IMG/VR virus record: IMGVR_UViG_3300048838_000238
Coordinates: 32,001-96,000 of that record
DNA length: 64,000 nucleotides
Strand: one strand, 5' to 3'
Origin: a virus
Under the pieces are notes generated by a model that did not search any database, was not told the origin of the DNA, and was given only the letters and a program-made list of their open reading frames with translations. The translations under genes were made by a program, and so were the position numbers. The number at the start of each line of letters is the position of its first letter. Position 1 is the first letter of the stretch. This document shows, piece after piece, positions 1 through 64,000 of the stretch.

Positions 1-360
1 CCCAGTCGCGCCTTCGCCGCCGGGAAGCTGCGTTCTGAATTTGCAACCAGCCACATCAAATCCTGAACCTGCCGCGTATTCGGCAAAGAGTTCGATCGCA
101 GAGTGAAGTTGCATCTCTAGGATCTGCTGGTCGCATTCGTCGAAGGCGGCGATATTGCCATTGGCGTACAGCATCATCTCGGCAATGCGCCGACCGTTAG
201 GAACGTCGCTATGCTCTTGCTCTGGAGGTGGCATCTCACCTAGCAGTTCGTCTATTTGTGCCTTGCAATCCTCGATTGAACTCCCCTGACCGCACCGTCG
301 GTCTTCAGGTCCGTCGTAGTCGCGAGGTGCGTCTTTAACCTCATATTCCAGATAGTCCAT
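1..360 (-). CDS. Hypothetical phage protein, partial (runs off the left edge)
   Basis: Manual translation from ATG at 360 (MDYLEYEVKDAPRDY...) stays open to position 1; starts just after the stop of the nuclease gene. Confidence 0.55.
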   Translation of the reverse strand, partial: MDYLEYEVKDAPRDYDGPEDRRCGQGSSIEDCKAQIDELLGEMPPPEQEHSDVPNGRRIAEMMLYANGNIAAFDECDQQILEMQLHSAIELFAEYAAGSGFDVAGCKFRTQLPGGEGATG

Positions 361-362
361 GT

Positions 363-1118
363 TCACGCGGCCTTTACAAATTGAGGGTATTTTTCGGCGA
401 TCTCACGCAACGCTCGTTCGCGCTCCGCTTCGGCGCGACGCCGCTCATGCAGCAAAGACGAGTAGGTTCGCGCCACATACGGATCTGACGACTGAACAAC
501 TAGAAACCGATGCACAGGTTGAACTCGGTATTGCTGCCTCACACCTTCGCAGTAATGAACCTCTTGAATGCCATAGCCGAAATCGCGGTAGTGCTTTGAG
601 AACACGTAGGCGATGTTGCGGTGGATTGTTTTCAAGTCCAGGACCAGTACGCGGCCTTCGCGGAAGATCAACTTATCGGGGCGGCATTTCAGCCAGAGCC
701 CTGTCGCGGTGTGCCGCCACTTGATCGTCGTCTCAACTGGTCCGGGATCGCGCAGCCAGTCGCCGGCCTTCTTGAACAGCGAGTCGGACATCCTCCGCAC
801 CGCTTCTAGTTCGTTGGACCGCAAGAGAAGCATGTCCGGGTTATCTGCGCGGAACGCATCCCAGACCTTGCCGCGACGGCTCTTGATGTACGGCGGAATC
901 TCGCGAACAGTCTCTTTGAATTTAGCCGTTTCAAGAACTCTCGTGTGCGTAGCCGTGCCGATATCCAAGTAGCCTTTGCGCGGTTCGCGCTCCTTGCCTC
1001 CGAGTATCCACTTGTCGTGGAACTCAGTAGGTTTGAACAGGTAGTCCGAGAGCATCGAAGCGCTGATCGCGGTTCGATCGGCGTGGTACTGTTCGTTGGT
1101 GACGTTTTCGATTATCAC
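363..1118 (-). CDS. PD-(D/E)XK exonuclease VIII / RecE-like protein (DUF3799 type)
   Basis: N-terminal NEQYHAD..ISASML, IGTATH, KCRPD and VLDLKT motifs; GTG start at 1118 overlaps the sigma gene stop. Confidence 0.85.
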   Translation of the reverse strand: MIIENVTNEQYHADRTAISASMLSDYLFKPTEFHDKWILGGKEREPRKGYLDIGTATHTRVLETAKFKETVREIPPYIKSRRGKVWDAFRADNPDMLLLRSNELEAVRRMSDSLFKKAGDWLRDPGPVETTIKWRHTATGLWLKCRPDKLIFREGRVLVLDLKTIHRNIAYVFSKHYRDFGYGIQEVHYCEGVRQQYRVQPVHRFLVVQSSDPYVARTYSSLLHERRRAEAERERALREIAEKYPQFVKAA

Positions 1119-1798
1119 GCTTCCACCGCCGTTTGCATTAACTCGCCGTCCGCCATTCTTCGCAGCCGCTCTCCGAGAATCGGCAACTCGTCTCTGATTC
1201 GCATGGCAACGTAGCACTGCGAACATCCGACTTGTTTTGCAATATCAACGAACGTCCAGTCGTACCGGAATCGAAGATCGATCATCGTGCGCATTGGTTC
1301 GCTAAGCGAAAGCAAAAGCCGATCAAAGCTATCTTCATCTTCCAAGACTTGCCTGTCGTACTCGCAGCCTTCGTCGGCGTAATCTTGCAAGATGGTCCAC
1401 TGCTGACCGCTGGTGCCTTGTACCTGATCGATGGAGGCGGTTTTCTGAAAGACTGCCATCGCTTCTTCGCGAGAAGCGATTCCCTTTGGCCGGCGGCAGC
1501 CGCTCGGAACCAGTTCGCGCAGAAAGTCCGCCACCGCACCATCGATCTGACCCGTCAAGAACGTCGACACCGTGCCGCTTTCGCGCCGGTATCGGTCGAT
1601 CGCGCCCAGTAACCTGATAACCACAACCTGCGATGCGTCATTTATGTTGTCGCCGAAGACGCGACGCGCTGCGCGATAGCGAATCGTCGGCCACCAGTAT
1701 TGAATCAGTTGATCGCGAGCTTGCATGTCGCCGGCCTGCGCCTTGAGGATAAGATCAAGATCCCGATCTGCGTTTGACTTGATCTTCTCTTTCGCCAT
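1115..1798 (-). CDS. Sigma-70 family RNA polymerase sigma factor (FliA/WhiG-like, regions 2 and 4)
   Basis: AQAGDMQARDQLI, AIDRY and STFL..IDGAVADFLR (region 2); C-terminal LSEPMRTMIDLRF...FVDIAKQVGCSQ HTH (region 4). Confidence 0.85.
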   Translation of the reverse strand: MAKEKIKSNADRDLDLILKAQAGDMQARDQLIQYWWPTIRYRAARRVFGDNINDASQVVVIRLLGAIDRYRRESGTVSTFLTGQIDGAVADFLRELVPSGCRRPKGIASREEAMAVFQKTASIDQVQGTSGQQWTILQDYADEGCEYDRQVLEDEDSFDRLLLSLSEPMRTMIDLRFRYDWTFVDIAKQVGCSQCYVAMRIRDELPILGERLRRMADGELMQTAVEA

Positions 1799-2080
1799 CA
1801 CACTTCCTTGCAGGCAACAGGCACGCTTTCCTGCGCGAGCCACGATGAAATAAAACGCTATGCGGCGCGACGCCATCCGCGCCGCATAGCGAGAAGAGAA
1901 CTACCGCCCTCTTGCGAATCCTTCCATCGCCGATTGACAGTCCATGAGACACGCGCCATCCGGTTCCCTCCGCGCGCTTCGGCGATTCCACTTAACAGGA
2001 CAGAAGTCTTGGTCGCGCTCCTTGCGGTTTCTCGGTCAGTTTCCATACTCGTCTGCCGACTCCCGTCCCGTGTTCCAATG

Positions 2081-2099
2081 CTATGTCAGTGTGATATAG
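2081..2099. promoter_or_regulatory. Palindromic operator copy CTATGTC-N5-GATATAG
   Basis: 1 mismatch to consensus CTATATC-N5-GATATAG; intergenic. Confidence 0.75.
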
Positions 2100-2149
2100 G
2101 CTATTCGCAGCGACTCGGGGAATCTTGGATTGAGTTTTCAGGAATTTCC

Positions 2150-2168
2150 CTATATCAAGGTGACATAG
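2150..2168. promoter_or_regulatory. Palindromic operator copy CTATATC-N5-GACATAG
   Basis: 1 mismatch to consensus; intergenic, paired with the 2081 copy. Confidence 0.75.
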
Positions 2169-2228
2169 CTTACGAACTATTCGCTGCGCGTCAACATATC
2201 TTTGGTCGAACTTGCAAGATTGCGGTTT

Positions 2229-3359
2229 TTATTCTTGAACAGCCGCGCCGAACAGCCATCCGCGAACGTGATCGGCGACAGCGCGCAACCGCCGATCTTC
2301 AATGTTCTCGCGATACATGCCTGATATCGTGTTGTCCGAATGCCCCATGATGGCGCGAGTCGACAAGTAATCGCCGTGCTGGTCGCCGATCGTCTGGAAG
2401 CCGTGACGTAATGCGTAGAAGCCGCGATTCGCCTCATAGACATCTTGGGACACGCAGAGCTTTTTGAACTCCGCCGACAAAGGATTTGCTTTGGAATCGG
2501 TGAACCAGCATTGGCCGCGCTTCGTGCGGAACACCAGCGGATCGGTGTCGGACTTGCGTGATTCGAGCGCCGCCTGCAACGCCCCGACTGTCTCGGGCCA
2601 CAATGGGCAGCGCCGCGCAATCCCGGTCTTCGGCCTCGGGTAGTCGATCCAGCCGTTTTGCATGTCAAGAGCGCTCACCGGAAGTTGCCCGCAGTCCCCG
2701 TTCCCGAACCCGCAGTTGATCGCTAGCAGGATCATGGCTTTCATCTGGACGTCGGCGGCAGCGATCAGCTTGCGAATCTCGACTGCGTTGAACAGTTTGC
2801 TTCCGGCCTTAGCCTTTTCGCGCCTGGTGACCCTCTTGGCAGGCCGTTTGAAATCCCCGAACCGGACTGGCTTATCGATCAACCCGTTCTCAAACCCATA
2901 CCTCAGAATCACCCGACAGCGAGTGACTTCGTTCCCTAGACTGGTCGCGTTCATGGTCTTCGACAAGGCGCGGCGGAGCTTCATCAAATCATGCGGCTGC
3001 AACTCCTGAACCACGGATGCCTTACCGAGATGCTCGATCATCCGTTCGCACGACTTGTAGTAGTCGTCATACGTCCGGTGGGCAAGTTCGCCACCGTCAC
3101 GCTTACTCTTCGCGTTCGTCATGAACGAGTTACAGAGCGTCATTAGGTCGCAGGCATCGCCGTCGAAGATCCGTGGTGACCGCCCGGACAGAAGATCGTC
3201 CTTGACGCGCAGCCATTCGGCTAAAGCTTTATCAGGGTCCGTGCCGAAGTAGAAGTCGCGGCCTCGAATCCGCTTGCGATACTGACCGGTCTTGTGGAGT
3301 CCCAACGGGAACTTATCGGCCCGCTTGCCCTTACCTGCTTCCGGATTAGAATTGTCCAT
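2229..3359 (-). CDS. int: Tyrosine recombinase / phage integrase
   Basis: ILLAINCG, RPKTG, FYALRH, IMGH and MY motifs; N-terminal LHKTGQYRKRIRG arm-binding region; next to attP-like site. Confidence 0.92.
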   Translation of the reverse strand: MDNSNPEAGKGKRADKFPLGLHKTGQYRKRIRGRDFYFGTDPDKALAEWLRVKDDLLSGRSPRIFDGDACDLMTLCNSFMTNAKSKRDGGELAHRTYDDYYKSCERMIEHLGKASVVQELQPHDLMKLRRALSKTMNATSLGNEVTRCRVILRYGFENGLIDKPVRFGDFKRPAKRVTRREKAKAGSKLFNAVEIRKLIAAADVQMKAMILLAINCGFGNGDCGQLPVSALDMQNGWIDYPRPKTGIARRCPLWPETVGALQAALESRKSDTDPLVFRTKRGQCWFTDSKANPLSAEFKKLCVSQDVYEANRGFYALRHGFQTIGDQHGDYLSTRAIMGHSDNTISGMYRENIEDRRLRAVADHVRGWLFGAAVQE

Positions 3360-3374
3360 TGTCGACCGCTCGCA

Positions 3375-3630
3375 TGGTAGAAAAGTGGTACTAGGGTAGC
3401 TTTTAGGGTAGCGACAAAAATACCAAGTAGACGTTTTACCTGCAAGACAACGACGAAAACCAATAAAAACAAGCATCAAACGACTTCATTCCCCTGTAGC
3501 TCAGTCGGTAGAGCAGCGGACTGTTAAACTACTTAGCCGATGAGACAGGCTTGATTTCCCAAGGAAAACGCCTCATCTGGTCTCACCGATCCCGGTCAAA
3601 TCAGTCGAAAAGTGGTAGGCTACCACCGAT
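3375..3630. mobile_element. attP region: tRNA-derived core flanked by candidate arm-type repeats
   Basis: TAGGGTAGC at 3392 and 3404; AAAAGTGGTA at about 3381 and 3608; these flank a tRNA fragment between int and xis. Confidence 0.7.
3490..3527 (+). pseudogene. 5' half of tRNA-Asn(GTT), probable attP core
   Basis: TCCCCTG-TAGCTCAGTCGGTAGAGC-AGCGGA-CTGTTAA gives the acceptor 5' strand, D arm and anticodon loop; sequence diverges right after the loop, with no T arm. Confidence 0.85.
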
Positions 3631-3640
3631 GAACGACTGT

Positions 3641-3931
3641 TCAGAGTGACGACTGTATGTGATTCAAGATGCGTTCCACATCGGTCCTGTCAAGTCCGAC
3701 CGTCACTTGTATACCGAACAGATACCAACTCTCAATCGGCTGCTTGTTCATTAACCGGCCGTTGAAGTCTCGCGTTATCCGATCGTAAAAGCGAACCCAC
3801 TTTATCGGATAATGACCATTGTGAAACTTCCCCAGTACAAGCACCTCGTCTGATGCTGTCGACATAGGCCGGACAGCGTCTAGTTCGCGCAGCCATTCTG
3901 ACGTTCCACAACATGGGTCGTCCTTAGCCAT
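3641..3931 (-). CDS. Hypothetical protein
   Basis: ATG ORF in the compact minus-strand cluster. Confidence 0.5.
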   Translation of the reverse strand: MAKDDPCCGTSEWLRELDAVRPMSTASDEVLVLGKFHNGHYPIKWVRFYDRITRDFNGRLMNKQPIESWYLFGIQVTVGLDRTDVERILNHIQSSL

Positions 3932-4090
3932 TGCGCGACCTCAATCTCTGTACCATGCCTCGTTGCTTGTTGTACGAGTACACCGTGCGGATAATTTCCG
4001 GCAGAGCGTCGATGACTCCGGCCTTCTGCGCCTTTTGGATCAATCGCCGCTTTCTCGCAATATCCAGCCGCTTGACGCTTCGGTGCATGA

Positions 4091-4315
4091 TCACGTCTCC
4101 TTGAGCCAGTTGTTCCGCACGCCGCGCATCCACGAATAAGCGTAGAGGAAGCACAGCGCGAAGATACCCCACTGACCAGCCACCCAGGCCGAGTAGAACC
4201 AGAACGGCTGACCAGCCAGTCCAAAGATACAAGCCCACTTCCGATAGTGCGGTCGCTCATCCTGGCTGAGCCAGATGGCAACTGCGCCGGTCATCGCGAT
4301 GGCGATCTGTTCCAT
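4091..4315 (-). CDS. Small membrane protein
   Basis: Hydrophobic helices, GLAGQPFW motif, GAGG RBS. Confidence 0.65.
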   Translation of the reverse strand: MEQIAIAMTGAVAIWLSQDERPHYRKWACIFGLAGQPFWFYSAWVAGQWGIFALCFLYAYSWMRGVRNNWLKET

Positions 4316-4319
4316 AGCC

Positions 4320-4577
4320 TCACTTGAAGAACTGAATTACGTCGCGTCTGACCTTGCGACGTTTCTTGACTGGAGTGGCCGGAGCGGCGACAGTGCGGAT
4401 GTCTTCAAACGCCTCCAGCGCCTCCGATGTTACGATGTACCGCGACCTCCCGGAAGTCTTGGTTCGGATATCGATCGCCGTTAGTTGCCCTGATCTGACT
4501 AGCGTCAAGACGTGGCTATGGCAGCAGCGCCACCGCTCTGCGATCTCTGCCAAGGTGTAAGAGGCTTGCGCGGTCAT
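4320..4577 (-). CDS. xis: Excisionase-like winged HTH protein
   Basis: YTLAEIAERW...VLTLVRSGQL...RYIVTSEALEAF is typical of HTH_17/Xis; near attP and int. Confidence 0.8.
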   Translation of the reverse strand: MTAQASYTLAEIAERWRCCHSHVLTLVRSGQLTAIDIRTKTSGRSRYIVTSEALEAFEDIRTVAAPATPVKKRRKVRRDVIQFFK

Positions 4578-4954
4578 GCTGGACCTAGCTTTTTGATCGT
4601 GATCTTCCAGTTCCCGAGTTCGCTCTTTCCGTCCGTTGCTCCAACTAAGTCAACCGTCAAGTCAGTCGCACCGTTGCGGACCGCCTCGGAGATTAAAAAC
4701 ACCGCCGCCCCCGTTGCCTTTAGCGCGTGCTTTCCGTGATCGTCATCGCAAATAGCGGCGACCGCCTCCGGCAACGGCTTCGCCAAAACTGTCTCGCGAG
4801 CCTCGATTTCATGCCTCACCCAATCTTCGGTCACTCCAGGTGAGCCAAGAGAGATGCCATTTACGCACTTACCTGACAGAATCGCCTTTAGCGACCGTAA
4901 CTCTGACTCCAGTATCTTCCGGCCTTCTGTCTGAGTTGCGGTCGTCATCGGCAT
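4574..4954 (-). CDS. Hypothetical protein
   Basis: ORF whose stop overlaps the xis start. Confidence 0.55.
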   Translation of the reverse strand: MPMTTATQTEGRKILESELRSLKAILSGKCVNGISLGSPGVTEDWVRHEIEARETVLAKPLPEAVAAICDDDHGKHALKATGAAVFLISEAVRNGATDLTVDLVGATDGKSELGNWKITIKKLGPA

Positions 4955-5452
4955 TCGTCCCTTCTGGAGTCCCGTTCGTAGTCCGCTTTATCGGCGCGGT
5001 CTTCGTCGTGTAGGCGGCGTTGCTCGCGCTCGTCCGCTTCGTCTTCTGCGTTGGAGGTTCGCCAAGCGTCATAGCTTGCAGGTAGTCCGTCTTGCATCGA
5101 TCTTTACCTCAGTAGAGTTTCAGTGACAGCGGCATAAACCGCCGTTGCTCGCGTATGGTCCGTTAGGTCCGACAGGATCATCGGATGTGTAATGCTCTCC
5201 TGGAATTGCGTACCATCCGTCGCCGTCCGGGTGCGTTACCAATTCCGCCACAGTCCCACATCGCGTGATGCCTCTTGGCTTGTACGGCGCTCAAACTCGC
5301 GACACTAGGCACCGTATCTGCTATCTCGTCACTCGCACCAGATCTATGCTTTTAGCGTGACGTGATTTGAAAAAGTTGCGGGCCTTGGAATCGCACCAAG
5401 TTTGCTCTGCTTATGAGACAGAGAAGATGACTACACCTACCGCCCGCAATAA

Positions 5453-5698
5453 CTACGCTGACTTTCGTGCCGCTATCGCCCGTCCCGTGGTTGTGTTCGG
5501 CAGACCAGACACAAGGTTTGCCGCGCTCTCGATATCCCACGTATCGTCAACAGAGATCGAATCCAGACCTACCGCGAACGCCTCCTGGCTGACTCTCCAG
5601 ACGAGGCAATCGAACTTCACCGCGCAGAATCCGACCTTCATCGATCGCAGCGCCTTCGTGATTCTCTCCAGTTTGTCGAGTTGTTGCTTAGTCTTCAC
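5453..5698 (-). CDS. Hypothetical protein
   Basis: GGAG RBS; downstream of an operator/promoter region. Confidence 0.55.
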   Translation of the reverse strand: MKTKQQLDKLERITKALRSMKVGFCAVKFDCLVWRVSQEAFAVGLDSISVDDTWDIESAANLVSGLPNTTTGRAIAARKSA

Positions 5699-5754
5699 CT
5701 GTTGGCTCCATAAACTGGTTGTGTGTTGATACCAGTAATTCGCCCGTCGCAGAA

Positions 5755-5773
5755 CTATATTGGATTGATATAG
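5755..5773. promoter_or_regulatory. Palindromic operator copy CTATATT-N5-GATATAG
   Basis: 1 mismatch; intergenic. Confidence 0.75.
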
Positions 5774-5797
5774 CCGAATCGGGAAAAATTTTAAAGG

Positions 5798-6310
5798 CTA
5801 CCAATCGCCCAGTATGTCGTATCTGGCCAATATCCGACGGCAGTTGTCGTCCGTCACTATCGTCGACTGGTCCGGCGCGCGACCGACTAGACTAGCCAGC
5901 TTGCTTTCGTCGATTGGATCGTGGACGTGATACTTGCACGCGCCGGCCGGCCATAAGTAGGGTACGCTGATAATCACGCACTTCGTCGCGGCCGCGAAGA
6001 GGGCGGCGGAGAACTCTTGCGTTTCTTTGAGATGCTCGATGACTTGGCAGCACGTGACGACCGACACTGGCAAAGGGACGTGTTTGGCGCTGGTGGGCCA
6101 GTAGCCGCGCGCCGCTTGGACTCCTGGCAGATGCGGGCGGGCCTCGGGTCCGAGCGTCCACCGCTCGGCAAATGCGCCCCACGTCGCTACTGGCGTGTCC
6201 ATCGGGCCGATGTCGAGGATCGACTGTTGTGGTCCGAGTTCGTCAATCCATTGGCGGAGAACGCGGTAATAGTTGTAGTGCTTTCGCTGCTCGTAGTATC
6301 CTGGCATCAT
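5798..6310 (-). CDS. Class I SAM-dependent methyltransferase-like protein
   Basis: ILDIG motif I-like, CCQVIEHL and IISVPY. Confidence 0.7.
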   Translation of the reverse strand: MMPGYYEQRKHYNYYRVLRQWIDELGPQQSILDIGPMDTPVATWGAFAERWTLGPEARPHLPGVQAARGYWPTSAKHVPLPVSVVTCCQVIEHLKETQEFSAALFAAATKCVIISVPYLWPAGACKYHVHDPIDESKLASLVGRAPDQSTIVTDDNCRRILARYDILGDW

Positions 6311-7428
6311 TCGTCCTCGCGGCGGGAATGGATGTAGGTGCGTACCGCGTCCCGCAATTCATTCGGCGCGGCCGACGACCAACGCAGCATCCCGTTGGGG
6401 TCGCGCACGAGGTGCTTTTCAGGGTCGAATCGGTGGCGGCGCAGGGCCTCATGCCGCGACATATATTGACGATGTTTGCGCGATCCGTGATAGAGATGCA
6501 ATGCCGGTGAGTCGACGACCCCAACGCGGCCGTGCGTTAATTTGGTCAATCCGCGCGACCAGCGAAGCATGTGGGACCGATACTCATCGCCCCAACTTCG
6601 GATATCAATTGCTCGCGCGTCGCCGACTGCCGCCGCCGCCCAGACGACGTCTCCACCGCCAGTGATCGCCATGTCGTACATGCCGCCACATTTTGCGAGC
6701 GTCTCACGTCTAGCTGCCCATGCCATTCCAGGGAATGATCTGCGCGAGTCGGCGTTTGCTTGTCGGCGGACTCGATTGTCCCACGCCATGCTAGGTCGTG
6801 GCGGGTCTTCTGCCATTGGCTGATCGTCTGCGTCCAGATACGTAATCATCGACCAAGGCTGAACAACAGCATGCAAGTTGAGTTGCTGAAGGATCTGGTC
6901 GCCGATCCCAGGACGCTCGTAAACCACGTCCGCGTCAATCCAGACAGCACAGTCGTATTGATCCGGCAGTCGATCGATCGCGGCGTTTAGCAGTGATTCT
7001 TTGTGCCAAAACTGGGCGTCACCGTCGATTTTGAACTGCCAAGTGGAGTCAATTTCAGACCGCATTCCAGGAAACAGCCCTTCGGCGCAAAATAGCGGCA
7101 GCCCTTGCTCTCTGATAGCGCCTGCGAATCGCGGATAGATTTGAACGCGCCGCCGACTCCCGTGAGGATTAAAAAACGATGTAACAACGGCGAGATTCTT
7201 TGCCGGTGGACCAGTATGCGACGGTAGGTCAAGGGGATTTTCAGCCTGCGCCACGATTCTTGCCGCCGTCGCCTCCTTGGCGCGGGGCTGCGCCACAATC
7301 CTCGCTGCCGCCGCTTCCTTGGCGAGGGGCTTCAGCTTCCAAAACGAATCGGGGATTTTCGCTTGCCCCCGCGCTACCATCTGCATTAAGCGACCCGTGT
7401 CGGTGAGCCCTACGCCGATCTTTGCCAC
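6307..7428 (-). CDS. GT-A fold glycosyltransferase-like protein
   Basis: WHKESLLN, WIDADV (DxD), VVQPW, GMAWAAR, GGGD and HLYHG motifs. Confidence 0.75.
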   Translation of the reverse strand: MAKIGVGLTDTGRLMQMVARGQAKIPDSFWKLKPLAKEAAAARIVAQPRAKEATAARIVAQAENPLDLPSHTGPPAKNLAVVTSFFNPHGSRRRVQIYPRFAGAIREQGLPLFCAEGLFPGMRSEIDSTWQFKIDGDAQFWHKESLLNAAIDRLPDQYDCAVWIDADVVYERPGIGDQILQQLNLHAVVQPWSMITYLDADDQPMAEDPPRPSMAWDNRVRRQANADSRRSFPGMAWAARRETLAKCGGMYDMAITGGGDVVWAAAAVGDARAIDIRSWGDEYRSHMLRWSRGLTKLTHGRVGVVDSPALHLYHGSRKHRQYMSRHEALRRHRFDPEKHLVRDPNGMLRWSSAAPNELRDAVRTYIHSRREDE

Positions 7429-8396
7429 ACCGCGCCTCCTTGCGCTCTCATAATGAAGATGCCGTCCGTCAGATTGCAGTCTACCGCGCCGGTGTAACGA
7501 GGTACGACTTCGTCACCCGGTTTCAGTCTGAGCATGAACGATAGGCAGACGTGTAGCGTCTCGGCTTTGTGCCGCAAGAAGTTGTAGGCGCCATAGTCGC
7601 CGTCCCATGTATTGCCGAGTTTGAATGGTGTCGCGGTTTCCGATCCCGCGCGGCGGACGTTGATCTGTAACCCGCAAGCCAGCGACCGCTCAGACGAGGT
7701 TTGTTCTTCGATCGATAGCGTCGCGGCCACAGATCCGCAGTAGACTCCAGAGCGGACCACGCCATAAGATCCGATCGCGGCGTTTGGTCGGAACAGAAAT
7801 GCCGATCGGCTCCAAGCCGGAATGCCGCCCGTCGCTTCATCCGTCAGTAATTCCAAGCCGGAAGGAAAGAACAATCCGGCTGGCGCAAGCGAAGCCGCCG
7901 CGCACTTGGCCGCGATCGCGTGCCTCGCTATCAATCCGTTCGGCATGATCTTGGCCAACCATAGACCAGGATGCACTTCAGCTTTGCTGATGCACAGAAA
8001 GGCGTTCCCAGCGGGGTGGAGCTTCCAAGAGTCGTCAATGGGGCCGCATGGCAGGCCAGGACGGATGAGACTCTGCTTTGTAGAGTCGACCAATGCCCAC
8101 AGCGGCCAATCGCGCGAGAACTGCCCCTTGGCGTTCGCCGGTGTCGCGATGTGGTGGTTGACCGCGTAGAAGTTCGCGTCTTGCGCTTCGCAGGAATAGC
8201 TAGTAGGCCGGTAGCCGCTGTATAAAGTCAGACCGTTTACTGAGTCCCATTGGTGCTCGACATCACTGACGACGCCTTCCGCTGGTTCTTTGTGCGGAGG
8301 CAGCGCCACGAGTCCCCAGGCTGGGCAACTATGCCCGCTCTTGTTCTGCCAATCCTCGCTGCGCGCGTGAAAGAACTCTTTGTGAAAGGCTTTCAT
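7410..8396 (-). CDS. Minor tail / receptor-binding-like protein, paralog 3
   Basis: Shares WxNxSxxxCPAxGL N-terminal motif with the two upstream genes; at the end of the tail module. Confidence 0.55.
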   Translation of the reverse strand: MKAFHKEFFHARSEDWQNKSGHSCPAWGLVALPPHKEPAEGVVSDVEHQWDSVNGLTLYSGYRPTSYSCEAQDANFYAVNHHIATPANAKGQFSRDWPLWALVDSTKQSLIRPGLPCGPIDDSWKLHPAGNAFLCISKAEVHPGLWLAKIMPNGLIARHAIAAKCAAASLAPAGLFFPSGLELLTDEATGGIPAWSRSAFLFRPNAAIGSYGVVRSGVYCGSVAATLSIEEQTSSERSLACGLQINVRRAGSETATPFKLGNTWDGDYGAYNFLRHKAETLHVCLSFMLRLKPGDEVVPRYTGAVDCNLTDGIFIMRAQGGAVWQRSA

Positions 8397-9700
8397 ATTG
8401 ACGAGTGTCCTTCCCGACTGTCGCTAGGACCGATGTACTCGATCAGCAGAGATGGGTTATCGACCGTGGCGTCGTAGTATTGGTTTTGGCCGCCGGATCT
8501 GGGCAGCGCATCGTAGATTAATATCCGCACGGACAACTCGGCATCTCGTTGAACGCGGCAAGTGAACGGCATGTAAACCGATCGCTTCATGTCTTCATTG
8601 AAAGGAACAAACTGCGACTCGCCGATATCACCGCCAAGCCTGATTGCATATTCCGCCACTGGCTCACCAGGAATGTTTTGAGGATAGAATCTGATAGTTG
8701 ACGGAATAATGGCGTTAGCCGCATAATCACCCCAGTCGTCTTCTCCAGCATCCAGCGATATCCTTACAAGCAGCAGTCCTCCCTGCCTTGGCTCACCAGC
8801 GTATCCGTCATACGCCGACTTCAACAGCATTCCGACCGTGGCCTGAAAGACGCAGTCGTAGAATCCAGGCTCGTTAAGGCGGATTTTAGACACTACGGAA
8901 GCCCCAGAGTTCTCCGGATAGATGTCGCAGTTCCTTGGATTGGTTGGTACTCGCAGCCCGAAGGTATCCGCAAAATTGTAGTGCGCTGCATCGCCTTCGA
9001 AGGGGTCGCCGTCGTCGGTTAAGACCGTCTGTGTGTCGGCTTCCTTGACCGCGCACAATAGATCCGCTTGCGGCGACCGCCACGGCGCGATCAGCAGCAC
9101 GTCGCGATCTTTTATGCGAGGCTCGCTTTGAACGCCAAGGGAAGTGAATTGTCTTCCTGAATCGAATCGCTTCGCGCCAGTGCGGTATTGCGGTCCAGGT
9201 CCAATCCATTCAACGGTTTCATCTTGTGCTTCGCGAGTAACCTCCCACGAACCAGACTTCGGCGAGCATCGTTCTCCGACAAGGATCTGCGGCGAGTCTG
9301 GGTGTCGGAGAACCATCAGCGGCCAATCAAACGTGGCCAGACCGACCTTCCCTGGCTGTACAGCTAAGTGCGAATTTGCGGCGAACAGATCTCCCTGCCA
9401 TTCTTCGCGGTCCTGTGGTGGATCAGCGTAGCGACTCAGACTCAGCACACTGAGGGCAGCCCCGGAAATAAACGGGGTGCCCTGCAAATACAAATCATCC
9501 AGACCTTCGAATCCGACTCCACGACTCAAAACATTTACGTCGGTGTTGACGAAACGCCCTTCGAACGTTGTCGCGCGATCGATGAGACCGAAGGCCGGAC
9601 AGACTGTGTCGCTCATGTTCCTCCACAGCACCCAACGTCGCGATGCGAAGTAACCTTGATAGCGCGGTAACGCGATTCTCTGAGACACTCTGCTAGGCAT
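8393..9700 (-). CDS. Minor tail / receptor-binding-like protein, paralog 2
   Basis: WRNMSDTVCPAFGLI and AVQPGKVGLAT; beta-rich C-terminus. Confidence 0.55.
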   Translation of the reverse strand: MPSRVSQRIALPRYQGYFASRRWVLWRNMSDTVCPAFGLIDRATTFEGRFVNTDVNVLSRGVGFEGLDDLYLQGTPFISGAALSVLSLSRYADPPQDREEWQGDLFAANSHLAVQPGKVGLATFDWPLMVLRHPDSPQILVGERCSPKSGSWEVTREAQDETVEWIGPGPQYRTGAKRFDSGRQFTSLGVQSEPRIKDRDVLLIAPWRSPQADLLCAVKEADTQTVLTDDGDPFEGDAAHYNFADTFGLRVPTNPRNCDIYPENSGASVVSKIRLNEPGFYDCVFQATVGMLLKSAYDGYAGEPRQGGLLLVRISLDAGEDDWGDYAANAIIPSTIRFYPQNIPGEPVAEYAIRLGGDIGESQFVPFNEDMKRSVYMPFTCRVQRDAELSVRILIYDALPRSGGQNQYYDATVDNPSLLIEYIGPSDSREGHSSI

Positions 9701-10829
9701 CTTCGTACCTCGGCAGAGTCTGCGATTGCCACCGCATTTGCAGCGCAAAGTCCCACGGAAAGCGAACATCCGGAGACTCCAGAGTGTAGTCCAATCGGAC
9801 GTCGATCCAGGAGTTCGGTTGGAGTTGGATCAGAAATGGAAACTCTAGCGCGCGCGGATTGTATCTCGTCTCCACGCCGTCACCGTAGTACTCGTCTTCG
9901 GTGTTCGCGAGTCGACCGGCAAACGGCGTATCAGCTGGTCCGGACCCAGAGTCGTAGGTCATGGTCACAGCGAGCGAGGAGACACGCCGGTCATAATTAA
10001 CGAATACTAACGACCCCAGGATGTCGGCGTCAAACCGCACCGTTCCATAGTAGATTCCGCCATCACGAATCCAGAGACCTCGCGAGTCCTGCGGGTTATT
10101 GATGTCAAACTCTCGTGTCTGGGCGCCGTAGTTGTTGAAGTGCGGAAGAATTCGATTATCAATATCCGACTCAGAAATTCCACCAAACCGGCCCTCAGAA
10201 CCGGTCCAGCGTCCGTAACCAATGACCGACGAACCGCTGGGCATCTCCAACGCAGGGTAAGGCTCGTTTCGATTCGTCGTATGCAGCAAGATTATGTTCG
10301 GATCTTTCTGCTGACGAGCGCGAACAGATTGAGCGGCGTGACTACGAGGACCGCCCTGAGTCGCCGCCGCATACTTCACAGGAGACGAAATATAAGACGA
10401 GTTGTGCGACAAGCCGTCCGCCGTTCCTACCCACTTGCACTTGTGCCTGTAAAAGGCGTCGGTGAAGTAGTTGATCGGTCCTGGTCCGGTGTTGCCGGTC
10501 GTGCTACTGGTCGCCGCCAAGCACAGCGGGTGCATGGTCGCCAGTCCGCGTTTACCTGGCGCGACCGCGCCTAGTCCGTTAAACGCCAACAGCGCCGGAT
10601 TCTGCAACTCCTGACCATAGACATTAGGCACGGTCCCGTACCAAACTGGCTTCGATCCGTCCATGAAGAACGACTTTGGATCTTCGGTATCGTCGATCGT
10701 GAACGGCTTGAGTTGGATCATGCCGAGCGCGGGGCAGGTTTCGGCGCTCTCGTTCTGCCAATCGAACCAGCGCTGCGTCTGGAACCAGTCTTGGAAGCTC
10801 GTCGCGCGCGGCGTTAATGGACTGCTCAT
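9693..10829 (-). CDS. Minor tail / receptor-binding-like protein, paralog 1
   Basis: WQNESAETCPALGMI and AVAPGKRGLAT; coupled to the upstream tail gene. Confidence 0.55.
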   Translation of the reverse strand: MSSPLTPRATSFQDWFQTQRWFDWQNESAETCPALGMIQLKPFTIDDTEDPKSFFMDGSKPVWYGTVPNVYGQELQNPALLAFNGLGAVAPGKRGLATMHPLCLAATSSTTGNTGPGPINYFTDAFYRHKCKWVGTADGLSHNSSYISSPVKYAAATQGGPRSHAAQSVRARQQKDPNIILLHTTNRNEPYPALEMPSGSSVIGYGRWTGSEGRFGGISESDIDNRILPHFNNYGAQTREFDINNPQDSRGLWIRDGGIYYGTVRFDADILGSLVFVNYDRRVSSLAVTMTYDSGSGPADTPFAGRLANTEDEYYGDGVETRYNPRALEFPFLIQLQPNSWIDVRLDYTLESPDVRFPWDFALQMRWQSQTLPRYEDA

Positions 10830-12535
10830 GCCGTCCCCGGCTTCTTGGGTGCGGTGCGATTGGCGGAATCTTTCTTGAGCAGTTCCGCGACTTCCGCTTG
10901 CTGCTTGCGCTCTTCGTAAGTGAGCGACATGAACGCTTGTTCGCGGTTGCGGCTGATCTGCGTTCTTGCATAGCCTTGTCCGTCGATCGTCCAAGTGATT
11001 TGATGCAACGCGCCGTCGAGGGTGATGTAGCGGAAACCGGCATAGCCACGCGCGCCTGGTCCGGTCATTTGAAACGACCGCAAGAGTTGGTCGATGTAGT
11101 ACAGGGCTTGCTGCTTGACTTCGGTCTTATTGTCGATCGTTTTCGAGGGACCGGCCGCCGACTTCTGTACCCAAATCTTCCGCTGGATATCGTTTCTCTC
11201 GATGTAGAACGGCTTGGTGCCGAGCTTCTGACCGGGCGGTGTGAACTCGACAAGTTCGCGCTTTACCGCGCCGGTCTTCTCGTCTTTGATATGCACGCCA
11301 GTTACCAGCCACAGTTTGGGCGGACGAACGTCTTGAGACGTGGAGTCGACCGCGCGGTCCGAATCGATGATCCCAGCCGAGTCGCCGAACAAAAACAGCG
11401 GCTCGTCGGTCATCACAATGCCGCGATCCTTGTCAATCGAAAAGCTGCCCTCGTACTTGGCTAGCCTTCCGTGCGGAGTATCGGCGGTCTTCTCGGGATC
11501 AAGCTTCAAGTCGCCTGGGAAAAACAGCCCCCACAACTCCGCCGGCATCGGCTCTTGGACTTCTTTCTTCGGCTCGAACTTCTTGATCTTCGACTTGGCG
11601 ACCCGCTCGTCCGTGAGCGGCAAGATGCGGTCGATGTCGTCCTCTTTGATCTTCTCCGGTTTCCCGTCTGCGGTAATGTCGATCGGCAGCTTCACGCGGA
11701 ACCATCGCCACACGCACTTTTGCGCCTGCTTGCGGTCTTCAGGCTTGACGACCTCGGGGAAGTCCGGCGGCATGGACGTCTTCCATCCGCCTTGCGGCTT
11801 GAAGCTCAAGTCGTCGACTAGATCAATTTCGCCTTCGGTGTCCGCGCCCACCGCTTCTAATTCGAGCCACTCCTCATAGACCGTTGGCCCCGCGCGGAAG
11901 ATGATCTTATCCGGCATTTCTGGCGGATTGATCGACAGCGAATCGGACTCCACGTCAAAGCCCATCGGCAGTTGCTGCCCTTCGCCGGACTTGGCTATCA
12001 AGATGCCATCCGACTGAGGGTCGTAAATCACTCGGCAGCCGAGACCGTCGACTAGCTCTTGCAGCGCGCGTGAAGGATTGCCGTTCCACTTCACGTAGGG
12101 CAGCGAATCGTTCGGCAGCTTCGAGACGTCGAACTTCTTCTCGCCCATTTCCTTCAGACAGAGTTCCGCGAGTTCGCGCGGCTTCTTCTTGGTCTTCTCG
12201 CGGACCTTATTGTCGGCGGATTCGCGGATGTTGTACTCGCCTTCGATCCAGCCGTAATCGCGCCACTTCCAGCGTCGATCCAAGATTGTCAAGGCCATGA
12301 ACTGGCGGCCGTCGGTGCCGGTTTCAAACGCTACCGAATCGAGCAAGCAGTCGCGCAGCGTAATCGCGTTGCCGCCGTAGATCACTCGAAGATTCGACCG
12401 CATCGGATAGGGGCCGGGCTGTGGCGCGCAGTAGATCACGTTCGCGCCGGGAGTCACGCCATGCGACACGGATACCGCGCCGTGCATGACGTAGCGGAAG
12501 CCACCAAACTCGAATAGTCCTTGCGGATCGGCCAA
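10826..12535 (-). CDS. Tail tip / baseplate hub-like protein
   Basis: 569 aa; position in the tail module; LDRRWKW and ALQELVDGLGCRV segments resemble hub proteins. Confidence 0.55.
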   Translation of the reverse strand: MADPQGLFEFGGFRYVMHGAVSVSHGVTPGANVIYCAPQPGPYPMRSNLRVIYGGNAITLRDCLLDSVAFETGTDGRQFMALTILDRRWKWRDYGWIEGEYNIRESADNKVREKTKKKPRELAELCLKEMGEKKFDVSKLPNDSLPYVKWNGNPSRALQELVDGLGCRVIYDPQSDGILIAKSGEGQQLPMGFDVESDSLSINPPEMPDKIIFRAGPTVYEEWLELEAVGADTEGEIDLVDDLSFKPQGGWKTSMPPDFPEVVKPEDRKQAQKCVWRWFRVKLPIDITADGKPEKIKEDDIDRILPLTDERVAKSKIKKFEPKKEVQEPMPAELWGLFFPGDLKLDPEKTADTPHGRLAKYEGSFSIDKDRGIVMTDEPLFLFGDSAGIIDSDRAVDSTSQDVRPPKLWLVTGVHIKDEKTGAVKRELVEFTPPGQKLGTKPFYIERNDIQRKIWVQKSAAGPSKTIDNKTEVKQQALYYIDQLLRSFQMTGPGARGYAGFRYITLDGALHQITWTIDGQGYARTQISRNREQAFMSLTYEERKQQAEVAELLKKDSANRTAPKKPGTA

Positions 12536-12578
12536 GACACCCTCCTTGCTATCCTGCTACCTGCAATCCAGATTTCTT

Positions 12579-15500
12579 CTAGCCGCGAACGTGACGCTTG
12601 TTCGCGCCACCCAGCACGCCGAACCGCGTCGTGTTGTACCACTGGATCGCGAACTCTCCGTCTTCCTGGGTCAGCGTCGTAATGCGATCCTGCAAGTCGA
12701 TGATTTCCACCGAGTCGCCGTAGGCCACGATCGGCGCGGACACCAATCGCTCTGCGATTTGAGTGGTGAAGTCAAGCTGCGCGGCGCGTGCAAGTTGCAC
12801 CGATCCGACTCGCCCCCACGTCCCCGCCGATGAGTAGGCGGTGTACCCGGTGGAGTCCAAACCGATCAGTTGGAACGAGTAATCGTCCACAACCTGAATC
12901 GTGAATTCGCGCTGATTGACCTCCAGCATTCCAGCGACTTCGGCGATGCGGATACTGTGACCGTTTGACAATCCGTGCGGCACGAAGGCCCGCGCCGAAT
13001 CGCCTACCGGATCAGTCGAGACAGTTCCGCCGTTGCGCCGCGCCCGGACGAAGTACAGATCGGCGGAGCTGTTGACTGATGTTTTCTTCCAATCCAGACC
13101 AGGTGCTGTCCAAGTGACATCGTACGAAGACGTGCCGGCCTTGAAGGCGGTGGTCCCATCCGAGATCCCCGCCAGCGCCACCCACTCGTCTCCGTCCCAG
13201 TATTCCCACGTCACGGTATAAGTGCCTGCGCCAGCCGTGCCTAAGTCGATAGCCAGCTTGCCGAATCGCTGTGCAAGGCCGAAGTAACAGGCATCGTCCG
13301 CGCCGACGCCAGCCGGGAAGATATCCCAGTCTCCAGTGCCAGCGTCGTTCGCGTCCGTCGTTTCGGTGACAAACGATTCGCCGCTGCTGTCCTCTTGCAG
13401 CACGATCGCGAGTTGGCTGGAGTAGCTTGTGACCACCGCCGGGCTGGCCTGAGTAATGCCCGAGATCGACCCGTATTGACCAAGTATTCCGGTCGTTTGC
13501 GCGAAGATCACGCCCGCCGTCGCGTCGATCGTGGTTACTTCCTTTGTGCCTTTCAGTAGCGTATCGCCGCCGTGGTTGTTCAGGGTGCCGAGACTGGCCG
13601 CGCAGATCAGCGCCCCGCCAGTCTTGTAGACCTCGTCAATTTCCGCATCGGCTCCGACCGTGACTTCCGCATCGGAACTGACGCTGCTTTGATAACTCAT
13701 CCACAGTTGCGAGACCGTGGCTACCTGCCCGTAGAAGTAGCCGAGACCGAGTTTGCCGCGCTGAATGCGAATGACGTTATCGGGGTGAGTGCCGCGCCAG
13801 TTAATGGCCGGCACGGAGCCGTCAACCGATGTCGAACTGGTATACACGTCGATCACGGTTTCGCGCTTGCCAGTATTGATCCTCGTCAAGCCCGATCCAG
13901 ACCCGCTACCTTCGCCGATTTCGATGATGAGCTGACCATCGTCCGCGCCGTCGCCGAGAACCAACTCGGTCGGTCGGTATTCGTAGTACAGTCCGGTATG
14001 CTGCTTGAGCCCGACCTCCCCGGTGTAGGTTGACTTTTGGATGTACTTCGCTGGCGGCGCTGCCGAGAAGTCGATGCCGTAGAGCAGCGACACGGTGGAG
14101 TTTTCCAGAAGCATCGTTTCGCCGGTTGTCGGGGCGTGACCGAGCGTCCAGTTTGCGGCTTCAGTGCCCCAGTTCGGACCTGTCGGCGACTGGGAAGTAG
14201 TCTGCGTGATTTCAGAAGCGCTCGCGCCGGTCAGCAATTCTCCATCGCCGGTGATGGCTTCGACGTTCGTCGCGGCAAGCGCCGATCCGAACGTGACCAC
14301 CACGGGCAAAGTCGGCAGCGGACCTCCCGTGCAAGTCACGTCGCCAGCGCCGATATTGCTCAAGGCTTCCAAGGCTGAATCGACAGCGGCGGCCGTGGCG
14401 TTGTAGGCGATCACGGAAGTGGTCTGTCCTGAATACGACAGCGTGAACGTGCCAGCATCTGGCGTTTTGTCGAAGGCAATCGATTGGATTTCATTGACCG
14501 GCGCGATACCGCCTTGAAGAGTCGAGACTGCCACGGTAGCGCCGGTGAGATTACTGCCATCTCCGGTCATCAGAACTACGTCGGTCAGCGCATAAGCGCC
14601 GGTGAACTCGACCAGCCAAGGCCCGCCGTTCGGACCTGTTACTGAGATGTCTCCTGGGACCGGTGTGGTGAGCGCCTCCAAGGCGAGTTGCACGTCCACC
14701 GCTGCCGCATCGAAAGCGATCGCGGCGGTTGTTTCGGAGTCAAAGGTGAGCGTAAACGTCCCGGCTTCAGGAGTTCCGTCGAAGCTCACTTGCTGGATTT
14801 CATTTTGTCCTTTGGAGTAAATGAAGAACGCTCCCGCGCTTGCGACAGAGTTCGCGCCGCTCTCGTCGTAGTCCTGAGCCGGCGCGCCAATCGCTACCAC
14901 GGTCCCTGTGATTGCCACAGATAGTCCGAACTGGTCTCCAGCAACCCTTCCATTTGTGCCGCTGCCGACCAACTTATCGGCGAGACTCCAAGTCGTGCCA
15001 CTGCGAGTGAAAGTGTACGCCGCTCCGGCGCCGCTCAGCAGGTTTGCCCCGGCAGCATCATAATCCTGGCCGAACGCTCCGACGATCGCCATGTCTCCTT
15101 CTACGGCCACTGAAATCCCAAAAACGTCCGCAGCGAGCCTACCATTCGTGCCGCTGCCAACGAGTTTTTGTTCGAGCGCCCAAGTCGATCCTGTTCTCAG
15201 GTACACGTATGCCGCGCCTGCTTCAGTCAGGGCATTAGCGCCTGCTTCGTCATATTGCTGCCGAGGGGCACCGACGATAGCCGTGTCGCCATCGATCGCT
15301 ACGCTTTCTCCGAACCTATCCCCTGCCACACGTCCGTTCGTGCCGCTGCCGACGATCTTTTGCTGAAGCGCCCAAGTCGAGCCGGTACGAAGATACACAT
15401 AGGCAGCGCCAGCGTTACTGGCAAGATTAGCGCCGGAGGCGTCATAATCCTGGAATGGTGCCCCGACGATGATGGTGTCGCCTGAGATCGCTACTCTAAA

Positions 15501-17087
15501 TCCGAAAACGTCTCCAGCGATCCGTCCGTTCGTGCCGCTGCCGACCAGTTTTTGTTGCAGCGTCCACGTCGATCCGGTGCGAGTAAATACAAAAGCCGCG
15601 CCGGCATCCGTCAAGGCGGTCGCGCCGGATGCGTCATAGTCCTGCCTTTGCGCGCCGACCACAATCGTGTCGCCAGAGATCGCCACCGACCACCCAAAGA
15701 AGTCGCCGCTCTGACGCCCGTTGGTGCCACTTCCTACGAGCTTTTGCTGCTTGGTCCATGTCGCTCCGCTGCGAGTGAATACATACACAGCCCCCGCATT
15801 GGCGAGAGAATCTTCGCCATCGGCGTCTAAATCTCCGTTGTACGCGCCAACGACCGCCGTGTCGCCGTCCACAGCGACCGCGAATCCGAAAGAATCGCTC
15901 GATTCGTCACTAACAAGTCGGTCCTGGTAAGCCCATGTCGATCCCTTTAAGAACACCACCGCCTCGTTGTCACCTCCAGCGACCGCAGTGTCGTCGTCAA
16001 TGTCGACGCCCGTGCCAAGTTGATCAGAGGCAGTCCTGTGCGGCGACGGCGCTACCAGCTTTTGTAAGTACCCAAGAGGCAGCGCTTCTTGAGTAGTCTC
16101 GATCTCAACGTCATATCCGCCGACGGTTAGACTTGCGCCGTCTCCGGTCATGGCCGCGACATTGGTTTCGGCCAACGCTTCCACAAACTCAACTGTCCAA
16201 GGTCCGCCGTCGGAGCCGGTGACTGTCACGTCAGACGCTACGCCGGCCGTCGTCGTACTGGGAACGACCGTTCCGCCTGTCGCATTGGAGTTATCGACCG
16301 TGACTTGCGTGCGGTTGGCGCGACCGAGGGACTTCTTGAAGGTGATTGTGATGGGGGTCGTATTTAGCGGTCCTCCGGCGCAGACGGCCTCATCGACTCC
16401 GATATTGCTCAGCGCTTCGAGTGCTGTTTCAAGGTTAGCGGCCGTCACATCGAAGGCGATCGTCGCGGCGGTCTGCCCCTCAAACGTCAAGTCAAATGTT
16501 CCTCCGGACGCGGTAGACGTCAGCGTCTGAACTTCGTTTGTGCCAGCGATATTCGATAGATCACACAGCGCATCGCGAACATCGTAGGCAGTAGCGTCAT
16601 AGGCGATGGCCGCTGTGACCTGTCCGTCGAATGTCAGTGCGAACGTGCCGCCTACCGCATCTGTATCCACGTCGATGTACTGAATCTCATTCTGCCCGGC
16701 CACGCCTTGCTGAGTGACTGTGACGACGACAGTCGCGACGATCGCATTGGACAGAGTCGCCGTGAAGGGTTTGCCGTCGTCCGGCCCGGTCAAAAGAATC
16801 GCCTCGATACCGTCGTCCCCGTCGTCGGATTCGTAGGTCATCTCGTTGAATTCGGCGATGTCTTCCGCGCCAGCGACCAGCGCCGCCAGCAGATTCGTCA
16901 TGGCGACTTGGTCGGTTGTCAGACTGGGCGCCGCGTCGATGTCGTCCTGCGTCAGCGTATAGGTGACGTCCTTGCGGTTGACGGTCGCGGTCCAGGTTTC
17001 GCCGACTTCCGCATCGACGATTACCCAGCGTTCGATTTGAGCCTTGGCCTGCGCGTCGCCGCGAAAACTGTTAATTACTTCGGGCAT
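12579..17087 (-). CDS. Large virion fibre/adhesin with FG-GAP propeller, 4 NEIQ repeats and a split FCCH-like domain
   Basis: About 7 FGxSVAISGDT..VGA...AGAAYVF repeats; 4 copies of NE(I/V)Q...GTFTLTF...AIA(F/Y)DA..V..ALEAL; C-terminal ISGITQASPAVVT...HGLSNG...TGYTAYSSAG. Confidence 0.8.
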   Translation of the reverse strand: MPEVINSFRGDAQAKAQIERWVIVDAEVGETWTATVNRKDVTYTLTQDDIDAAPSLTTDQVAMTNLLAALVAGAEDIAEFNEMTYESDDGDDGIEAILLTGPDDGKPFTATLSNAIVATVVVTVTQQGVAGQNEIQYIDVDTDAVGGTFALTFDGQVTAAIAYDATAYDVRDALCDLSNIAGTNEVQTLTSTASGGTFDLTFEGQTAATIAFDVTAANLETALEALSNIGVDEAVCAGGPLNTTPITITFKKSLGRANRTQVTVDNSNATGGTVVPSTTTAGVASDVTVTGSDGGPWTVEFVEALAETNVAAMTGDGASLTVGGYDVEIETTQEALPLGYLQKLVAPSPHRTASDQLGTGVDIDDDTAVAGGDNEAVVFLKGSTWAYQDRLVSDESSDSFGFAVAVDGDTAVVGAYNGDLDADGEDSLANAGAVYVFTRSGATWTKQQKLVGSGTNGRQSGDFFGWSVAISGDTIVVGAQRQDYDASGATALTDAGAAFVFTRTGSTWTLQQKLVGSGTNGRIAGDVFGFRVAISGDTIIVGAPFQDYDASGANLASNAGAAYVYLRTGSTWALQQKIVGSGTNGRVAGDRFGESVAIDGDTAIVGAPRQQYDEAGANALTEAGAAYVYLRTGSTWALEQKLVGSGTNGRLAADVFGISVAVEGDMAIVGAFGQDYDAAGANLLSGAGAAYTFTRSGTTWSLADKLVGSGTNGRVAGDQFGLSVAITGTVVAIGAPAQDYDESGANSVASAGAFFIYSKGQNEIQQVSFDGTPEAGTFTLTFDSETTAAIAFDAAAVDVQLALEALTTPVPGDISVTGPNGGPWLVEFTGAYALTDVVLMTGDGSNLTGATVAVSTLQGGIAPVNEIQSIAFDKTPDAGTFTLSYSGQTTSVIAYNATAAAVDSALEALSNIGAGDVTCTGGPLPTLPVVVTFGSALAATNVEAITGDGELLTGASASEITQTTSQSPTGPNWGTEAANWTLGHAPTTGETMLLENSTVSLLYGIDFSAAPPAKYIQKSTYTGEVGLKQHTGLYYEYRPTELVLGDGADDGQLIIEIGEGSGSGSGLTRINTGKRETVIDVYTSSTSVDGSVPAINWRGTHPDNVIRIQRGKLGLGYFYGQVATVSQLWMSYQSSVSSDAEVTVGADAEIDEVYKTGGALICAASLGTLNNHGGDTLLKGTKEVTTIDATAGVIFAQTTGILGQYGSISGITQASPAVVTSYSSQLAIVLQEDSSGESFVTETTDANDAGTGDWDIFPAGVGADDACYFGLAQRFGKLAIDLGTAGAGTYTVTWEYWDGDEWVALAGISDGTTAFKAGTSSYDVTWTAPGLDWKKTSVNSSADLYFVRARRNGGTVSTDPVGDSARAFVPHGLSNGHSIRIAEVAGMLEVNQREFTIQVVDDYSFQLIGLDSTGYTAYSSAGTWGRVGSVQLARAAQLDFTTQIAERLVSAPIVAYGDSVEIIDLQDRITTLTQEDGEFAIQWYNTTRFGVLGGANKRHVRG

Positions 17088-17123
17088 CCGTGCCGCTCCG
17101 TCGATGATTCTGAGTGGTGAAAC

Positions 17124-17142
17124 CTATATCCCTAAGATATAG
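17124..17142. promoter_or_regulatory. Perfect palindromic operator CTATATC-CCTAA-GATATAG
   Basis: Exact consensus; 36 bp upstream of the fibre gene. Confidence 0.8.
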
Positions 17143-17193
17143 CAAGACGAGGCTCGTGTGCGGCGGCTGGACGTGTCTAACTAGCGGTCCAGA

Positions 17194-17967
17194 TCACGGG
17201 TAGTTGTACCCCAGCCGGTGCGCTCTGCCATACAGCGAGGAACTGCTGACGTAGTTGTAGGTCCAGGAAATCGGCCAATCGACCCACGCCTGCTTGCCGT
17301 CGCTCGCGACCAGTCTGGGTGTCCCCTCGGTAACGAGCGGCACGGAACTGGCGAGCTTACTGGGCCAGATCGGCGGCGGGATGGGCGGATATCCATAGAG
17401 CCCGACCGCCGATCCCTGCTGGACGGCGCGTACGGCAGTGTATTGACGAAGAGTCTGTTCGACCGCTGGTCCGGTCAGCACGTCGATCGCGCCCCGCTGC
17501 CTGCCAGCTTCCGGCCATTGCACGGTTTCCTGGAACGATTTGACCAGATTTGCCAGCGACAGCGAGCCCGCTGCGTAGGGTATAGTTGCCTTGGCGACGA
17601 TCTGGCTCTGGCAATTCGTAACCAGCGACGCGCGACCTGGATCCGGAAAGTGCGGCGGCGAGATGATTTGCACCCCAGCTAGGGTATCGACCGTCTTTAG
17701 AGTCAAGTGCGTTTCGGTGCCGTTGGGGTGGCAGAAGATCAGATCGCGACCGCTGACCGAGTAGGCTGCTTGCAGAGCCGCCATTTGTGCTTTGATATCG
17801 GCCCGCCGTAACGCTTCGGTTGCCTTATGCGAGATTAGCCAGACCGTGATATTCCACGTTTCTTCTTCGGCCCACGCGGTGCCAGCATCCGTCAGCAGGG
17901 CTTGCCTCTGTGTGGTGACTCGCGTCGTGCCGACCGGGTGCGTGAAATTGCCGTATTTCAGGATCAT
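17194..17967 (-). CDS. Putative minor tail (distal tail-like) protein
   Basis: 257 aa beta-rich ORF in the tail module. Confidence 0.5.
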   Translation of the reverse strand: MILKYGNFTHPVGTTRVTTQRQALLTDAGTAWAEEETWNITVWLISHKATEALRRADIKAQMAALQAAYSVSGRDLIFCHPNGTETHLTLKTVDTLAGVQIISPPHFPDPGRASLVTNCQSQIVAKATIPYAAGSLSLANLVKSFQETVQWPEAGRQRGAIDVLTGPAVEQTLRQYTAVRAVQQGSAVGLYGYPPIPPPIWPSKLASSVPLVTEGTPRLVASDGKQAWVDWPISWTYNYVSSSSLYGRAHRLGYNYP

Positions 17968-17974
17968 GACGCGA

Positions 17975-17993
17975 TTATATCAGATCGCTATAG
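17975..17993. promoter_or_regulatory. Palindromic operator copy TTATATC-N5-GCTATAG
   Basis: 2 mismatches; 7 bp upstream of a start codon. Confidence 0.65.
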
Positions 17994-18015
17994 CCTGCCG
18001 ATGGCGCGGAAGCGG

Positions 18016-19746
18016 TCACGCGACGTGTCCAATCCTCAGTAGATTCGACGGCTCGATCCGATTAGACAGCCGAAACACTTCGGCGACGTAAGCCACGTCT
18101 TCGGGGTCTGGCTGGAGTTCTCGAACAGCCTCTTCAGCCGTGCGAATCCAACCAAGCAGTTTGCCGGCCTGGACGTTGATCGCCAAGATAACTCGCTTTG
18201 CCACGCGGATGTGTAAATTTCCGTTCTGGTATGCCTTGGCGTCCATCAGCGGCTCGCCGTCCTGGAGACATAGTTCGTTTTTCTTGCCAGACGTCCAGCG
18301 GTAGTTAGCTGGGCTGTCCATACAGGCAAACCCGAGATTGTTGGCGACGGTCACGAAGTCCGAAAGGAACTCTATCGACCGCCGCGACAGACCGTTTACA
18401 GCATCGAAGGAATACTGGCTGGTATTGATCCCTCCGAACCCCTCAATAACGAGCCGGTAGTCGATCTTGTATTGAGTCTCGTCTTCGTGGAGGTATCGCC
18501 AATTTCCCTTGGTGAACACCTTGTCGTTGCTCTTGTAGCGGTGGACGTTGGCGTGTTGCGCGAGTGACTTAAACAGTTCAACGAGCTGGTCGTCAAAATG
18601 ATCACTAGCCCACTTGGAAATCCATATCAGCATCGACCGGACATTGCCTTCCGTGAAGTCTACGACAGTTTTGTTTCTGAGCGATTCGAGGAACGCATTG
18701 CGTTGCTTAGTGGCAAGCCTCTTGGTGATGTCTTCTAAGTGCTCAAACAGGACTTGCCAGTATTTGTTCTTGAGACCGACGATCTTTGACCGCAGGCCGT
18801 CCAGGATGGCTTTTTTCGTGACGCCCAGTTCCTTTAGTAGCAACGGGTTGATTTTGACCACCTTCCGGTAAGTCTCGTACATCTCTGTCAACTCGGTATC
18901 GTAGGCATGGACAAGCGATTCGATGATATTGCCACCCTTAGCGACTTGCCGCAGCCAATCCTTATCCTCTTCGCACTCGTCGTCGATCTTACAATCGAAC
19001 TTATCCAGTTCTGGAAGCATCTCTTCAATAGCTGAATTGAATGCCGAGTCTTTGTCGCGGTCTCCCATATCGAAGAGAACGATCTCGACCTTGGCCCGTG
19101 CTCGCCGATCGGCAGTCTCAAAGTCGAACTTGCCCAGCGACTTTGGCTTTAGTTCGAACTGGTCGATCAACTCTTGAATCTTCTGGCTGTCGCGCCAGCG
19201 TCGCGGAATGACCAAGTACACCGACTTGGCGGCGCACTCGCGCAGGATGCGATACGCCCATTCCTCGTACTCGCTGTAGGGCGGATTGCAGAAGACGATA
19301 TCGACCTGTTTGTCGACCAGCGTTTGCTCGTGGAACTCAGTGCCGATCACGACTATATGCTTTGGCATGTTCGCCAAATGGATCATCGATTTTTCAACGG
19401 CGAACTGATCCAGTGTGATCGTGTTCCGTGAATGCTCGCCCTCGTCACTCAGCATCTCTTGCAGCTTGACCAGCGCCCGGCCGTCGCCAGCCCCGATGTC
19501 GAGGATATCTAGCGACCCGTGACGACGATAGGCACGATCGGCTTCTCGCCGGATACTCTTGGCGATGACAGCAAGGATCTCATCGGTCGTGGGATAAAAA
19601 GCGTAATCTTCTCCGTTGGCCTTCAGTTCGTCAACTCTGCGACGCGTTGCTGGCCGAGTGAATATCCGCACCGGTTTGCGTGTTGTCCTCAGATTTACTG
19701 GCGAGGCCAGTTTCGCAGTCGTGCGTGGATGTGGTGTTGCATTCAC
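18016..19746 (-). CDS. DNA amino-methyltransferase with DUF4942-like C-terminal region
   Basis: FYPT, ILDIGAGDG (SAM binding), FCNPPY (catalytic), RRARAKV; C-terminal YQNGNLHIR. Confidence 0.8.
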   Translation of the reverse strand: MNATPHPRTTAKLASPVNLRTTRKPVRIFTRPATRRRVDELKANGEDYAFYPTTDEILAVIAKSIRREADRAYRRHGSLDILDIGAGDGRALVKLQEMLSDEGEHSRNTITLDQFAVEKSMIHLANMPKHIVVIGTEFHEQTLVDKQVDIVFCNPPYSEYEEWAYRILRECAAKSVYLVIPRRWRDSQKIQELIDQFELKPKSLGKFDFETADRRARAKVEIVLFDMGDRDKDSAFNSAIEEMLPELDKFDCKIDDECEEDKDWLRQVAKGGNIIESLVHAYDTELTEMYETYRKVVKINPLLLKELGVTKKAILDGLRSKIVGLKNKYWQVLFEHLEDITKRLATKQRNAFLESLRNKTVVDFTEGNVRSMLIWISKWASDHFDDQLVELFKSLAQHANVHRYKSNDKVFTKGNWRYLHEDETQYKIDYRLVIEGFGGINTSQYSFDAVNGLSRRSIEFLSDFVTVANNLGFACMDSPANYRWTSGKKNELCLQDGEPLMDAKAYQNGNLHIRVAKRVILAINVQAGKLLGWIRTAEEAVRELQPDPEDVAYVAEVFRLSNRIEPSNLLRIGHVA

Positions 19747-20258
19747 TGTAACTCTCCTCTGTCGGCCTCTGTGGCCGCTATGTTGTAGGCGTTACTTGCT
19801 TCGTCGATTGTGTAGAAGGTTCCAAGGAACTGTGTCTTGCCATTGACGTACAGGTTCGCCATGTACGGTTTTTTGTTTCTTAATGTGCGAGATACGCCAG
19901 TGGGTAGGCCGCTGGACTTTCCTCTGATGCGATAGCCCTCCGCTATGTTCTTTCTCTGTGAGATGATACGGAGGTTGGATAAACGATCGTCTGTGCAGTC
20001 GTTGTTTATATGGTCAACAACTTTGTCGTACCCTGCTGGTGAGTAACCTAGAAATGCCATCGCCACGAAGACGGCGACAGGCTGTTTTGTTGCCCTTCCT
20101 AGCGAAACATATCGCCGGTTATTCTTGCTGTTGACGTGAGGCGTCAGCATCACACCCTTGCGTTTCCTGCCATCCGCAAGCACGCGATCGATGCTTCGCA
20201 CATGTCCGTTATCGGATGCTTCGTAGCCGTGGAATCCTGGTATCAGTCTCCATCTCAT
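19743..20258 (-). CDS. NUMOD4-HNH-AP2 homing endonuclease
   Basis: WRLIPGFHGYEASDNGHVRS (NUMOD4), VDHINNDCTDDRLSNL (HNH), GVS...YMANL...FLGTF...EAS.AY (AP2). Confidence 0.9.
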   Translation of the reverse strand: MRWRLIPGFHGYEASDNGHVRSIDRVLADGRKRKGVMLTPHVNSKNNRRYVSLGRATKQPVAVFVAMAFLGYSPAGYDKVVDHINNDCTDDRLSNLRIISQRKNIAEGYRIRGKSSGLPTGVSRTLRNKKPYMANLYVNGKTQFLGTFYTIDEASNAYNIAATEADRGELQ

Positions 20259-20350
20259 CACGATGAACCTCTTAGAAGAAGTCCGCTTCAATGCAGGCGG
20301 ATGGTCTGTTTGTAAACGTGACCCAATACGGCATCATGGCAATATCCCTT

Positions 20351-20605
20351 TCAGGAAGTGGCAGATAGTTCAACAGAAACTTCAGCAACTGGATGATTCT
20401 CCGGCAATCCGTGCTGAGCGCAGAAGCTCAGCCACAACTTGTATCCGTGGAGATTGATGAACTCGATCCGCGTGAGTGCGCGGAGTAATTCGAGCTGCTG
20501 AATGACTAGCTTGCGGCGACGATCGAAGATCAGGTACGACGGGGTGCCGCTGCGAAGCGAACATTCCTTCATCAGTTCGGCGAGTTGCTTTTCAAGTTCT
20601 TCCAT
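20351..20605 (-). CDS. Hypothetical protein
   Basis: GAGG RBS; directly downstream of an operator copy. Confidence 0.5.
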   Translation of the reverse strand: MEELEKQLAELMKECSLRSGTPSYLIFDRRRKLVIQQLELLRALTRIEFINLHGYKLWLSFCAQHGLPENHPVAEVSVELSATS

Positions 20606-20626
20606 CGTTCCGTCCTCGTGGCTTGG

Positions 20627-20645
20627 TTATATCTGATTGATATAG
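20627..20645. promoter_or_regulatory. Palindromic operator copy TTATATC-N5-GATATAG
   Basis: 1 mismatch; intergenic. Confidence 0.75.
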
Positions 20646-21218
20646 GTTATTCGCCGCGCGCTGAACAGTATTGGGACCGGCTGGTAAGAAATTGCCGGGA
20701 GAATCTGCAAGTCCCGACGCCTTATCCGGACACGAATGCGGACACCGTGTCCGGATAAGCCTGTCGCAACTACGGCTCCAGAGTTTCCCGGACAATATCC
20801 CGCAGTTCGCGGTTGCCTTCCAGTGCTGGCAGCACCTTCCACAGCACGCGACCGTAGAGGGTGATCGTGCCGTACAGCGATGCGATCAGCTCTCTGGACT
20901 CTTCGGGAGACTCAACCGACGGAAGAAAAGGACGTGCATTGCTCATAATTACACCTCGTTGTGAGGGTTCTGACCCGCCGGACACGTAGCACTATCAATG
21001 CCACGAGTCCTTTATTTTTCGAGGCGGCGGCCGACTGCGCGTCGGTGCTGATAGATTATCGCCGCAACTCTCGTAGCAATCACAAGTTAACGATCAACCG
21101 AAACTTGCGAACTAGCAGACCAGAAAAGAGCGATCCTAGCGTTTAGTGTACGCTTGTCAACTATCCAAGAATGGAAAGATTTACCGACTGGTTTGAATGG
21201 CGAGAAACTCCGGAATGC

Positions 21219-21611
21219 CTAGCGGTCGGCCAGCAGCGGCACACTTCCGCGATCATCTGGCGGTACGGAATCGTAGCCGCGTAGCCATTCGGATTCCTGC
21301 TCGGGCGATTCGGGACAACAGAGTATTCGATAGCAGCCTTGTAATGCGGCGAGTTGTCCGCATTCGTATGTCTTGTTGTGCGCGGCAAAGAACTCCGGCA
21401 CATTGCACGGCATCCAGGCCAGCACGTCTGTCGGTGGCCATTGCTGGTAGTCGTCCGGCTCGTATCGATGCAGAATCAAGCCGTCCAGGTCAACGAACGT
21501 TTGCGCGTAGTCGACGTGCGCACTTACGCCATCCCGCTCAATGACTGCGACCCAAATAGAATCTCCATCTCCTGGACGTTCAGACGTTGGCATCCATCTC
21601 GGTTTCGTCAT
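21219..21611 (-). CDS. DUF551-like protein with a possible Rmf-like C-terminal motif
   Basis: WMPTSERP...VLAWMP; C-terminal YECG..AA.QG...CP......WLRGY. Confidence 0.5.
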   Translation of the reverse strand: MTKPRWMPTSERPGDGDSIWVAVIERDGVSAHVDYAQTFVDLDGLILHRYEPDDYQQWPPTDVLAWMPCNVPEFFAAHNKTYECGQLAALQGCYRILCCPESPEQESEWLRGYDSVPPDDRGSVPLLADR

Positions 21612-22030
21612 CGGTTCGGATCTCCTTGTGCCGCATCTCGCGGCCACGGTTGGTGGTGTCGTTGCCAAGTTCACAGCGAGACGTGGGAAGTGTGCTGGAC
21701 TAGGATTGCTGCCACCCTGCCAATCCATCCTCAGCAGCCTCGGTGGCAGCCACAGCCTCAGCGACGATCTCTGGCCAGCGGTCGGATTCCCACCACTCAC
21801 CGTATGGTGTCAGATTGCCATCGCTGTCGTGTGTCAATTCGGTGCCGTGGTCGTAGGTCAGATCCCACGGGCCACAGTCCGCAGTGGGGACGTAGCCGTG
21901 CATGTCCGCTGACAGATTCTCGCCAAATGATCCGAGATTTGATTTGTGGAATGCGTTCATCATCCGTGTTTCTCCTCATGTTGAATTTACTCCCCGCTCA
22001 CTGCGAGACGGGGGTGGGTGGGTGGGGTAT

Positions 22031-22354
22031 TTAAGGTCCTGGTCCGCCAGTATGCTTTCCTCGCCGAATCGTTTTCTTGCCTCCGCCGCCGAGCGTAGCC
22101 CTCCTCACGCCCTTCGTTTTTGTCGCCTGCCTCGGCGGTGGAATCGGCGACGAGTCAGCCGGTGCGTGAGTGCCGCAGTACGCTCGCCAATCACCGCTTG
22201 ACTTGCTGACGTGCGTTACTTTTTTGCGGCAGACTTCGCACGCGGCTTTTAGGCGCGGATATCGACCGTGGCAGTCGAGGCATTCTTTCGCCGACGTGAT
22301 ACTATCTGCGGCGAGCATGTGAGATCCGCACTCAGGGCAGAGTAGGTGCCGCAT
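22031..22354 (-). CDS. Small Cys-rich (zinc ribbon) protein
   Basis: CPEC, CLDC, CEVC and CGTH motifs. Confidence 0.5.
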   Translation of the reverse strand: MRHLLCPECGSHMLAADSITSAKECLDCHGRYPRLKAACEVCRKKVTHVSKSSGDWRAYCGTHAPADSSPIPPPRQATKTKGVRRATLGGGGKKTIRRGKHTGGPGP

Positions 22355-22572
22355 TACACCGCCTCCACGTACTCGCCACCGGCAGCCGTCACGCCGTCCA
22401 GGGTATTCGGGCCGAGGTCGCCTTCCTCGATCGCGTCGTATGCCGACTGGACGGAGGCTTGGTCTGACGGGTCGCATACGATCCAGCCGACTGATCGCGA
22501 ACCGAATCCGAATTCCCCGACGATCACTTTTCCGGAATCTGTTACTTCGCGTGCTGTCATTTGCTTCGTCAT
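22354..22572 (-). CDS. Hypothetical protein
   Basis: Strong GAGGAG RBS; downstream of an operator. Confidence 0.6.
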   Translation of the reverse strand: MTKQMTAREVTDSGKVIVGEFGFGSRSVGWIVCDPSDQASVQSAYDAIEEGDLGPNTLDGVTAAGGEYVEAV

Positions 22573-22624
22573 CGTGTTTCTCCTCGTGTTAGTTGGTTTC
22601 GTTCTCGCCGGGCTTGTGACCGGC

Positions 22625-22643
22625 CTATATCACCTAGATATCA
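22625..22643. promoter_or_regulatory. Palindromic operator copy CTATATC-N5-GATATCA
   Basis: 2 mismatches; in a divergent intergenic region. Confidence 0.65.
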
Positions 22644-22828
22644 CCGCTTAGTTCTTGAAACTCCAGTCGGCGAGTTGCTTGCGTCTATAGGGTATTCGCC
22701 GCTGATATCAGGATCTTGGTCGGAATTAGCGGTTCTTTCCAGTGACTGAACACTCGTTCATCTACATTCAGACCACCCACTTTTGCTATCATCACGAAAG
22801 ATACAGACGAACTCTACGGGAGACGAAC

Positions 22829-23770
22829 ATGAGACACCTTCATTTCCTGATAGTGACCGCGATTGCCGCGTCCGCGTTCGGTCAGGGGCTATCTCCAACA
22901 GACGCATATGTTGAAGCGCACCACCGGCACTACGAGGCGCGGCGTGCAGAACTCATAGAAAAGCTGGCCGAAGCGACCGCCGAATACCAGCCGATTCGCG
23001 ATGCCAAAGTTGATCGCCGCGCGGAGTCGCTGGCTGCCTTGACGGTAACTTTCGGAGAAGGTGCCGACGCCGTCCAGTGGTTTGAAGACGAAAATGATGC
23101 CGTCTACTTTAGAACAGCTCGCGAGAAACGCTCTGTCACCGAAAGGTACGAACGACTCTACATTGATCCACGAAAAAAGGAACTTGCCGACTTGCCATTG
23201 ACGTACACAGACGAGCGTCCGTCGATGCCGTTTTCTGGCTCGCACCCAGGAATCATCCGGTGGAAGCCTTACGTATTCCAGGTAATCGACGACGACGAAG
23301 TGCTTTTGCGAGTCTTCAAGGACACCATTTTGTACTTCAAAGGCGTAGCGACTGAAGGCATGGTTGACGGCGAGTACATCAACTTAGATGGAGCGTATCA
23401 CAGTACCGGCACAACAACCTACCAGACTGCCTCCGGTGGATCGAAGACTGTCCGTGTGATCGAGCCGTTCGATACGTCCTCGGCTGATGCCATTATCTCA
23501 GAAAAACACGTTGAATTCTTGGACCGTCTAACCGCCGAGATGAAGAAATTAACCGCCGCAAATAAGAAGGAGACGGCAGACATTCGCGAATCCCTTACCC
23601 GCGAATTCACCGACATCACCGGCACATTCAAAGTGAAAGCCGAATACGCCGGGTACGCTAGCGGAAACGTCCGTCTCAAAAAAGAGAACGGCGAAACCAT
23701 TAGCGTTCCACTGGCAAAGCTGTCGGATACCGACAGACGGTGGGTCGCTGAACAAACCGCGAGGGATTAA
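22829..23770 (+). CDS. Secreted protein with C-terminal SHD1 domain (moron)
   Basis: Signal peptide MRHLHFLIVTAIAASAFG; REFTDITGTFKVKAEY...VRLKKENGETISVPLAKLSDTDRRWV matches SHD1; opposite strand to its neighbours. Confidence 0.85.
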   Translation: MRHLHFLIVTAIAASAFGQGLSPTDAYVEAHHRHYEARRAELIEKLAEATAEYQPIRDAKVDRRAESLAALTVTFGEGADAVQWFEDENDAVYFRTAREKRSVTERYERLYIDPRKKELADLPLTYTDERPSMPFSGSHPGIIRWKPYVFQVIDDDEVLLRVFKDTILYFKGVATEGMVDGEYINLDGAYHSTGTTTYQTASGGSKTVRVIEPFDTSSADAIISEKHVEFLDRLTAEMKKLTAANKKETADIRESLTREFTDITGTFKVKAEYAGYASGNVRLKKENGETISVPLAKLSDTDRRWVAEQTARD

Positions 23771-26700
23771 CGCGGGATTCCGGCCTTGCGACTGGCGGTC
23801 ACTTGTGTAACTTGCAGGTTTCTCGTTTGCTTATCGGCTGCCAGCATCTTACTGACTTCTGCCAAGATCGCCTGATTATCTCGGTCGGTGTTCACGTTGA
23901 GGGCATTTTGGATCTGACGCAGCACCTCGTCGCGGTCTGTCACGACAGTGACATTGACGTCCGTTTTGGTTGTGACTTTCGCGGAAATCTCTTCTGCGAG
24001 TTTGTCGTGTGCTGGCCGCGACCGGGACTCGTGTTCCTGTACCGTGTTCCGGTTTTGGCTTTCTCTTGCGACAACCTCGTCCTGGAGCTGCCGCTTATTG
24101 CGGTCAGCGTCATTGGCGCGAGCACGTTCGTCGCCGCCGAGAATATCCTCGACTCGCCCGAAGCCGCCGGCGCGGGCCGACTGGTCGAAGCCTCGCCGCT
24201 GAATGTCTTCTCCCACCCGCAAGCCGCTTGAGCCTAAGATGTTCCGGTCTTCTCGCGACAAGCCGGAAGCGATCGCGTCACGCCGTCTATTCTCCGCATC
24301 CTCCAACTTCTGCTGCTCGTCGCCTGAGATCGGCATACCGGCTTGTTGTTTCGCCTTAATGGCATTGACCTCGCCATCGCGTTTCCGCTTCTCCTGCGAG
24401 GTTTGCGCGACATCGAACTGGACCATGTCCCTGGAGTTCATGGCTTTCGCCATGCGCTCTTTGGCCTTGGCGTGTCTTTCTTCCGCAGCCTTGATCTTCT
24501 CCTTGCGGTCTGGAGACTCTGTACTGGCCGCGCGGACCGCCTCTTGGGCCTCTTTGATACGTTTGGCCGCCGCTTGCCGAGCCGCGAACTGCTCTTTAGC
24601 AGCTTCTGGAGACTGTTTTTTATCAAAGCCGAAGGCGTCTTTCTTCTCCGACTCCTGCTTTTCTAGCAACTTCTTCTGAGCTTCCCGAGCCGCTTCCAAT
24701 TCGCCTTGTGCGTCCGTGAACTTATTGCCCTTGCCGGTCTTGAGCGTCTTCAGTGCGTCGCCAGATTCGGCCAATTCCTTTTGTGCTGCGGTGTACTCTG
24801 TTTTGGCTGCGCCGATCTTGTCGCGATCCGCCTTACTCATCCCGGTTCTGTCGAATTCCAAGCCTTCCTTGCGAACCCGCTCGGCAGCCAAAACAAGCTT
24901 TTTCTGGTCGGATACATCCATCTGCCCGAACTTCTGACGGGCGTTGTCGATGCGGCCGCGCTCCATCTCGGCTATCTGGCCGCGAAGTTCAATCTCGCGA
25001 TGCAAGTCCGCGATCGCCGCGCGATTGGCCGCAAGTTTGGCCTTGGTGATCTCGTTCTCGATCGCTAGTCGATCTTTGCCAGCCGCGATGGCCCTAGCGT
25101 GTGCATCCTGAATCTTCTGATCGGCTTCATCTCGCTTCCTGGTCAGTTCGTCCAGGGATTGTTTCTCGTTGTCAGACAGACCTTTTGCACTCTGTTTTTT
25201 CAGCTCCAGATTTCGGATATCCGCGTTGACGTTTCCGCTGCTGTTCAGGTCTTCGGTTTCTTGCTTGCGAATCTTAGCAAGATCGTTTAGTGCGTCCTGC
25301 TGCTTCTTAATCAGAAGCGTTCTTTTCTCCAGCATCTCCGGACTGAGGAAGTCAGCGCCGCTGTCCCGCCTCTGCTTCTCCAATCCCGCAATCTTCTGGC
25401 TTCGCGCCGCGAACTCCGCAGGATTCCGATCATGCTCTAGCGACCGCTTCTCGCCAGCGATCTTGCGATCCAAGGCGGATTGCTTATCCTCCTGATCCGC
25501 GTTAGCGACGAAGCGTTTAACGTCGTTTTCCTGGAAGCCTAGTTCGTCCCGCTGCTCGGTGCGCTGCCGTTCTAGGTCCATCTCGCGACGGTGCTGCTCT
25601 AGCTCCTTGAGCATCCGCTCTTTGGAATCGGCGCGAGCCTTCTCGGCGCGCTCGACTCTGGCGGACGTCGCTGTCAGGTCAGTGATTGCCTTGCCGAATC
25701 CGTTCAAACCAGGAATGAGCTTTCCAATTGGACTGATCAAGGCATCGATCGCCCCTGCGCGGGCCTCCGAAGACAGTCCAGTCTTGGCAGCCATTTTGTC
25801 GAGCATGGCCATGAACTTGACTTCCCCGGTGGCGATATTGTCTCCCACCGAGCCTTGCTTCATGCCGCCGCCGAAACCGCTACTGCTGATCCCCTTGGCA
25901 AAATCCTTAGTGACGATCCCGGCCAAGACCGAAGATGCCACCGCTGCGATCGCTGCCGCAACAGGAACACCAATAGTCGCGGCCGTCATGCCGCCGGTCG
26001 CCGCCCCGGCGCCAGCGGCACCAGCACCTGCCGCGCCAGTCGTGGCAGCGCCTGCCGCAGTCGCCGTCCCGGCCGCGCCCGCGCCGGTTAACGCGGATTT
26101 AGCCGCAGTCGCCGCGACGCCCGTCGCCGCGCCCTTGATGGCTGCATTACCGACTCCTCTCGTCGCCTCACCGGAGACAGCAGAACCGGCCGCGCCAGTC
26201 GCAGCCCCTGTAGTGAATCTGCCAGCCGCGATACCTGCCGCACTCGCGGTACCGGATGCCGCCGCGCGACCAGCCGCACTAGCCGCGAACCGAGTAGCGG
26301 CATTACCAGCCGCTCCCGCTGCGCCACCGCCGCCGCGCCCTGCGTTGAGCCGCATGTATGCCGCCGCCGCTGCGTTGGCGGCCACCGCTTCGCGCGCTAA
26401 CGCCGCTGTCATTGCCGTCGACTTCGTGCCTCCGATCGCACTAGCGGCACTAGCGGCATCCATCATGCTTCGAAGATTGGTCCAGACTCCAGAGAGCCTC
26501 TGAATCGATTGCATCCCGCCGACAACGACGTCGAACGTCCCTTGCAATTTCGCCAGACCCTTGACGAAATCCTCCATGTTCTCGTCGCCGACCAAGCCGA
26601 GCATCCCGATGCCACGGGCAAGCTGCATTACCGATGCGGTCGATTCAGCGAGCGAGCCCATTAGCGCCCGACGGCTGCTGGTGTACTGATTCTGGATAGC

Positions 26701-28116
26701 CTGCGCCTTGGCGACGGCTTCGACTTGCGCGGCTGATACGCTCGCTGCCGCTTCCCGTTCTGCGGCTGCCGATTCACGGGCCATCTTCGTCTGATTTGTA
26801 TAGAACTGCTTTTTCAGTCCTTCCCGTTTCTTTATGACGACTTCTTGCTCTTTGGCTGAAAGCTGCATGAACTTCGAATCGTCTACCAAGCCGGCGCGTT
26901 GAGCGTTCGCGACTCGCTTCTGCCACTCCAGCTTCCACTCGGCGGTTCGCTTGGCGATGTCCTTTTCTTCGCGTTCTCGTTCGCGAATCCGATCTAAGAT
27001 GCCCTGCTCTCTTTGCCGGTTGTCGTAGCGGTCCTCGCCTGCCTCGTCCTGCGCTGCCTGGCTGACGACGGGCCGCGTCGATCGGCCACGAGGTGCATTG
27101 CGTGACGTCGGCGATTCCGGCTGTCCTGTCGCCGCTGGAGGGCTTCCTGGAAGAGACGCAAGGATTCGCTTCTTGGCGTCGACCATCCGCTTAGTTTCGG
27201 CGATGCCGTGGTCCGCTTGTCCGGACTCGATGGCGCGGATTTTCCGATCGAGTTCAGCGGTCCATACTCCGTAGTCGCGAAGAATCCGCTTAATGCGATC
27301 CGTTTCCGATTCCTTGGTCGCGACCGCCGTGCTGCTCGGCGGAGGGACATTGGTAGGCGCGTCGTTTCTTGCAACGACGTCGACTCGATTTGCGGGGACG
27401 TTCGGCTTGCTCGGGGCCGGCTGAACGATCGGCGATTCCGGCAGAGAACCACGACCCGATTGGCTGCCGTACACTTCTGCCAAGATTCGTTTCTTCGCGT
27501 CGACCATCCGACGTGTTTCGGCGACGGCATGATCAGCCATGCCGGTTTCAATGGCGCGGATCTTCTGGTCGTGTTCGCCATAGGCAGCTTCGTGTTCGCG
27601 CAGTATCCGCTTCACTCTGTCGGTTTCTGCCTCGGGACCGCGTCCGCCGGCCGGCAAGTCCTGGACCTGCGGAACCCGATACTGATCACCCGGCTTGCTG
27701 GCGGCTGGCGTGCCCCGGTTGGCTGCTGTAACACTCGATTGTGGAACGCTGCGCTGCGGAGCATTCGCAAACGCCTTCATTTGATCGGTGGCGGACTGAA
27801 AGACAGATCGAATCTGCCCCACGACAGCCGCGCCGGTCGCCTCGATGGCACTCTTCGCGCCGTCTCTCGCCGCCCGGAATGCCGACAGTTGTTCGCGGCC
27901 GAAACCGCGATTCAGCAACTCGACTTCCCGCTTGATCTGATCGCTCGCGGACGTTGCGTGACGAGACACATCGCGCATCGAGGACGCGATTGTCTGCTGC
28001 GTGGCAGTGACCTGCTTGCCTAAGTCCGATAAGACTTTAGAGGTTGCCGGATGAGCCTCGACGCCAACCCGAAAAAGAACGTCCGCGCCGCCGCCTTTTG
28101 TTTTTTTCTTAGCCAT
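23767..28116 (-). CDS. Tape measure protein
   Basis: 1449 aa, Ala/Gly-rich hydrophobic middle and long coiled coils; downstream of the tail chaperones. Confidence 0.8.
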   Translation of the reverse strand: MAKKKTKGGGADVLFRVGVEAHPATSKVLSDLGKQVTATQQTIASSMRDVSRHATSASDQIKREVELLNRGFGREQLSAFRAARDGAKSAIEATGAAVVGQIRSVFQSATDQMKAFANAPQRSVPQSSVTAANRGTPAASKPGDQYRVPQVQDLPAGGRGPEAETDRVKRILREHEAAYGEHDQKIRAIETGMADHAVAETRRMVDAKKRILAEVYGSQSGRGSLPESPIVQPAPSKPNVPANRVDVVARNDAPTNVPPPSSTAVATKESETDRIKRILRDYGVWTAELDRKIRAIESGQADHGIAETKRMVDAKKRILASLPGSPPAATGQPESPTSRNAPRGRSTRPVVSQAAQDEAGEDRYDNRQREQGILDRIREREREEKDIAKRTAEWKLEWQKRVANAQRAGLVDDSKFMQLSAKEQEVVIKKREGLKKQFYTNQTKMARESAAAEREAAASVSAAQVEAVAKAQAIQNQYTSSRRALMGSLAESTASVMQLARGIGMLGLVGDENMEDFVKGLAKLQGTFDVVVGGMQSIQRLSGVWTNLRSMMDAASAASAIGGTKSTAMTAALAREAVAANAAAAAYMRLNAGRGGGGAAGAAGNAATRFAASAAGRAAASGTASAAGIAAGRFTTGAATGAAGSAVSGEATRGVGNAAIKGAATGVAATAAKSALTGAGAAGTATAAGAATTGAAGAGAAGAGAATGGMTAATIGVPVAAAIAAVASSVLAGIVTKDFAKGISSSGFGGGMKQGSVGDNIATGEVKFMAMLDKMAAKTGLSSEARAGAIDALISPIGKLIPGLNGFGKAITDLTATSARVERAEKARADSKERMLKELEQHRREMDLERQRTEQRDELGFQENDVKRFVANADQEDKQSALDRKIAGEKRSLEHDRNPAEFAARSQKIAGLEKQRRDSGADFLSPEMLEKRTLLIKKQQDALNDLAKIRKQETEDLNSSGNVNADIRNLELKKQSAKGLSDNEKQSLDELTRKRDEADQKIQDAHARAIAAGKDRLAIENEITKAKLAANRAAIADLHREIELRGQIAEMERGRIDNARQKFGQMDVSDQKKLVLAAERVRKEGLEFDRTGMSKADRDKIGAAKTEYTAAQKELAESGDALKTLKTGKGNKFTDAQGELEAAREAQKKLLEKQESEKKDAFGFDKKQSPEAAKEQFAARQAAAKRIKEAQEAVRAASTESPDRKEKIKAAEERHAKAKERMAKAMNSRDMVQFDVAQTSQEKRKRDGEVNAIKAKQQAGMPISGDEQQKLEDAENRRRDAIASGLSREDRNILGSSGLRVGEDIQRRGFDQSARAGGFGRVEDILGGDERARANDADRNKRQLQDEVVARESQNRNTVQEHESRSRPAHDKLAEEISAKVTTKTDVNVTVVTDRDEVLRQIQNALNVNTDRDNQAILAEVSKMLAADKQTRNLQVTQVTASRKAGIPR

Positions 28117-28135
28117 TACGTGATTGTATCACGAA

Positions 28136-28200
28136 GAAAAAAGCCGCCCGCGCCGCTGACTAACCTTACGGGGCCGGTTGCGATGCCGGCGCGGCGCGGG
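28136..28200 (-). terminator. Probable intrinsic terminator after the DUF6745 insert
   Basis: GC-rich CCCGCGCCGC...GCGGCGCGGG stem followed by a U-tract on the minus strand. Confidence 0.5.
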
Positions 28201-28267
28201 CTAAGGATCGCATCTATGCGGACCATCCGAGCGAGCGGGCCTTGTCCAGGATGGCGGACTCATCCGC

Positions 28268-28561
28268 CTAATCCCACCGCTGACGCTGTTGTTGCGCGAC
28301 ATGCTCGCGCTGCAACCGCACCTCGTACCACACCGGCTCCGTGACGTGGTGCCTGTGCTCCTGATGTGTGAGGGTGTTTCCTCCCAACACGTATTCACGG
28401 TCGCCGTCGACCGCTACCGAACCAATCAACTCGTGTGCGTGCCCAGTCCGCTCGCCTGCGATGCGAATGCCAACGCGGCCTTCCTGGACTTGCGCACCGG
28501 TCGGCAACTCGCCAACCGGAACCAACAACACGTCACCCTGCCTGATTGCCACTGCATTCAT
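28268..28561 (-). CDS. Conserved small phage protein (RQGDV / GExTGHxH / LxHxEH motifs)
   Basis: IRQGDVLL, GERTGHAH and LTHQEH; this family usually accompanies DUF6745. Confidence 0.75.
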   Translation of the reverse strand: MNAVAIRQGDVLLVPVGELPTGAQVQEGRVGIRIAGERTGHAHELIGSVAVDGDREYVLGGNTLTHQEHRHHVTEPVWYEVRLQREHVAQQQRQRWD

Positions 28562-28562
28562 C

Positions 28563-29651
28563 TTAGCTCTCTCTTTCTGGACGGTACTCGTCCGGATTCA
28601 TTGAAAATGTCCATGCCACGGCAGCACGGATACGTTGTGATGCCGTCTCGCCAGAACGAAGCGGCATTGCGAATTGGGCTGGCACACCGATGCGGTGTTG
28701 CTGTCCGGTTGACGGGCAGCGGACACAGACTTGAGCCTGCGAGACTCGGGCCGTCGTCCCATCGACAGTACGATTAGTAATGATCGCGCCGTCATCGCTG
28801 GCACAAACCAACACCGGGTTCCATATGCTGATTGCGTCGTCTTCTCCGCGTGGACCGAGCCAGTCTAGTAGTCGCAAGTCATCACTATTAGACTCGCGAT
28901 CATGGTCGCCATCGCGGCGAGAAGAGAAGGTGCGGTAGACCGCGATCTGCTCGTACCAAGGTACCGCAGTCCAGTCTCTATTATCCCACAGGGATGCCTG
29001 GTGCTGCGTGCCGAACACGCGGGCCAGCGTGCCGATCGCAGCGCGGCGACCAGCATTGCGAGCGCCTAGTGGTCGATTTGTGTTGTATTCCTCATTGGCT
29101 TGCAACGCAAGATCCGCGAGTGCAACCCGCAGCCCCCAACCGGCCAAGATGCGATTAGCGGTGCGGCGCGCCTCACGTAGCCATCGCTCAGCCAGTCCAG
29201 GTGACTGGAATCGCTGAGCTACGTTTACTGGCGAAACCAAGCAAGCCGGGCTGCCAATTCCCCGCGGACTAATACCGCGAGTGAATACCGCCGACAGTAA
29301 AGGGTACTCCGGCACCGCCCGCAGCCACCCGCAGACGCGGCGGGCATGGGAGTAGACGCGGTCCACCTCACATAGAGTTGACTCGCTCCACCGTGCAGAC
29401 CAATGGCATGGCACGCCGCTAATCAGATACCCGTGTCCCCAGTTGCGGGGCAGCTTCTCTTGCATTTCACGCGGCCAGTACATGACCGCGTTCTCTAGCC
29501 ATCTCTCAATCACGGCTCGCCGAATGAATGGCGAGCGACTCGGAGACTGGGCGTGATGCCATCGGACATGCCGGCGACCGAATGCACCGGGCGTGCGAAC
29601 GGGGCGGTCTACAGATAGATGATCTCGGACTTCGGCGGTAAGTACACACAT
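28563..29651 (-). CDS. DUF6745-domain protein
   Basis: C-terminal VRCPSTG...GVP...AAVAWTF...YRP..ES; AAGGAG RBS. Confidence 0.7.
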   Translation of the reverse strand: MCVLTAEVRDHLSVDRPVRTPGAFGRRHVRWHHAQSPSRSPFIRRAVIERWLENAVMYWPREMQEKLPRNWGHGYLISGVPCHWSARWSESTLCEVDRVYSHARRVCGWLRAVPEYPLLSAVFTRGISPRGIGSPACLVSPVNVAQRFQSPGLAERWLREARRTANRILAGWGLRVALADLALQANEEYNTNRPLGARNAGRRAAIGTLARVFGTQHQASLWDNRDWTAVPWYEQIAVYRTFSSRRDGDHDRESNSDDLRLLDWLGPRGEDDAISIWNPVLVCASDDGAIITNRTVDGTTARVSQAQVCVRCPSTGQQHRIGVPAQFAMPLRSGETASQRIRAAVAWTFSMNPDEYRPERES

Positions 29652-29997
29652 CGTTGTCACTCCTTGTGGCTTCGCGGGCCACGGCTGCAACTCCATCAGT
29701 TGCCGATTTACGCTTGTTTCTTACAGGTAATTCGCCGCAATCCGGCGAATCTTGGGAAGTTTTTTTCACGAAATCAGTGTACTATTCGCGAAACAGAACC
29801 GCCATCGCGCCGTCGGATCACCGCAACAAGAGCAAGAGCCAAAGCAACCAACTTTGGTTATCTTCAGAGACCTTTTTGCCGACGCCGGCAAGATGGTCCG
29901 TTTTAGCGACTTCGTTCACCGGACGTGGCGGCGCTGCGGATGGCGATGAAAACTTGTCCTTTAATGGAGGTCCGTTGTGACCCATGATTAGCTCCAG

Positions 29998-30414
29998 CTA
30001 TTCGCGAAAGAGAACAGCCAGCGCCCCGGCTAGTTCGTTCGCGAGTTGCTTAGACCTCTGGCGAGAAAGCAGCGTCTCGCATATTTCAAATCCGCGACGG
30101 GTCCAAGCATCCCCTGGATCGGCCACGCCGCCGCCCATAGCGCGATGCTCGTAGTAGAGTTGCAGGAGCTGCTCGTTGCGCGCCGAGAGAACGTGAAGAT
30201 ACTCTCTCTCGGGTGACTCCTTGGGGCACTGAAATCCGCCCCGGCAAGGCGGTGGACCGTACTGGATGACGGGAAGCAACTCGCCGTCGCCTACCATGTA
30301 CGTCTCGCGCTCGCCGGTCTTCATGTTGAAGACGAACTTCTGGCACTCAGAGCAAGGGATATTGGCGATCTGCGGGCTGTTGATCCTGAGCAACAACCCG
30401 CCGATTAGTTTCCC
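29998..30414 (-). CDS. Tail assembly chaperone, frameshifted C-terminal part (gpT-like)
   Basis: In the -1 frame from slippery site G GGA AAC at 30414-30408. Confidence 0.7.
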   Translation of the reverse strand, partial: GKLIGGLLLRINSPQIANIPCSECQKFVFNMKTGERETYMVGDGELLPVIQYGPPPCRGGFQCPKESPEREYLHVLSARNEQLLQLYYEHRAMGGGVADPGDAWTRRGFEICETLLSRQRSKQLANELAGALAVLFRE

Positions 30415-30866
30415 TCTGCTCCCCGCTGCCGCTCGCCAGATACCGTAGTCCCGGCGATCGCCGCTTCCAGTTCCAAGTCAGCTTCGTCGGTGACTTGCTT
30501 CTGCGTCCATTCGGGATCTGGGTCGGAGATCTGGCTGCCGTAGATCACGATCGCGGCCAGCCGGTCCCAAATATCGAAGAACAGCGTCAAGATAAATTCG
30601 GCGGTAATCGGCGCTTCGCTGCCGTCTTTCAGTTTGATGTCCCAGGACTTGATCCGAGATGCCAAGGCGCGGGCAAAGAGCAAGTCTTGAGCGGCCGGCG
30701 ACTTACCGTGCATTGAACCAAGCAAGGTACTGCGCTCGGTGATCAGCGTCGGCCGATAGCGAAACTTCACCGCTGGGTGCAAGAACGGAGCTTCGGCGAC
30801 ATAGCCATGCAGACTCCAGCCGTCGTCACCAGGAGGGCTGTAGCACAGAGTATTTGGGCACGACAC
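30405..30866 (-). CDS. Tail assembly chaperone (gpG-like)
   Basis: Between tail tube and TMP; IKSWD motif; ends G GGA AAC TAA. Confidence 0.75.
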   Translation of the reverse strand: MSCPNTLCYSPPGDDGWSLHGYVAEAPFLHPAVKFRYRPTLITERSTLLGSMHGKSPAAQDLLFARALASRIKSWDIKLKDGSEAPITAEFILTLFFDIWDRLAAIVIYGSQISDPDPEWTQKQVTDEADLELEAAIAGTTVSGERQRGAEGN

Positions 30867-30884
30867 GGTAGAGTTTCCCTTCAG

Positions 30885-31250
30885 CTATCGAGTGTCTTCG
30901 GCGCCAGTCTCGTCAGGTCCAGTCACAGCTTCTGCCACCGCTGGCGGCGCGAAGACTTTCGGTAGATCGCGGACCTTCTGGACCGGAACGTCAGCGACTG
31001 GCTTGATATTCGGCCGCGACTTGGGCTTTCGGTCCTTGAATTTTTGGCCCTTTGGCTTCTCCGGATCGACCGGTTTTGGAATCGGCTCGGTCATGGCCGT
31101 GATCGTCAGATAGATGCCGTCATCGCCGGAAACGTACTCCACGTCCGTGTACGCGGACGGATTCGAGAACGCGCGCCGGATGTTGCGGATAAGCTCATCC
31201 AGCTTCTCGCGCTTCCGTGGGTCGTCGTGGGCGATTCGGATCTTTTTCAT
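30885..31250 (-). CDS. Hypothetical protein
   Basis: ATG ORF in the tail operon. Confidence 0.55.
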   Translation of the reverse strand: MKKIRIAHDDPRKREKLDELIRNIRRAFSNPSAYTDVEYVSGDDGIYLTITAMTEPIPKPVDPEKPKGQKFKDRKPKSRPNIKPVADVPVQKVRDLPKVFAPPAVAEAVTGPDETGAEDTR

Positions 31251-31298
31251 GGCACACTCGGTCTGAGGTTTGAGCGACTAGCAACTAGCCGTTAGCTA

Positions 31299-32204
31299 TT
31301 ACACTGTCGCGTCGTTGATGATTTGGATCGCGTTCGGAATCGCGTCGCCGTCCAGCGTCCGCGCCGTGAACACCAGCCGCTGCCGAAGCTCGGTCGAACT
31401 GCCTTCCAAGCCTGGCAACTCGGGAGCGATCTGCAAGCACGGGAACAAGAACGACAAGCTGCGCCCGCCATTCGTGTAGACGATCGAGGCGGCCACGCCC
31501 GCGAGCGCGATTTCATTCAGGTCGATGTCGTTGGTGGTAAACGGCGAATCGCAAGAGAACGTGATATTACGTCCGCCTTGTGGCAGTTCCGTACGAGTCG
31601 AACTTGTGAAGAACCGCTCGGTATCGAGCATGTTGTCGACCATCACTTCGACGTTGTCGACTGGTCGCGCCGTGCCGTCGATCGTGATGACCGCTTGATT
31701 GTGGATGTACGGCTGCAAGATGCTCAGGTCTAGCGTCGGGAACGTGTCAGCCGATGCCTTGGCTTGCGTCAGCCCCTCCAGTTCCCAGTTGAGCCTCAAT
31801 AATTGCCCGGCGCTGGACGTGAACGTCGCCTTGGACGTCCGCATGTCAGTGTGGTTGTAGACCGCGATCTTGCGGTCAACCGTGAGCGGAAAGTATTGCG
31901 TCAGATACGCCGGATCAAGCGTATTTCCAGAGAACGCACCGCCGAAGATCAACGGCAGAATCGCCGTGAGTTCATCGGGTCGCGGCGCCCACGCCATCGC
32001 GCCGGATACCTTGTACGGACCTTCCGCCAGAGACTCGCTGCGCTGATCGAGCTGTCCGGCCATCTCGTTGTCGGGGAACACTTGCAGCGGAATCTTCCGC
32101 ACGCCGCATTGCTGGAGCGCCAACCGTGTCGTGACCGGGAGAGCCGCGCCGAACACGCCCACGCCGACTTTGAGCATGTGCCCCTTAACGGCCAAGTTCG
32201 TCAT
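31299..32204 (-). CDS. Major tail tube protein
   Basis: 301 aa beta-rich protein between the tail terminator and the chaperones; GGGAG RBS. Confidence 0.75.
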   Translation of the reverse strand: MTNLAVKGHMLKVGVGVFGAALPVTTRLALQQCGVRKIPLQVFPDNEMAGQLDQRSESLAEGPYKVSGAMAWAPRPDELTAILPLIFGGAFSGNTLDPAYLTQYFPLTVDRKIAVYNHTDMRTSKATFTSSAGQLLRLNWELEGLTQAKASADTFPTLDLSILQPYIHNQAVITIDGTARPVDNVEVMVDNMLDTERFFTSSTRTELPQGGRNITFSCDSPFTTNDIDLNEIALAGVAASIVYTNGGRSLSFLFPCLQIAPELPGLEGSSTELRQRLVFTARTLDGDAIPNAIQIINDATV

Positions 32205-32269
32205 CTCTTACTCCCTGCAACTCGAAAAACGGTGAATCTTGTAAAACGCTTACGCGGCTGGAAAAACGC

Positions 32270-32650
32270 TTACGCCGGGGTCGGGTCGATCTTGCCCCAG
32301 ATGCGCAACCGGACTTCCGGCGTATTGGTGATGTAGAGCGCCGTCCAATCCGTGCCGAAGAAGAAGGCGTCGTACGAATCTTCTGTCCAGACGTACGGCT
32401 TATTCGCGACCAGCGTGATTGGATCGTCGGGTGTGGTGCCGTCGTTCGGCTCCAGCAAGCAGGCCGCGCTCGCCACCAGAACGAACGACTTCACCTCCGA
32501 CACGTCGAGTGTTGCCCCGATGATCTTGTTTGTCTGATTGACAGGGATCGTCTCGTCGAGCAACAGTGTTAGGCCGCCCGTGTAGTCCTCTGTGAACTCC
32601 ACCTTGACGCCATCTTCCGGCGTAATTGAGTACCCGATCTTGTGCGACAT
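32270..32650 (-). CDS. Putative virion structural protein
   Basis: Beta-rich acidic 126 aa ORF in the morphogenesis region. Confidence 0.5.
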   Translation of the reverse strand: MSHKIGYSITPEDGVKVEFTEDYTGGLTLLLDETIPVNQTNKIIGATLDVSEVKSFVLVASAACLLEPNDGTTPDDPITLVANKPYVWTEDSYDAFFFGTDWTALYITNTPEVRLRIWGKIDPTPA

Positions 32651-32709
32651 GCGGTGGCTTCCTTGCCGTGCTTAGATTTACTTCCGTGTGCGACTAGCGC
32701 CAGCCCTGA

Positions 32710-32728
32710 ATATATCAGACCGATATAG
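32710..32728. promoter_or_regulatory. Palindromic operator copy ATATATC-N5-GATATAG
   Basis: 1 mismatch; intergenic. Confidence 0.75.
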
Positions 32729-32750
32729 GCGGCGATCTAATTATCTCCGG

Positions 32751-33467
32751 CTAGAAGATGCCGCGCGGCATTTGGGCCTGAAACCGCAGCATGATCGTCG
32801 AAATATCAAACAGCTCCGAGAAACCGGACGGAATAACCGGCGGACCTGGATCGACGAAGATATCAATGACCTCGGGCACGCCCGCAAACGGCGCGTTTTC
32901 CGAGAGAGCTTGCGTAATCTGTTGCCGCCAGCCAAGTTCGCCGCGCAGATTCAGCGTCTGATCTGCATCGCTGGCGCGAAGTAAGGAGAGTTGAACTCCG
33001 TAGTTGATCTCATCCCGCTCGTTATCCAAAGAGTCCCGTGTCTCGCGGATCGGCGTCACGAAGATGGCTAGCGATAAGTCGCGCCGATTCCACGGCAGTT
33101 TCTGCATGATGATATTGGCGGACGGAACATCCGTGAGGCTCATCGCTTGCAGAAATTCAACCACCGCTTCGCAGCAGCGGTAATGAATCGGGTCCACTCC
33201 GCTTGAAGCGCGGAAGCCGGTGAAGATTACTGAGATGTCAGCGCCTAACTTGCTGACCAGAACTGCGCAGTACAAGCCATTGTCCACATCCAGCGCGACA
33301 GTGCCGTCGCCAGTCCGATTCCCGGAACTGGACCCATCCGCAGGAACGAGCCCGGAACTCCATGGCGCGGTGTAGATTGTGTTCGTTGAAGCCGGATCGC
33401 TGCCGCTGATCGTCGCTGTCGCGCCCGTCCCGGCTAGGTTATCGGCGATTGAAATAGCAAGAGGCAT
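32751..33467 (-). CDS. Putative tail terminator with an N-terminal Ig-like extension
   Basis: Position after the tail-completion gene; alpha/beta C-terminal half. Confidence 0.5.
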   Translation of the reverse strand: MPLAISIADNLAGTGATATISGSDPASTNTIYTAPWSSGLVPADGSSSGNRTGDGTVALDVDNGLYCAVLVSKLGADISVIFTGFRASSGVDPIHYRCCEAVVEFLQAMSLTDVPSANIIMQKLPWNRRDLSLAIFVTPIRETRDSLDNERDEINYGVQLSLLRASDADQTLNLRGELGWRQQITQALSENAPFAGVPEVIDIFVDPGPPVIPSGFSELFDISTIMLRFQAQMPRGIF

Positions 33468-33490
33468 CGCGGCTCACTTCACTGGTTCAG

Positions 33491-33925
33491 TTACTGTCCG
33501 AAGGCGTTTTCGATGGCTGCGGACTTCAGTATCTCACCGCACTCTTCCACGATAGCCTCGGTGGCGTAGATGTAGGTGCGAGGCGGGATTGGTCCGCGAC
33601 CGTATTGCTGTGTCGCGGCATACGGGATCTCGCCGCCGTTCACCCCTAGCGATGCTTCGCGATCGGCGGTGACAGCGATATTCCCCATCGCGCCAAGCTG
33701 AGTCGTGGCATTCAGCATGTCCTCTGAAAGTCGCAAGAGCGGATGCGGTAGGTTGTCCTTGCGTTGCGGCCACGGTGACCCGTCTGGGTACGACGCACTC
33801 ATGAAGTTGTCGTAGAAGCCTCGCCGCAGAACTTCACCGGCCTGCCCTAGCGGTTCTTGGAATGATCCTGATTCGAAGTAGGCATCGGCGTCGTCCAGAA
33901 GCTCAACGAATTCTTCCGGGCTCAT
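33491..33925 (-). CDS. Phage virion morphogenesis (tail completion) protein
   Basis: PDGSPWPQRK..PLL, PYAATQQYG and IPPRTYI motifs. Confidence 0.8.
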   Translation of the reverse strand: MSPEEFVELLDDADAYFESGSFQEPLGQAGEVLRRGFYDNFMSASYPDGSPWPQRKDNLPHPLLRLSEDMLNATTQLGAMGNIAVTADREASLGVNGGEIPYAATQQYGRGPIPPRTYIYATEAIVEECGEILKSAAIENAFGQ

Positions 33926-34143
33926 GAGTCATTCCGAACTTGAATGAGGGAGTAAATCACGACGATGAGTGACAGCGGGCCAAGGATCAGGAATGAAAAC
34001 GCGATCAGCGCCGACTCAGCCCAATACTTTTGAATTTGCCGGAATACGTCGGAGGTTCCGTCCGAAATCATGCAAGCGATCATTAGGACGATCGAGGCGA
34101 GCAGGCCACACGCGAGCCACGCAGCGAACAGGATAAGGATCAT
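33922..34143 (-). CDS. Small membrane protein (2 TM)
   Basis: Two hydrophobic segments. Confidence 0.55.
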   Translation of the reverse strand: MILILFAAWLACGLLASIVLMIACMISDGTSDVFRQIQKYWAESALIAFSFLILGPLSLIVVIYSLIQVRNDS

Positions 34144-34147
34144 ATGC

Positions 34148-34525
34148 TCACGCTTTCAATTGGACCTGAATGATCTCTGTCGCGCCGGCGGCTTGATTGC
34201 TCAAGATGCCGATCTCGTGCGCACCAGCGAGCGCCGCTGGAATTGGATACGACTTACCGGCCGATACTGTGCGAGTGACCGCGACCGGAGGTTCCGCATC
34301 CGTGTACGCTGGCGCGAGCAATCCGCCCTCCCACGAAGACGAGTAAAACGTCAATAGCGTCCCAAGGAATCCGGCCGGAAGCGTGATATTGCCGACATCG
34401 AATCCCTTAAAAACAAACTTCCCGGTGGTTGCCGCATCATTGGAGAGCGGCAGCTTAAACTGACGCGACGCTCCACTCCTGGAGATAAAAGCACTCTTTT
34501 CGTCAGTTGGGACGGCGTTGGCCAT
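34148..34525 (-). CDS. Hypothetical beta-rich protein
   Basis: ATG at 34525 (MANAVPTD). Confidence 0.5.
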   Translation of the reverse strand: MANAVPTDEKSAFISRSGASRQFKLPLSNDAATTGKFVFKGFDVGNITLPAGFLGTLLTFYSSSWEGGLLAPAYTDAEPPVAVTRTVSAGKSYPIPAALAGAHEIGILSNQAAGATEIIQVQLKA

Positions 34526-34530
34526 TGCGG

Positions 34531-34746
34531 TTACTTTCTCTTGGACCAGTTTGTAAAAAACATCGCGAAGTACAGTGTCACGACTCCGCCAAATACCGAC
34601 ACGGCGAAAAACGGCAGCGTGAACCACCACTCCTTAACCGAGTGGCGGATCGTGTTTGTCAGTCCGTCTGCGATGACTGTGCTGCCTGCGAATACACACC
34701 AGCCAACGAAGCCCGCCAAGAACCAACTCAGGATGATCTCAAGCAT
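34531..34746 (-). CDS. Small membrane protein (2 TM)
   Basis: Two hydrophobic segments and a basic C-terminus. Confidence 0.55.
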   Translation of the reverse strand: MLEIILSWFLAGFVGWCVFAGSTVIADGLTNTIRHSVKEWWFTLPFFAVSVFGGVVTLYFAMFFTNWSKRK

Positions 34747-35306
34747 TACGCGCCCTCAGAAAAATCAGGGCAGCATCCTGCCTCATCACCTTGATTTCCA
34801 CTAGCCGAACCGCGACTTCCGAATGTCACGCACCAGTAGATTGCGCCGTTCGATCCAGTTGCGTAGCCGACTCCTATTTCGTGATACGCGGTGTTTTTGA
34901 TGTTACGTCGATGACCGGTGGAGTTCATCCAAACACGCATGACATGCTCGGGAGACTTCTGCCCGTACGCGACGTTTTCGCCGTAGGTATTCCAGTCGTA
35001 CCCTGCCAGTTTGATCCTCGCGCCGGGACTACTGAATCCTTCCCCGCGATGCGACATTGTTCGCTTCGATGCCATCCAGTCGGCGTGCTTCTGCGCGGCC
35101 TTCGTCAACAGAGCATTAAGAGCAAGAGGCGATGTTGGATCGCGGTTGGCGTTGTGGATTCTCAGTATCTCGGCAACGTACGGCGGCGCTGTTGGCGTCG
35201 TTGGATATGGCAGAATCGACGGTTTAGGAGGAACCGGCTTAGCTGGCTGCGCGGGCCTCCACCACGGTGAAATAAGTTCCAAAAACAGTGCAATTAGATT
35301 TGTCAT
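34746..35306 (-). CDS. CAP (SCP/Tpx-1/Ag5) domain protein
   Basis: HNANR, LTKAAQKHADWMA, MSHRG, GENVAYG, WMNSTGHRRNI, EIGVG and YWCVTFG. Confidence 0.92.
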   Translation of the reverse strand: MTNLIALFLELISPWWRPAQPAKPVPPKPSILPYPTTPTAPPYVAEILRIHNANRDPTSPLALNALLTKAAQKHADWMASKRTMSHRGEGFSSPGARIKLAGYDWNTYGENVAYGQKSPEHVMRVWMNSTGHRRNIKNTAYHEIGVGYATGSNGAIYWCVTFGSRGSASGNQGDEAGCCPDFSEGA

Positions 35307-35548
35307 CAGAACACCCTGCCTGTTATCGCCGCGAAGACTTCCACAGCATTCAAGACCAAGAATAAAGACGCTTGCCACTTCTCCCGAGAGTACAGCCACG
35401 CGCCCGCCAAGCCACCGACGTACAAGTGTGCCACGTCCTTGTAGACGTCCAGCCAGATACTGTCAGGCTCGACTAAGTCGCCGATCATCAACCGGACAAT
35501 CGCCAAGGCAATGCCGAACGCGATTACTGAGTCACGAGTACCTGTCAT
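35306..35548 (-). CDS. Small membrane protein
   Basis: Three hydrophobic segments. Confidence 0.55.
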   Translation of the reverse strand: MTGTRDSVIAFGIALAIVRLMIGDLVEPDSIWLDVYKDVAHLYVGGLAGAWLYSREKWQASLFLVLNAVEVFAAITGRVF

Positions 35549-36009
35549 GGCTTAAGACTCGCGATGCCGCCGCTAACAATCACCGTCACGGGAACATTGA
35601 TCCCACGCACTCCCATCGGGGAAGTCGCCTGGATCGGCCCGCTCGGAATTTCAAACACGACGCTGTAGCCAGATTGTTTGCCGGGATACTCGCCGTCCTC
35701 AAGGTGCGTCGGCTTGAGAAACGTCAATTGAATCCGCGACGTTTCGTGGCAGGTTTTTGCCGCCTGCGTTTTTGTTCCCAACTCGAACGTGCGACCGTTC
35801 GGACACACCACGATCGTCTTGACGACTTGCCGAACTTGCACGTCTCCGTGATCCTCGGCGCTCACGATCTGCCGGCGGCAATTAGGGCACTCCGCGCCCT
35901 CGGAAATCTCGCCAGACAGACACTTCCCGTCGCGGTAGCAGCGATAGAACTTATTGCCGTCCAGCGTGAAGAACTCACCAGTGCAAATCGTTCCGTGTGA
36001 GATTGCCAT
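35545..36009 (-). CDS. Hypothetical Cys-containing protein
   Basis: AAGGA RBS; CPNC motif. Confidence 0.5.
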   Translation of the reverse strand: MAISHGTICTGEFFTLDGNKFYRCYRDGKCLSGEISEGAECPNCRRQIVSAEDHGDVQVRQVVKTIVVCPNGRTFELGTKTQAAKTCHETSRIQLTFLKPTHLEDGEYPGKQSGYSVVFEIPSGPIQATSPMGVRGINVPVTVIVSGGIASLKP

Positions 36010-36047
36010 CGATCCATCCTTGGAGTCGGCGACCAGTCGCCAGAGTC

Positions 36048-36386
36048 TTAGAGTCGGCCACGCTTACATTGGCAGTGCCATTGCGTGTCCCATAACTCCA
36101 GCGTAGCGGATACGATCAGCCAACTTTCGCCGTCGACTGCGAATCGCTCATCGCGCAACGGCTCGTGATCGCCCAGGAACTCCGCCCACAGCACCCACGT
36201 CGCGTTAGTCGACTTCACCGACACGTTCTCGCCGACTTCGCTCCGGGCGCGCGCCGGCAATTCCTTTTTGGCTTTCACGCCCGTGATAGTGGACCCATCC
36301 GCCTTGGTGTAAGTAACGGCCACGACGCCGTCGTGATACTGCCAATCGTTCTTATACAGTTCGTAGGCGGCGGATCTTGTGGTCAT
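36048..36386 (-). CDS. Head-tail joining (head closure) protein
   Basis: 112 aa beta-rich protein with P.RDERF.VDGE.W.I pattern; neck position. Confidence 0.65.
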   Translation of the reverse strand: MTTRSAAYELYKNDWQYHDGVVAVTYTKADGSTITGVKAKKELPARARSEVGENVSVKSTNATWVLWAEFLGDHEPLRDERFAVDGESWLIVSATLELWDTQWHCQCKRGRL

Positions 36387-36417
36387 CGGTCACTTTTCCC
36401 AAACAGGAAACTACTCG

Positions 36418-36762
36418 TTAACAGGAAATCAACCGGCCGTCTCGGCACCAGCCGTGCCACATCCCGACCCAATGCAGACTCGGTGATAGCGTCGGCTTCT
36501 CCTGGGTGCCGCTCAGTGTCCATTTTGCGCCACACGGATTCCGTCGATCGACCGTCCATTCGCAGACGATGCCGTTCTGCGGCAAGTCGGTGTCGCCCCA
36601 ATTGACCGGCATCACGATAAAAACGCTGGCCACATCTTCCGGGAACTGATGCTGCGTGTCCGGCTTCCACGAGTACCAAATCCCTCCTTTGCCGTGCTGC
36701 CGCGCGTCGCCGCTGCATCCGAACACCACAGCATCCACGGACTCGGTAGAGACTTCGCTCAA
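36418..36762 (-). CDS. DUF6527-like protein
   Basis: KWTLSGTQEKPTLSPSL...WHGWCRDG. Confidence 0.65.
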   Translation of the reverse strand: MSEVSTESVDAVVFGCSGDARQHGKGGIWYSWKPDTQHQFPEDVASVFIVMPVNWGDTDLPQNGIVCEWTVDRRNPCGAKWTLSGTQEKPTLSPSLHWVGMWHGWCRDGRLISC

Positions 36763-37019
36763 GAATCAACCTCCCAAGGGCCGTCTGCTCGCGCCACTTC
36801 GTCGTCAATCTGCTTTTCGATCGCTGACAGCGCGTCAAGGAGTGACATGCGGTAGCCGACGTGGTCGATGGTATGACCAGATCCAGATGCGTTCGGCTTC
36901 AGCGGAGCCTCTTGTAACGCCGTGAGAATCCGCGTTCTCTCTGCGCGAAGCCGCGACAGAGTGGTTCCGGTACTGACACTTGAGACGGGTGTCCCGTCGT
37001 TGATTGTTTGGTCGCTCAT
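36759..37019 (-). CDS. gpW-like head-tail adaptor
   Basis: Helix, beta-hairpin (KPNASGSGHTID), helix; 86 aa. Confidence 0.6.
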   Translation of the reverse strand: MSDQTINDGTPVSSVSTGTTLSRLRAERTRILTALQEAPLKPNASGSGHTIDHVGYRMSLLDALSAIEKQIDDEVARADGPWEVDS

Positions 37020-37031
37020 GTCACCGCGCCC

Positions 37032-38171
37032 TTATGCCACCGTCATTACAGTTGGGTTCGTGAAGTCGTGGCTCGTGCTATTTCGCCACAGGTAATACGT
37101 TCCGGCATTCAGCATGAACGTGACGTGTCCGAACTCGTCAGTGTAAAGAGTCCCTGCAATGACGTTCGTGCCGGCCGAGTCCGTCGACACCCAGCAGCCC
37201 ACGTCACCTATCGGGTCGCCTTCGCTATCGTTTACGGTGATCTGCCAAGGCGTTCCGCCGGGACCGGCCGCACCAGCTAGTAGATCGACAGCCTCCTGCA
37301 TGGCTGCGATGTCGGCGATGATTTCATCTTGTTTGGCTTCAGTTGCGTCGCCAGCGTCACTGCCTGGCCCGGCCGCCAGCGCCGCCGCCGTGAAGTCGTA
37401 CACCAAGCCGTTGACAATAATCATCGTGGAGAACTGCGCGGCCATCGTGACGACGTTTGCTAGATTGGGAACAGTTACTTGGCGCGTGCTTGTTGCCACG
37501 TCGATCCTCGCCAATTCGGTGGCTAGTTCGGTGCGGACGTCCGCTGGAGAATGCGTGCTGAGTCCAGAAACGTCGGCCGTCAGCCAGTTGCCCTGGTTGG
37601 TCTGCAACTCGTTAGTGTCCGCCAAGATCGCGGCAATCTCGGTATCCAAATAGCCAGCGACCGCAGCGAGATTTGCCGCCGTTGCAAGGCCAGACTGGAT
37701 TTCGGTCACAGCGTCCGCAGCCAGCCCGGCGGCTGTCAGCCAGTTCGCGGGAACCGTCGGAAGGTTCGCGAGGTTCGTGGTCGTGCCTACCGAAGTCACA
37801 TTGGCTACAGTATCCGTTGCTGGATCGCTGATTAAAACAAGCTCACCTGTGTCGAGTCGCTTCCAAAAGATTCGGACGGGCGAGTTCCCGGTTTGATACT
37901 CCTTAATACGTGAGTTGCCGGTTTCCTGATAGTGGATATTGAAGGAGTTCACACCGTCGGCGTAGACGCGACTACGAGTCGTCTGTAGTTGGACGCGGCC
38001 AGGGCGTGCGGTTGTGTCGCGGTCCTTCGACTCTCCATCTTCCCAATACGCAGCCTCCACGTATCGACGTCTACCACGTTCATCATCGCGGATCTCATCA
38101 ACGAGAACTTCGCGCACTCCAAGTTCATGGAATCGCGGTTCTACGGCCAAGTCTGATGAAAGCCTGCTCAT
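37032..38171 (-). CDS. Putative virion structural / fibre-like protein
   Basis: Ala-rich heptad segments and an Ig/carboxypeptidase-like C-terminus (TDEFGHVTFML.AGTY). Confidence 0.55.
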   Translation of the reverse strand: MSRLSSDLAVEPRFHELGVREVLVDEIRDDERGRRRYVEAAYWEDGESKDRDTTARPGRVQLQTTRSRVYADGVNSFNIHYQETGNSRIKEYQTGNSPVRIFWKRLDTGELVLISDPATDTVANVTSVGTTTNLANLPTVPANWLTAAGLAADAVTEIQSGLATAANLAAVAGYLDTEIAAILADTNELQTNQGNWLTADVSGLSTHSPADVRTELATELARIDVATSTRQVTVPNLANVVTMAAQFSTMIIVNGLVYDFTAAALAAGPGSDAGDATEAKQDEIIADIAAMQEAVDLLAGAAGPGGTPWQITVNDSEGDPIGDVGCWVSTDSAGTNVIAGTLYTDEFGHVTFMLNAGTYYLWRNSTSHDFTNPTVMTVA

Positions 38172-38187
38172 GATGTTGCCATGCGTC

Positions 38188-38230
38188 TAAAACAAAAGCC
38201 GCGACCGCCTGCAACAGACGGCGCGGCTTG
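38188..38230 (-). terminator. Intrinsic terminator
   Basis: AAGCCGCG...CGCGGCTT stem followed by TTTTGTTTT on the minus strand. Confidence 0.65.
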
Positions 38231-38268
38231 CGCGTAACTCGTTTTTCGTGATTAGTCCGTTGCGAGTC

Positions 38269-38880
38269 TTAGGCGGCCAAGGCGCGGACGTACTTGAGAA
38301 CTTCCTTCTGGACTACCGGCAACTCGGATTCATCGATCGGAGTTACCCTGATACTCTTTGCCGGATCGATCACCGTGATGATCCCCATGTGTGTCTCGTA
38401 TCGGCCCCGTGCTGTGAAGGCGTTGATCGCGCCAACCAATCGCATCGATCGCGGTTCGCCGGGGATCTCGACACGGAACTTCAAATCGCCATCTTGCAAC
38501 GACAACTCGGAATCCCTCAGAAGTTCGCTGTACTCGCGATTCCGCTGTTCGGCGCGTTCCTGTGCCAACCGGCGCTTCGTCATCCGCATCTCGCGATCGT
38601 CGTCGTACATAGCTCGCCGGACGTCGTCGATGCCCATTCGCTCGATTGGGCGGCCACCGCCGGCCAATGCCAACTTCCGCACCATCGCAGTCAACTCGGC
38701 GACCTGATCTCGCAACGCAGTGACTTCGTCGACGTGAGTGGCTGGCGGAGACGGCTCTTGCGGACCTGACTCATTGCGGACCATCGTTTCGGTGGCACCG
38801 GCTGCCGCTTGACTCGATTGATTGCCTGGCTGCCGTGACTGATTGCCTTGCGGCCGATTGCTGCTTTGTGGGTTGGCCAT
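38269..38880 (-). CDS. Hypothetical protein downstream of the capsid gene
   Basis: 203 aa with a disordered N-terminus and coiled coil. Confidence 0.6.
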   Translation of the reverse strand: MANPQSSNRPQGNQSRQPGNQSSQAAAGATETMVRNESGPQEPSPPATHVDEVTALRDQVAELTAMVRKLALAGGGRPIERMGIDDVRRAMYDDDREMRMTKRRLAQERAEQRNREYSELLRDSELSLQDGDLKFRVEIPGEPRSMRLVGAINAFTARGRYETHMGIITVIDPAKSIRVTPIDESELPVVQKEVLKYVRALAA

Positions 38881-38971
38881 GACTTAGGAAACTCCAGAGT
38901 GGAAAGAAAAATCAGCGGCGGCGCGGGTGGCGTGAACCAGTCCGCGCCGCCTATCGGGTTGTTGTTCAGGC

Positions 38972-40246
38972 TTAGTTGGTGCTGCGAACGACCCCACGAG
39001 GATCTTTCACGGAGTATGCGTGCATCTGATCGACGAACAGAGCCAGCAGAATCTTGTGATTCAGCATGGTGTAGTCGTTCGGGGCAGCACGTTGAACCGT
39101 GAACGGCCAGTTCTCGACTCGGCTGAACGCCTTGCGAGTGTTGATCGCCCACCAGTATGCGAGAGCGTTGGTCGTCGACACGGCCAATCCTCGATCCGCC
39201 ACCGCGTCCGTCAGGATTTGATCCATGATCGGAGACGACAGAATCTCCTTGTTGGTGATGCTGGTGTTCGCACCGCGTCGGATCGCCGTGCTGGACTGAG
39301 TTCGCGTTTCGATCTCCGAAGCGCCCTTGATCTGAGCCGCAGTCTCGTGCTTGTCGTTATGCACAAGCATCACGTCCCAGTCGGTCGCGATCCGCTCGCC
39401 GGTTTCCTGGTCGGTCATGCGGGAGAACAGCAAGTTCGTCGCATTGACGTCCTCCCAGTCGGTCAGCGGGTTGGAGTGGGTATTCACCCAGAACCCGCCC
39501 GAGGCGACGTAAGTTTGGTAGGCCACCCCGCCGTAGTTGTACGGGTTGTCAACGCCTGCGATCAGACGCAGTCCGTCCTTCTCCTTGCGGAGACCCATGA
39601 CTTCGCCGATCTTGTTGGCGTGAGCCAGCACTTGTCCGGTCTGGTCGAACTGGACCGTCTCGAACGTCACCTCCATGCGGAGGCCGTCTTGGTAGGTTTC
39701 GGGAGTCAGCGTGTAGCGTTCGGTGAACTGCATCGCGGCATGTTCTTCACCGGGATTGCGCCGCACGGCCTGATCGCCCAATCCGCCGAGACCCATGTAC
39801 TTCTTCTGCCGCACGTTCGGAGTCGGATCAACCGGGATCAACCGATCAGTGATGAAGTCCGGCCGCTCGTAGTCTTGGAGCAACGCCGCGTCCAAGAGTC
39901 CGCTAACGGACCCCAGGAAGGCCGATACGTTCGGCAAGTCCGAAGGCAGCACGGCTTCCGCCCCACCGGCTTCGTAGACTTGATAGGAGTTCGCGGTCGA
40001 GCGCGACAAACCTTCAGCCCATTGCGGGCCGATGAACGTATCGGCCAAGCCCCGGATGGAGAAGTCTTGCGGCCGCATGTAGTTCGGCCCGGTTTCCAAC
40101 ACGGCCATGCCGTGCTTGTTGACCTTGATACCGAGGTCTTCATGGAACTTCCGCAAGAAGGCATTCGTGCCTGCGATCCGTTCGCCTTGACTGGCGTGCG
40201 AAGGCGCGAATTGCTCAAGCACGTTACGGAGGGCTTTGTAGTCCAT
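38972..40246 (-). CDS. Major capsid protein (HK97 fold)
   Basis: 424 aa after the protease and cement genes; C-terminal DPRGVV motif; followed by a GGCGGCGCGG/CCGCGCCGCC hairpin. Confidence 0.85.
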   Translation of the reverse strand: MDYKALRNVLEQFAPSHASQGERIAGTNAFLRKFHEDLGIKVNKHGMAVLETGPNYMRPQDFSIRGLADTFIGPQWAEGLSRSTANSYQVYEAGGAEAVLPSDLPNVSAFLGSVSGLLDAALLQDYERPDFITDRLIPVDPTPNVRQKKYMGLGGLGDQAVRRNPGEEHAAMQFTERYTLTPETYQDGLRMEVTFETVQFDQTGQVLAHANKIGEVMGLRKEKDGLRLIAGVDNPYNYGGVAYQTYVASGGFWVNTHSNPLTDWEDVNATNLLFSRMTDQETGERIATDWDVMLVHNDKHETAAQIKGASEIETRTQSSTAIRRGANTSITNKEILSSPIMDQILTDAVADRGLAVSTTNALAYWWAINTRKAFSRVENWPFTVQRAAPNDYTMLNHKILLALFVDQMHAYSVKDPRGVVRSTN

Positions 40247-40389
40247 CTCTCGAAACTCCTTTTTCGGGGTCGTGACTTCGTGTCACAATGTCTTCTTGGT
40301 GAAGCGTGTTTTTGTGAAAGTCTGGGTTAAAAAGTCCGTGTGGCTTAGGACCGAAATCCACTACCACACAGACCGCTAGAGGGTGCTAG

Positions 40390-40575
40390 TCAGGCCGTCT
40401 CGTCTGCGTCGTCTGCCGATCCCACGAGACAGCTAGTCGCTTTGTCGAGGCTGTCTTTCAGGCTGGCGTTTTCCGTTTGGAGTCTCGCGATCACTTTCCG
40501 CAGAGCCACGATTTCCAACCGTGCGTCCGCATAGGCGATCTTGATTTCGTCGATGCTCAATCCGATCTGATCCAT
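40390..40575 (-). CDS. Small coiled-coil protein
   Basis: GAGGG RBS; directly downstream of an operator. Confidence 0.5.
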   Translation of the reverse strand: MDQIGLSIDEIKIAYADARLEIVALRKVIARLQTENASLKDSLDKATSCLVGSADDADETA

Positions 40576-40596
40576 CTTTCCCTCTAGCAAGTCTGG

Positions 40597-40615
40597 CTAT
40601 ATCGACGTGATATAG
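40597..40615. promoter_or_regulatory. Perfect palindromic operator CTATATC-GACGT-GATATAG
   Basis: Exact consensus in a divergent intergenic gap. Confidence 0.8.
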
Positions 40616-40646
40616 TCGCTGTCGCGTAATATGGTATAATCCTGGC

Positions 40647-41189
40647 ATGGAAACCATCATTTGTGTTTGTGAGAATTGTTCTGTTGAGTTCCCAACTCCT
40701 GCCCATGACGTGCGTCGTCGTGGTAGAAGGTTTTGCAGCCCAGCGTGCTACGATGCTTCGCGACGTAACACGCCAGACAAGTTTTGGTCCTTGACCACGA
40801 AGGTCGATGGGGAATGTTGGCCGTGGAGAGGCCGTCGTACGGAAGGAGGTTACGGCAGATTTCACTTTAGTGGAGAGCAACTCGCCCACCGTGTTTCTTA
40901 TCTGCTTACATTCGGCTCCCTGCCGGATGGTTTGTGCCTCGACCACCTTTGCCGGAACCGCCTGTGCGTCAATCCTGCGCATCTCGAACCTACAACGTGG
41001 CGCGAAAACATCCTTCGCGGTGAAGGTGTCGCTGCACTGGAAGCACGAGCTACTCACTGCAAGTGGGGACATCCATTCGACGCAGCCAATACCATGATCC
41101 GTAAAGACGGAGGACGGTTCTGCCGCGCCTGTGGACGCAGGCGATACAAGGCATACAAGCAAAAGAAGAAATCTCATATTATTTCCTAG
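40647..41189 (+). CDS. HNH homing endonuclease with zinc fingers
   Basis: CENC..FCSPAC, CWPWRG, GYG, AHRVSY, LDHLCRNRLCVNPAHLE, THCKWGH...CRAC; antisense insertion in the head operon. Confidence 0.9.
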   Translation: METIICVCENCSVEFPTPAHDVRRRGRRFCSPACYDASRRNTPDKFWSLTTKVDGECWPWRGRRTEGGYGRFHFSGEQLAHRVSYLLTFGSLPDGLCLDHLCRNRLCVNPAHLEPTTWRENILRGEGVAALEARATHCKWGHPFDAANTMIRKDGGRFCRACGRRRYKAYKQKKKSHIIS

Positions 41190-42205
41190 CCAACCAGGCC
41201 CTTCTCTTGTAGGTCGTCGGCAATCGAATTGACGAAGCTGGCGGTATTGGCCAGATCCACAATCAGCCGGTCACAAGTGCGTGCCAGACTTGCAAAGTTG
41301 CTCCGAATCGCAGCCACGTCGTTCGCGTACGTCGTACCGTCCGCCAGCGCTGCGATCGTGTCAGCCGGGGTTCCTGCCGAGTTGTCTGTCAGGTCAACTG
41401 CGGTTCGCGCCGCGTGCGTGCGGTCAGCGGTCGAAAAGGTCTGAACGTACGCGGCACATTGATCCGTCGGAGTCGATCCGTGGAACGCGACCAAGTCGGT
41501 GGTGGCGCTGCCGATCTGTGCATCACCAGCCACATTCACGCGGACTGCCGCGCCGAAGGCCAAGACCACCGTGCCTGTCGTGGTATCGATCGTGAGGATA
41601 TCGCCAGTCGAATCCTCGATACTCAAGGCATCCGCCAAGTTGGTCGGGACGCGGATCTCGTTCGCGCCGGTAGCGCCGTCGAAGATCAACACCGGAGTCG
41701 TGACCGTAACGAACTCGCTGGTCGTGTCTCCGCTGCCGACGGCATTCGGAGTGACCTTGCTGATCAGCCGCACCAGGACGCGAGTCGTGGCACTGGAATA
41801 TCGTTTCACGACCACACCGATCGCCACGCTCTCGACGGTCGTCTTTTCCAGCTTCTGGTTTTCGACCGCGTCGCCGGTACTGACTTCCGTCACGGAGACC
41901 TTGTCGCCGATCTCGAATGTCGCCGACACGCAGTCGTATTCCGCGATAATGTCAGTCGCGACCGGGAAGTACGGATCAGCCGCCGTTTCCAGCACCGTCC
42001 GCGTTTCCGTGGCGACACCAGCGAACAGAGGCGCGAAGGTCGACTTGTTCAGCGCCGCCGTCCCAGCGTCGGCTTGCGAACTCGCCGGCTTCACGTCGTC
42101 CGTATCGTGAAACAGCAGGTCGCCCTTCTCCACGGCGAGCGTGCCGTTGAAGAGGTACTTGACCGGGAATGCGCTGACGTCTTTGAAAATGCGGGGCTTG
42201 GTCAT
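41186..42205 (-). CDS. Capsid decoration/cement protein with a C-terminal fibre-like extension
   Basis: N-terminal VEKGDLL...FAGVA...AEYD...FEIGD beta-tulip-like pattern; between protease and MCP. Confidence 0.65.
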   Translation of the reverse strand: MTKPRIFKDVSAFPVKYLFNGTLAVEKGDLLFHDTDDVKPASSQADAGTAALNKSTFAPLFAGVATETRTVLETAADPYFPVATDIIAEYDCVSATFEIGDKVSVTEVSTGDAVENQKLEKTTVESVAIGVVVKRYSSATTRVLVRLISKVTPNAVGSGDTTSEFVTVTTPVLIFDGATGANEIRVPTNLADALSIEDSTGDILTIDTTTGTVVLAFGAAVRVNVAGDAQIGSATTDLVAFHGSTPTDQCAAYVQTFSTADRTHAARTAVDLTDNSAGTPADTIAALADGTTYANDVAAIRSNFASLARTCDRLIVDLANTASFVNSIADDLQEKGLVG

Positions 42206-42308
42206 GACGTGTACTTCCTTGTACTTTTTGGTTGTTCAGTGCGGCCCAGCCGCGATTGTTCAAGTGTCAAAAACGCTGCGAATTAACGCCGGACGTTGAT
42301 TGGATTAG

Positions 42309-43691
42309 TTAGCGGATCAGGTTTGCCAAGCTGCCTGGCTCGGCATATTTCTTCGCGACCTCCGCGATGTTCACGGCTGGCTGCTGGACTGGTGCAATCG
42401 CCGGTTGACTGCGAGCCCTCGGTGCATTTTCGAGGACCGGTGCGCCGCCCTTTGCAGGTGCGACCGGAGCGATCGACAGACCAGCCAAGTCGTTGGCGAA
42501 CGCGGTGCGTTCTTCCAGCGTCAACAGCCGAGACATCGCCGTCACGAACTGGCGAGTCGGCGTCACCTTGCGAGCGGTCAACAGGTCCGTGCATTCAAGC
42601 ACGACGTTCACGTCTAGCGATTTCCTGGCCGATTCCTCGACGGTTTCTTTTTCCTCCGGCATTTCGGAGGGCATTGGTTCTGGTTCTTCAGCGGGTGCCG
42701 CTTCGGTGACGGCTGCCGCCGCGAGGTTGTCGCTCACGCTGTCGCTCATGTCGAGCGATGCCAACACTGCTCGGAGTTGCTCGGTGCTGGCTTCCGCCAC
42801 CTTTGAGGCAATCGCTGCCAGAATGCCGGCCCGAATCTGCGATTCTGGAGACACGTCATCCACCGGCACTTCCACGGGCAGATCGCCCATTTCTGGATCG
42901 ATCGCGCCATCCGCTTCGGAGACGGCGTCTTTCAACATGCCGTACTCTTCCGTGCCTTCCATGTCTTCCGGTGCGGATTCCAAAATCATGCGGATCGTAT
43001 GTCGCATCGCAGCGTGACCTTTCCGTTGGGCCGATTCAAAGAGGCTATGCGTGGTGCCGGGATTCCCGTTCACCACTGCGACTCCCGAGACGGCAGTAAT
43101 TTCTGTGAGGTAAATCCGCCCGTTTTGCAGGATCGGAGTTGGTCCGCGCTGAGCCTCGTGACTCAGTGCAAAGGCGTCCGGCTTCCGCTTGGCGACTTCA
43201 ACCAGGATGGGAGAGAACTCGCTCGATTCCAGGTAGTGAAGATCGGCGACGATGCCCTTGCCTTCGACAAATCTCGCCTCGGCCAGCCAGCCGACCATGC
43301 GAGTGTTGTCGTGTGACTCTTCTTTGAGTACGCGGCGACCGCTGGCGTCGTAGCCGAATTCAAGATGCCCGTCGTAGACCTTTGCACCTTCGTACAAAGG
43401 AACAGCCCTGCGCAAACATTCCGTTGTGTACGCATAGGGCCGATCGACCGCGTCTCCAAAATCCCTTTCGGAGAGTCCCAGAACGCGGCCGGTATTTTTC
43501 GATTCCTCCGCGACAACCAGGACGCCGCGAATAACCTTGGCTTCCTCGTCGACTCGCGATACGCCCAGCGCCAATTCCATGACGCCGCTGGCCAACTCCA
43601 GAACGATTAAGTTCTGAGGGGCTGGTTGTGCCGTCCTGGCTTTCCGTGACAGACGTTTCCGCTGGCGTGTTTTGGCTTCCGTGCCGTTCAT
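42309..43691 (-). CDS. Prohead protease / scaffold fusion
   Basis: S.N.R...Y, YEGAKVYDGH, VGW, ADLHYL, ALSH and PGTT..LFES; acidic helical C-terminus. Confidence 0.8.
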   Translation of the reverse strand: MNGTEAKTRQRKRLSRKARTAQPAPQNLIVLELASGVMELALGVSRVDEEAKVIRGVLVVAEESKNTGRVLGLSERDFGDAVDRPYAYTTECLRRAVPLYEGAKVYDGHLEFGYDASGRRVLKEESHDNTRMVGWLAEARFVEGKGIVADLHYLESSEFSPILVEVAKRKPDAFALSHEAQRGPTPILQNGRIYLTEITAVSGVAVVNGNPGTTHSLFESAQRKGHAAMRHTIRMILESAPEDMEGTEEYGMLKDAVSEADGAIDPEMGDLPVEVPVDDVSPESQIRAGILAAIASKVAEASTEQLRAVLASLDMSDSVSDNLAAAAVTEAAPAEEPEPMPSEMPEEKETVEESARKSLDVNVVLECTDLLTARKVTPTRQFVTAMSRLLTLEERTAFANDLAGLSIAPVAPAKGGAPVLENAPRARSQPAIAPVQQPAVNIAEVAKKYAEPGSLANLIR

Positions 43692-44242
43692 TTAGCCAAG
43701 GATAGAGCGGCAATTGGCGGTTTTTACGCAAACCAGACTGAGGCAGCCTCGCGACGGCGATCCGCGACCAGGCGTGAGAAGTCCGCAGTTGTTGCGAGAC
43801 GCGAGCAAACTCGGCAATTCGCACGGCAAGCGATTAGTCGCCGCTTGTGCGATGTGGACCCATCCGCCGCTAGTCGCGAGAAGCTGGACTCCACGCAGAT
43901 GCGAGAATTCTCAGCACGTTCACGCCTAGATAAGTCGCTGCTAAGACATAGACAGCCATCGCGAGTCTCGCCTCGCCGGTGAATTCAAGCAGAACTCTGA
44001 CCGTGACTTCCATCTCTGCATGATAAACGAAGCGGCGCGGCGGTCTTTGTGAGGCATTCAGGAAGTGGACCCATCCGCCGATTCGCGACACGGCTTACAC
44101 TTCCGACCTGGACGTCCGGGAGGTATCGGTTTATCGCACGACGCGCAACAGCTTCTGCGCACCGCAGGTCTGCTCATTGGCAGCCGGAATAAATCACCTG
44201 CGACGATAGCCAATGTGAGCATCTTCTCTCGTGTGTCTTCGT

Positions 44243-44752
44243 TTATAGAGACGCTCTCCAGTTCTCGAACAGTTCAACTGATGCTTGTAGGTACGGCCGG
44301 AATGCTTCCAGCGCTGACTCAGCCTCGTAGTCAGTGACAGTGAATTGACACCGTGGGCATTGGTGCATACCGCCGCTCCGAACTGGCGGATAGAAAGAAT
44401 CCGACGTGCCGAGATAGCTGCACTTAGGGCAATGTCCATCGTGCATTGATCGTACGATCCGATGTAGCGCCCGAGCGTGTTCGGCGGATAGGTCAAGTGA
44501 CAGACGAGTACATTCGCTCTTGACTTGTTCAGCTTTTGGAGGAAGTGCGTCGGTCGCGGTGGAGTTTAAGTCGCCGCCGATCGACGCATCGAAGTGGCTA
44601 ACGGCGATGTCGGCGTTTACCCGAGACTGCTCAAGAGCCTTGCCGTGATTGCAACTCGCGGCGTACACGCCGCACCATAATTTCGTGCGAAGCTCCTGTG
44701 TGTGTTTCCGATCAGAGACCAACCGTTCCGCTTCGTTACTCATCGTGTTCAC
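44243..44752 (-). CDS. Zinc-ribbon protein
   Basis: HCPKC and QCPRC motifs; AAGGA RBS. Confidence 0.55.
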   Translation of the reverse strand: MNTMSNEAERLVSDRKHTQELRTKLWCGVYAASCNHGKALEQSRVNADIAVSHFDASIGGDLNSTATDALPPKAEQVKSECTRLSLDLSAEHARALHRIVRSMHDGHCPKCSYLGTSDSFYPPVRSGGMHQCPRCQFTVTDYEAESALEAFRPYLQASVELFENWRASL

Positions 44753-44764
44753 GTCCTTTCTGTG

Positions 44765-45130
44765 CTAGTTCATTCCGCACACAACGCCCCAAGTGATCCG
44801 ACACTCGCCTTCCGCCGCCAGAACGGCAGACGTGAACGGCCTCGCCATTTCCTCGAATCTAGCGATCTCATGCGAGATTGCTGGGATCGCAAAGACCGGC
44901 ATGTCGTCGTTCTTCGAGAAGCTCATCTGCCGATCGACGCCGGGTAGCTTCCGATTCGGAATCAGGTACTTCCTGACTTCATAGGACCCCAACTCTCCAC
45001 GCCCGTCATACACGATGCTTTCATGTTCGTAGATCAGCTCCTCATCGAAGTTCCACGCTTCGATGTACGGCCCGACATAAACACTGAGATTCATGCTCAT
45101 CGCGATCTCGACTCTTCTGAAAGCTCGCAC
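44765..45130 (-). CDS. Hypothetical protein
   Basis: ORF in the accessory cluster; start uncertain. Confidence 0.5.
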   Translation of the reverse strand: MRAFRRVEIAMSMNLSVYVGPYIEAWNFDEELIYEHESIVYDGRGELGSYEVRKYLIPNRKLPGVDRQMSFSKNDDMPVFAIPAISHEIARFEEMARPFTSAVLAAEGECRITWGVVCGMN

Positions 45131-45309
45131 CTAGTGACTTGTTTAACGATTGCACCCCAGCGGACGACGCTTATTCCGACTGGCCTGCCACCGCCATAGG
45201 AGACAATCGTTGCAGCTTTCTGTCGCGTGATATCAGTGACCTTTCCACGTTTCACTAGCCTCGATATTCGTGCGCCGTGGTTCATATCAGCTATTCGCCG
45301 GTCGGCAGC

Positions 45310-45328
45310 CTATATCGGAAAGACATAG
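45310..45328. promoter_or_regulatory. Palindromic operator copy CTATATC-N5-GACATAG
   Basis: 1 mismatch; intergenic. Confidence 0.75.
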
Positions 45329-45338
45329 CAAAGAACGT

Positions 45339-45590
45339 CTAAGATTTCTTCGCAGCGCCAGCGAGCAGCCAAGCAGCCGCCTCGTTACTGCCGACATGAA
45401 ACGACGGCTTGCCGACGATGCGCTCGCCCCTGACCGATTCGCAGGCGTGATAGATCGTCGCGCCACCGCCTTTGACTTTCAGTCGGCCGCCGCCGAGATT
45501 CGGCTCATGGCCGACGATCACCACTTCACGAGAATCCGCTACCTCGCTAGGACACGGTAAGACGTCGCCGATTTCAAGAGTTGCCTGCAT
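45339..45590 (-). CDS. Hypothetical protein
   Basis: Coupled ORF in the accessory cluster. Confidence 0.45.
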   Translation of the reverse strand: MQATLEIGDVLPCPSEVADSREVVIVGHEPNLGGGRLKVKGGGATIYHACESVRGERIVGKPSFHVGSNEAAAWLLAGAAKKS

Positions 45591-45921
45591 GATCCAACTT
45601 CCCTCTATAAGATTCCCGACCAGCGATCACTAACTGTTCACTGGCCTCTTTCCAGCCGGCACGATACGAGTCACGAAACATTCCGATCTCTTGCGGCTCG
45701 CTCGCGCCGATACATCGCGAACACCAACCAGCGAGGAACGCCGTCAGAGATGGAATGATGCCGCCTATCTCGTTCCAACGCAAATGCACAACCGACCACC
45801 GCGTTAGCGCCAACTCGATTGGCAGTTCCATCGGGCGAATCTGCGCCGGAGACTGCTGCGGCTTCTCACATCCAGGTCCATCGCAGTACGGTGTACGAAG
45901 TTCAGGGTTGCACTTGCACAT
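45574..45921 (-). CDS. Hypothetical protein
   Basis: MCKCNP..RTPYC N-terminus. Confidence 0.5.
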   Translation of the reverse strand: MCKCNPELRTPYCDGPGCEKPQQSPAQIRPMELPIELALTRWSVVHLRWNEIGGIIPSLTAFLAGWCSRCIGASEPQEIGMFRDSYRAGWKEASEQLVIAGRESYRGKLDHAGNS

Positions 45922-46201
45922 GGTTACTCTTCCACTACTTCCGCGAACAACCGAATACCGGTGAAGTTCCTGGGCAGTCGCCGCAAGAACTTCTCGCCAT
46001 CGCTGGCATCGACCGCGCCTTCCACCTGACCAGGATTGTCGCCGAACTTGCCTGACAGCACACGTTCCGCTAACGACTCATCGCCGGATAGTCGCACAGC
46101 GCGGCCGTCCTGCAATCCCAGTGTCAGCACCGTTACAATGTTGGCATCGCGGTCGGCAGTCTTGAACTTAACGATCACCTGGCTGGTCCTTGCTTGAGAG
46201 T

Positions 46202-46537
46202 TTAAGCGGATTCGACATAGCCAATTTTCTGGCTCGTCTTTTTGAACTTCGCGTCGCGGATCGTTTCCAAGTCTAGGCCCGCAGCCTGAGCCCACAGATC
46301 CAAGTAGATTGCCGCGTCGGCAATCTCATCGGCTAGTTTTCCGCGAAGTTCTTCTGGAGTTTCGTCATTCCCTGGAATGCCGTCACGCACTCGATTGAGC
46401 TTCTTGACGATGTTTGCGGCCTCGCCTACTTCACCGACAGTGGCTGTCACCCAATCACTGAGGCTCCACGAATTGAGCGGGTGATTGAATCCGTCCGGAG
46501 CCTCGCAACGACGTCTGTTTCGTTCGCTGAATTTCAT
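46202..46537 (-). CDS. MazG-like nucleotide pyrophosphohydrolase
   Basis: GEVGEAANIVKK and LADEIADAAIYL (ExxE/ExxD). Confidence 0.85.
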   Translation of the reverse strand: MKFSERNRRRCEAPDGFNHPLNSWSLSDWVTATVGEVGEAANIVKKLNRVRDGIPGNDETPEELRGKLADEIADAAIYLDLWAQAAGLDLETIRDAKFKKTSQKIGYVESA

Positions 46538-46564
46538 TCGGTAAATCCCACTTTCTGGCCTGCG

Positions 46565-46885
46565 TTATCGGAGCCGAACCGACTCGACTCCGTCTCCGAA
46601 TAGCTCGGAAGCTTCTGGTGTAAATTTGACATCGGCCATGAGTACCGAGCCGACTCCTTCCATCTTCTCTTCCCTGAATTTCGTCACGTAGCCAACGCAA
46701 TAATTGTCTCTGTAGACGAGTGTTTTCGAGTTCACGATTGTCGCTTCGATTCGTCCTGACAGATACTCAGCAGGAACGTCGTAGCCCCAAATGCGGATTG
46801 TTTTAGGTGGCTTCTTGGCGAACACCGACGACAACGGGCTAAACAGTGCGGCCACGGCGGCGACGAAACTACGACGGCTCAACAT
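46565..46885 (-). CDS. Small protein with a Tat-like signal (SRRSF)
   Basis: MLSRRSFVAAVAALF N-terminus. Confidence 0.5.
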   Translation of the reverse strand: MLSRRSFVAAVAALFSPLSSVFAKKPPKTIRIWGYDVPAEYLSGRIEATIVNSKTLVYRDNYCVGYVTKFREEKMEGVGSVLMADVKFTPEASELFGDGVESVRLR

Positions 46886-46890
46886 TAGAT

Positions 46891-49680
46891 TTAATCCTTC
46901 AGGGCTCGTCCGCCATCAAAAGCATTGCCGGTGTACTGGTCGTGAGGCGGCGCGATCTTGCGGAAGTTGTCGCTGTGCTTGTGCAAGACTTCGGCCCGCT
47001 TCCAAAAGGCTTGCAGTTGATCGTCTTCCAGGAACGGTTTCAGTTCGCGCGTAACAGTCTCGCGGTCTGATAGTAGCTTGCCGAGACTGTCTTGGAAATC
47101 CTGCGGCAGCTTCTCGGCGTAGAACTTCGGAGGCCAGACTCCCTTGAGCGCGTACTTGCCAGCGATGTACGGCTCGTTGTGCTTCGGAAAGCCCATGCCG
47201 TTATCGATAGCTACTGGCTTATCGCCGTCGGCCAGCACGTTTCCGTAGTGCCGATCCGGATTGCCGATCAGCAGATCAAACGCGGCGAGCTTCGTCATTC
47301 CTTCCTCGGACACTCTATCGAGGACTTTGTAGTTGATGAAGCCGTTCTCGACCGCTGCTTTGCCGTTGGACCATTCCTGGACGCTGCCGATCCCGAGTTC
47401 GCCATCGGCCAAGGCAGTCTTGGGGACCATGCCGAGTCCCATGATCTCATCGAGGACCGATGCCGCGACTTCGGATTTGTGCATGGTCTGCGGATGCCAC
47501 ATCTCAGGATCCCAACCGTGGTCTGCGATCTTCGCATCGCCGGAGGCTGGCTTGTAGACGCCTCTCTTGTCGCCTTCCAGATCGACAACATAAGACGAGT
47601 TGATCCCTTTTGTTTCGGTGATCTTCCTCGGTTGCGAGATAGCGACTCGCTCTTTCGATCTCGGTGTTTCAGGGCGCGGCGATGCGGTTGTAGTTTTGTC
47701 GCTGCGCGGCGAGGCGTCGTCTTTGCCTGTCTCTGCTTTTCCGCCATCAGTGAATGCCTGCGTAGACGCGACTCCGCCGCCGGCGGCTTTCAAGTCGCGA
47801 TCCAGCTTCTCCCTTTCCTTGGGATCAGTGACTGAGTCGCGCAGAGCTTTCTCTTTGGCTGGATTACCAGCGGCTAGCGTGATCGCTCCGCTCGATACAA
47901 ACTTCCCGTGGTCGTCGCGCGGATGATCGGACTCATTAAATGCTTCCGCGATAAAGCGACATTCTCGCTCCCAGCGTTGGATGTCTTCAAACGACTCATG
48001 CACACGTCCAGACTTGCCTGACTTAATGGCCGCATCCAGCATCTTAATTGCATCGTCAACAGTCGCCCCGCTTTCTGGGTCGATGCTGATATCGGACGAC
48101 GTGTGACGCTTCCCTCGTTTCGTATCGAAGCCACCGACAGTTTGCAGTTTTCCGTCAACCCAATCGCGTGGTTGCGGATGATCGGCGAAGCGAATCTTGT
48201 ATTCTCCTCCGGACGGCAGTGTCGCAAATACATAACGGCTCGTCGAATCATCAGGGACGCTCACGCGAACCTGGACTCCCATGTCGGCGATTTTGGACGC
48301 CAAGTCTATCGACGGCTTGTCAAACTTCCGAGACAGCGAGTCAATGTGCGTTCGCTGGTCAATAACTTCATTTCTGACCGCAGACTTCACCTTATCTCGC
48401 GACTCGTTGTCGATTTTGTATGGCTCTGGAGTATCCATTACCCCAGCGGACTTGCGGCTGTACAGGTTGCCTGCTTTATCGATCGCGAACTCCCGGCCTT
48501 CGACGTGAAGCGTTCCGAACGGCGATACCTTCTGAAGCGACAGTCGTCTCTTTTTACCGTCTCCTTTGATTGCCGCCTCGGCGCTGCGGAATTGGCCTTT
48601 CGTCCAGTTCATCGTTCGCGATTCAACCTTGTCGGCGAACGAGTTGAGTTCAGCCATGTCGATCGGCGGCTTAAACGATCCTTCCACTTTAATCTTGCGA
48701 TCTGGTGACTTACCTCTGGCGGCCAGTAACTCGCGATCTAATTTCTCCCGCTGCTGCGGATCGGTGACTGAGTCTCGCAGTTTATTCTCTTTAGCCGGAT
48801 TCCCCGCTGCCGACGTGATCGAATCACCAGAAACAAATCGCCCGTTGTCAGCCCTTGGATGGTCGCTCTCAACGAACTCGGCGATGAAGCCACCATCCGC
48901 GCCGCCACCGAACCCCATCACCAGCAAGTCCACCATCGCTCGGCAAGTCTGATGATCGGATTCAAAGAGTCCTTCGGTATCTGGTTCACCGGGATCTGGT
49001 GTTCGGGATGCGGTGTCGCGCGGAACAATAGAGAGGGTACAGCAGCAGTGGGGGTGACTTGGCGGTCCATCAGAATACTTCGACCAGTACGATTGATCCG
49101 TCCCGGCCATCCGTTCGCAAAACTCACAGTGATCGCAATTTCCTAGTGTCCAGATCACTTTGTACTGGCTCGCCACAGCGGCACTCCCGCGCCCGGCTGC
49201 AAGCAACGTACCCGCAGAAGCGGCCTTCGTTGTCTCGGTAACGGCGACCGTCCCCATCCGCTCGGGACCGAGTACCTTCATCAGGTCCGCGCGAATCCGC
49301 GTCACGCCGATCTTCTTACCGGCTGCGATTTCTGCGTTCCAGACTTCTTGCGTTGCGTTCAACTGCTTGACGGTGGTTTGCATCATCCGCCGCGCGGCGA
49401 ACGAGGCGCGAATCCGCCCCCAGCCACCGGACTGCGCACTAGCAAAGTCAGCAGGTACGCCTTCCTGGATCGCGCTGGCCATCATGATCAGGATCAGAAT
49501 CGCGGCCAGTTCAGCGTTTGTCTCTTGCTCGACGCGATCCCAGAAGCTGGTCGGCACGTTCCGTAGATTTGGCGGATTGCCGAGATAGGCTTCGATTTCA
49601 CGGCGGTGCTGGGCGCTGAGCTTGCTCAAGCGGCGGAAGGCTTGCTGCTCGAATTGATCGCGTTCTACTAGTTGGGCCAT
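46891..49680 (-). CDS. MuF (SPP1 gp7-like) head morphogenesis protein fused to a variable domain and a PI3/4K/HipA-like kinase
   Basis: AVTETT..., W...C..C..C and PPSHPHCCC (MuF); two ESDHPR.D.G(R/K)FVS repeats; C-terminal VYKP, FDLLIGNPDRHYGN and AIDNG kinase motifs. Confidence 0.85.
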   Translation of the reverse strand: MAQLVERDQFEQQAFRRLSKLSAQHRREIEAYLGNPPNLRNVPTSFWDRVEQETNAELAAILILIMMASAIQEGVPADFASAQSGGWGRIRASFAARRMMQTTVKQLNATQEVWNAEIAAGKKIGVTRIRADLMKVLGPERMGTVAVTETTKAASAGTLLAAGRGSAAVASQYKVIWTLGNCDHCEFCERMAGTDQSYWSKYSDGPPSHPHCCCTLSIVPRDTASRTPDPGEPDTEGLFESDHQTCRAMVDLLVMGFGGGADGGFIAEFVESDHPRADNGRFVSGDSITSAAGNPAKENKLRDSVTDPQQREKLDRELLAARGKSPDRKIKVEGSFKPPIDMAELNSFADKVESRTMNWTKGQFRSAEAAIKGDGKKRRLSLQKVSPFGTLHVEGREFAIDKAGNLYSRKSAGVMDTPEPYKIDNESRDKVKSAVRNEVIDQRTHIDSLSRKFDKPSIDLASKIADMGVQVRVSVPDDSTSRYVFATLPSGGEYKIRFADHPQPRDWVDGKLQTVGGFDTKRGKRHTSSDISIDPESGATVDDAIKMLDAAIKSGKSGRVHESFEDIQRWERECRFIAEAFNESDHPRDDHGKFVSSGAITLAAGNPAKEKALRDSVTDPKEREKLDRDLKAAGGGVASTQAFTDGGKAETGKDDASPRSDKTTTASPRPETPRSKERVAISQPRKITETKGINSSYVVDLEGDKRGVYKPASGDAKIADHGWDPEMWHPQTMHKSEVAASVLDEIMGLGMVPKTALADGELGIGSVQEWSNGKAAVENGFINYKVLDRVSEEGMTKLAAFDLLIGNPDRHYGNVLADGDKPVAIDNGMGFPKHNEPYIAGKYALKGVWPPKFYAEKLPQDFQDSLGKLLSDRETVTRELKPFLEDDQLQAFWKRAEVLHKHSDNFRKIAPPHDQYTGNAFDGGRALKD

Positions 49681-49894
49681 TGACTTTTTTCCGAGTTCTT
49701 TGTTCGTCGCTCAACTCGGTCCCACCCGCAGTGAGTAACTAAAAGTTCTTTCACTGTGAGGGCCGGGGACATAAGTCCTGTGATCCTCACGCTTTCGACG
49801 GCGTTCCGCGACTGCTCCGACCGGTAAACGTATCGGGCATTGATCGCGCTCAGCCTTGCGGTGGCTGAACTGTATCAGTCGTATCCATCGGAGA

Positions 49895-49913
49895 CTATAT
49901 CAGGTTGAAATAG
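49895..49913. promoter_or_regulatory. Palindromic operator copy CTATATC-N5-GAAATAG
   Basis: 1 mismatch; intergenic. Confidence 0.75.
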
Positions 49914-50131
49914 CCAGTACAAGCAGATTTCTGACCGGCTAGTATCTATTCGCTATAGGCGGCAGGATCTTGGTAACACAGTTCCTGAACTGTAACAGAG
50001 CCAGAGTTACTTAGAGGTGACAGCGTTACTACGTCTAGGTTTCAGTTCGCGCCGCTCCCGTTCTGGGCTAAGCTGTCGAGCGTCTAGCTCTCGATCGAAT
50101 GATGTCCATGTCTCAAGGAAGGTCGTCGCAG

Positions 50132-53100
50132 TTACGGGTAAGACTCGACGATCCGGTTGGCAGGCTGCTGCTTGAGAAGCTGAAGAAACGCCTTGGCTTC
50201 ATCGGATAGCTCAGCGCCGGTATCGCTGTCGCCGCATCCCTTGCACTCGGCAACTAGGTCGGAAGCCGACTCCGCACCTGCCTGCGGCGATCCCGCACCT
50301 GCCTGCGGTTTGACCGCACCCGAGTGCCGTCCGGTCATTACCCAGTCGCGGAACTCGTCGATGTGCATGGCGCGGATCGGCCCAACCTTCCAGCCAGCGT
50401 CATAGCTTCCAAGGTACGCGCCGACGGCCCCGAGCTTGCTATTGAAGCCAAGGAACGCCTTGTGCTCGTCGAACTCTCCGGTCTGCTGATCGATCTGATC
50501 CATGACGAAGACAAGTTCGCTGTCTGCGTTCGGCCCGAGAAACACGTCCACGTAGTCTCCGTCAGCGCCGGCGAGCCCGATGACTTCCCCGTAGTGCGCG
50601 GCCATCGTGTTCGCCCACGGCTTGCCGTCCGCGCCGACGCCACGACGCACCGAGCCCTTTGGATTCTCGATCAGGATCGTCAGCCCGTGGAACTGGACAG
50701 CATGTTTCGGCAAGAGTTCAGGCGGTGTCTGCTCGCGGATCATCTGAGATTGCACCATCTCGGTAACTAGCAGCTCAATCTGCTGTCGCGACATAACCGG
50801 CCCCACGCCCTCCGGTGCGCCCAACTCCTTGCTGATACTCGGGAGGTCAGACATACCGGCGGCTGGCGCTGCGGTCTTAGGGTCGCGGATACCGGCTGGC
50901 GGTTGCCCGACCGGCGGCTGCTCGCCTGGCGGTTGTCCATGTGGCTTGCCGGTAGCCGCGTCGCGCTCCGCCTCTTCCTGGATATGCTTGTCCTCGACTT
51001 CACCGTCTAGTTCAGCTTGCGCCTGCCACGTCTTGCGGCTGAGTACCTTAGCGGCTTGGCGGATTTGCCGGATCTGCTCTTCCTCCAGCTTGTTCCTCTC
51101 GTTGATCGGCGGCGCTTCGATCTGCAAGTCGATCGTCCGCTTGAACTCGCGCCATGATTTCTGGCCGGGCGCGAATCCGAACCGCTCGAACCGCCCGGCG
51201 TGGTAGTTAAACAGCAAGACTTTCCAGAAGATTTGGCGGTAATACTGTTTGCGCATTCCTTGCTCGGATCGGCAACTAACGTGAAATCGAGAACCAGCGA
51301 CAATACCAGACGCCATGTTGTTATTCGAATCGTCGCCGGAAATTTGTCCTTCCGACATGCAATTTCCAGATACGGCAACGGTCCCGTGCCTGCGAGTAAC
51401 CATCGTTCCATTCGGAACCGAGACGCACCACACCTTGCCGACGTACTCGCTAATCTGGACGTTGTCGATCGGCGTAAATCCAACACGATCTGCGAGTCTG
51501 AACCTCACCCTCCATTGAGAGCCCTGTCGTCCCCGAACGGTGGCGACGTATCCGCAACGTACTGCAATCTCCTGGACGTCGTCGGCGAGCTGACGGCTTG
51601 CGGTGTGGTACTCCATAACATTGGCCGTTGCGTTACCTCCGTCGCCTTGCCATAGAGCATGTAGAAGCACCTCTAATAGCTCTGGAACCAGCATCTTGAA
51701 TTGGCTAGGGATTCTCTTGTTGCGCGACCCCTCTCCGCAATTCTCGCGAAGCCACAGGCATAGCGACTTGTTCAATACTTCCCATTGGTAAAAATCCGCA
51801 GTCATCTCAGTTTCGCCGATTGGACTTACCCGCTTTGTTCCGGCCGGCGTAATCGATTCAAAAACCTTGTGCCCCAGTAGGTGAATCGACGACTTGATAT
51901 CTTCAAATGCCTCGTTGCCGATTCCCTGGCAAAGGCCAACGCGGTAATTGGCTTGCTCTTTCTGAATTGTTGTCCATCCTTCCGACAGAAAGTGGCCAAT
52001 GAATTTAATGAACGGAATGGCATCAAAGCACTGGTCTTGATACTGACTCGCGTTCTCTCGGCGATATGTTTTATTGGAGACGATCTGCCTCACAGCTCCG
52101 GGAGTTACAGAAAACTCGCGTGCTGTCCCGGCGATTGAACTCCCAGACGAAACCAGTTCTCGAATACTTTCCGCCTTCTTGAAGTTAAGTCGCCCCCTTC
52201 CGTCGACGCTTGGTATCGTGATGCTTTCAGGCTTCCAGCCCTCTTCGCAAGCCATCGCAGTAGGAATAGCGTATTGTCGATGGCGATTCCCTTCGACAAG
52301 ATCCCACGCCGGATAGAACCTCCCGACGTCGAATACACGATCACGGCCCCGTGGCGTCAGCAAATACATGCGATGGTCTGGAGTTACCATCATGTCGACT
52401 TTCGCGTTCTTGACACGGACCATCGGCCCCGCGTAGTCGTAAATATGGATCTTCGTAGGTGCCTGGAATTCAAGTTTTCCAGTCTTTTGATTCATCGTTC
52501 CGATGCGATCATCGCTTGAAAGCTTGTCATATTCCTTCCACCCACTATCCGTTAAGCACTCCGTATCCGTATCGTGGCACCATCGCACAGCCACTTGCCG
52601 CAAGATCCCCTGGACAACGTCCAAGAATGCAGAGCCGCGTTCATGGCCGGTCGGACCCGGTTGGTATTCCATCCCCTCCGAGATGTGCTTATGCGTCCCT
52701 GGTGGGTGGTGGCGCTTCGAGACTTCGCGGGTGCCGTTCTGGCCATAGACGTTTTGCTCGTAATCCGCGTTGTTGCGGACCATCGATTCGACTTGGTCTT
52801 TACTGGTGCCCTTGACGTGCTGAATGATGTAGGCGATCGCGGCCTGCTCGGCTGCCGCTTCCCCTGTGTTTTCCAGGATGCGCGATTGCTGGAGAATCCA
52901 CTTCCACACGGGGTAGAAGTCTGTCATCCCACGCTTCACGTTCTGGAATGAATTGCGCTTGCTGTGCTCGACATAGAGCTTCGGCAAGTAATCCCGTGTC
53001 CCGGTGTCCCATTGAACGCAGTAGCCGATGACATCTACCACGTCGTGATCTGGCGTATGCAGTCCGAACGTGCAATTGTCGGCGTGTTCGCGCACAATGC

Positions 53101-53764
53101 CGAACTTCTCATAGAGCGTGTCGTCGTCCAGCGGTAGATTACCGGTGTCCGTGACGTACTCGGGTTCGATCACGCGAGCTTTGACGCGCCCCGCTTGGTT
53201 CGGATGCAAGCCCAGGAACGTCTCGCCGTCCGCTAGATCGCGGTTGTAGAGTTCCTTGTCGAGGTTACCTGTGAACTTGTTGTCCTCGTCGAACTCGTCG
53301 ATCACGTCTTGGACTTCTTCTAGCAGTCCGTCCGGTGTCTGCTTGCCGCGCCTCGCAATGGCCTTATAGATGTAGCCGTCGCCGATCACGTAGTCCGTGA
53401 GCGTCTTGACGATGCCTACCCCGACGGATTCTGCGGTTGTGACCAGTCGCGCGAAGGCGCGTTGCTGCCGCAGGTCTTCCTCGGTCATCACGAACGGGGC
53501 GTTATTGCCGTCGCGGCGCTCGGTCAGACCGCCCATCGCCAGCCCGCCGCCGCCGAAGCCGCCGTTCGCACCTCCCCAGAAATTCGGCAGCCAATCCATG
53601 CGATTGACGGTCTTGATGGCGCTCTCGGATATGCCGAGTTGCCGTTCCAGACCTTGCTTCTTAACGCTCAGTTCGAGGTCGCGGACTTGCCGCTCCAGGG
53701 TTGCCGAGCCGCCGTTATCCGACCCGCTGGCTGCGCCACCTGACTTTTTCCTACGTCGCGACAT
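50132..53764 (-). CDS. Portal protein with an intein and a C-terminal inorganic-pyrophosphatase-like domain
   Basis: After TerL; DYVIGDG, DGETFL, VIEPE, KRG..D and NMAS portal motifs; intein; IENPKGS..., HYG, GADGD.VDVFLG and FDEHK. Confidence 0.85.
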   Translation of the reverse strand: MSRRRKKSGGAASGSDNGGSATLERQVRDLELSVKKQGLERQLGISESAIKTVNRMDWLPNFWGGANGGFGGGGLAMGGLTERRDGNNAPFVMTEEDLRQQRAFARLVTTAESVGVGIVKTLTDYVIGDGYIYKAIARRGKQTPDGLLEEVQDVIDEFDEDNKFTGNLDKELYNRDLADGETFLGLHPNQAGRVKARVIEPEYVTDTGNLPLDDDTLYEKFGIVREHADNCTFGLHTPDHDVVDVIGYCVQWDTGTRDYLPKLYVEHSKRNSFQNVKRGMTDFYPVWKWILQQSRILENTGEAAAEQAAIAYIIQHVKGTSKDQVESMVRNNADYEQNVYGQNGTREVSKRHHPPGTHKHISEGMEYQPGPTGHERGSAFLDVVQGILRQVAVRWCHDTDTECLTDSGWKEYDKLSSDDRIGTMNQKTGKLEFQAPTKIHIYDYAGPMVRVKNAKVDMMVTPDHRMYLLTPRGRDRVFDVGRFYPAWDLVEGNRHRQYAIPTAMACEEGWKPESITIPSVDGRGRLNFKKAESIRELVSSGSSIAGTAREFSVTPGAVRQIVSNKTYRRENASQYQDQCFDAIPFIKFIGHFLSEGWTTIQKEQANYRVGLCQGIGNEAFEDIKSSIHLLGHKVFESITPAGTKRVSPIGETEMTADFYQWEVLNKSLCLWLRENCGEGSRNKRIPSQFKMLVPELLEVLLHALWQGDGGNATANVMEYHTASRQLADDVQEIAVRCGYVATVRGRQGSQWRVRFRLADRVGFTPIDNVQISEYVGKVWCVSVPNGTMVTRRHGTVAVSGNCMSEGQISGDDSNNNMASGIVAGSRFHVSCRSEQGMRKQYYRQIFWKVLLFNYHAGRFERFGFAPGQKSWREFKRTIDLQIEAPPINERNKLEEEQIRQIRQAAKVLSRKTWQAQAELDGEVEDKHIQEEAERDAATGKPHGQPPGEQPPVGQPPAGIRDPKTAAPAAGMSDLPSISKELGAPEGVGPVMSRQQIELLVTEMVQSQMIREQTPPELLPKHAVQFHGLTILIENPKGSVRRGVGADGKPWANTMAAHYGEVIGLAGADGDYVDVFLGPNADSELVFVMDQIDQQTGEFDEHKAFLGFNSKLGAVGAYLGSYDAGWKVGPIRAMHIDEFRDWVMTGRHSGAVKPQAGAGSPQAGAESASDLVAECKGCGDSDTGAELSDEAKAFLQLLKQQPANRIVESYP
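51362..52579 (-). mobile_element. LAGLIDADG-type intein (406 aa) in the portal
   Basis: W|CHDTDTECLTDSGW N-splice; VTPDHRM block B; IGHFLSEG and LHALWQGDG; VWCVSVPNG...SGN|C C-splice. Confidence 0.92.
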
Positions 53765-53767
53765 GCG

Positions 53768-53947
53768 TTACCCCGGCTGTTGGTCTGTTGGTGCCTTGGC
53801 GGATTCAAAGATCCGGCGTACCGTCCAGCGGCTGACACCGGCCGCTTCCGCAATCGCCTGCTTCGATAAGTCCGTTTCCGACAACATCTTGAGTATCTTC
53901 CGCTCCGTCGGCTTGGGAGTCTTGTTGCCTCGCCCTCGTTTCAGCAC
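53768..53947 (-). CDS. 59-aa HTH DNA-binding protein (absent from the ORF track)
   Basis: Manual translation MLKRGRGNKTPKPTERKILKMLSETDLSKQAIAEAAGVSRWTVRRIF...; GGAG RBS. Confidence 0.7.
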   Translation of the reverse strand: MLKRGRGNKTPKPTERKILKMLSETDLSKQAIAEAAGVSRWTVRRIFESAKAPTDQQPG

Positions 53948-53962
53948 GCCGCGTCTCCGTGA

Positions 53963-53981
53963 CTATCTCATAGTGATATAG
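53963..53981. promoter_or_regulatory. Palindromic operator copy CTATCTC-N5-GATATAG
   Basis: 1 mismatch; 15 bp upstream of the HTH gene. Confidence 0.75.
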
Positions 53982-54005
53982 CGTTAGTATAGGCGACGAA
54001 CTGCT

Positions 54006-54455
54006 TTAGAGCTGGCGCGGCAGTTCTCCAGAGAACTCGTACTCCCGGTACAGCGTGCCGCGCTCAGTCCGCTTCGTGACGTGGTCATAAAGATCCGCAT
54101 GGCCGCAGCCGTAGCGGCAAGCAACATGCGGCGGATGCTGGTCTAGCGTTATCACTTGGCCGCCCATGCCGCCGCCAATGAAACGAATCGGCCCGCCGTC
54201 CGACCTTGGCTGAAAGAGCAGGAACTCGCCATCCGGTATTCGGTAGCAGATCACCACTGGATGCGCGAACAACCTTCCTGATTCGTAACAGTACGGACTA
54301 GCGCCTATCAGGAAGTACGCTTCCATGAGTAGGTGTTCCGTTGCTGGGCTGAATCGGATCGGCAAATCCGCTGGCACCTTTGGCAGATCGTAGAAGCGGC
54401 ACCAGCGCTGACACTCCCGCCAATACTGACTCAGAAGATCCGTCATGGCAGCCAC
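54006..54455 (-). CDS. Hypothetical protein
   Basis: 149 aa ORF between TerL and portal. Confidence 0.5.
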   Translation of the reverse strand: MAAMTDLLSQYWRECQRWCRFYDLPKVPADLPIRFSPATEHLLMEAYFLIGASPYCYESGRLFAHPVVICYRIPDGEFLLFQPRSDGGPIRFIGGGMGGQVITLDQHPPHVACRYGCGHADLYDHVTKRTERGTLYREYEFSGELPRQL

Positions 54456-54518
54456 CTTGATTGCGCCTTTGCTGGCATCCTTGCTTGCATTACTGGACCC
54501 ATCCGCTTGCTTAGCCGA

Positions 54519-56639
54519 CTAACCGAATCTCGGCTTCTCCATCGTGCCCTTGGACCAGTGAAGGCATACGGCGAACGCGGTTCCAAGCGGCAAAGAGTCG
54601 CCGTGTTCCATGATATAGCCGCCCGAACTCCGCTCTTTGATTTCCAGCGAACACAACTCCCCGAACAGATCACGATCGGTGTACAAGTCCATTAGATGCT
54701 GTCGAGTCTTTGCCAACAGCGTCGTGGCGGACTTGGCGCGGTTGGTATTATCCATCGGGAACGGATAAGTAATCATCCCGACGCTTCTCAGGAGACCGGC
54801 CAGATCATCGCACTGCGTCGGATCGTACGCGATGCCGAGACACCGGAGCCGCTTGCCGTGCGTCATCACGTGCGCCGCGATCTCGGACACGTCCACCCTC
54901 TGGGTGTCAGGCGTTCGCTGCCACCGCTGAGCGTGCAATATGACGATACGCTGTCGCTGGTCATCCGTTCCCATCACCACAAACGCGGCGTCGGTCAAGG
55001 TCCGGTTGCAGAAGAGCGCCCCGACTGCGGCGTTGTACGGGTGACGATCTTCAATCCAAGGACCGTCCAGCACGGCCATCGCCTCCAAGTCCGCTGGTTC
55101 GACTCGGATAAACGATTGCCGCATGAGCCGCCGGTACATGCCCGAAGCTGCGTCCACCATATCGTCATGTGTGCCGTTGGGAAATAGCTCGTGCTCCGCG
55201 ATGAACTTATCCGTCCACTCGTCCTCGACAACGTACACTTCACCGTTTTCAACGGCGATTGAATACGATTCGGCGCGTTGTGACTTGCTACCGCGTGGAT
55301 GCTCGGTATCGAACCGGAGCCCCTTGAGTGCGGGCGTGGTCATGGCGGTTTGATATTTGTTGTCCTCTTCGATAACCGTCTGGACTAGCGCGCCGTAGTC
55401 GCGGTCATCTTCCGAAGATGTACTGGCGATGGAGCTTACGACTCCACGAGGGGACGCCTGTTCGTGCTTAACGTCCACGATGTAGACCTTGCGCCCGCAC
55501 CGGCCACCGAGAACGCCAGCCGTTGGGTCGCCGGTGACGGTCTGGGATGTGTCCCAATAACGAACCAGTTCATCGAACGACGCTGGCAGTTCGCTCCTTG
55601 CGATCCTCTCGAACTTGTCGACCTTAAAGAATCCGCCTTCATTCGGCGATGGGCGCTGTTGAAACTGACCGGCCCGGCCGTATTCCCCAAGCGGCTTGCC
55701 GATCCGATTAACGGTGGCTTCGCTCATGTAGTTCGGGTCGATCAACTGCCCTTCTTCGGTGCGAGGATCGAACTGCCGAGAGTACGATATGAACGGGTGA
55801 TTCCGCTCGAATCGCATCGGGAAGCACAGGTGGACGTAGCCGTAATCTTCTAATTCGTTGGCGATGATATGCCCGCTCAAGTCATCCTGACCGAGTCGCT
55901 GCATATCGACGACCCGAGACACGTCTCGGGTGGCACCGCGAGTAGGCATTTCGCGAGTCCACCAACTGATAACCTCTTTCAGCTTGGCCTTACTTTCCAG
56001 CCGTTGCGGGTTGTGCGCGTCGTCCACGACGATGCGGTCTGGGTGCTGTCCGGTTGCACCGGTGCCGGATGTTCCAGCACTGCGAAAGCCGCCCCTTGTC
56101 GTGTTGTATAACGTCCGCTGATTCTGGTCGTGCGACAGCGCAAAGCGGTCCCCCCAATGGCCTTGATACCACGCGCTATCCATCAGCGTCCGGCATTTCA
56201 GGGAATCACGAGTCGACAACTCTTGGTCGTAGGAGAAGAACATCCAACGGGTATCGGCGCGGTCGCGCGGCCCCCACTCCCACATTGGCCAGAACACGCA
56301 GCACGATAGCGACTTGGTAAATCCCGGCGGGACGTTAATCAGCAGATTCTTGATCTGCCCCAACGACACCGCTTCCAAGTGTTCCGCCACACAGTCCACG
56401 ATCCAGGTCCGCTTGAACGGGACTGTCGGTTCCAGGACTTTCCAGCCCTGTGCCATGAATTCGATCAGCCGCGACTCCGCCAACTCCCGATTCGTCTGGA
56501 AGTCCTGCATCTGCTTCAGGACATCCGCCCTCTGCCAGCAAGGCATCTGCTCCAGGAGGAAGGCTGATGCCGAGGCGCTGAGCGAGAAGAGTAACTCGAT
56601 TTCGTCGTTGCTCAACGGAGACGTAGTGCTCATGGACAT
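54519..56639 (-). CDS. terL: Terminase large subunit with an extra C-terminal RNase H-like domain
   Basis: LLINVPPGFTKS (Walker A), IVVDD (Walker B), QFQQRP, RYWD and HDDMVDA, then about 200 extra aa. Confidence 0.92.
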   Translation of the reverse strand: MSMSTTSPLSNDEIELLFSLSASASAFLLEQMPCWQRADVLKQMQDFQTNRELAESRLIEFMAQGWKVLEPTVPFKRTWIVDCVAEHLEAVSLGQIKNLLINVPPGFTKSLSCCVFWPMWEWGPRDRADTRWMFFSYDQELSTRDSLKCRTLMDSAWYQGHWGDRFALSHDQNQRTLYNTTRGGFRSAGTSGTGATGQHPDRIVVDDAHNPQRLESKAKLKEVISWWTREMPTRGATRDVSRVVDMQRLGQDDLSGHIIANELEDYGYVHLCFPMRFERNHPFISYSRQFDPRTEEGQLIDPNYMSEATVNRIGKPLGEYGRAGQFQQRPSPNEGGFFKVDKFERIARSELPASFDELVRYWDTSQTVTGDPTAGVLGGRCGRKVYIVDVKHEQASPRGVVSSIASTSSEDDRDYGALVQTVIEEDNKYQTAMTTPALKGLRFDTEHPRGSKSQRAESYSIAVENGEVYVVEDEWTDKFIAEHELFPNGTHDDMVDAASGMYRRLMRQSFIRVEPADLEAMAVLDGPWIEDRHPYNAAVGALFCNRTLTDAAFVVMGTDDQRQRIVILHAQRWQRTPDTQRVDVSEIAAHVMTHGKRLRCLGIAYDPTQCDDLAGLLRSVGMITYPFPMDNTNRAKSATTLLAKTRQHLMDLYTDRDLFGELCSLEIKERSSGGYIMEHGDSLPLGTAFAVCLHWSKGTMEKPRFG

Positions 56640-56910
56640 GGTGTACTTCCGCCGGATTCTTGCTCTGCTCTTCCTTCATTTGCAGGCTTTCGCGTTGGAT
56701 GTTGTTCCGATCGGCTGCGATCAATACCCGCGCGGCTGCGATCTGGCTGCGCTCCGACTCCCCGGCTACTGCCACATTGGTCATCTTTGCCATGATGGCT
56801 TGCCGGACCAACGGCGAGATTGGCCAGCCGTTCTTGATGGCGCGCTCGATAAGCTGCATATCGCTGCGGCTGGTCTTGTCGTCCGGCGATGGCGCGGCCT
56901 GATCTGTCAT
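56335..56910 (-). CDS. terS: Terminase small subunit (putative)
   Basis: Helical protein (RAIKNGWPI, RSQIAAARVLI) just upstream of and overlapping TerL. Confidence 0.6.
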   Translation of the reverse strand: MTDQAAPSPDDKTSRSDMQLIERAIKNGWPISPLVRQAIMAKMTNVAVAGESERSQIAAARVLIAADRNNIQRESLQMKEEQSKNPAEVHHVHEHYVSVEQRRNRVTLLAQRLGISLPPGADALLAEGGCPEADAGLPDESGVGGVAADRIHGTGLESPGTDSPVQADLDRGLCGGTLGSGVVGADQESAD

Positions 56911-57464
56911 GCACCAGCATCCCACGAATGGCCACAATGTGGACAGGTAATTACTTCCGCCGCACCGGCCGCCGGCGTATCTGGCGGCAAGTCTTCTGGG
57001 ATATCGAGCACTGCCAGCAGTCCGTTGTCTTCGGCTAGCTGCGTGAGCATTTCCGCTAGAGCGCCGTTACCGGTCTGAACTGATCTCAGCAGTTCATCGA
57101 GCTTCTGCGCATCGGCTTCCGCCATAGCGGCAAGAGGATCTTTGGTAAGAGTGGCCTTGCGGGCTTCCGCCTCGTCGAAGTCGGTCACGTTGACTTCGAT
57201 CTCGCAATCGGGACCGTACTTTGCCAGCAGGTGTTTCTTCCGCAAATGCCCGTCACAGAGCTTGATTCGTCCCGGCTCCGGTTCGAATGTATCGGGGTAC
57301 GAATACCAACCTAGCTCATCGATCGCGCCCTCTAAAGCATCTTGCTGAGCTTGCGGATGCGTCCGAAAGTTCCATTCGGCATCCTCGATATCGGCGACCC
57401 GTACTAGACGGATACCGATGTTCCGTGTCCGCAGTTCCGGCTTGGCTTCCGTGCCTTCTGCCAT
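56907..57464 (-). CDS. ParB-like N-terminal domain protein with a C-terminal zinc ribbon
   Basis: WNFRTHP..Q..AL..AI.ELGW, DGHLR and TCPHCGH. Confidence 0.8.
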   Translation of the reverse strand: MAEGTEAKPELRTRNIGIRLVRVADIEDAEWNFRTHPQAQQDALEGAIDELGWYSYPDTFEPEPGRIKLCDGHLRKKHLLAKYGPDCEIEVNVTDFDEAEARKATLTKDPLAAMAEADAQKLDELLRSVQTGNGALAEMLTQLAEDNGLLAVLDIPEDLPPDTPAAGAAEVITCPHCGHSWDAGA

Positions 57465-57594
57465 CTATTTCAACCCCCTGACCCCCGGCTGAATCACTGA
57501 TCTTCTCGGGTGCCATCGTCCATGTTTTAATTACTCGGTTCGACCGTTATACAACCCGCGTTACAACTACTTACGGGGCGGTCAGTTGCACCGA

Positions 57595-57613
57595 TTATAG
57601 CATGGTGATATAG
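57595..57613. promoter_or_regulatory. Palindromic operator copy TTATAGC-N5-GATATAG
   Basis: 2 mismatches; between the Cas operon and the packaging genes. Confidence 0.65.
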
Positions 57614-57625
57614 GTCGCGACGGAG

Positions 57626-58384
57626 TTAAACAGCCGAGACTCGCCCCTTACCTGCTTGTGCCAGCAGCCTGTTAATCACGTCTTGGTAGTATTCTTTTTC
57701 CCACTCGGCGCGGCCTCCGCCGGCGCCGTGGGTGTCTCCGATCTCGGCCACCCGCAGTCTTTCTCGTGGCCAACGGCCGCCTCCCAGCATCGCATAAGCA
57801 GGGTGAATAGGCAGGTCGTGGATGGCTAGATATCCGAATACATCGGCCGTGTTCCATCGTCCAATCGGCGAGCAGCCTTTAGGGCTGTTCAGTCCCCAGC
57901 GTAGCATCCGAATCCTCCTGCCGCTTGACTCATCTGCGCGGATACCAAGGATGTGCCGTCCGCTGTATGGCTTCTCGAATCTCCGAATCTCCGCGTACCA
58001 TATCTTGTCGGTGAGTTTATCGACGTCCTGATGAGGAGCGTTGCGATCGATGCCGACGTAGTCGACGTCAACTTCCTGATACAGTTGCCCAGGGAATTGG
58101 CTGAAGTAGGCATCGCGAACCGCGTCACAATCCGGGTTATGGTTTGTCGGGCGCAAGTGCATTAACGGGACGTGACGTGCCACTTTCCACAACAGATGGG
58201 CAATGACAACGCTATCTTTGCCCCACGAAATTCCTGCGTAGCAATGGCCGTCGCCGATGAACTCAGTGATCGCGCCGATGGATTGCCGTTCACGACCATC
58301 AACCTCTCTAAGACGATCGCTTTCGGCGTATTCTTTCCACAATAGTAGGTCGCCCGGACGATGCCGTTCACTCTGTATCAGCAT
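57626..58384 (-). CDS. cysH: CysH-like PAPS reductase family protein of the type IV-B kind
   Basis: ISWGKDS PP-loop, GIRADES..R, PI.RW...DVFGYL..HDLP.HPAY; no C-terminal ECGLH. Confidence 0.85.
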   Translation of the reverse strand: MLIQSERHRPGDLLLWKEYAESDRLREVDGRERQSIGAITEFIGDGHCYAGISWGKDSVVIAHLLWKVARHVPLMHLRPTNHNPDCDAVRDAYFSQFPGQLYQEVDVDYVGIDRNAPHQDVDKLTDKIWYAEIRRFEKPYSGRHILGIRADESSGRRIRMLRWGLNSPKGCSPIGRWNTADVFGYLAIHDLPIHPAYAMLGGGRWPRERLRVAEIGDTHGAGGGRAEWEKEYYQDVINRLLAQAGKGRVSAV

Positions 58385-58958
58385 CAATCATTTCCCATGC
58401 GGTTGAATACTGGACGTTTGCAAACAATGATGCAATGCCGGTAAGTTGCTTGTACCGATGAACGGAATCCAAATCGAGGCCGAGCTTCTCCGCAACCTCT
58501 TCCTCGCTCATGCCTTGCTGAATTAAGGCACGAACGACGTCGGCATCCAAGTCTACCTGATGAAATCCGCGAGCGTTATTAAATTGAACTGTCGCAGCCA
58601 TCCTCTTGGCCATCGTGTGCGGCAAACAAACAACTGGAATGTGCGACATATCCAGCCAGTCAGGTCCAGCAATTAAGTGCCGGTGAAACCCGTCTATAAT
58701 CACGAACTGGTCAGCCTCATCGCTCCAGATCGTGACCACGGGGAAGCAGAATCCGTTTTCAATGATGGACGTCTTTAGCAACTCCATTTTGTCGGGAGGA
58801 ACGGAATTGGGGTTGTACGTGTTCGCGACTACCAGTCGCCTATTGACGAGCATGGTTTCAATGCACGGGATCGGGATGTCGATCGCCAGCGATGACGACT
58901 TAATAGCAACAGACTCACGTCGATACCTTCTATAGTCGTCGGCTGTTTCGATAATCAT
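58368..58958 (-). CDS. ibrB: IbrB-like ParB/Srx domain protein
   Basis: NTYNPNSVPP.KM.LL..SI..NGF..PVV, IIDGFHR and TVQFNNARG.H; C-terminal HTH. Confidence 0.85.
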   Translation of the reverse strand: MIIETADDYRRYRRESVAIKSSSLAIDIPIPCIETMLVNRRLVVANTYNPNSVPPDKMELLKTSIIENGFCFPVVTIWSDEADQFVIIDGFHRHLIAGPDWLDMSHIPVVCLPHTMAKRMAATVQFNNARGFHQVDLDADVVRALIQQGMSEEEVAEKLGLDLDSVHRYKQLTGIASLFANVQYSTAWEMIDADTE

Positions 58959-60079
58959 AGGACGCTCCGGTAGTAGGCGAGCAACTGATCTCTCGGATCT
59001 TCCGCGTTGTCGACTGGGAGGTTGTTCTCGTAATCGTTCAGAAGAAGTTGTCGGCACTGCTGACGCGCCACGTACTCGTTATTGCGATGCTTAGAGAATC
59101 GCGACCTAAAGACATTGACCGCCATTGAGTCTTGGTGAGTTGCCAACAGAAAGTCGCGGTAGACCATCCATGAGGTGTAACCCTTTGGCAGCTTCCGTGC
59201 GGCGAACATCTTGCTGTTCTTCCCGGTCTCTTGAGCGAACGACACGCCATTCACTCTTTTGAGAAGCTTGGCGTATGTCTTCGGTTCAAACTCCGGCAGT
59301 TCGCAGATACTCTTGAACGACCGCTCGTGAATAAGCGAAGAGCAACGAATCTCGGTGATGCTCATGCCCTTTTTGAACTGCATGTCGTATATTTTTGAGT
59401 ACAGAAGTCCTTCGTCGTGGATGAACTTCCACACGTCATGGAAGTTCCAATCGTAGATCGGATAGACGGATGCCGAGTTGCGGTTCTTTTTGGTCGCGTA
59501 GTAGATGCGTTCGCCGTGTCTCTCGACAGGGTTCTTGCTCACTGCCCGGTAACGGTTTGGACCCTCAGTCGCGCGCAGTCCGACCAGAAACGCGGTATCA
59601 GTAAAACAACTCTCAAAGTTGTCGATCACGTCATAGAACCCGAACCCCTTACGTTTATCTCGGACGGTCGGATTGCGACCCCACATCGGCGAGACAATAT
59701 TCCCATTGCCTTTCGGTCGCATCCAAATTTTATGTTTGCCTTCCTCCCAGCACTTGAGCTGTGTTTCGGATTGCGACGTGGCGTTCGTTAAATGAAACTC
59801 GACTTGCAGCCACAGTCGATTCGTCCACTCGGGTGATAAGTTCATCAGCCATTCAACTTGGTCGATCGTCGACTGATAAACCACCTCTTCGTCCAGAAAA
59901 AACAGACCGACTTTCTGTTGTCGACGCTCCGCCTCTTGGACGGCCAGATAGGCAAGAACCGTGCTGTCCTTGCCGCCGCTAATGGAAACAATGACGTTTT
60001 CAAATAGATCAAACGTCTTGGCGATCCTCCGCCGCGCCGCTTCAACCACGGATTCGTCAAGATATTTTTGCGTAAGCAT
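58955..60079 (-). CDS. ibrA: IbrA-like PAPS reductase family protein (DUF3440-type C-terminus)
   Basis: SISGGKDS, FLDEE, VGLRATE..NR, YPIYDW...DVW, EPKTY..L..RV.G and LLNDY. Confidence 0.85.
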   Translation of the reverse strand: MLTQKYLDESVVEAARRRIAKTFDLFENVIVSISGGKDSTVLAYLAVQEAERRQQKVGLFFLDEEVVYQSTIDQVEWLMNLSPEWTNRLWLQVEFHLTNATSQSETQLKCWEEGKHKIWMRPKGNGNIVSPMWGRNPTVRDKRKGFGFYDVIDNFESCFTDTAFLVGLRATEGPNRYRAVSKNPVERHGERIYYATKKNRNSASVYPIYDWNFHDVWKFIHDEGLLYSKIYDMQFKKGMSITEIRCSSLIHERSFKSICELPEFEPKTYAKLLKRVNGVSFAQETGKNSKMFAARKLPKGYTSWMVYRDFLLATHQDSMAVNVFRSRFSKHRNNEYVARQQCRQLLLNDYENNLPVDNAEDPRDQLLAYYRSVL

Positions 60080-60902
60080 CGGCTACCCGCAGACTCCAAT
60101 CGCACGTTCTCTGGATGTACCAATGATCCACCTTCAATTCAGTGGTAAGAAACGGAATCCGTGCCTGTCCCGTCAAACTAAGGAAGTCGATCAGGTCAAT
60201 ATAGTTGTGGCACATCTCAAAGACGGTTCGTTCTCCTGCGATGGAGTCGTCTTTGAATGTGACAAGATATGGTAGCTTCATCCGGTTATTGCGCCCCACG
60301 AGCTGTCGATCCCCGGCCACGGCAGCCTTGTCAGCTCCGCCGATAAGATGCAAGTTACGCGGGATCGTGTGCGGGTCTTTAAGGCCGATGCCGTCAAACA
60401 ATTGCTGCCGCTGCTTCTTATACTCCGCTATCGTCTTACTTGATACGGCAACACGTTCTTCAATGAAGACCGGGTGCCTATCGATGACACGGACATCAAC
60501 GTGCGACTTGAACTCGTCCGACCATCCACATCCCTTGAACCGGCTATTGGTGTCAAAGTCCATCAGAATCATCAGGTCGTTAATTGAGTCGATGATCGGC
60601 AGCCACTGGAATACCAACTGATGACGAGTTTGTGACAGGAAGTGGCGAATGCAATTGTAAGTCAAGTCGCTTCGGTTCTGAGTTCTCAGACACTCGTTGA
60701 CGACGACCAGAGTGTTTGAATCGATCTCTCTAAGCAACCGGTAGAATACCTTGTACTTGATGATCTGATGCCAATCGACAAACTCACAGCCATCCAGTTC
60801 AAACCAAAACTTACTTGGCGACAGCACGACCACTTTGCGGCCTTCTGCGTGTTCTCGCACGATCTCAGCCTTATCGGAATTGTGAACGCCAAGATAGATC
60901 AT
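60057..60902 (-). CDS. Degenerate SF2/SNF2-like ATPase-fold protein
   Basis: LVVVNECLR (DExH-like with Asp to Asn) and LPIIDSINDL (TPxxNxxxDL-like); no Walker A seen. Confidence 0.5.
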   Translation of the reverse strand: MIYLGVHNSDKAEIVREHAEGRKVVVLSPSKFWFELDGCEFVDWHQIIKYKVFYRLLREIDSNTLVVVNECLRTQNRSDLTYNCIRHFLSQTRHQLVFQWLPIIDSINDLMILMDFDTNSRFKGCGWSDEFKSHVDVRVIDRHPVFIEERVAVSSKTIAEYKKQRQQLFDGIGLKDPHTIPRNLHLIGGADKAAVAGDRQLVGRNNRMKLPYLVTFKDDSIAGERTVFEMCHNYIDLIDFLSLTGQARIPFLTTELKVDHWYIQRTCDWSLRVADAYAKIS

Positions 60903-61492
60903 TGAATCGCCTTCAACCGCTTCGCACATTCCAATGATCGCTTCTCATTCAACTCGATAGCTGCAACTCGCATCCCGACGTCCATGAACTTCTTGAGCAT
61001 CTTTCCCTTGCCAGCGCAAACATCAGCCACTGTCCGACAGCCCTGCCGAAGGAACCATCCAGATAATGCCGTCGTTGCGTCGCGGCTATCCTTCAGTTGC
61101 GGTGCGATCGATGGATCGCCTTGCCTTGAAGCAACGATCTGATAGTTGTTTCCGGCGTAGTAGTTGGTTTGCCATCCGACTTGGCTTCCATATCCAACGT
61201 CATACAAAGCGTTCATCCAATGGCGAGACTCAGGAACGCCGGTCTTCAGGTAAACCCATGCTGGATTAGAGCGTTCGACAACGCCAATCAGTTCTTCGCA
61301 GAACCGCGACCAGTCTTGCTCAACTCCAGATTTACGACTCCAGTACGTCAGATTCCCTTGCCTCCAAGGAGGATCGATGGCAAGTAGATCGGCATTCAGA
61401 CTCGTGCCGTAAAAACTGCCGCAGTAGACCTCGGATCGATCACTTCTGCCAGTAAACCGAGTCCCACTTGGTTCTCTCAGCAATGACATCAT
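60899..61492 (-). CDS. Amino (N6-A/N4-C) nucleic-acid methyltransferase-like protein, beta-class motif order
   Basis: IDPPW catalytic motif precedes the VADVCAGKG SAM motif and AIELN. Confidence 0.75.
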   Translation of the reverse strand: MMSLLREPSGTRFTGRSDRSEVYCGSFYGTSLNADLLAIDPPWRQGNLTYWSRKSGVEQDWSRFCEELIGVVERSNPAWVYLKTGVPESRHWMNALYDVGYGSQVGWQTNYYAGNNYQIVASRQGDPSIAPQLKDSRDATTALSGWFLRQGCRTVADVCAGKGKMLKKFMDVGMRVAAIELNEKRSLECAKRLKAIQ

Positions 61493-61865
61493 TTGGGATT
61501 GAGTAGACAAGGTGCGTCGTCCCCATCTTGAACTTTTTGAGGTGAACAAAACCAAGGGATTCAAATAGCGATGGTCGGAATGCAAAAGTATCTAGCTTCT
61601 TGGCGGACGTGTTTTGGCAACCGTACGCAAACCGGTGCTCAACAAGCAGCTTACCGAGCCCCTGGCAGCGAAACTCTGGTGCCACCCAGCATCCGCACAA
61701 GCGTACCGCGATGCTGTTTAGCTTTCGAAGGCAACCGATAGCAGGCTTTCCGTCGACAACAAAGATGATGTCTCGTTGCCGGATCGATACGCGATCGCGT
61801 TTTGCTTTCGCGACCAAGCCGCTTGCGACTGCAAGATCAAATGGTATCTGAAGAACCTTCAACAT
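61440..61865 (-). CDS. GNAT family N-acetyltransferase
   Basis: WVAPEFRCQGLGKLL acetyl-CoA motif and FESLGF. Confidence 0.85.
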   Translation of the reverse strand: MLKVLQIPFDLAVASGLVAKAKRDRVSIRQRDIIFVVDGKPAIGCLRKLNSIAVRLCGCWVAPEFRCQGLGKLLVEHRFAYGCQNTSAKKLDTFAFRPSLFESLGFVHLKKFKMGTTHLVYSIPNDVIAERTKWDSVYWQK

Positions 61866-62533
61866 GGAACTACGATCTCTCGGAAGCGATCCGGGTGCCA
61901 CCTCGGCGGCTGGCAGGCTCCGAACCACCGCTTGAATCCGGTCAAGTCAGGCGGCAATTTGTCACACCACGGCAAGGCACGCATAAGCAGTGTCCCGGCC
62001 TCGCATGGCGCGAACCAACTCCAGTCGTGTTCGACTTCCACGGCAGTCCATTCACTCACCCGACCAAATCCTTGAGAGCGTTTATGGCCGATGGAATGGA
62101 CCGAGTCAAGCAGGGACAACAGCGTCCGTCGCTCCGAGCCCCCGACGAACCACACCACGCGATCACAGTCTCTTAGTCGCAACGGCAAGCGATAGCTCTT
62201 GTACGTGGCATTTCCGACTGCTACACACAGTCTCTTGTCTGGCGACAAGACGTCGGCATATTCGACAGCCAGCCGCTTGGCGAATCTTTCCACCCGATCC
62301 CTGGCGGGCGACAGGATCGGCGCCGAACATCGCGGGATATTATTCACTCCGCCTATCGCGCCTCGCAAGCACGGAATATGAATCTCTCCCGGCGGCGGTG
62401 CCGGTGCGCTCCGAACAATGCGGCTTGCCAAGCCTAGCCGCTGGCTCATCTCGTACTCCAGAAGTGAATCTAGGTACGGGGCGTCGCCAGCCAGCGGGCT
62501 CGACAGGCAGGCCGTGACTTTCCAGTTAGCCAT
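61859..62533 (-). CDS. csf3: Type IV CRISPR-associated Csf3 (Cas5 family RAMP)
   Basis: LDSLL, YKSYRLPL, G-loop IGHKRSQGFGRV.EW, LMRALP and PPRW; coupled to csf2. Confidence 0.85.
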   Translation of the reverse strand: MANWKVTACLSSPLAGDAPYLDSLLEYEMSQRLGLASRIVRSAPAPPPGEIHIPCLRGAIGGVNNIPRCSAPILSPARDRVERFAKRLAVEYADVLSPDKRLCVAVGNATYKSYRLPLRLRDCDRVVWFVGGSERRTLLSLLDSVHSIGHKRSQGFGRVSEWTAVEVEHDWSWFAPCEAGTLLMRALPWCDKLPPDLTGFKRWFGACQPPRWHPDRFREIVVPC

Positions 62534-63419
62534 TAGATGCCGCCTTGCTCGTTTTGCGTCCGCGCGGCGACACCGTGACGAACGCCTCGTTTAGCCATTG
62601 AACGCACTCGTCACGATTGGCGTCGACGTGCGACACGTAATCCAGCAACAGCGAATCGTCACCGTCATCCATGTTCACGAACGACATCCTCAGTCTGCCA
62701 TGCCCTATCCGTGATTGCCCTCCGATCGTTCCCCCTGAATCCTGCCACAACCGCAGAGACAATCGCAGGCAGCCCAACTCCAGTTCATTGACGTGCTTCA
62801 ATACGAAGCCGTGATGAAACACCGCCCCTCGACCAACGGCTTGGCCGGAGTAGATCATCAGACTGGAGGTGTCTCCGTCTTGCGTCTCAGCTTGTCCCAA
62901 CTTCGCAGCGTCACCACGGGTGTACTGATATCCGCTCGCGAACCGCTCGGCTGACCAGAGTCTTGCCGTCGGAAAGTCCGCGATCATACTGGCTAACGAC
63001 TCGCGGTTCTCTTCACACACTAGTACCCCGCGCCACACGTCCATCGATCCGGCAAGTATCTGGTTCGGCAGCGATCCTCCGCACAATCGCAGCAACGGAA
63101 ATAATCGATGGCAATCGGCGATGCGACGGGTATTCTCTTGCGCCGTCGATTGTGTGAGGTTCCCACCGTGCAACAGGAAGTTCAGTTGCGGAAGCGACAG
63201 TTTGCCTCGCAACCCCAGGCGATCAATCAGCCACATCGCGCCGGGCTCACGAACGAACCGGTGACGGATTGCGTTGCCGCTCAGGAACGGGACGTAAGCC
63301 ACGCCACAAGGAGTCGTCACCGGTTCGCGGGCTACAATCGCCTCGTTACCAGCCGTCCCGCTGGCGTGCGTAATGGGCGAGATGGCTTTCGATAGGCAGT
63401 GAATCGTGTACGTTTTCAA
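62526..63419 (-). CDS. csf2: Type IV CRISPR-associated Csf2 (Cas7 backbone)
   Basis: SPITH, VPFLSGNAIRH, LLHGG.L, FPLLRLCGG, YTR.D, MIY..Q and G-loop IGGQSRIGHG. Confidence 0.9.
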   Translation of the reverse strand: MKTYTIHCLSKAISPITHASGTAGNEAIVAREPVTTPCGVAYVPFLSGNAIRHRFVREPGAMWLIDRLGLRGKLSLPQLNFLLHGGNLTQSTAQENTRRIADCHRLFPLLRLCGGSLPNQILAGSMDVWRGVLVCEENRESLASMIADFPTARLWSAERFASGYQYTRGDAAKLGQAETQDGDTSSLMIYSGQAVGRGAVFHHGFVLKHVNELELGCLRLSLRLWQDSGGTIGGQSRIGHGRLRMSFVNMDDGDDSLLLDYVSHVDANRDECVQWLNEAFVTVSPRGRKTSKAASNG

Positions 63420-63871
63420 GCGGCACCTCCGATCTTGTCTTTCCAGCGGCGACGAGCCAACACCAAAACGGGAATGAGATGTGTCGTCAGATACTTCAGC
63501 CAGTCGGCGCGTGACTCTGCCGGTAGGTCGTAAAGCGATTGCAAAGCGTTAACGAAGTCGTCATCCGCGACCGCCTTGGCTGGCTCTGCTTTGATATGCT
63601 CGCAGACGTGCTGTACGAACAGATCCAAATCGCCGTCGATTGTCTTCGCATAGGCCGACTGGATCGCGGTGGCGATGCGGTCCCAGAGCGTGAGACGGTC
63701 CAGGTCAGACCCAAAGATTCTCGGCAGCGACGCGCAGAAATCGACGGCCAATTCCTTGGCGACGCTGACAAACCATTCCGGCTTGTCGGCGTCATAGTCG
63801 ATCAGCCCGGCTAATTCTTGTCGCAGTCTCTCGGTATCAAGAGTCGGCAGTGGCGGTGGCAGGGTAGTCAT
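63416..63871 (-). CDS. cas11: Type IV-B small subunit (Cas11/Csf4-like)
   Basis: 151 aa all-alpha protein (LWDRI...AI) directly upstream of and overlapping csf2. Confidence 0.65.
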   Translation of the reverse strand: MTTLPPPLPTLDTERLRQELAGLIDYDADKPEWFVSVAKELAVDFCASLPRIFGSDLDRLTLWDRIATAIQSAYAKTIDGDLDLFVQHVCEHIKAEPAKAVADDDFVNALQSLYDLPAESRADWLKYLTTHLIPVLVLARRRWKDKIGGAA

Positions 63872-64000
63872 CGTATTTTCTTTCCTGGTTGTATTGGTAA
63901 TGTTGCGGCCAATTCCGGATCAATCCCTTTCCTTATCCGAGACGTCAACGTAGCTTTCCGAACGACACACAAGGGATGGCGAGACAATTCCGTAACGGTA
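63868..64000 (-). CDS. C-terminal end of a probable HNH-endonuclease-type protein (partial)
   Basis: Manual translation TVTELSRHPLCVVRKATLTSRIRKGIDPELAATLP...KIR*; resembles the C-terminal helical module of phage HNH endonucleases; ATGA overlap with cas11. Confidence 0.5.
   Translation of the reverse strand, partial: TVTELSRHPLCVVRKATLTSRIRKGIDPELAATLPIQPGKKIR

Follow-up and report, generated by a model that had tools for sequence, protein, structure and literature searches.

We found that a tailed phage with a genome of 105,996 bp (~106 kb) carries, on its minus strand, what is almost certainly a complete, guide-less subtype IV-B CRISPR-Cas operon with an enzyme cassette inserted into it. 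Our overall reading, with a probability of about 0.55, is that this IV-B operon has taken up an HNH gene and a five-gene cassette, and that the encoded proteins together carry out a covalent modification, most likely of DNA. We found no paper in the literature that describes the pairing of type IV-B with such a cassette.

The type IV-B operon and its surroundings

The window (the stretch of 64,000 nucleotides that was analysed) holds a minus-strand string of nine genes: cas11, csf2, csf3, GNAT, DPPW methyltransferase, a degenerate SNF2-fold gene, IbrA-like, IbrB-like and cysH-like. All nine were verified at the positions and on the strand given by the initial annotation, which had also stated that every junction overlaps. 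We found that every one does: ATGA overlaps were read directly in the sequence at 60902-60899, 58958-58955 and 63871-63868, and the remaining junctions overlap by 4 to ~50 nt. These results support the proposal that a phage-borne, array-less type IV-B set and a cassette of modifying enzymes form a single, tightly coupled gene string.

The same annotation had an operon without csf1, because the window ends short of that gene. It encodes type IV Cas8 and lies just beyond the edge on the minus strand (L002:8745-9497, which is 64745-65497 in extended window numbering), and its product matches the PADLOC profile typeIV_Cas8 at E 5e-57. In the Csf1 family, TIGR03114 is matched by 31 of 31 members, CxxC...CxxC is invariant, and the family profile matches Csf1 chains in the PDB (E 2.6e-6). 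The type IV small subunit gene cas11 (63416..63871, minus strand, 151 aa) matches PADLOC typeIV_Cas11 at E 2.4e-30 over positions 4-137 of the 141 in the profile; cas11 also sits between csf1 and csf2 in related viral loci (n=37). For the Cas7 backbone subunit gene csf2 (62526..63419, minus strand, 297 aa), we found matches to typeIV_Cas7 (E 2.3e-80) and phrog_22746 (E 1e-67), and the family profile matched the PDB entries 11fs Cas7c (E 5.5e-36) and 7JHY Csf2 of subtype IV-B (E 7e-32); a single record among 50,697 GenBank phages was matched by Csf2. The Cas5 gene csf3 (61859..62533, minus strand, 224 aa) matches typeIV_Cas5 (E 4e-26), TIGR03116 (E 5e-4) and PDB 7XFZ Csf3 (E 0.023). The profile searches that had been proposed for Csf2, Csf3 and Cas11 returned strong matches to curated type IV profiles, whereas the phage Cas proteins score far under the NCBIfam equivalog cut-offs (30 vs 130 bits for Csf2).

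The string ends with the signature accessory gene of type IV-B, which encodes a CysH-like PP-loop protein of 252 aa (57626..58384, minus strand; PF01507, E 4.7e-11). Its family has an invariant SWGKDS and lacks a conserved C-terminal (catalytic) cysteine; the family profile matches CysD and CysH structures (E 3e-13 to 1e-9), with TtuA also among the matches. A cysH-like gene follows csf3 in most related loci. The usual arrangement is contiguous csf1-cas11-csf2-csf3-cysH, detected at 30 of the 41 viral and 8 of the 13 MAG loci, the insert being absent from most.

The absence of cas1, cas2, cas6, dinG and a CRISPR array, first noted for the window, extends to the entire phage genome, in which we found no array and no Cas1, Cas2, Cas6 or Csf4/DinG. 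No structured RNA families were found in this genome either, and it has only one tRNA gene. Compared with the subtype IV-B reference, the Csf complex of Mycobacterium sp. JS623 (PDB 7JHY, PMC7937560), the phage has the same five genes in identical order on a mobile element, the same lack of array, Cas6, helicase and adaptation genes, and a CysH-like PP-loop protein without the catalytic cysteine. Unlike the reference, the operon belongs to a tailed phage with a genome of lytic type, where it neighbours the terminase gene, and it is interrupted by the HNH gene and the five-gene enzyme cassette.

Two context genes follow outside the operon. A second ParB-like protein (56907..57464, minus strand; phrog_620, E 4.5e-10) is encoded 160 nt downstream of the cysH-like gene, and after it comes the terminase large subunit (54519-56639), which matches 351 phage records. 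Hence, of the ParB-TerS-TerL order that had been placed downstream of the block, the ParB-like gene and the terminase large subunit stand, while the ORF called TerS has no family match. The second ParB-like protein of this phage also follows the module in two related loci (L008 and L009), and terminase comes after cysH in another (L078).

The inserted HNH gene and five-gene cassette

Between csf1 and cas11 lies a free-standing HNH endonuclease gene of 304 aa (L002:7868-8782, or 63868 to 64782 in extended numbering, minus strand; phrog_374, E 1e-61), of which the window holds only the 3' end (63868..64000). Its stop codon overlaps the start of cas11 (ATGA), and its HEIDR...N...N motif is intact. 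We found no HNH304-like gene within the cas gene string of any related locus; the sole match in relatives is ~3 kb upstream of csf1 (L049), and the only relative with room for an extra gene between csf1 and cas11 (L034, ~1.5 kb) has no HNH304 match. Since such a gene is missing from the cas strings of relatives and its GC (0.48, against 0.575-0.60 in the cas genes) is the lowest of the region, it appears to be an inserted mobile element and fits a homing element. Across the HNH gene plus cassette GC is 0.48-0.52, versus 0.56-0.60 when cysH is counted with the cas genes.

The five extra genes between csf3 and cysH are present as claimed. The first encodes a GNAT acetyltransferase-fold protein (61440..61865, minus strand; 141 aa from ATG 61865), whose match to PF13508 (E 3.3e-7) exceeds the curated cut-off. 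It is followed by a compact DPPW amino-methyltransferase of ~197 aa (60899..61492, minus strand, start codon uncertain), in which VCAGKG near the C-terminus comes after the IDPPW motif, so that motif IV precedes motif I (beta-class order). This copy has no Pfam match; the nearest Atlas clusters are phage N6_N4/MT-A70 methylases, with a score of 0.96 that serves as a lead only.

The third gene (60057..60902, minus strand, 281 aa) encodes a protein with a predicted two-lobe SNF2 fold. Its AlphaFold2 model (pLDDT 89.5, pTM 0.86) has as its best Foldseek matches the ATPase cores of INO80, ISW1, CHD and SsoRad54 (E 2e-7 to 1e-5, TM <=0.62), and this predicted fold upholds the earlier designation as degenerate SNF2-like. 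Walker A reads G-x5-K-x and Walker B reads N-E, the canonical ATPase motifs being missing, and ECLRTQNR, DPHTIPRN and GRNNR are highly conserved in the family. Its homologues number more than 496 in metagenomes, with none among the 50,697 GenBank phages.

The fourth and fifth genes form a pair. The IbrA-like PP-loop ATP pyrophosphatase (58955..60079, minus strand, 374 aa) matches PAPS_reduct PF01507 (E 2e-13), DUF3440 PF11922 (E 8e-9) and phrog_2302 (E 1e-77); its SGGKDS is invariant across 34 homologues, and among the GenBank phages IbrA-like proteins account for 220 records. The IbrB-like ParB/Srx-domain protein (58368..58958, minus strand; 196 aa from ATG 58958, which overlaps the IbrA stop codon as ATGA) matches phrog_2159 (E 5.8e-43) and, in the ParB family, TIGR00180 (E 1e-4), with the DGxHR motif conserved. 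Both domain architectures and the gene adjacency are those of the known IbrA/IbrB pair, which differs in that here all 33 cassette loci have a SNF2-fold protein as well, a methyltransferase is usual and cas genes are joined.

We compared this set with Dnd and Ssp phosphorothioation, type 4 BREX (BrxP) and Dpd 7-deazaguanine systems, which are host-encoded, versus phage-encoded here. As in Dnd (DndC/DndB), a PAPS-reductase-family PP-loop enzyme is paired with a ParB-superfamily protein, although both DndC (E 1.5e-6 across ~65 residues) and BrxP are only weakly similar, and, unlike in Dnd/Ssp-type systems, no cysteine desulfurase or DndC cysteine pair was seen here. Type IV-A (DinG) and the variant with a RecD-like helicase (IV-D of Pinilla-Redondo et al., PMC7038947) likewise join a type IV effector to an accessory protein of superfamily 1/2 helicase fold; here that protein is SNF2-like with degenerate ATPase motifs, modifying enzymes are added, and there is no array or Cas6.

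Recurrence of the cassette in related loci

With the SNF2-like protein alone as query, 33 cassette loci were retrieved. Since the loci were gathered by sequence patterns from close relatives and include several near-duplicates, their counts are not an unbiased census. SNF2-like, IbrA and IbrB occur together in all 33; methyltransferase homologues flank this module in ~22, and GNAT is beside it in four (L065, L092, L079 and L066). The insert thus seems to be a variant of an autonomous module common in uncultured phages.

We found csf1, csf2, csf3 or cysH within 7 kb at 12 of the 33 loci, in at least nine arrangements, with the module nested between cas genes in eight; these cas genes are type IV and of very different lineages. 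Hence, the association of the inserted genes with csf2 recurs elsewhere, more than once and in varied arrangements. The cassette is not peculiar to Cas loci, since ~21 copies (about two thirds) are without a cas gene at a distance of up to 7 kb. Most type IV-B loci, in turn, lack a cassette of this kind, and neither module depends on the presence of the other. In L030, L036/L041 and L045, the operon contains an IbrA/IbrB pair of a second subfamily, which comes without the SNF2-like gene. At the site of the cassette, between csf3 and cysH, four distinct sister loci have a methylase of the SpoU family. The CysH proteins of IbrAB loci form one cluster (support 92/96), a grouping that the Csf2 tree rejects as a clade (p-AU 2e-51). 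This conflict indicates that the cysH end was exchanged between Csf lineages, CysH and the cassette having moved jointly. The terminase gene is a neighbour of the module in this phage, in L078 and in Flavobacterium phage FCL-2.

Possible roles of the Csf complex and cassette

Because the module has repeatedly joined type IV cas genes, often nested inside them, we read the Csf operon and the cassette as cooperating, and they are probably functionally coupled. We infer the physical cooperation, the substrate and the chemistry. The Csf ribonucleoprotein would bind nucleic acid, and an ATP-dependent covalent modification would be made by the CysH-like and IbrA proteins as adenylate-forming PP-loop enzymes, ParB/Srx and SNF2-fold proteins as DNA-engaging partners, and the methyl-/acyl-transferases. 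In such a scheme the ribonucleoprotein might, as first proposed, be the guide or scaffold for acetylation, methylation or adenylation. DNA would be the best guess for the substrate and the time around packaging the likeliest moment. By analogy, the SNF2 fold, the ParB/Srx and PAPS-reductase pairing and the position beside terminase may count for DNA; in the Dpd 7-deazaguanine system, DpdB, a ParB-like ATPase, modifies DNA together with helicase-like partners (PMC12839542). The missing ATPase motifs of the SNF2-fold protein count against this reading, and DNA modification aided by the Csf ribonucleoprotein is itself a tentative proposal.

Accessory genes in phages cluster and are shuffled, so their proximity could by itself stem from a common insertion hot spot. 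The IV-B/CysH set and the cassette would then be independent, non-cooperating units at a permissive site near packaging genes, the cassette being a stand-alone DNA-modification or anti-restriction unit. The many cas-less cassettes and cassette-less IV-B loci agree with this, as do IbrA/IbrB-like pairs near terminase/portal genes in cas-less phages such as FCL-2, uptake of a selfish HNH gene by the same operon, and the lower GC of the cassette as a mark of later arrival. However, such chance assembly is rather unlikely given 12 of 33 loci with type IV cas genes of diverse lineages, eight nested in different orders, nesting repeated by the second IbrA/IbrB subfamily, CysH subtypes that follow and move with the accessory gene, and a stop/start overlap at each junction. 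The SpoU family has known RNA substrates, so its presence at the same site in sister loci points to RNA, not DNA. Several PP-loop enzymes target tRNA bases (TilS, MnmA and TtuA), and RNA is a possible substrate of the GNAT and MT-A70-like enzymes. A Csf filament on host or phage RNA (crRNA, tRNA or transcripts), with the CysH-like and accessory enzymes modifying or sequestering it, whether as a sponge against CRISPR or to shield RNA, would also suit the heterogeneous non-CRISPR RNA bound by the only purified IV-B complex (PMC7937560). We consider this improbable, since the SNF2 fold and the ParB/Srx pairing have DNA-acting precedents, the genome has no structured RNA family and a single tRNA gene, and Pinilla-Redondo et al. 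judged a sponge of such complexity unlikely; our own results weigh neither for nor against a crRNA sponge.

If the system instead served RNA-guided interference, directed at competitors or the host in the manner of IV-A with DinG or IV-D with RecD, it would use guides from a host array, the SNF2-fold protein as helicase and HNH as nuclease. Helicases have been gained repeatedly by type IV systems, and class 1 systems have taken on HNH nucleases (PMC11656645, PMC12669027). In this phage the HNH gene sits between csf1 and cas11 in translational coupling, and Cas6-like genes occur in some of the type IV loci linked to a cassette. This role is nevertheless very improbable: the HNH gene has the traits of a homing element, the ATPase motifs are degenerate, this phage has no array or Cas6, and no CRISPR arrays were found in ~90 related loci. 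Cooperation between the Csf complex and the cassette is the reading we prefer, and the pairing, recurrent in many unrelated phages, is a testable lead to the function of type IV-B.

A type IV-B operon beside the packaging genes

The locus occupies the right end of the window (minus strand), which covers bases 32001-96000 of a virus record of 105,996 bases that CheckV rates as complete, and the operon runs on beyond the window edge. We found nine ORFs head to tail on the minus strand, from 63871 down to 57626, in which a block of five genes (GNAT, DPPW methyltransferase, SNF2-like, IbrA-like and IbrB-like; the cassette) separates csf3 from cysH. The overlapping junctions described in the initial annotation were borne out: ATGA overlaps were read directly at 60902-60899, 58958-58955 and 63871-63868, and the remaining ones have overlaps ranging from 4 to ~50 nt. 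Scans for consensus promoters and terminators gave nothing exceeding shuffled controls. Hence, the case for one operon comes solely from the gene overlaps.

The Cas assignments proposed for csf2, csf3 and cas11 held against curated type IV profiles. Csf2 matches PADLOC typeIV_Cas7 over its full length (E 2.3e-80), Csf3 matches typeIV_Cas5 (E 4e-26) and the Cas11-like small subunit matches typeIV_Cas11 (E 2.4e-30). These PADLOC profiles were decisive, whereas single-sequence Pfam and NCBIfam searches gave weak Cas signals only; Csf2 reached only 30 bits against the NCBIfam equivalog TIGR03115 (cut-off 130), and Csf3 matched TIGR03116 at E 5e-4 and PDB Csf3 at E 0.023. A profile built from 53 diverse Csf2 relatives matches the IV-B Csf2 of Mycobacterium sp. 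JS623 over its full length (7JHY, E 7e-32) and the solved chain 11fs, named Cas7c (E 5.5e-36), which we take from the chain name to be probably type IV-C. Cas11 had no sequence match among solved Cas11 chains, even by profile.

The initial annotation listed no csf1, and the reading that csf1 is missing was overturned past the window edge, where a 250-aa protein encoded at L002:8745-9497 (-), on a piece of the same virus record, matches typeIV_Cas8 (E 5e-57). Csf1 also matches TIGR03114 (E 2.4e-11), a model matched by 31/31 family members; its CxxC...CxxC (zinc finger) is invariant, and the family profile matches solved Csf1 chains. Hence, with csf1 found upstream of an HNH gene, the type IV-B core is complete. 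The reported lack of cas1, cas2, cas6, dinG and an array extends to the whole genome, in which we found no CRISPR array and no match to Cas1, Cas2, Csf4/DinG or Cas6 profiles, with control genomes positive. An Rfam search of the genome returned no RNA family. As judged from sequence, every testable defining feature of subtype IV-B is present.

Downstream of cysH, a 160-nt gap is followed by a second ParB-like gene and then the terminase, so the ParB and TerL parts of the proposed ParB-TerS-TerL order stood. The TerS part gained no support: the putative small terminase ORF (window 56335-56937, -) has no PHROG match, and its longest form overlaps the large terminase ORF by ~300 nt. The large terminase has relatives in 351 phage records, at <40% identity. 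Further along, a 1210-aa portal/MuF protein (window 50132-53764, -) has a portal-like N-terminus, a MuF-like minor-head C-terminus and an internal stretch that matches an unrelated family. The sole tRNA gene of the phage is a predicted tRNA-Met with anticodon CAT (window 5375-5448, -). The 'direct terminal repeats' of the record consist of tandem copies of a 27-nt unit, nine codons long, which may lie within a coding region; they occupy both contig ends, L002:17663-17996 and positions 1-216 of L003, another piece of the record. The terminal redundancy may therefore be an assembly effect rather than a packaging feature.

The cassette, the cysH-like gene and the HNH gene

The GNAT exceeds the cut-offs of PF13508 (31 bits vs 27) and PF00583 (22.2 vs 20.7); its start codon and that of the methyltransferase are inferred. 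The putative methyltransferase, compared with beta-class N6/N4 amino-methyltransferases and MT-A70 for a (D/S)PP(Y/W) motif IV and an FxGxG-type SAM motif in permuted order, is compact, with IDPPW followed by VCAGKG near the C-terminus. This copy has no Pfam match, a homologue in a related locus (L060) matches PF01555 under the cut-off (E 5.5e-5), and the language-model look-alikes of this copy in the Atlas, a lead only, are phage N6_N4/MT-A70 methylases (0.96).

The 281-aa protein (window 60057-60902, -) had no family match by sequence; its own family is very conserved and counts >496 metagenomic homologues. For its AlphaFold2 model (pLDDT 89.5), almost all of the top 50 Foldseek matches were SNF2 remodeller ATPase cores (E 2e-7 to 8e-5, probability 1.00, TM 0.27-0.62), and a Zot-like P-loop reading (Atlas 0.89) was dropped on these matches. 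The family consensus has G-x5-K-x as Walker A and V-V-N-E-C as Walker B, without the second glycine, Ser/Thr and Asp of the canonical GxGKT and DExH motifs. Hence, the protein is predicted to be SNF2-like in fold and to stand outside the canonical SNF2 family. The earlier 'degenerate SNF2-like' call agrees with both the SNF2 cores at E ~2e-7 and the reduced Walker A and N-E Walker B.

IbrA and IbrB are encoded by adjacent, overlapping genes. The IbrA-like protein carries PF01507 (PAPS_reduct) and PF11922 (DUF3440) with an invariant SGGKDS, and the IbrB-like protein is a ParB/Srx protein (phrog_2159, E 6e-43; TIGR00180, E 1e-4). The CysH-like protein matches PF01507 (E 4.7e-11) and has an invariant SWGKDS, with no conserved C-terminal catalytic cysteine in its family; Cas-linked CysH as described likewise keeps the PP-loop and lacks the cysteine (PMC8175902). 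A single-sequence PDB search with CysH gave no match. Upstream of the operon, two more PAPS-reductase-like genes of the phrog_424 type (L002:12812-13924 and L002:14358-15551, both -) flank a nucleoside 2-deoxyribosyltransferase-like gene (L002:13936-14385, -); SGGKDS is present in one of the two, and a canonical PP-loop is absent from the other. IbrA and CysH bring the PAPS-reductase superfamily in this phage to four members, which are very divergent and fall within 14 kb.

Between csf1 and cas11 lies a minus-strand gene for a 304-aa HNH endonuclease (phrog_374, E 1e-61), whose stop overlaps the cas11 start and whose catalytic motif HEIDR...N...N is intact. No similar HNH gene was found between csf1 and cas11 in any related locus. 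GC content is 0.48 for the HNH gene and 0.50-0.52 for the five-gene block, compared with 0.575-0.60 for cas11, csf2 and csf3 and 0.56 for cysH. Given this lower GC and the layout in relatives, the best reading is that the HNH gene and the five-gene block both arrived later by insertion, the former as a putative homing element. A role as Cas effector nuclease was judged unlikely for a gene that relatives lack at this site and that has a GC of 0.48.

Type IV-B relatives and the mobility of the cassette

The Csf2 family is large, with 790 cluster representatives found at E ≤1e-3. A diverse Csf2 alignment was too variable for locus collection, so a closer set was used, giving 41 loci from viral contigs and 13 from prokaryote assemblies (MAGs). 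The MAG loci bear the labels Planctomycetota, Acidobacteriota, Spirochaetota, Bacteroidota, Firmicutes and others, and the closest Csf2 relatives belong to Planctomycetota- and Acidobacteria-labelled MAGs. All of csf1, cas11, csf2, csf3 and cysH were detected in 30/41 viral and 8/13 prokaryote loci, where the order csf1-cas11-csf2-csf3-cysH is kept, mostly with adjacent genes, in all loci save two (L032 and L045). Candidate 'arrays' in related loci all proved to be coding tandem repeats. Among 50,697 GenBank phages, tblastn with this Csf2 found one. The sole cultured phage found with a candidate set is the actinobacterial Skermania phage SPI1 (KR011061.1, 32609-36242; locus L046), with five consecutive genes of matching sizes, all annotated as hypothetical; csf2 was assigned by sequence match (the third gene, 27.7% identity) and the other four by gene size and position.

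In most relatives cysH adjoins csf3, compared with a distance of five genes here. Elsewhere the csf3-cysH slot is empty or holds a small helix-turn-helix gene, an unknown gene, a SpoU-family methylase or IbrA/IbrB. The SpoU-family (SPOUT) methylase occupies it in four distinct sister phage loci (L016:12065-12466, L021:11534-12013, L027:10651-11064 and L022:11555-11977), the L022 copy having no Pfam match and being assigned by tblastn similarity to the other three; the CysH proteins of these four loci form one clade. One locus (L009) has the layout of this phage minus GNAT. IbrA/IbrB fill the slot in L030 (in the order IbrB-IbrA) and in L036/L041, and lie between csf2 and csf3 in L045. The slot beside cysH is thus variable and attracts modifying enzymes.

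Using the SNF2-fold family alone to collect loci, we obtained 34 viral loci, of which 33 extend far enough. SNF2-like, IbrA and IbrB genes occur together in that order in 33/33, a methyltransferase lies to one or other side in ~22/33, and GNAT is found in 4. A profile search of ORFs detected csf1, csf2, csf3 or cysH within 7 kb in 12/33 cassette loci. Hence, the inserted genes do recur with type IV genes elsewhere, and the refuting condition of the initial annotation, that they never do so, did not hold. The Csf2 proteins of those 12 loci are only 24-61% identical to that of this phage, and there are at least nine arrangements, with the cassette preceding, following or convergent with the cas genes, or nested in either the csf3-cysH or the cysH-csf3 interval. 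Chance juxtaposition of the cassette and type IV genes is hard to sustain, although the locus counts come from pattern-seeded searches with some near-duplicates and are not a census. Among 50,697 GenBank phages, 220 have IbrA-like proteins and none has the SNF2-fold family. The cassette adjoins packaging genes in this phage and in one related locus (L078), and Flavobacterium phage FCL-2 has ParB and PAPS-reductase genes between terminase and portal.

Some divergent cassette-linked type IV loci also encode proteins with Cas6-type domains (L060:3660-5534, L061:5061-5945 and L069:12595-13179). The matches in this set are to PF10040, at or just under threshold, and to PF08798 (Cas6e family, E 2e-9), and no CRISPR array lies within 7 kb of these loci.

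The CysH and Csf2 trees tell different histories. CysH of this phage groups with those of L009 and L030 (all with IbrAB) and of L031 and L035 (support 92/96), and the SpoU-linked CysH proteins form a separate group (support 94/97). In the Csf2 tree, this phage stands beside two loci without the cassette (L005 and L007), and forcing the CysH group onto the Csf2 tree was rejected (p-AU 2e-51). Hence, Csf lineages have swapped the cysH end of their operons together with the accessory genes. One would expect this if CysH cooperates with the accessory enzymes, the Csf core being the more generic partner.

A candidate modification machine and its meaning

A PP-loop in this superfamily leads to an adenylated intermediate. 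IbrA and the CysH-like protein, both with the PP-loop kept, would form such an intermediate, the SNF2-fold protein would grip duplex DNA, and the methyltransferase and GNAT would add small groups. In DNA modification systems, ParB/Srx-superfamily partners accompany PAPS-reductase-family or other base-modifying enzymes, DndB with DndC and DpdB with DpdA (PMC12839542), and a purified IV-B complex is a Cas7/Cas11 filament loaded with non-CRISPR RNA (PMC7937560). The Csf ribonucleoprotein would thus supply nucleic-acid binding and the enzymes would write a covalent mark. Given the PP-loops, the ParB/Srx precedent, the SNF2 fold, the location beside packaging genes, the two further PAPS-reductase-like genes and the RNA-loaded filament, we favour a joint machine of Csf ribonucleoprotein and enzymes that would write its mark most likely on DNA. 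RNA may be the substrate instead, a reading to which the SpoU genes at the same csf3-cysH position in sister phages lend weight. In a complex prediction for Csf1, Csf3 and CysH, one control equalled the score of the real set, so the prediction speaks neither way on binding.

Extending the joint machine to the subtype, type IV-B systems may be platforms of CRISPR origin, loaded with RNA, whose output is covalent modification of nucleic acids rather than cleavage, through CysH and interchangeable accessory sets; we hold this tentatively, at a probability of about 0.22. The CysH-like protein would adenylate a site on DNA or bound RNA exposed by the Csf filament, and the accessory sets would then finish the mark or vary it (SNF2-like/IbrA/IbrB plus methyltransferase and GNAT here, SpoU methylase in the sister phages).

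[quoted passage not shown] A September 2026 paper still describes both the function and the complete architecture of the subtype as unclear (PMC13676074). Carriage by phages and prophages is on record (PMC7038947, PMC11656645, PMC10541130), and an ADP-ribosyltransferase or N6-methylase gene has occasionally been noted nearby (bioRxiv 10.1101/270033), but an incomplete literature search found the linkage of Csf with IbrAB, SNF2-like or SpoU genes in no paper. Our analysis adds a large IV-B clade in phages, a variable slot by cysH into which genes for nucleic-acid-modifying enzymes have come repeatedly, and a conserved, specific partner module (SNF2-fold, IbrA, IbrB and methyltransferase) whose cognate CysH travels along. 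It gives the IbrA/IbrB family and the conserved SNF2-fold family a first functional context and makes the role of IV-B testable at the bench with defined genes and mutants, for which Skermania phage SPI1 could be an experimental model of phage type IV-B. If the modification reading is true, type IV-B would be a phage-borne epigenetic writer for self-protection or for silencing rivals.
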